In this document: positions 1-5,455 of the stretch, piece by piece
How positions within the stretch are numbered: the first letter of the stretch is position 1
Layout of the letters: every line of letters starts with the position of its first letter
IMG/VR virus record: IMGVR_UViG_3300045988_000071
Location: 1 to 5,455 of that record
Length of the DNA: 5,455 nucleotides
Strand: one strand, 5' to 3'
From: a virus
Notes under the pieces: model-generated
Seen by the model: only the letters and a program-made list of their open reading frames with translations
The model's database searches: none
Told to the model about the DNA's origin: nothing
Made by a program: the position numbers and the translations under genes

Positions 1-99
1 GCCTATCGAAGTCAAAAACAAATGGGACAACGACGTGGAAAAGTACGTCATGGCCTACGGCACAGCAGAATGGGCCGATAAAATGGGCCTGCTGAAAGA
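1..99. repeat. Terminal direct repeat, copy 1: 99 nt identical to 5357..5455, the signature of a circular 5,356-nt genome
   Basis: Base-by-base comparison by eye: gcctatcgaagtcaaaaacaaatggg...gggcctgctgaaaga occurs at both window ends with no mismatch. Confidence 0.97.
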
Positions 100-148
100 A
101 GAAAAGCCAGCTGAAAACACGACAGAGAAAAAGGAGACAGCAGAGTGA
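2..148 (+). CDS. VP3: 3' end of the internal scaffolding protein VP3 gene. It is 5'-truncated by the window start and is the same gene as 5028..5455 continued across the circular junction.
   Basis: The frame starting at base 2 reads PIEVKNKWDNDVEKYVMAYGTAEWADKMGLLKEEKPAENTTEKKETAE then TGA at 146-148. Bases 2-99 duplicate 5358-5455 in the same frame. The stop overlaps the VP1 GTG start (GTGA). Confidence 0.85.
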   Translation, partial: PIEVKNKWDNDVEKYVMAYGTAEWADKMGLLKEEKPAENTTEKKETAE

Positions 149-1797
149 ACCGCAACAGTGAATACAACTTTGCACAGAATCCACAGGTAGGAGTAAGCCG
201 AAGCAGATTCCAGCGCAACAGTGACAACAAAACCACCTTTAACACCGGCGAACTCATCCCGATTTATCTGGATGAGGTATTACCCGGAGATACGCACGAA
301 ATCGACATGGCCTGTGTCATGCGTATGGCAACACCCATCTTTCCCGTGATGGACAACGCTTTCTGCGACTTTTACTTCTTCTTCGTCCCCAATCGGCTAC
401 TCTGGGAACACTGGAAGGAGTTTATGGGGGAAAACAAGGAAACCGCATGGACGCCTAAAACAGAATACAGCATCCCGCAGGTCACAGCACCTGCAGAAGG
501 TTGGGCAGAAGGAACTTTGGCAGACTATCTTGGTCTGCCTACCAAAGTAAAGAAAATAAGCGTGAGCGCTCTGCCGGGCCGAGCCTATGGCCTTATCTAC
601 AACGAGTGGTTTCGAAACCAAAACGTCACACAGCCGACTCTCGTAGAGGTGACGGACGCGACCACGACCGGCAAAAACGACGGCAGTAATACCAACGACA
701 GCGCAATCACGTTGGCAAAGCCTCTTAAGGCGGCAAAGGTGTTCGACTACTACACCGGGGCGCTGCCAGAACCTCAGAAAGGCGAGCCAATTACAATCCC
801 GATAACGGGGAGCGCGCCAATCGGATTATATAACACCGCCACAGGAGACGTGACAACCAATTCAGCCAAGATGAAAGAAATCTTCACCGATGCAGGGCTT
901 ATCGCAACAAATGGGGCATATCAAGCGAGTTACTGGGATCCGGGCGACGGGCCAACAGCAAACAAAGGCTTAGCGGTGGGAAATACAGCCGGCAGCATCT
1001 ACAGGGGAGTAGCCCTCGGCGCAGACCTATCAAGCGTAAATGCAACAACCATCAACCAGCTGCGACAGGCATTCCAAATCCAGAAACTGTTGGAAAAGGA
1101 TGCACGAGGTGGCACGAGATACCGCGAGGTATTGCGTGAGCACTTTGGAGTCATCTCACCCGACAGCCGAATGCAAATTCCGGAGTATCTGGGCGGATAC
1201 AGGCTGCCTATCAACGTGTCACAGGTTATCCAGACCTCTTCGACCGACAACACAAGCCCGCAGGGCAACACGGCGGCGCTGAGTGTGACCACGATGAATA
1301 AACCTATGTTTACTAAGTCCTTTACGGAACACGGCTTTATCATGGGTCTAGCCGTTGTCCGTACTGACCAGACGTACCAGCAAGGTATCGACCGCATGTG
1401 GAGTCGTAAAGGCCGGTACGACTACTATTGGCCGGTACTGGCGAACATCGGCGAGCAAGCAATTCTGAACAAAGAAATCTATGCAGAAGGAAACCCAAAT
1501 GACGACATGGCATTTGGATACCAAGAAGCATGGGCCGATTACAGATACAAGCCAAGCAAAGTAACGGGCCTGTTCAGAAGCAACGCAACGCAAAGCCTCG
1601 ACGCATGGCACTATGCACAAGACTACAAATCCCTGCCATTCCTCGGAACGCAATGGATGGAGCAGAGCGACACCGAAATGAAGCGGACGTTAGCGGTACA
1701 GAACCAGCCGGACTTTATCGCTGACTTCTACTTTATGAACAAAACAACGCGATGCATGCCGGTCTACAGTATTCCGGGACTCATCGACCATCATTAA
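145..1797 (+). CDS. VP1: Major capsid protein VP1 (Microviridae F/VP1 family, gokushovirus type)
   Basis: 550-aa ORF. GTG 145 is the only start codon after the in-frame TGA at 112-114 and follows AAGGAG (131-136) with an 8-nt spacer. Recalled family motifs: SRSRF, TTFNTGELIPIYLDEVLPGDT, DYYTGALPEPQKG, TINQLRQAFQIQKLLEKDARGGTRYREVLREHFGVISPDSRMQIPEYLGG. Confidence 0.95.
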   Translation: MNRNSEYNFAQNPQVGVSRSRFQRNSDNKTTFNTGELIPIYLDEVLPGDTHEIDMACVMRMATPIFPVMDNAFCDFYFFFVPNRLLWEHWKEFMGENKETAWTPKTEYSIPQVTAPAEGWAEGTLADYLGLPTKVKKISVSALPGRAYGLIYNEWFRNQNVTQPTLVEVTDATTTGKNDGSNTNDSAITLAKPLKAAKVFDYYTGALPEPQKGEPITIPITGSAPIGLYNTATGDVTTNSAKMKEIFTDAGLIATNGAYQASYWDPGDGPTANKGLAVGNTAGSIYRGVALGADLSSVNATTINQLRQAFQIQKLLEKDARGGTRYREVLREHFGVISPDSRMQIPEYLGGYRLPINVSQVIQTSSTDNTSPQGNTAALSVTTMNKPMFTKSFTEHGFIMGLAVVRTDQTYQQGIDRMWSRKGRYDYYWPVLANIGEQAILNKEIYAEGNPNDDMAFGYQEAWADYRYKPSKVTGLFRSNATQSLDAWHYAQDYKSLPFLGTQWMEQSDTEMKRTLAVQNQPDFIADFYFMNKTTRCMPVYSIPGLIDHH

Positions 1798-1839
1798 AAC
1801 CAGCAAAATGACCAAAAAAACCATAACACAAAGGAGGAC

Positions 1840-1864
1840 GCCGGGGCAAAACCCGGCTGTTTTA
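1840..1864 (+). terminator. Candidate weak intrinsic terminator/attenuator between VP1 and VP2
   Basis: All-GC 6-bp stem gccggg (1840-1845) / cccggc (1852-1857), loop gcaaaa, followed by tgtttta (1858-1864). It lies 43 nt after the VP1 stop. Confidence 0.45.
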
Positions 1865-1868
1865 GTAT

Positions 1869-2672
1869 ATGTCAATTTTAGCAGCGTTAGCAACAGGCGC
1901 AAAATTACTGAGTGGCGTGAGCACACTCATAAACGCCGGAACGGGCATATTCAACGCACTCAAAGGCACATCCGGCAGCGGAGCAACAAGCTCAAGCGGA
2001 TACCAGACAAGCCAAGGCGCAAGCGGGTCAACAATGACCGGTGAAAGCGGCGTCAATATGGAACAAACGCAAGAGCTTGCAAAATACTTTCTTGGGCAAA
2101 GCCAGCAAGCACAGGGAATGCAGAGTCAGCAAAACAATAAGAACAGCCTCTTGGCTCTGGGCTTAAACACTCTGGGAGCTATCCAGCAGGGCGTTTATAA
2201 TCGCATCCAGCAGGATGCAGCTATGTCCTACAACTCGGCAGAGGCAGCAGCCAACAGGGCATGGCAGGAAAGGATGAGTAATACAAGTTACCAAAGAGCA
2301 ATGGCCGACATGAAAAAAGCGGGGTTGAATCCAATACTCGCATACCAGCAAGGCGGAGCAAGTACACCGGGCGGAGCACAAGGAACCATTGGACAGAGCA
2401 GCATAAGCGCGCCAAGCGTCGGAACGCAGTCATCAAGTATGCCGACGATCTCCGGATCAGTGGCAAACTACAGCAAAACCAAAGCAGAAAGCTGGTCTTG
2501 GACAGACTCGCACGGAGAGCAGCACAGCAGCGGTTACAACAGCTATCAAACGGACTTCCCGGATTTAAGTCAATGGTTAAACCAAAACAACAACAGCGGC
2601 AAACGAACCGCAACAAGTGGCAAAAGAGATAAAGAAGGATTCGGCGGAAGCAGAGGAGGCAGTTTTAAATGA
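1869..2672 (+). CDS. VP2: Minor capsid / DNA pilot protein VP2
   Basis: 267-aa ORF. The in-frame TAG at 1863-1865 makes ATG 1869 the first possible start. It has a hydrophobic Gly/Ala-rich N-terminus and Q/S/G-rich low-complexity stretches. The conserved gokushovirus VP2 core is present: [22 protein letters not shown]. Confidence 0.9.
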
Positions 2673-3691
2673 GTTGCGCAAGACCACTCATAAGGGTATA
2701 CAATCCAAATGACCACAACATAACAGGATCTATCATGACCTTAGAGACGTACCGCGAAAGAGCGCACGATCCAGCAGCAACGTATGAGAACATCGCATAC
2801 AGAACAGACGTGATGTTACTGCCATGCGGCAAATGTCTAGGCTGTAGACTCAGACAGCGGCAGGACTGGGAAACGCGAATGCTAATGGAGTCAAAAACAC
2901 TGTCGCCAGTATGGTTTTTGACACTAACATGGAGTCAAGAGTATGTGCCGGGCATGGTAAGAGCAACCGGAGAAATCATAAGAGGCGCAAAACACCAGTG
3001 GACGACCGGAGACGCGCCGGAGGTAGTACAAATCCTACTGCAAGAGGACATGGTGCGTTTTAACAAAAGACTGCGCAAAAAGCAAGAAACGTCCGATAAA
3101 TGGGGCTTAGACCTAAGATATTTTTATTGTGGCGAATACGGCGAAAACACGGGCAGACCGCATCACCACGGAATTTATTATGGGTTAGAGATTCCAGACC
3201 TCAAGAAAAAAAGGGGGGATAATCCGTACTTTGAAAGTGAAGAAATAAACAAAATCTGGGGCATGGGCAATGTCATCATTGCAGAGGCATCACCGGAAAC
3301 AATGGCTTATGTGGCAGGATACGTCACCAAAAAGACATATGGCAACGACAACAAAAGATATAGGGAGCTAGGCTTAACGCCGCCTTATTGTTGCATGTCA
3401 AGGAATCCCGGTCTAGGCTACGACTATTACACAAGCCACAAAAAACAGATGTACACAGATGATGGACTATACTTTAACGGCAAAAAAAGACCGATACCAC
3501 GATACTTTGATAAAAAGTACGAAAGTGAGCATCCGGAAGATCTGTGGGAAACGAAACGCAAAAGGCAGTCAAGCGCAATCAACGCGCTAAAGCTCAAAAT
3601 GAGCAATACAGGGCTGACCATCGAACAAGAAGCAAAGGTGGAAGAAGCAACAAAACAACAGAGGTTTAAAAAAGCTAGAGGGCTGTTATAG
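2669..3691 (+). CDS. VP4: Replication initiation protein VP4 (HUH rolling-circle endonuclease)
   Basis: 340-aa ORF. ATG 2669 overlaps the VP2 stop (ATGA) and follows GAGGAGG (2653-2659). Motifs: Cys cluster PCGKCLGCR (res 52-60), motif I FLTLT (nt 2915-2929), HUH-type [11 protein letters not shown] (HHH = nt 3161-3169), and catalytic Tyr motif [11 protein letters not shown] (Y214 nt 3308-3310, Y218 nt 3320-3322). Confidence 0.93.
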
Positions 3692-3696
3692 TGTCA

Positions 3697-3733
3697 GTGG
3701 GCCTAATCCTATCAAGAGAAGGATTAGGCCCAC
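3697..3733 (+). repeat. Perfect inverted repeat (14-bp stem, 9-nt loop) 6 nt after the VP4 stop
   Basis: gtgggcctaatcct (3697-3710), loop atcaagaga, aggattaggcccac (3720-3733). There is no U-tract downstream, so it is not a canonical intrinsic terminator. Confidence 0.9.
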
Positions 3734-3786
3734 ACCCAAGTTTCACAGCTATCCACGGCTAATTAAAAGCATCATAAAAACAAGAA

Positions 3787-3817
3787 GGGGTCTCCTGTCG
3801 CCACGGGAGACCCCTTT
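3787..3817 (+). terminator. Rho-independent-type terminator candidate at the end of the VP1-VP2-VP4 transcription unit
   Basis: ggggtctcctg (3787-3797) pairs with cgggagacccc (3804-3814): 11 bp including one G-T wobble, loop tcgcca. TTT follows at 3815-3817, and flanking AA/TT can extend the stem. Confidence 0.6.
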
Positions 3818-3877
3818 CGTATACGCACCTCGTAGGGGCTACCGAGGTACGAGGCAGATTATAGGTTCAATCACGCT

Positions 3878-3916
3878 CACGCGCACGCACGCGCGAAACG
3901 CGCACGCACGCGCGTG
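3878..3916. repeat. Duplicated 17-mer acgcgcacgcacgcgcg (3879-3895 and 3898-3914), alternating pyrimidine-purine, also foldable as a 39-nt quasi-palindrome
   Basis: Two exact copies separated by aa. Pairing i with 7794-i gives 7 bp + 2x2 A/C mismatch + 2 bp + 2x2 A/C mismatch + 5 bp around an aaa loop. The palindrome cacgcgcgtg lies at 3907-3916. Confidence 0.9.
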
Positions 3917-3971
3917 TATTCACAAACATCATCTATTGTATATAACTTGTTGTAGCAGTAGTAGTAGGCAC

Positions 3972-4148
3972 TGTGGAAAAGTTGAAAACGATAATAATTC
4001 TTCGTTATCACGTGAAAACTAAGGATTATTCGCAGTTGAAAACTTTGTTGAAAACTCGTTGAAATGTTGAAAGTCTAGCAATATGCACAAAAGTCTTTGT
4101 GCAACATTTTGTGGAAAACCTGTTGAAAGTGTTGAAAGTGTTGAAAAC
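3972..4148 (+). repeat. Iteron-like array of about 11 same-orientation GT(T/G)GAAA(N)(N) 9-mers
   Basis: Copies start at 3973 (gtggaaaag), 3981, 4035, 4047 (gttgaaaac), 4058 (gttgaaatg), 4066 (gttgaaagt), 4111 (gtggaaaac), 4122, 4131 (gttgaaagt) and 4140 (gttgaaaac). A degenerate copy cgtgaaaac is at 4011. Copies at 4122-4148 are three perfectly tandem 9-mers. Confidence 0.85.
4084..4103. repeat. Inverted repeat (8-bp stem, 4-nt loop) centred between the two four-copy iteron clusters
   Basis: tgcacaaa (4084-4091), loop agtc, tttgtgca (4096-4103). Cluster 4035-4074 ends 9 nt upstream (gap 4075-4083) and cluster 4111-4148 starts 7 nt downstream (gap 4104-4110). Confidence 0.8.
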
Positions 4149-4186
4149 TATTAAAGGCCGTCCGGCGAGCGAAACCGGAAAGTCAC

Positions 4187-4226
4187 GTCATGCTCTTCGC
4201 ACGGCGCACCGCGCCTAGCGCATGAC
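4187..4226. repeat. GC-rich nested hairpin (7-bp outer stem, 5-bp inner GC stem)
   Basis: Outer stem gtcatgc (4187-4193) / gcatgac (4220-4226). Inner stem ggcgc (4203-4207) / gcgcc (4211-4215), loop acc. A further small hairpin tccgg (4161-4165) / ccgga (4175-4179) lies just upstream. Confidence 0.6.
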
Positions 4227-4231
4227 CTATC

Positions 4232-4251
4232 AAAAAACTGTAAAAAACTGT
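4232..4251 (+). repeat. Tandem 10-mer aaaaaactgt x2 (helically phased A6 tracts) directly abutting the promoter -35
   Basis: Exact copies at 4232-4241 and 4242-4251, with a 10-nt period. Confidence 0.9.
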
Positions 4252-4279
4252 TAACAATCCCCAAAAAATATGGCATAAT
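4251..4279 (+). promoter_or_regulatory. Sigma70-type promoter with extended -10, candidate main promoter for the small-gene cassette and capsid genes
   Basis: -35 TTAACA (4251-4256), 17-nt spacer, TGg extended element (4271-4273), -10 CATAAT (4274-4279). A-tract UP-like sequence lies upstream. The first gene starts at 4374 with AAGGAG at 4359-4364. Confidence 0.55.
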
Positions 4280-4373
4280 TAAGTAAACCAAAGAAAGGAA
4301 GGCAGCAAAAAAGAATTAAAAAAGCCGATGAAGACTGGGAAGACTGCGAAACAATATAAAGGAGACAAAAACA

Positions 4374-4580
4374 ATGGACAACCGCGCATACTACGAGCTA
4401 TACAAAGGATACAGAGGACCAAAAACAGAGGATGAATATGAATACACCATCAAAAAGCTTTACAGACAGCTCAAAAAAACGTATACTGTAGATGAAGCGA
4501 AAGCCATCATAGACGAAATATACAAATACAAAAACCAAAAGGCAGAAATGGAGCTGAACAAATGGCAATCATCGGTTTGA
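4374..4580 (+). CDS. Hypothetical 68-aa protein, Tyr/Lys/Glu-rich, with no family I recognise
   Basis: ORF in track. AAGGAG (4359-4364) lies 9 nt before the ATG. It is the first ORF downstream of the predicted promoter and is on the same strand as all other genes. About 10 Tyr in 68 residues, and no hydrophobic segment. Confidence 0.6.
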   Translation: MDNRAYYELYKGYRGPKTEDEYEYTIKKLYRQLKKTYTVDEAKAIIDEIYKYKNQKAEMELNKWQSSV

Positions 4581-4705
4581 AGGAAGTCAAGAACGCCATC
4601 AAAATCATGATGGAGATCCTGGAAAAGCTGGATGCAATTTACCACGCACTACACGACAAGGAGGACGAAAGCAATGGCAAAACGTACAAAGATGACCAGC
4701 AGTAA
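4562..4705 (+). CDS. Hypothetical 47-aa protein (MAIIGLKEVKNAIKIMMEILEKLDAIYHALHDKEDESNGKTYKDDQQ), not in the ORF track
   Basis: ATG 4562 is preceded by GGAG (4550-4553) with an 8-nt spacer. It overlaps the upstream ORF by 19 nt and the downstream VP8-like ORF by 32 nt, filling the only coding gap in the cassette. Translated by hand, TAA at 4703-4705. Confidence 0.35.
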   Translation: MAIIGLKEVKNAIKIMMEILEKLDAIYHALHDKEDESNGKTYKDDQQ

Positions 4706-4793
4706 GGACAAAAAAATCTTTACCCAGACGGCGAAGAAAACCAAGGCCGTCAACGTAAGTCCAAAGAACATGAGAGGAGGCACCAGACTGTAA
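4674..4793 (+). CDS. VP8: Small basic DNA-binding/packaging protein (gokushovirus ORF8/VP8-like, functional analogue of phiX174 J), not in the ORF track
   Basis: Hand translation: MAKRTKMTSSKDKKIFTQTAKKTKAVNVSPKNMRGGTRL (39 aa, 12 K/R). AAGGAGG (4658-4664) lies 9 nt upstream. The C-terminal MRGGxRL and N-terminal basic KxxKxIFxxTA pattern match my recollection of this family. The stop overlaps the next start (TAATG). Confidence 0.75.
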   Translation: MAKRTKMTSSKDKKIFTQTAKKTKAVNVSPKNMRGGTRL

Positions 4794-5035
4794 TGCTCAA
4801 ACGTTATTATGCAATCTACGACAAAGTCGCCAAGACCTGCAGCGGACTCTTTGAACAGCAGAACGACGCAGTCGCAAGCAGACTCTTTGAGAGCCAGCAG
4901 AAGAACAAAGACAGCTTTATCAGTGTAAAGCCGGAGGACTTCCAGCTACACTACATCTGCACCATGGAGGACGAAACCGGCCAGATTATCGATAACACCA
5001 AAATGCTGGTGTGTGAGGGCAAGCCCAATGAGTGA
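4793..5035 (+). CDS. VP5: VP5-like non-structural protein (gokushovirus ORF5 family)
   Basis: 80-aa ORF. GAGGAGG (4774-4780) lies upstream. Pattern Y.IYD.K...... LF...ND..A.R.F ... KPEDF.L..I...DE.TG resembles Chlamydia-phage/gokushovirus VP5 as I recall it. It sits immediately upstream of VP3, as in gokushoviruses. Confidence 0.75.
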   Translation: MLKRYYAIYDKVAKTCSGLFEQQNDAVASRLFESQQKNKDSFISVKPEDFQLHYICTMEDETGQIIDNTKMLVCEGKPNE

Positions 5036-5455
5036 ATTTAGAAGCGCATACAGCGGCCACGCGAGACATACGAGTCCGACCGGGAACGGACACGAACCCG
5101 AATACGAGTACAAAGTAACCGAAACCGGCAGAGAGTTGATGAAAACCGGCGAAACAGACGTCTATGCACTCATCCAGAGCCGTCTCGATGAGACCAAAAT
5201 CGAAAACATCATCAAAAGAGCAACCTACGATCCGACGGCGCTGGGCGGCCAGGAATGGCAGAACAGTGCACAGATGGTGGACATCACCGACGTGCCGACG
5301 GACTACCACACATGGTACAACCGCATAGAGGACGCAAAGAAGCAGTTCGAAGCACTGCCTATCGAAGTCAAAAACAAATGGGACAACGACGTGGAAAAGT
5401 ACGTCATGGCCTACGGCACAGCAGAATGGGCCGATAAAATGGGCCTGCTGAAAGA
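5028..5455 (+). CDS. VP3: Internal scaffolding protein VP3, 3'-open at the window end. The full gene is 5028..5356 + 1..148 on the circle, 158 aa. Not in the ORF track.
   Basis: ATG 5028 (inside aatgagtga, overlapping the VP5 stop) follows GAGGG (5015-5019). The hand-translated frame has no stop to the window end: MSEFRSAYSGHARH...DYHTWYNRIEDAKKQFEALPIEVKNKWDNDVEKYV...KMGLLK. The N-terminal M.FRSAYS and C-terminal F..LP..V...W.ND....(GLL) patterns match gokushovirus VP3. Confidence 0.85.
   Translation, partial: MSEFRSAYSGHARHTSPTGNGHEPEYEYKVTETGRELMKTGETDVYALIQSRLDETKIENIIKRATYDPTALGGQEWQNSAQMVDITDVPTDYHTWYNRIEDAKKQFEALPIEVKNKWDNDVEKYVMAYGTAEWADKMGLLK
5357..5455. repeat. Terminal direct repeat, copy 2 (identical to 1..99)
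   Basis: Same comparison as copy 1. The repeat lies inside the VP3 coding sequence, so it is an assembly or circular-permutation overlap, not a biological repeat. Confidence 0.97.

Follow-up and report, generated by a model that had tools for sequence, protein, structure and literature searches.

The genome of a gut gokushovirus has, in the non-coding region behind its rep gene, a stretch of DNA that is organised like a bacterial chromosomal origin. This core (3917-4150, + strand) reads as an AT-rich tract, the triplets TAG CAG TAG TAG TAG, the tetranucleotide GCAC, the 9-mers TGTGGAAAA and AGTTGAAAA, and then eight 9-mers of the form GTKGAAA, all in the same sense. We observe directly how this core is laid out, that it is conserved, that it does not depend on the strand and that it is equivalent to dnaA-dnaN origins of bacteria, and judging from this the core is probably a phage-borne copy or mimic of the dnaA-dnaN replication origin of the host.

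The window, by which we mean the whole stretch of 5,455 nucleotides that was analysed, is a gokushovirus genome. Its VP1 (145-1797) matches Phage_F and its VP4/Rep (2669-3691) matches REP_ORF2-G2P, both in Pfam, and a terminal redundancy of 99 nt (1-99 = 5357-5455) gives a circle of 5356 nt. A preliminary description of this DNA had pointed to 3692-4373 as a non-coding control region, and its measurements hold: the 682 nt make up 12.7% of the circle, they contain no ORF of 60 aa or more on either strand (the longest listed has 47 aa), and the remaining gene junctions are overlaps or gaps of at most 71 nt, with VP1 and VP2 71 nt apart, VP2 and VP4 overlapping and the VP3 ORF wrapping round to VP1. 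It had also called the region oversized, but such a size is nothing unusual within the clade, where relatives have spacers of ~1.0-1.25 kb with accessory genes. Every element that it listed is present. What did not survive is the view of the region as a single unit: 3692-4373 is a mosaic of two conserved elements, a Rep-linked hairpin (hairpin 1) and the oriC-like DnaA module, plus a promoter, with fillers between them that are missing or replaced in relatives. The module sits between VP4 and the downstream gene block and not beside dnaA or dnaN; it would work like oriC, yet it is not a chromosomal origin.

Architecture of the core and its bacterial counterparts

The AT-rich tract (3917-3952, 75% A+T by composition) is a putative DNA-unwinding element. 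It ends in TATATAACTTGTTG, a conserved and phage-specific sequence, and holds the genome's sole gene-strand ACTTG[AT]T, at 3945. Next on the + strand come five DnaA-trio-like triplets (3953-3967), in which 5'-TAG-3' is 3'-GAT-5', the 4-nt spacer GCAC (3968-3971) and a tandem pair of DnaA-box-like 9-mers (3972-3988) offset by 8 nt and sharing one A. The first of the pair, TGTGGAAAA (3972-3980), has a single mismatch to the box consensus TTATCCACA of the basal unwinding system (BUS) and fits TGTGNAWAA (TTWTNCACA) exactly; the second, AGTTGAAAA (3980-3988), has three mismatches to that consensus. BUS searches accept a box with at most 2 mismatches to the consensus, a second same-sense box at most 3 bp off that has no more than 4 mismatches, a ~4-bp spacer and at least 3 NAN trios, with 3'-GAT-5' preferred next to the box, and all of these features are found in the core. 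The published search rules are permissive, and the strength of the present case lies in the exact match and in a genome-scan control. The pattern TAGTAGTAGNNNNTGTGGAWAA occurs once in the window, and none of 200 shuffles contains it even when 2 mismatches are allowed.

Beyond the box pair, a poorly conserved spacer (3989-4033; weak palindrome, z = -1.65; degenerate box CGTGAAAAC at 4011) leads to two clusters of boxes on the + strand. Cluster 1 (4034-4073) consists of AGTTGAAAA, TGTTGAAAA, CGTTGAAAT and TGTTGAAAG at spacings of 12, 11 and 8 nt; cluster 2 (4110-4147), which is highly conserved, consists of TGTGGAAAA, TGTTGAAAG, TGTTGAAAG and TGTTGAAAA at spacings of 11, 9 and 9 nt. Between them lies a partly conserved central 8-bp palindrome (TGCACAAA-AGTC-TTTGTGCA, 4084-4103, z = -2.85). 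GTKGAAA occurs 12 times in the whole window, against 1.8 expected, a number reached by 0/200 shuffles, and 10 of these sites lie within 3973-4146, all on the + strand. The preliminary description had recognised this 9-mer array, which is real, and had missed the DnaA boxes, the DnaA-trios (the TAG repeats) and the match to bacterial oriC. The 9-mers TGTTGAAA(A/G) depart from TTWTNCACA at the normally conserved C, and their status as DnaA boxes is suggested by their position and their interchange with canonical boxes: in relatives, array positions switch among TGTTGAAAA, TGTGGAAAA and the perfect box TGTGGATAA, and positions homologous to cluster 1 read TGTGGATAA. An inverted TTTTCCACA ends the array in three loci (L179, L202 and L051). 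We also compared the 9-mers with the Spo0A 0A-box (TGNCGAA); they have a T where that box requires C.

The same plan is found at bacterial origins. A BUS comprises DnaA-trios, a spacer that averages 4 bp and is usually GC-rich, and tandem DnaA boxes, and beyond it lies an AT-rich unwinding element (PMC8287927). On the trio strand, B. subtilis reads TAGTAGAAGTAATAGTAG-GGCC-TGTGGATT-TGTGGATAA, S. elongatus reads GATCAGTAGTAGTAG-GGGC-TGTGGAAAA-TGTGGAAAA, and the phage at 3953-3988 reads TAGCAGTAGTAGTAG-GCAC-TGTGGAAAA-AGTTGAAAA; the scaffolds of D. radiodurans and H. pylori follow this plan too. The phage and the validated bacterial trio strands agree in order, polarity, 4-nt spacer and 8-nt box offset, the last being the distance between the proximal and distal boxes of B. 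subtilis (TGTGGATT-TGTGGATAA) as well as between the phage pair, and the strand polarity of the trios is also that of the experimentally tested tailed BUS scaffolds. When a 29-nt pattern derived from the phage (GTAGTAGTAGNNNNTGTKGAAAWGTTGAA) was searched for in bacteria it matched 42 contigs, and in 40 of these the site adjoins dnaN and/or dnaA, the identity of DnaA and DnaN at the matched loci being confirmed by Pfam. All 28 loci for which both flanks were fetched have the site between the start of dnaN and the end of dnaA, in the orientation of the B. subtilis/clostridial oriC2, and we found no VP1, VP2 or VP4 encoded on the 42 contigs. These dnaA-dnaN origins end in runs much like box cluster 2, and the position equivalent to the phage AT-rich tract is AT-rich there too, without AACTTG.

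The best bacterial origins recovered are 62-69% identical to the module over ~200 nt, with the identity concentrated in the motifs. The module is thus host-like but not a recent insertion of host DNA, the possibility that the preliminary description had itself raised against a functional reading, and we reject recent capture from a sequenced host. A blastn search of PLSDB gave no match to the module in plasmids. The canonical-box version TAGTAGTAG-N4-TGTGGATAA was sought in other microviruses and rejected: its 17 IMG/VR matches all lie on contigs of at least 8.8 kb, which is not microvirus-sized.

The phage also differs from bacterial oriC in several respects. Its module stands between phage genes in a 5.4-kb ssDNA phage, carries TATATAACTTGTTG on the trio-distal side, has no oriC1 partner and occurs in both orientations within the replicon. 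DnaA-dependent melting at the dnaA-dnaN region has been documented in clostridia. In C. difficile, oriC2 by itself failed to melt in vitro unless oriC1 was present (PMC7561715), so a lone oriC2-like module in the phage might not suffice. The 9-mer repertoire of the phage (GTTGAAA eight times and GTGGAAA twice, in one orientation) equals that of Oscillospiraceae/Ruminococcus dnaA-dnaN origins. This suggests Clostridia of the Oscillospiraceae/Ruminococcus type as hosts, which fits a CRISPR-based assignment that places a gut microvirus clade in Firmicutes. Upstream of dnaA the GTTGAAA 9-mer is 4-fold enriched overall in the bacterial loci, with 0 sites in four loci of Oscillospiraceae type (L272, L275, L288 and L296).

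Conservation, orientation and competing readings

The module is present in 139 distinct gokushovirus sequences whose VP4/Rep proteins are 31-98% identical. To sample relatives independently of it, we took those found through the VP4 protein alone that had enough downstream sequence, and the BUS core is present in 32/32, with the TATATAACTTGTTG-bearing AT-rich tract kept as well. That the region is functional non-coding DNA, as first proposed, is borne out by the core being the best-conserved nucleotide stretch among gokushoviruses that have lost megablast similarity in their coding genes; the module is the sole stretch with a remaining megablast match in distant genomes. Conservation is concentrated in the motifs, the 9-mer cores being 90% conserved and the spacers 66% (p = 1e-17). 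All 106 parsed relatives have 3 or 5 consecutive NAN triplets, TGTGGAAAA is the commonest first box, and the spacer is 4 nt long in 82/106 and 3 nt in the rest, with variable composition (mean GC 52%). One natural variant, KT264799, has lost the array and is reduced to its AT-rich tract, its trios, the spacer and the box pair, which is exactly the basal unwinding system. The preliminary description would have counted close relatives that replicate normally without the region as evidence against function. Among more distant relatives, three gokushoviruses (L349, L339 and L363) do lack the DnaA module, which was therefore added in one lineage and is not something that every gokushovirus requires. 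A sister subclade that has a hairpin of this kind is without the module, so gokushoviruses as a group can replicate without it.

The module is inverted relative to the genes, and to hairpin 1, in 26/139 loci. Its AT-rich/trio end nonetheless faces hairpin 1 in 135/139 loci and points away in four; the two common arrangements have opposite gene order, and in both the AT-rich end lies toward hairpin 1. In the inverted arrangement the array falls between VP2 and VP4, far from the VP5 promoter. Inversion argues that the module works as duplex DNA, and makes it unlikely that the 9-mer part is nicked, signals packaging or acts as a single-strand origin.

It is also possible that DnaA binds the module for some purpose other than origin firing. 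The many boxes on a multicopy replicative form could titrate host DnaA in the manner of datA and block re-initiation by the host, or DnaA could regulate transcription and so tie one or more adjacent phage promoters to the cell cycle of the host. A density of ten to eleven boxes per ~180 nt, an array just upstream of the promoter at 4251-4279, and a sister subclade whose basic replication dispenses with the module would all fit. We nevertheless regard titration or regulation as unlikely, because neither would have a use for the most conserved parts, which are the trios, the AT-rich tract and a spacer fixed at 4 nt; moreover, KT264799 retains precisely the unwinding core and not the array, and the inverted arrangement takes the array away from the VP5 promoter.

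Less probable again is that the 9-mers are iterons of a phage protein, either VP4/Rep or a small DNA-binding protein, in a classical Rep-plus-iteron origin whose likeness to oriC is a coincidence. Direct repeats beside a rep gene are a hallmark of iteron origins, and the phage-specific TATATAACTTGTTG abuts the repeats. But the same 9-mers, trios, spacer and box pair stand in 40 bacterial dnaA-dnaN regions without phage genes, and homologous positions turn into the canonical DnaA box TGTGGATAA. Iterons, in addition, normally co-vary with their Rep, whereas the 9-mers are unchanged down to 31% VP4 identity.

The array and hairpins might instead work in the single-stranded DNA of the virion. There they could signal packaging or, in the way of the G4 origin or the primosome assembly site of phiX174, start synthesis of the complementary strand. 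Every ssDNA phage requires a complementary-strand priming signal, and hairpins 1 and 2 are very stable as ssDNA. A hairpin with a DnaA box reportedly assembles a DnaA-dependent 'ABC' primosome in vitro, and in this DnaA can start priming on single-stranded phage DNA. The ABC primosome, however, needs a duplex box formed by the hairpin, while the phage boxes are all direct repeats with none opposite, so that no duplex boxes are possible in ssDNA, and the module flips strand in the 26 inverted loci where such a signal calls for fixed orientation. We consider this reading very improbable for the array, and of the functions that the preliminary description had offered, host-factor recruitment and a replication module fit best and a promoter does lie at the 3' end, but a single-strand origin or packaging signal is disfavoured for the 9-mer part. 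A single-strand role may still apply to hairpin 1 and the GC-rich segment, both of which keep a constant strand. Finally, it is hardly credible that the module is captured host DNA, passively carried and functionless for the phage: it is clearly host-like and the surrounding spacer is a hotspot for foreign inserts, but it is kept in all VP4-based relatives examined, in 139 distinct genomes and at two genome positions, with selection visible on motifs and not on spacers, a mere 62-69% identity to recovered bacterial origins, and a genome that is tightly packed elsewhere.

Hairpin 1 and the surrounding elements

Hairpin 1 (3697-3733) has a 14-bp perfect stem (fold z = -7.6) and a loop that reads ATCAAGAGA on the gene strand and TCTCTTGAT on the antisense strand. 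Direct stem detection distinguishes four unrelated stem families, each perfectly paired and with compensatory changes within families, and a conserved loop, (C)TATCAAG(T/A)A or ATAGACAAG(G/T)A across the four; the covariation evidence comes from this detection, the MAFFT alignment A1 being out of register between stem families. Wherever it was detected, hairpin 1 adjoins VP4 and keeps its orientation relative to the genes. A covarying stem, a conserved loop and linkage to rep are what marks the nick-site hairpin of an HUH Rep in a rolling-circle double-strand origin, and we consider hairpin 1 a candidate for a separate Rep-linked origin element, a putative VP4 nick-site hairpin.

Hairpin 1 is a homologue of the CTTGAT-loop hairpin that occurs across gokushoviruses, but with the motif antisense to the genes. 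Exactly its loop, TCTCTTGAT or TACTTGAT, recurs in Chp2 and in many further gokushoviruses. The loop matches the phiX174 core ACTTGAT, and the hairpin adjoins the rep gene. In phiX174 the gene A protein nicks at CAACTTG^ATATTAATAAC. Conventionally the nick motif lies on the displaced, packaged strand, which in Microviridae is the gene strand. CTTGAT is on the gene strand in 41 other gokushoviruses, whereas it is antisense in every locus of the window's clade with a detected hairpin, and this clade further differs in that its AT-rich tract carries another phiX-like motif, AACTTGTTG, in unpaired form. A nick-site role for the conserved AACTTGTTG is attractive, because no other ACTTGWT stands on the gene strand of the genome and because the hairpin loop of another locus (L322) has the identical sequence. 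It flips strand with the module in 26 loci, however, and we have not adopted this role.

The fillers follow. Hairpin 2 (3785-3816, + strand), a GC-rich stem followed by TTTCG (z = -5.7), is terminator-like; many relatives lack it, and one (L219) has a different stem at its position. Hairpin 3 (3828-3854) is weak (z = -2.1, with 7/200 shuffles folding equally well). The CG/CA element (3872-3916) contains two exact copies of the 17-mer ACGCGCACGCACGCGCG (3879-3895 and 3898-3914) in alternating pyrimidine-purine tracts that may be prone to form Z-DNA, and its fold is within composition expectation (z = -1.4). Many relatives have comparable tracts directly beside their AT-rich tract; where the module starts 69-73 nt after VP4, the CG/CA element is missing together with hairpins 2 and 3. 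Downstream of the core, the GC-rich structured segment at 4158-4226, first described as a nested hairpin, is likewise within composition expectation (z = -1.26) and is replaced by other GC-rich sequences in relatives. The structures of the preliminary description are therefore all there, but three of them, namely hairpin 3, the fold of the CG/CA element and the GC-rich hairpin, are statistically unremarkable as structures.

At the 3' end, phased A-tracts (4231-4257, + strand; two repeats of AAAAAACTGT at 4232-4251) lie upstream of and overlap the -35 hexamer of a sigma-70-type promoter (4251-4279, + strand), TTAACA-17-CATAAT with a TG extension and 10/12 matches, at whose place relatives carry TTGACA-17-TATAAT. 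It faces the downstream gene block and likely drives it. This block opens with a 68-aa ORF (start 4374, + strand; RBS AAGGAG at 4359-4364). Foreign inserts in the spacer of relatives, among them a peptidase M15 gene and small ORFs, mark it as an insertion hotspot.

We searched the window for Rfam matches at E <= 1 and for tRNA or tmRNA and found none. A hidden small gene was also considered and rejected, and the region holds no conserved ORF. The annotations of two genomes (MG945391 and MG945136) include a 'hypothetical protein' of 77-78 aa that spans hairpins 2-3 as well as the trio/box core. In the window, 109 codons of this frame (3693-4019) are open, yet it offers neither ATG nor GTG as a start, and its sole start, a TTG at 3934, gives 28 codons; KT264799-type genomes stop at a TGA within the first box, variable positions are non-synonymous in frame, and the module also occurs inverted. 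As to other known functional sites, enterobacterial gokushoviruses have an XerCD/dif integration site.

A possible role of DnaA in the replication of gokushoviruses

If the core is indeed a copy or mimic of the host dnaA-dnaN origin, we infer that DnaA binds it, unwinds it and that the opening is put to use. Host DnaA-ATP would bind the boxes on the double-stranded replicative form, oligomerise onto the trio strand and melt the adjacent AT-rich tract. The melted tract would be on the side of the module that faces hairpin 1, and through it the helicase, primase and replisome of the host, and perhaps VP4 as well, could reach single-stranded DNA and begin to replicate the replicative form beside the Rep hairpin. 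We speculate, more tentatively than for the nature of the core itself, that in a large clade of gut gokushoviruses the rolling-circle ssDNA genome has acquired a complete oriC unwinding module of the host type, and that DnaA fires replication of the replicative form. It might do so in a theta-type mode like that of a chromosome, in which the phage could be carried as a plasmid is, or by assisting the opening of the Rep origin. The module would then be a 'fingerprint' of the host origin, here that of Oscillospiraceae/Ruminococcus.

Other mobile replicons offer a partial precedent. P1 oriR, pSC101, F and RK2 borrow DnaA for opening and helicase loading, and like the phage they combine an initiator of their own with host DnaA boxes by the origin. 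Unlike the phage, which is a rolling-circle ssDNA replicon with a complete oriC-type module, they replicate by the theta mode with iteron-binding Reps and have one to few boxes without trios. No rolling-circle replicon is known to need DnaA, which counts against our reading. The searchable full-text literature yielded no link between DnaA, oriC or DnaA-trios and either Microviridae or gokushoviruses. If our reading is right, no oriC-type origin with DnaA-trios would have been described in a virus before. Microviruses serve as textbook examples of rolling-circle replication, for which Rep and host elongation factors are considered sufficient, and a complete and conserved module in hundreds of gut gokushoviruses would mean that they hijack the master initiator of the host too.

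The gokushovirus origin now becomes testable as two named elements, the DnaA module and the Rep-linked CTTGAT hairpin. The occurrence of BUS architecture outside chromosomes supports the idea that it is a self-contained functional unit, and one phage variant keeps exactly that unit. The module could also be of use in constructing replicons for gut Clostridia that resist genetic work. For the abundant gokushoviruses of human and animal guts, the unusual box repertoire of the TGTTGAAA type, which the phage array shares with Oscillospiraceae/Ruminococcus origins, may allow hosts to be predicted from sequence without CRISPR spacers or prophages.

Architecture and conservation of the module

The window is a complete gokushovirus genome (Microviridae), and its nearest GenBank record, Gokushovirus WZ-2015a (KT264799), is 84.7% identical across 80% of the window. 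Its ends carry an exact 99-nt terminal redundancy (1-99 = 5357-5455), so the real circle is 5356 nt; a VP3-like ORF crosses the junction and continues into the VP1 start. VP1 (145-1797, Pfam Phage_F match), VP2 (1869-2672) and the Rep protein VP4 (2669-3691, REP_ORF2-G2P match) precede the region studied here, and a small-gene block begins at 4374. As the preliminary description stated, 3692-4373 has no ORF of 60 aa or more on either strand, and elsewhere in the genome neighbouring genes overlap or leave gaps of no more than 71 nt. The spacer is not of exceptional size for the clade: between VP4 and the next gene, relatives have even longer ones, about 1.0-1.25 kb, with accessory ORFs. No conserved ORF was found in the region; the annotation of a "hypothetical protein" in two relatives follows a frame that crosses the hairpins and the trio/box core, and we rejected it as a gene.

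The core of the region has the arrangement of a bacterial oriC unwinding system. On the + strand, an AT-rich tract (75% A+T) with the 3' end TATATAACTTGTTG is followed by the triplets TAG CAG TAG TAG TAG, the spacer GCAC and two boxes, TGTGGAAAA and AGTTGAAAA, that have one A in common; beyond a spacer of ~45 nt come four 9-mers, a small palindrome and four further 9-mers. Judged by sequence, TGTGGAAAA is a DnaA box (it fits TTWTNCACA) and the triplet 5'-TAG-3' is a DnaA-trio (3'-GAT-5'). Order, strand polarity, 4-nt spacer and 8-nt box offset all equal those of strands used in DnaA unwinding assays by Pelliciari et al. 2021 (PMC8287927, supplementary tables), namely TAGTAGAAGTAATAGTAG-GGCC-TGTGGATT-TGTGGATAA for B. 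subtilis, GATCAGTAGTAGTAG-GGGC-TGTGGAAAA-TGTGGAAAA for S. elongatus and CAGTAGTAGCAGTAGTAG-GGCC-TGTGGATAC-TGTGGAAAA for D. radiodurans. The phage module satisfies all sequence rules by which the basal unwinding system (BUS) was searched for in the published work. Two caveats are that TGTTGAAA deviates from the DnaA-box consensus at a normally conserved C and that the GC richness of the spacer is not conserved among relatives. A single copy of the strict pattern TAGTAGTAGNNNNTGTGGAWAA is found in the window, against 0 of 200 shuffles, even at two mismatches. In the 9-mer array, 10 of the 12 GTKGAAA sites in the window lie within 3973-4146, all on the + strand, and a total of 12 (~1.8 expected) is reached in none of 200 shuffles.

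The region matches 49 phage records, and ~3932-4148 is the sole stretch still matching by megablast in several gokushoviruses. The BUS core is present in 32/32 relatives that were retrieved via VP4 protein alone and have enough downstream sequence; searching by pattern brings in further genomes, with VP4 identity as low as 31-49%, for a total of 139 distinct module sequences. The 9-mer cores are 90% conserved against 66% for the spacers (p = 1e-17, with positions used for retrieval left out). In KT264799 (3515-4048) the AT tract, five TAGs, spacer and two boxes are kept and the array is lost. There, unrelated DNA containing small ORFs takes the place of the array, making this genome a natural "BUS-only" variant; in another locus, L393, the module is degenerate and lacks trios.

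Of the 139 sequences, 26 have the module inverted with respect to the genes. It lies between VP2 and VP4 in the group with VP4 at 31-34% identity, and four other genomes have it flipped in place. An element that functions whichever way it lies in the packaged strand must act on the double-stranded replicative form, and the same inversions disfavour, for this part, the roles of complementary-strand origin, packaging signal or nick site. The AT-rich/trio end points to hairpin 1 in 135/139 loci, even though the two common genome arrangements place the module on opposite sides of that hairpin. In one inverted-module group (L179, L202, L051) the trio-distal end of the array is a perfect DnaA box in the opposite orientation, TTTTCCACA, so that it and the last GTTGAAAAC converge as a pair.

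Equivalence to bacterial dnaA-dnaN origins and the predicted host

We scanned bacteria, one genome per species, with a 29-nt pattern derived from phages alone, GTAGTAGTAGNNNNTGTKGAAAWGTTGAA. It matched 42 contigs, the longest of them 543 kb, which belong to Oscillospiraceae, Ruminococcus, Ruthenibacterium and other Clostridia and, in addition, to three Selenomonas isolates; the loci are mostly from metagenome bins, and microvirus proteins are encoded on 0/42 of the contigs. The match adjoins dnaN and/or dnaA (both confirmed by Pfam) in 40/42, and it falls between the dnaN start and the dnaA end in the 28 loci with both flanks on the fetched stretch. The phage motif is therefore diagnostic of chromosomal origins. 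In gene direction the bacterial order is dnaA, box array, two boxes, spacer, trios, AT-rich tract and dnaN, which is the layout of B. subtilis incC and clostridial oriC2. DnaA-dependent melting has been demonstrated at layouts of this type; C. difficile oriC2 by itself, lacking oriC1, did not melt in vitro (PMC7561715), which is a caveat for a lone module of this kind.

Origin arrays of the Oscillospiraceae/Ruminococcus type consist mostly of GTTGAAA (7-18 copies) with a few GTGGAAAs in one orientation, and the window array is built the same way (GTTGAAA x8, GTGGAAA x2), whereas Selenomonas origins have canonical GTGGATA boxes instead of GTTGAAA. This repertoire narrows the predicted host to Oscillospirales, in line with a CRISPR-based report of Firmicutes targeting one clade of gut microviruses. 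Identity between the module and the recovered bacterial origins is just 62-69% over ~200 nt. The module is thus an old acquisition or a convergent mimic and not a recent insert.

Two side observations concern the bacteria themselves. Oscillospiraceae/Ruminococcus origins (L272, L275, L285, L288, L296) use TGTTGAAA(A/G) in up to 18 copies and not TTATCCACA-type boxes; these five have no TGTTGAAA(A/G) box within 450 nt upstream of dnaA, which hints that in this family the DnaA box is divergent and the origin perhaps has a single part. That the 9-mer is not enriched upstream of dnaA in Oscillospiraceae-type loci is also a caveat for the DnaA reading. On a contig labelled as an Alistipes MAG (L290, CAYWPN010000018.1), the dnaA-dnaN origin is of the Oscillospiraceae type and the DnaA is Clostridia-like, with 56% identity to the L262 protein; its bin assignment is probably wrong.

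Hairpin 1 and the mosaic around the module

The preliminary description took the region as one control unit. It is conserved, yet as a mosaic in which hairpin 1 (3697-3733), the ~215-nt module (3917-4150) and the promoter are constant and the other parts vary. Hairpins 1 and 2 (3785-3816) are far stabler than shuffled controls (z = -7.6 and -5.7), but hairpin 3 (3828-3854) is weak. Hairpin 2 differs among relatives and looks like a terminator; together with hairpin 3 and the CG/CA element (3872-3916) it is missing where the core begins 69-73 nt after VP4. The CG/CA element does contain its duplicated 17-mer, but its fold does not exceed composition. It comprises two alternating pyrimidine-purine tracts, so it may be prone to Z-DNA, and it often adjoins the AT tract in relatives. 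Such tracts, of 18-21 nt, often lie directly beside the AT-rich tract (window 3872-3916; KX513868 1125-1165; L012, L168, L384) and could potentially form Z-DNA under supercoiling; bacterial origins L262 and L276 also carry CGCGCGCG near theirs.

The GC-rich segment between box array and promoter (4158-4226) is present as described, though its fold is only as good as composition predicts, and relatives swap it for other GC-rich sequences. We count at least three unrelated types (window 4158-4226; KX513868 about 1410-1500; L216, L222). In flipped-module genomes it adjoins the AT-rich end. Possible roles are those of an insulator or of a single-strand origin. The A-tract repeat was found, as was the promoter (4251-4279, TTAACA-17-CATAAT with a TG extension), which is positionally conserved and reads TTGACA-17-TATAAT in relatives. 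Accessory genes settle in the spacer that follows the module (KX513868 1530-2403; L219, L222), and each brings a consensus promoter, TTGACA-17-TATAAT; among them are a peptidase M15 gene and a conserved ~60-aa ORF (MKA(R/K)SLWHL...).

Hairpin 1 always adjoins VP4, and it points the same way with respect to the genes throughout. Four unrelated stem families occur, all perfectly paired and with compensatory changes within families, whereas the loop is conserved and reads (C)TATCAAG(T/A)A or ATAGACAAG(G/T)A. We surveyed 90 other gokushovirus genomes (L316-L399; window 3697-3733 compared with L317 2904-2941), in which the strongest hairpin is usually intergenic and has (T)(A)CTTG(A/T)T in its loop on the gene strand; the Chp2 loop is TCTACTTGAT. 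This motif matches the nick-site core of phiX174, CAACTTG^AT. Reverse-complemented, the loop reads TCTCTTGAT in the window and TACTTGAT in the group with 44-48% VP4 identity, so hairpin 1 is homologous to the general hairpin, with its motif on the antisense strand. Motif orientation follows base composition. Of the 41 genomes having the motif on the gene strand, 40 show an AT skew of at most +0.25 (mean -0.07); in the window's clade it is antisense in 26/26 surveyed genomes, all with an A-rich gene strand and a skew of +0.26 to +0.39 (mean +0.34; p = 8e-12 for the difference, uncorrected for phylogeny). CTTGAT is therefore always on the T-rich strand, and the window's clade may package the strand complementary to the genes, giving negative-sense virions. 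A sister subclade with an A-rich gene strand (IMG/VR loci L349, L339, L363) has an antisense-type hairpin ~40 nt upstream of VP4, with the loop ATCAAGAGCG and similar, and essentially no DnaA-box-like 9-mers genome-wide; the hairpin is thus a general gokushovirus element and the module a lineage-specific addition.

A proposed role for host DnaA in gokushovirus replication

We consider it likely that DnaA-dependent opening of the module is used for replication. Host DnaA-ATP would occupy the boxes on the supercoiled replicative form and extend from them onto the trios, melting the AT-rich tract that faces the Rep hairpin. Opening would load host helicase and primase, and hence the replisome, and may also help to extrude or expose the Rep nick site; it could serve theta-type replication, load helicase for synthesis by rolling circle, or assist Rep. 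DnaA might instead bind the module for titration or transcriptional control, which we think unlikely, since it leaves the trios, the AT tract and the BUS-only variant unexplained. That the 9-mers are iterons of a phage protein is less probable again: the same motifs occur in bacterial origins, the 9-mers do not co-vary with VP4, and homologous array positions alternate among TGTTGAAAA, TGTGGAAAA and the perfect box TGTGGATAA, as would be expected of low- and high-affinity DnaA boxes and not of Rep-specific iterons. We give slightly less credence still to signals acting on single-stranded DNA, which the module inversions contradict. Inert captured host DNA is very improbable given the conservation pattern.

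DnaA boxes are already known as auxiliaries of plasmid and phage origins, and the BUS is known for chromosomes. Full-text literature searches gave nothing that connects microviruses to DnaA, oriC or DnaA-trios; blastn gave no match to the module among the plasmids of PLSDB, and no canonical-box version of it turned up in microvirus-size contigs of IMG/VR. What appears to be new here is an oriC-type unwinding module inside a rolling-circle ssDNA phage, a module from which the host can be predicted and the gokushovirus origin defined in testable terms.

Follow-up and report, generated by a model that had tools for sequence, protein, structure and literature searches.

Positions 3916 to 4147 of this gokushovirus genome probably form a compact mimic of a host chromosomal origin that recruits host DnaA. 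Judged from its sequence, the module reads as a Firmicute-oriC Basal Unwinding System (BUS) in the Ruminococcus dialect, with boxes TGTTGAAAA and TGTGGAAAA; on the + strand, AT-rich DNA is followed by TAG-CAG-TAG-TAG-TAG, a 4-nt GC gap, TGTGGAAAA and AGTTGAAAA, and the remainder of an array of like sites lies beyond. As the original prediction had supposed, we found no published description of such an array in Microviridae, and a search for literature linking Microviridae to DnaA also returned nothing. Positions are those of the window, the whole stretch of 5,455 nucleotides that was analysed; the unit genome length is 5356, and the use of 5358 in some computations has a negligible effect.

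Organization of the repeat array

Ten (T)GT(T/G)GAAA sites, all co-oriented on the + strand, lie at 3972-4147 in a 2 + 4 + palindrome + 4 layout. Their heptamers start at 3973 and 3981, at 4035, 4047, 4058 and 4066, and at 4111, 4122, 4131 and 4140, with spacings of 12/11/8 in the left four and 11/9/9 in the right four. In order, the 9-mers are TGTGGAAAA, AGTTGAAAA, AGTTGAAAA, TGTTGAAAA and CGTTGAAAT (sites 1-5) and TGTTGAAAG, TGTGGAAAA, TGTTGAAAG, TGTTGAAAG and TGTTGAAAA (sites 6-10). The original prediction had described eight GTTGAAA, two GTGGAAA and one degenerate copy in a single orientation (the last is cGTGAAAAc, at 4011-4019 on the + strand), these same spacings, a distal pair, an 8-bp-stem palindrome at 4084-4103 and no exact GTTGAAA outside the array, and each of these details was borne out. 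GTTGAAA is present eight times in the whole window, always on the + strand and always within 3981-4146, against a chance expectation of 0.93, and eight copies were reached in none of 200 dinucleotide shuffles. GTKGAAA is present 12 times in the window, with 10 copies inside the array; because positions 1-99 are repeated at the other terminus as 5357-5455, the two remaining copies (at 35 and 5391) are a single site counted twice. The minus strand carries no copy of the motif anywhere in the window. Taken together, the starts of the ten sites show a period of about 10.6 bp with a resultant length of 0.76, which 142 of 5000 random arrays matched.

The left block (4034-4073, + strand) holds four co-oriented DnaA-box-like 9-mers, of the types AGTTGAAAA, TGTTGAAAA, CGTTGAAAT and TGTTGAAAG. 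In the right block (4110-4147, + strand) the four are TGTGGAAAA, TGTTGAAAG, TGTTGAAAG and TGTTGAAAA, the last three of them head to tail at 9 bp. This block resembles both the dnaA-proximal triples of Ruminococcus oriC, TGTTGAAAA-nnn-TGTTGAAnn-TGTTGAAAA, and the 9-bp head-to-tail arrays TGTGGAAAn/TGTGGATAA of Lachnospiraceae chromosomes.

The spacers between these groups are held in length more than in sequence. In the first (3989-4033, + strand), which contains the degenerate copy, the sequence diverges but the core-to-core length is 46-47 nt for 77 of the 78 distinct sequences of the family, and in those 78 we found no consistent structure, any structure being weak. The central spacer (4074-4109, + strand) is 36-38 nt long across the family, and 27 nt in one variant; here it contains the palindrome, TGCACAAA-agtc-TTTGTGCA, as well as a box-like TGTGCAACA at 4098-4106. 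The palindrome arms are TGCACAAA/TTTGTGCA in this subfamily and TTCGTCA/TGACGAA in another, and a third has no palindrome. Thus the "4 + palindrome + 4" design that had been proposed holds for this genome and does not extend to the other subfamilies, and we rejected the palindrome as a conserved nick-site hairpin, since both its identity and its place vary among them.

A trio, gap and box-pair unit beside the array

A complete unit of trios, GC gap and box pair (3953-3988) lies next to an AT-rich edge and had been overlooked in the original prediction. The AT-rich edge (3916-3952, + strand), a candidate unwinding region, is 73% A+T compared with 52% for the genome, and its 3' end is the conserved TATATAACTTGTTG (3939-3952); the family mean A+T over the 20 nt past the trio block is 79%. 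Some 85-100 of the 123 distinct sequences in the family keep the element AACTTGTTG, which is unexplained by BUS rules. The putative DnaA-trio block, TAG CAG TAG TAG TAG (3953-3967, + strand), amounts to 3'-GAT-5' repeats, and its complement consists of CTA repeats with TnnT, of the DnaD recognition element (DRE) type (trio and DRE definitions from PMC8287927, PMC6669920 and PMC10201434). About 100 of the 123 distinct family sequences have TAG as trios 1-3 and 5, and trio 4 is free; the block persists in genomes that were ascertained by the left box block only. A GC-rich gap of 4 nt, GCAC (3968-3971, + strand), separates the trios from the proximal box; in the family the gap reads GGAG, GGGC, GCAC or GCAA and is nearly always 4 nt. 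The box pair (3972-3988, + strand) consists of a proximal TGTGGAAAA at 3972-3980 and a distal AGTTGAAAA at 3980-3988, with a start-to-start offset of 8 nt, which is the value in the oriCs of B. subtilis and S. aureus, and with 12 nt between the distal box and the trios, which is the B. subtilis value.

This grammar can be laid directly alongside real origins. Read 3' to 5', positions 3953-3988 are AAAAGTTGA AAAGGTGT CACG GATGATGATGACGAT, the B. subtilis BUS is AATAGGTGT TTAGGTGT CCGG GATGATAATGAAGATGAT and that of S. aureus is AATAGGTGG TTAGGTGT CGTG GATGATGATAATGAT (Table S1, PMC8287927); all three consist of a 9-mer, an 8-mer, a 4-nt GC gap and GAT repeats. A BUS calls for a box with at most 2 mismatches to the (species) consensus lying 0-16 bp from the trios, and TGTGGAAAA is such a box, 4 nt away; for an adjacent second box in the same orientation (no more than 4 mismatches, gap of 0-3 bp), which is AGTTGAAAA at 3980-3988; for at least 3 consecutive central-A trinucleotides (consensus 3'-GAT-5') on the strand reading 5'-TGTGGATAA-3', which are those of 3953-3967; and for a GC-rich gap of about 4 bp with an AT-rich region past the trios, both of which are present. 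The strand relation of the trios was checked against Table S1 (PMC8287927) and the C. difficile trio sequence. A strict BUS regular expression has a single match in the genome, at 3959; it matched 31 of 3000 simulated genomes and, among 39 array-less gokushovirus relatives, none. When the BUS table was searched by string for a host origin with exactly the phage unit, no match came up.

Box dialect and bacterial origins

The box TGTGGAAAA at 3972-3980 has 0 mismatches to TTWTNCACA and 1 mismatch to TTATCCACA. The family site consensus is TGT[T/G]GA[A/T]AN, in which position 4 is T or G and essentially never C or A (C in none of about 1000 sites; one TGTAGAAAA was seen), and in 20 relatives the second left-block site is TGTGGATAA, a perfect E. 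coli-type consensus. The commonest box, TGTTGAAAA, deviates from the E. coli consensus at C6, the DnaA-box position that E. coli DnaA is thought to read. T-type boxes are listed as DnaA boxes for C. pneumoniae AR39 and Borrelia. Moreover, TGTTGAAAA is the Ruminococcus oriC box in published BUS tables, the predicted BUS of Ruminococcus albus 7 being TGTTGAAAA-ACC-TGTTGAAAA, and in six dnaA-dnaN intergenic regions whose neighbouring genes were confirmed by Pfam or listed in the locus gene tables; its standing as a predicted DnaA box in Ruminococcus comes from its oriC location and from DoriC-type prediction. The DnaA of one locus, L483, shares 93% identity with that of a Ruminococcus sp. In all six regions AT-rich DNA is followed by (TAG)2-5 and, after a gap of only 0-4 nt, by T-type boxes, 4-8 in number and all in one orientation; such boxes are nearly missing from the flanking DNA. 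The phage box dialect matches that of Ruminococcus oriC. Since AACTTGTTG is not a BUS feature and was absent from the Ruminococcus oriCs examined, the phage appears to add an element of its own.

The same 9-mers also form arrays in Clostridia chromosomes and in contigs of unrelated dsDNA phages; a Lachnospiraceae head-to-tail array lies between murC and a DnaB_2 gene, and another chromosomal cluster lies beside a tRNA. VP4, orphan small proteins and a host factor had all been named as candidate binders, and this distribution in unrelated phages and chromosomes favours a host factor over the other two. A scan of bacterial genomes with the loose pattern GTKGAAANNGTKGAAANNGTKGAAA was set aside, as its matches were mostly coding or simple repeats (for example the NVEN-repeat protein at L033), and no gokushovirus prophage was found in it; a few of its loci served in the comparisons made here.

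Conservation, orientation and phylogeny

The array is deeply conserved. Across more than 110 gokushovirus genomes that share only 31-48% identity in VP4 and 42-55% in VP1, site positions differ by no more than 1 nt, and the motif TGT[T/G]GAWA is unchanged while VP4 identity drops to 31%. Motif, number and spacing are kept in relatives as a functional array had been predicted to require, and because the sites are conserved while the spacers diverge, the refuting alternative of a freely varying low-complexity expansion is contradicted. One genome, KT264799, has lost eight of the ten boxes and retains the AT-rich edge, the trios and the first box pair, a unit that corresponds to the predicted BUS core.

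The module is also independent of gene orientation: 27 of 115 genomes, IMGVR_UViG_3300045988_038018 for instance, carry it in the inverse direction to all of their genes. Coding-strand skew is equal in the forward- and inverted-module groups, which points to duplex DNA as the probable substrate on which the module works, a result that we take as suggestive only, as coding constraints could drive the skew. A tree built from VP4 joins the module-bearing genomes in one monophyletic group with one Fitch change, and among close VP4 pairs there is none with the module in one member only. We therefore withdrew the idea, raised by the patchy distribution, of a mobile cassette independent of VP4; with a single VP4 clade, co-evolution of the module with VP4 or orf47 is inseparable from vertical inheritance. 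Chp2, phiMH2K and SpV4 have no comparable module. Module-less relatives share no common nick motif, and their conserved 10-mers all fall within VP1 coding sequence.

The array region sits between a terminator-like hairpin and a good sigma-70-type promoter (4251-4279), about 100 nt downstream of the array; no + strand ORF of at least 40 aa covers it, and it has no Rfam match at E <= 1. Further downstream, orf47 (4562-4705, + strand) encodes a 47-aa micro-protein with the core ILEKLDEIYHAL. In tblastn searches it was found in 81 of 116 module-bearing genomes compared with 0 of 37 related genomes without the module, and from this association it is a possible partner of the module. Its median identity is 67%, versus 45% for VP4, and neither Pfam nor PHROG has a family for it. 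VP5 and the VP8-like protein are present in module-less genomes too.

Proposed mechanism and its consequences

From the sequence we infer DnaA binding and unwinding of the module, and also how the opening would be used. Host DnaA-ATP would bind the boxes on the double-stranded replicative form via domain IV and build up an oligomer over the row of phased sites, all of one orientation; starting at the pair nearest the trios (3972-3988), it would then extend onto the TAG-repeat strand, and this extension would open the AT-rich region around 3916-3952. The use of the opening that we judge most likely is host helicase loading, by which the replicative form would be replicated (theta-type, minichromosome-like) or carried without VP4; a close second is that single-stranded DNA would be offered to the VP4 nuclease at AACTTGTTG. 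Titration of DnaA would be an unavoidable side effect of the boxes. That a deep clade of gut gokushoviruses possesses a working mini-oriC, in which a DnaA-opened replicative form leads to minichromosome-like persistence or to DnaA-dependent rolling-circle initiation, is a bolder proposal that we make tentatively. Several points count against a mini-oriC, among them the deviation of TGTTGAAAA from the E. coli consensus, the single VP4 clade and the non-BUS element AACTTGTTG. A rolling-circle system is already present and related gokushoviruses, Chp2, phiMH2K and SpV4 among them, do without such a module, which leaves a second system unexplained; and the BUS pattern was recognised post hoc, with a simulated chance rate of about 1% for the minimal pattern.

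Microviridae are among the most abundant gut phages, yet next to nothing is known about which hosts gut gokushoviruses infect, where their replication starts or how they live. If the module is a DnaA-dependent origin, this would be the first ssDNA rolling-circle phage known to us with a chromosomal-type origin and DnaA-trios and with no theta initiator of its own. It would offer a concrete route to plasmid-like persistence or to coupling to the host cell cycle. Under the bolder proposal a "lytic" microvirus would have either a carrier state like that of a plasmid, independent of the rolling-circle initiator, or a rolling-circle initiation that depends on DnaA unwinding, and either way phage replication would be tied to the host initiation licence. 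Hosts might then be predicted from sequence by comparing the box and trio dialect with bacterial oriCs (here Ruminococcus-type Clostridia), and the module would be a natural minimal BUS (about 230 bp) for studies of DnaA unwinding in hard-to-handle Clostridia.

Alternative explanations

If the 9-mers were instead iterons that bind VP4, with TATATAACTTG|TTG as the plus-strand nick site, the module would be the phage's own rolling-circle origin and its likeness to DnaA boxes and trios would be coincidental or secondary. AACTTG does match the nick-proximal heptamer of the phiX174 origin, CAACTTG|ATATTAATAAC; the conserved AACTTGTTG falls outside BUS rules, KT264799 retains the AACTTGTTG-side block together with the first motif pair, and the module carriers form one clade in the VP4 tree. 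HUH initiators of parvoviruses, geminiviruses and RCR plasmids use tandem repeats that adjoin the nick site, and at locus L085 a Rep_OBD+SF3 Rep gene has an array of GTGGAAAAG upstream of it. Iterons, however, as a rule change together with the Rep that binds them, whereas this motif is identical at the lowest VP4 identities, and the same T/G-mixed 9-mers are found at Ruminococcus oriC, chromosomal and dsDNA-phage sites without VP4. The repeats are thus neither private to the element and its relatives nor matched in their variation to its own initiator; they are helically phased direct repeats beside an AT-rich region, which is common to oriC and so does not discriminate. A phiX174-type nick site would be on the coding strand in every genome, but, packaging polarity being assumed, the inversions with unchanged skew would put it on the non-coding strand in 27 of 115. 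The AACTTG-type element is not shared by module-less related genomes, and the exact BUS layout would need to be chance. Taken together, we consider VP4 iterons unlikely. What survives of the iteron or cooperative-array interpretation in the original prediction is a putative cooperative protein-binding array, helically phased and of the replication-origin type, and what lacks support is its choice of binders and its frame, the motif being apparently a DnaA box.

A second view keeps DnaA as the ligand and dispenses with the origin: the high-copy replicative form would act as a sponge, like datA or a B. subtilis DnaA-box cluster, so that host initiation is blocked or DnaA-regulated genes are reprogrammed while the phage DNA fires no origin. 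Ten boxes per genome at high copy number would titrate DnaA, orientation independence fits, and chromosomal non-origin clusters with the same packing exist (those beside murC/DnaB_2 and the tRNA). A sponge needs none of the best-conserved parts, however, namely the trios, the 4-nt gap and the AT-rich edge; KT264799 drops most boxes yet retains the unwinding core, the opposite of what is expected, and every box points toward the trios, as in real oriCs. A role as a sponge and nothing else therefore seems improbable to us. We assign a smaller chance still, and regard as very doubtful, that the sites serve orf47, the 68-aa protein, VP5 or a host regulator such as Spo0A in control of the promoter at 4251-4279 or of packaging. 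The co-occurrence of orf47 with the module and the nearby promoter speak for this, as does TGTTGAA, which differs by one base from the Spo0A 0A box, TGTCGAA; but position 4 is never C, hence no site is a 0A box and the Spo0A reading was rejected. Inverted or relocated arrays no longer lie upstream of the same genes, the orf47 product is a helix of 33-47 aa that 35 module-bearing genomes lack, module-less genomes also contain VP5 and the VP8-like protein, and no candidate explains the trios. The tandem packing of the last three copies might hint at a functionless low-complexity expansion, a structured RNA or a coding repeat, which we regard as hardly credible: positions are fixed within 1 nt across deep divergence, the 12/11/8 and 11/9/9 spacings keep no frame, and the region lies between hairpin and promoter. 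With no covering ORF and an empty Rfam search, the coding and RNA readings were rejected.

Likeness to known systems

Among known systems the closest is the Firmicute oriC BUS (B. subtilis incC and the Ruminococcus dnaA-dnaN origin), which has the same order of box pair, gap, trios and AT-rich DNA, and extra co-oriented boxes upstream; Ruminococcus oriC also has the T-type box dialect and triples at 12 + 9 bp, and the phage module, at about 230-250 bp, is the size of a minimal oriC. Unlike oriC, the phage module resides in a 5.4-kb ssDNA phage with an HUH rolling-circle initiator and not beside dnaA/dnaN, its stronger box of the pair is trio-proximal (distal in B. subtilis), its boxes are packed more densely (8-9 bp), and it has the extra conserved AACTTGTTG past the trios. 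E. coli datA and the B. subtilis DnaA-box clusters are likewise dense non-oriC clusters that bind many DnaA, but lack the oriented trio, GC-gap and AT-rich unit that is the best-conserved part of the phage module. The origins of pSC101, P1 (oriR), F, R6K and RK2 share phased direct repeats by an AT-rich region that DnaA helps to open; their iterons, however, are 17-22 bp long and bind a co-varying plasmid Rep, with one to few DnaA boxes, whereas in the phage the repeats themselves are the putative DnaA boxes and there is no theta-type Rep gene.

The phiX174 origin belongs to the same virus family, has a homologous initiator and shares AACTTG beside an AT-rich stretch. It is a single 30-bp site without repeats, DnaA boxes or trios, inside the Rep gene (gene A) and always on the viral strand, whereas the phage module is intergenic and invertible. 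Origins of CRESS-DNA viruses, geminiviruses and parvoviruses, also Rep-encoding ssDNA viruses, have short direct repeats around a small palindrome; in the phage, by contrast, the palindrome varies among subfamilies and the repeats are independent of Rep and match a host-initiator site. The ABC primosome A-site (R6K and pBR322 ssi signals), a DnaA box within a hairpin stem of ssDNA, would have in common with the phage the use of DnaA by a single-stranded replicon, but its box needs a hairpin-made duplex, whereas the phage boxes are direct repeats without a complementary copy in the genome and the module is found on either strand. As for the triples in dsDNA phages, Lin1244_N was the sole informative neighbour among the genes beside them.

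The 9-mer array and its conservation among gokushoviruses

Bases 1–99 recur at 5357–5455, and this terminal redundancy of 99 nt indicates that the window is one circular gokushovirus genome (unit length 5356 nt), opened within VP3; the GTGGAAA sequences at 35 and 5391 are thus one site. The + strand carries all of the genes: VP1 (145–1797; Pfam Phage_F), VP2 (1869–2672), the rolling-circle initiator VP4/Rep (2669–3691; PF23343, PHROG 942) and, beyond a 682-nt non-coding stretch 3' of VP4 that holds the array (3692–4373), small ORFs, VP5 and VP3. This stretch also contains a hairpin with a perfect 14-bp stem directly 3' of the VP4 stop (3697–3733), a terminator-like hairpin with a GC stem and a short T-run (TTT) in the upstream flank (3785–3816), and a GC-rich hairpin (4187–4226) that is kept in many relatives, with a folding z-score of only −1.5, and precedes the best sigma-70-type promoter of the region (4251–4279), downstream of the array. 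Any of these three hairpins could be the complementary-strand priming signal.

As an observation, the original prediction of an iteron-like array of direct repeats around a palindrome holds in all details. The genome has eight exact copies of GTTGAAA, and every one lies on the + strand within 3981–4146 (0.93 are expected, and 0 of 200 shuffles reached eight). With two GTGGAAA copies they form ten sites, which start at 3973 and 3981; at 4035, 4047, 4058 and 4066; and, beyond the 8-bp palindrome at 4084–4103, at 4111, 4122, 4131 and 4140. The opposite strand carries no copy of the motif. The starts of all ten are phased at about 10.6 bp, with a resultant length of 0.76 that 142 of 5000 random arrays also reached.

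Among GenBank phages, approximately 3932–4148 is the sole part of the genome that still matches many gokushoviruses from the gut of human, pig, monkey and dog at the DNA level (about 80% identity). We gathered further IMG/VR genomes in four ways: by VP4 peptide search, by a pattern for the block upstream of the array, by a pattern for the left four-site block only, and by VP1 profile. In more than 110 genomes the sites lie, within 1 nt, at +27, +35, +89, +101, +112, +120, +164/165, +175/176, +184/185 and +193/194, counted from one reference position; in a minority variant the central spacer is shorter. Column conservation is 90–100% in the motif cores versus 30–60% in the spacers, which are fixed in length (46–47 nt and 36–38 nt) and free in sequence. 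The genomes that share the module have VP4 proteins only 31–48%, and VP1 proteins 42–55%, identical to those of the window, so the non-coding element is far better conserved than these proteins. The loss of motif or spacing in related phages that was to speak against the array is not what we find.

A block with the layout of a bacterial Basal Unwinding System

The best conserved part of all, overlooked in the original prediction, adjoins the array upstream on the same strand: TATATAACTTGTTG-TAG-CAG-TAG-TAG-TAG-GCAC-TGTGGAAAA-GTTGAAAAC, at 3939–3989. In the Basal Unwinding System (BUS) of bacterial oriC, one DnaA box or two in the same orientation are followed, across a mostly GC-rich gap about 4 bp long, by three or more DnaA-trios (3'-GAT-5'; the central A does not vary) and then by an AT-rich region (PMC8287927, PMC6669920). 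Judged by its sequence, the phage block has this layout. In Table S1 of PMC8287927, where the trio strand is given 3'→5', the B. subtilis BUS reads AATAGGTGT TTAGGTGT CCGG GATGATAATGAAGATGAT and that of S. aureus AATAGGTGG TTAGGTGT CGTG GATGATGATAATGAT; the window block in the same notation is AAAAGTTGA AAAGGTGT CACG GATGATGATGACGAT. All three have the same order and strand relation: two boxes (a 9-mer, then an 8-mer), a GC gap of 4 nt and GAT repeats.

Across 123 distinct family sequences, trios 1–3 and 5 are TAG in about 100 and trio 4 is free; the G-rich gap between trios and boxes measures 4 nt, and A+T makes up 79% of the 20 nt on the far side of the trios. The complementary strand, (CTA)n, automatically provides the TnnT pairs of the DnaD recognition element. 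A strict BUS regular expression has one match in the window genome, matches 1% of simulated genomes and matches 0 of 39 related gokushovirus genomes without the array. Directly upstream of the AT-rich edge, at 3879–3914, ACGCGCACGCACGCGCG occurs twice as exact 17-nt copies, whose strictly alternating purines and pyrimidines make them prone to Z-DNA; similar CG/CA tracts are present in many relatives and absent in one subgroup where the VP4 stop is only about 72 nt from the module.

The boxes match those of Ruminococcus origins

The family-wide site consensus is TGT[T/G]GA[A/T]AN. Its G-type form TGTGGAAAA, which gives TTTTCCACA as reverse complement, conforms to the classical TTWTNCACA; the perfect consensus TGTGGATAA occupies the +101 site in 20 genomes, and the site nearest the trios is mostly G-type. 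The T-type form TGTTGAAAA (that is, TTTTCAACA) is commoner and differs at one position. According to the BUS table of PMC8287927, the 'standard' DnaA box of C. pneumoniae AR39 is exactly T-type (TGTTGAAAA/TTTTCAACA), Borrelia has the related box TTATCAACA, and the predicted oriC BUS of Ruminococcus albus 7 has TGTTGAAAA-ACC-TGTTGAAAA. Related forms occur in Ruminiclostridium and Oscillibacter.

We also sought real origins by scanning metagenomes with the R. albus 21-mer. The matches include two chromosomal contigs (L483 and L451), both in the dnaA-dnaN intergenic region, with recF adjoining dnaN in L483; the DnaA, DnaN and RecF assignments are Pfam-confirmed. The L483 DnaA is 93% identical to that of a 'Ruminococcus sp.', and its other named matches are Ruminococcus, Oscillospiraceae or Hominimerdicola. 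Four more origin loci, including that of Ruminococcus sp. Marseille-P6503, were found through DnaA homologues. Viewed on the strand that corresponds to the phage + strand, these origins show AT-rich sequence, then (TAG)2-5, a gap of 0–4 nt, and TGTTGATAA, TGTTGATTT or similar, followed by several co-oriented T-type boxes and a dnaA-proximal triple such as TGTTGAAAA-cta-TGTTGAATt-TGTTGAAAA. There are 4–8 boxes per dnaA-dnaN intergenic region versus 0–5 per strand in the flanking 4–13 kb. The right block of the array, TGTGGAAAA-cc-TGTTGAAAG-TGTTGAAAG-TGTTGAAAA, is identical to the oriC triple at 20 of 21 bases, and the phage module is a compressed version of the same architecture.

Orientation, phylogeny and a candidate partner protein

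In 27 of 115 genomes, namely one sub-clade and three scattered cases (L232, L190, L241 and others; L188, L237, L272), the module as a whole, trios and boxes together, runs opposite to VP1 and VP4; in the sub-clade it also lies upstream rather than downstream of VP4. The coding-strand excess of A over T is equally strong in both orientation groups (+0.50, four-fold sites). This suggests a module that acts on the duplex replicative form, with a conserved block that is not the packaged-strand nick site, a reading kept as suggestive only because coding constraints could also drive the skew. In the window and the other gokushovirus genomes compared (L184–L302), AT skew on the coding strand is about +0.5 at VP1 four-fold sites and +0.34 genome-wide, a bias opposite to that of phiX174, whose viral strand is T-rich.

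A neighbour-joining VP4 tree puts the module-bearing genomes into one group that requires one gain, and no close VP4 pair differs in module presence; a single acquisition of the module, retained across very deep divergence, is thus probable. A 47-aa ORF (4562–4705) is found in 81 of 116 module-bearing genomes versus 0 of 37 related module-less ones. It has a near-invariant core, ILEKLDEIYHAL, is better conserved than VP4 and belongs to no Pfam or PHROG family; its product may work together with the module or simply mark the clade. In KT264799.1 (3472–4047), the nearest full-length relative in GenBank, just the AT-rich edge, the trios and the first pair of boxes survive, and unrelated ORF-bearing DNA stands in place of the other eight boxes; this suggests that the BUS core is what the module cannot do without. 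No comparable module is present in Chp2, phiMH2K or SpV4.

Possible function

We observe directly the sequence grammar of the module, how well it is conserved, that it matches Ruminococcus oriC and that it does not depend on gene orientation; we infer in addition that host DnaA acts on it. DnaA-ATP would bind the phased, co-oriented boxes on the replicative form and oligomerise from the proximal box pair onto the TAG strand, and would open the AT-rich edge. Most plausibly the opening would serve helicase loading, and so VP4-independent theta-type or minichromosome-like replication or carriage. Next in rank, it might offer single-stranded DNA to VP4 at the conserved, phage-specific AACTTGTTG, which recalls the phiX174 nick site, CAACTTG|A. 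Last, DnaA might be titrated, as a by-product or as the main purpose; titration by itself would hardly account for trios so strongly conserved or for the BUS core retained in KT264799.

The 9-mers could instead be iterons of VP4. Judged by distribution alone, the module may be linked to VP4, or to the 47-aa protein, because the module-bearing genomes are a single clade in the VP4 tree; we give VP4 iterons a small chance beside host DnaA. Binding of the 9-mers by other proteins is unlikely, and so are repeats without function. Full-text literature searches on Microviridae or gokushoviruses in connection with DnaA, origins or non-coding repeats yielded no description of the module. The oriC-type DnaA unwinding unit is well known as a kind of element; what appears new, as far as we know, is a conserved, invertible module of this type in a clade of rolling-circle ssDNA phages, and likewise the host prediction that it would yield.

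Similar repeats outside the gokushoviruses

The 9-mer motif also occurs outside the gokushoviruses. In Lachnospiraceae and an unclassified bacterium, four loci (L050, L057, L073, L094) carry three to four head-to-tail 9-bp TGTGGAAAn repeats plus TGTGGATAA pairs between murC and a gene with a DnaB_2 domain (helicase-loader family); this intergenic array is probably a chromosomal DnaA-box cluster that regulates replication genes. IMG/VR contigs of dsDNA phages, 17–64 kb in length (L309/L318/L332, L310/L324, L313, L320, L306/L323), have T/G-mixed triples such as GTTGAAAACTCTGTGGAAAAGCTGTTGAAAAC, in which the 9-mers of the array stand at 12-nt spacing. The triple adjoins a Lin1244_N (replication module) gene in L310 and L324, and lies near an integrase and GGTATCAATTGATACC operators in L309, L318 and L332.

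Coding repeats can produce the bare tandem pattern as well: two Ruminococcus sp. MAG contigs (L078, L092) have a GTKGAAA triple in an apparently coding stretch, read by eye as ...DVESVESVEN..., and a further locus (L033) encodes an NVEN-repeat protein. Five human-gut chromosomal contigs (L411, L415, L425, L441, L442) share a conserved TGTTGAAAAACCTGTTGAAAATGTTGATAA triple away from dnaA, between a tRNA gene and the end of a putative JAB/RadC-like gene (by-eye reading). Finally, in a Clostridia MAG (L085, 3640–3800), GTGGAAAAG arrays lie directly upstream of a plasmid/CRESS-like initiator gene (Rep_OBD plus SF3 helicase), apparently a second rolling-circle-type element with DnaA-box-like repeats.
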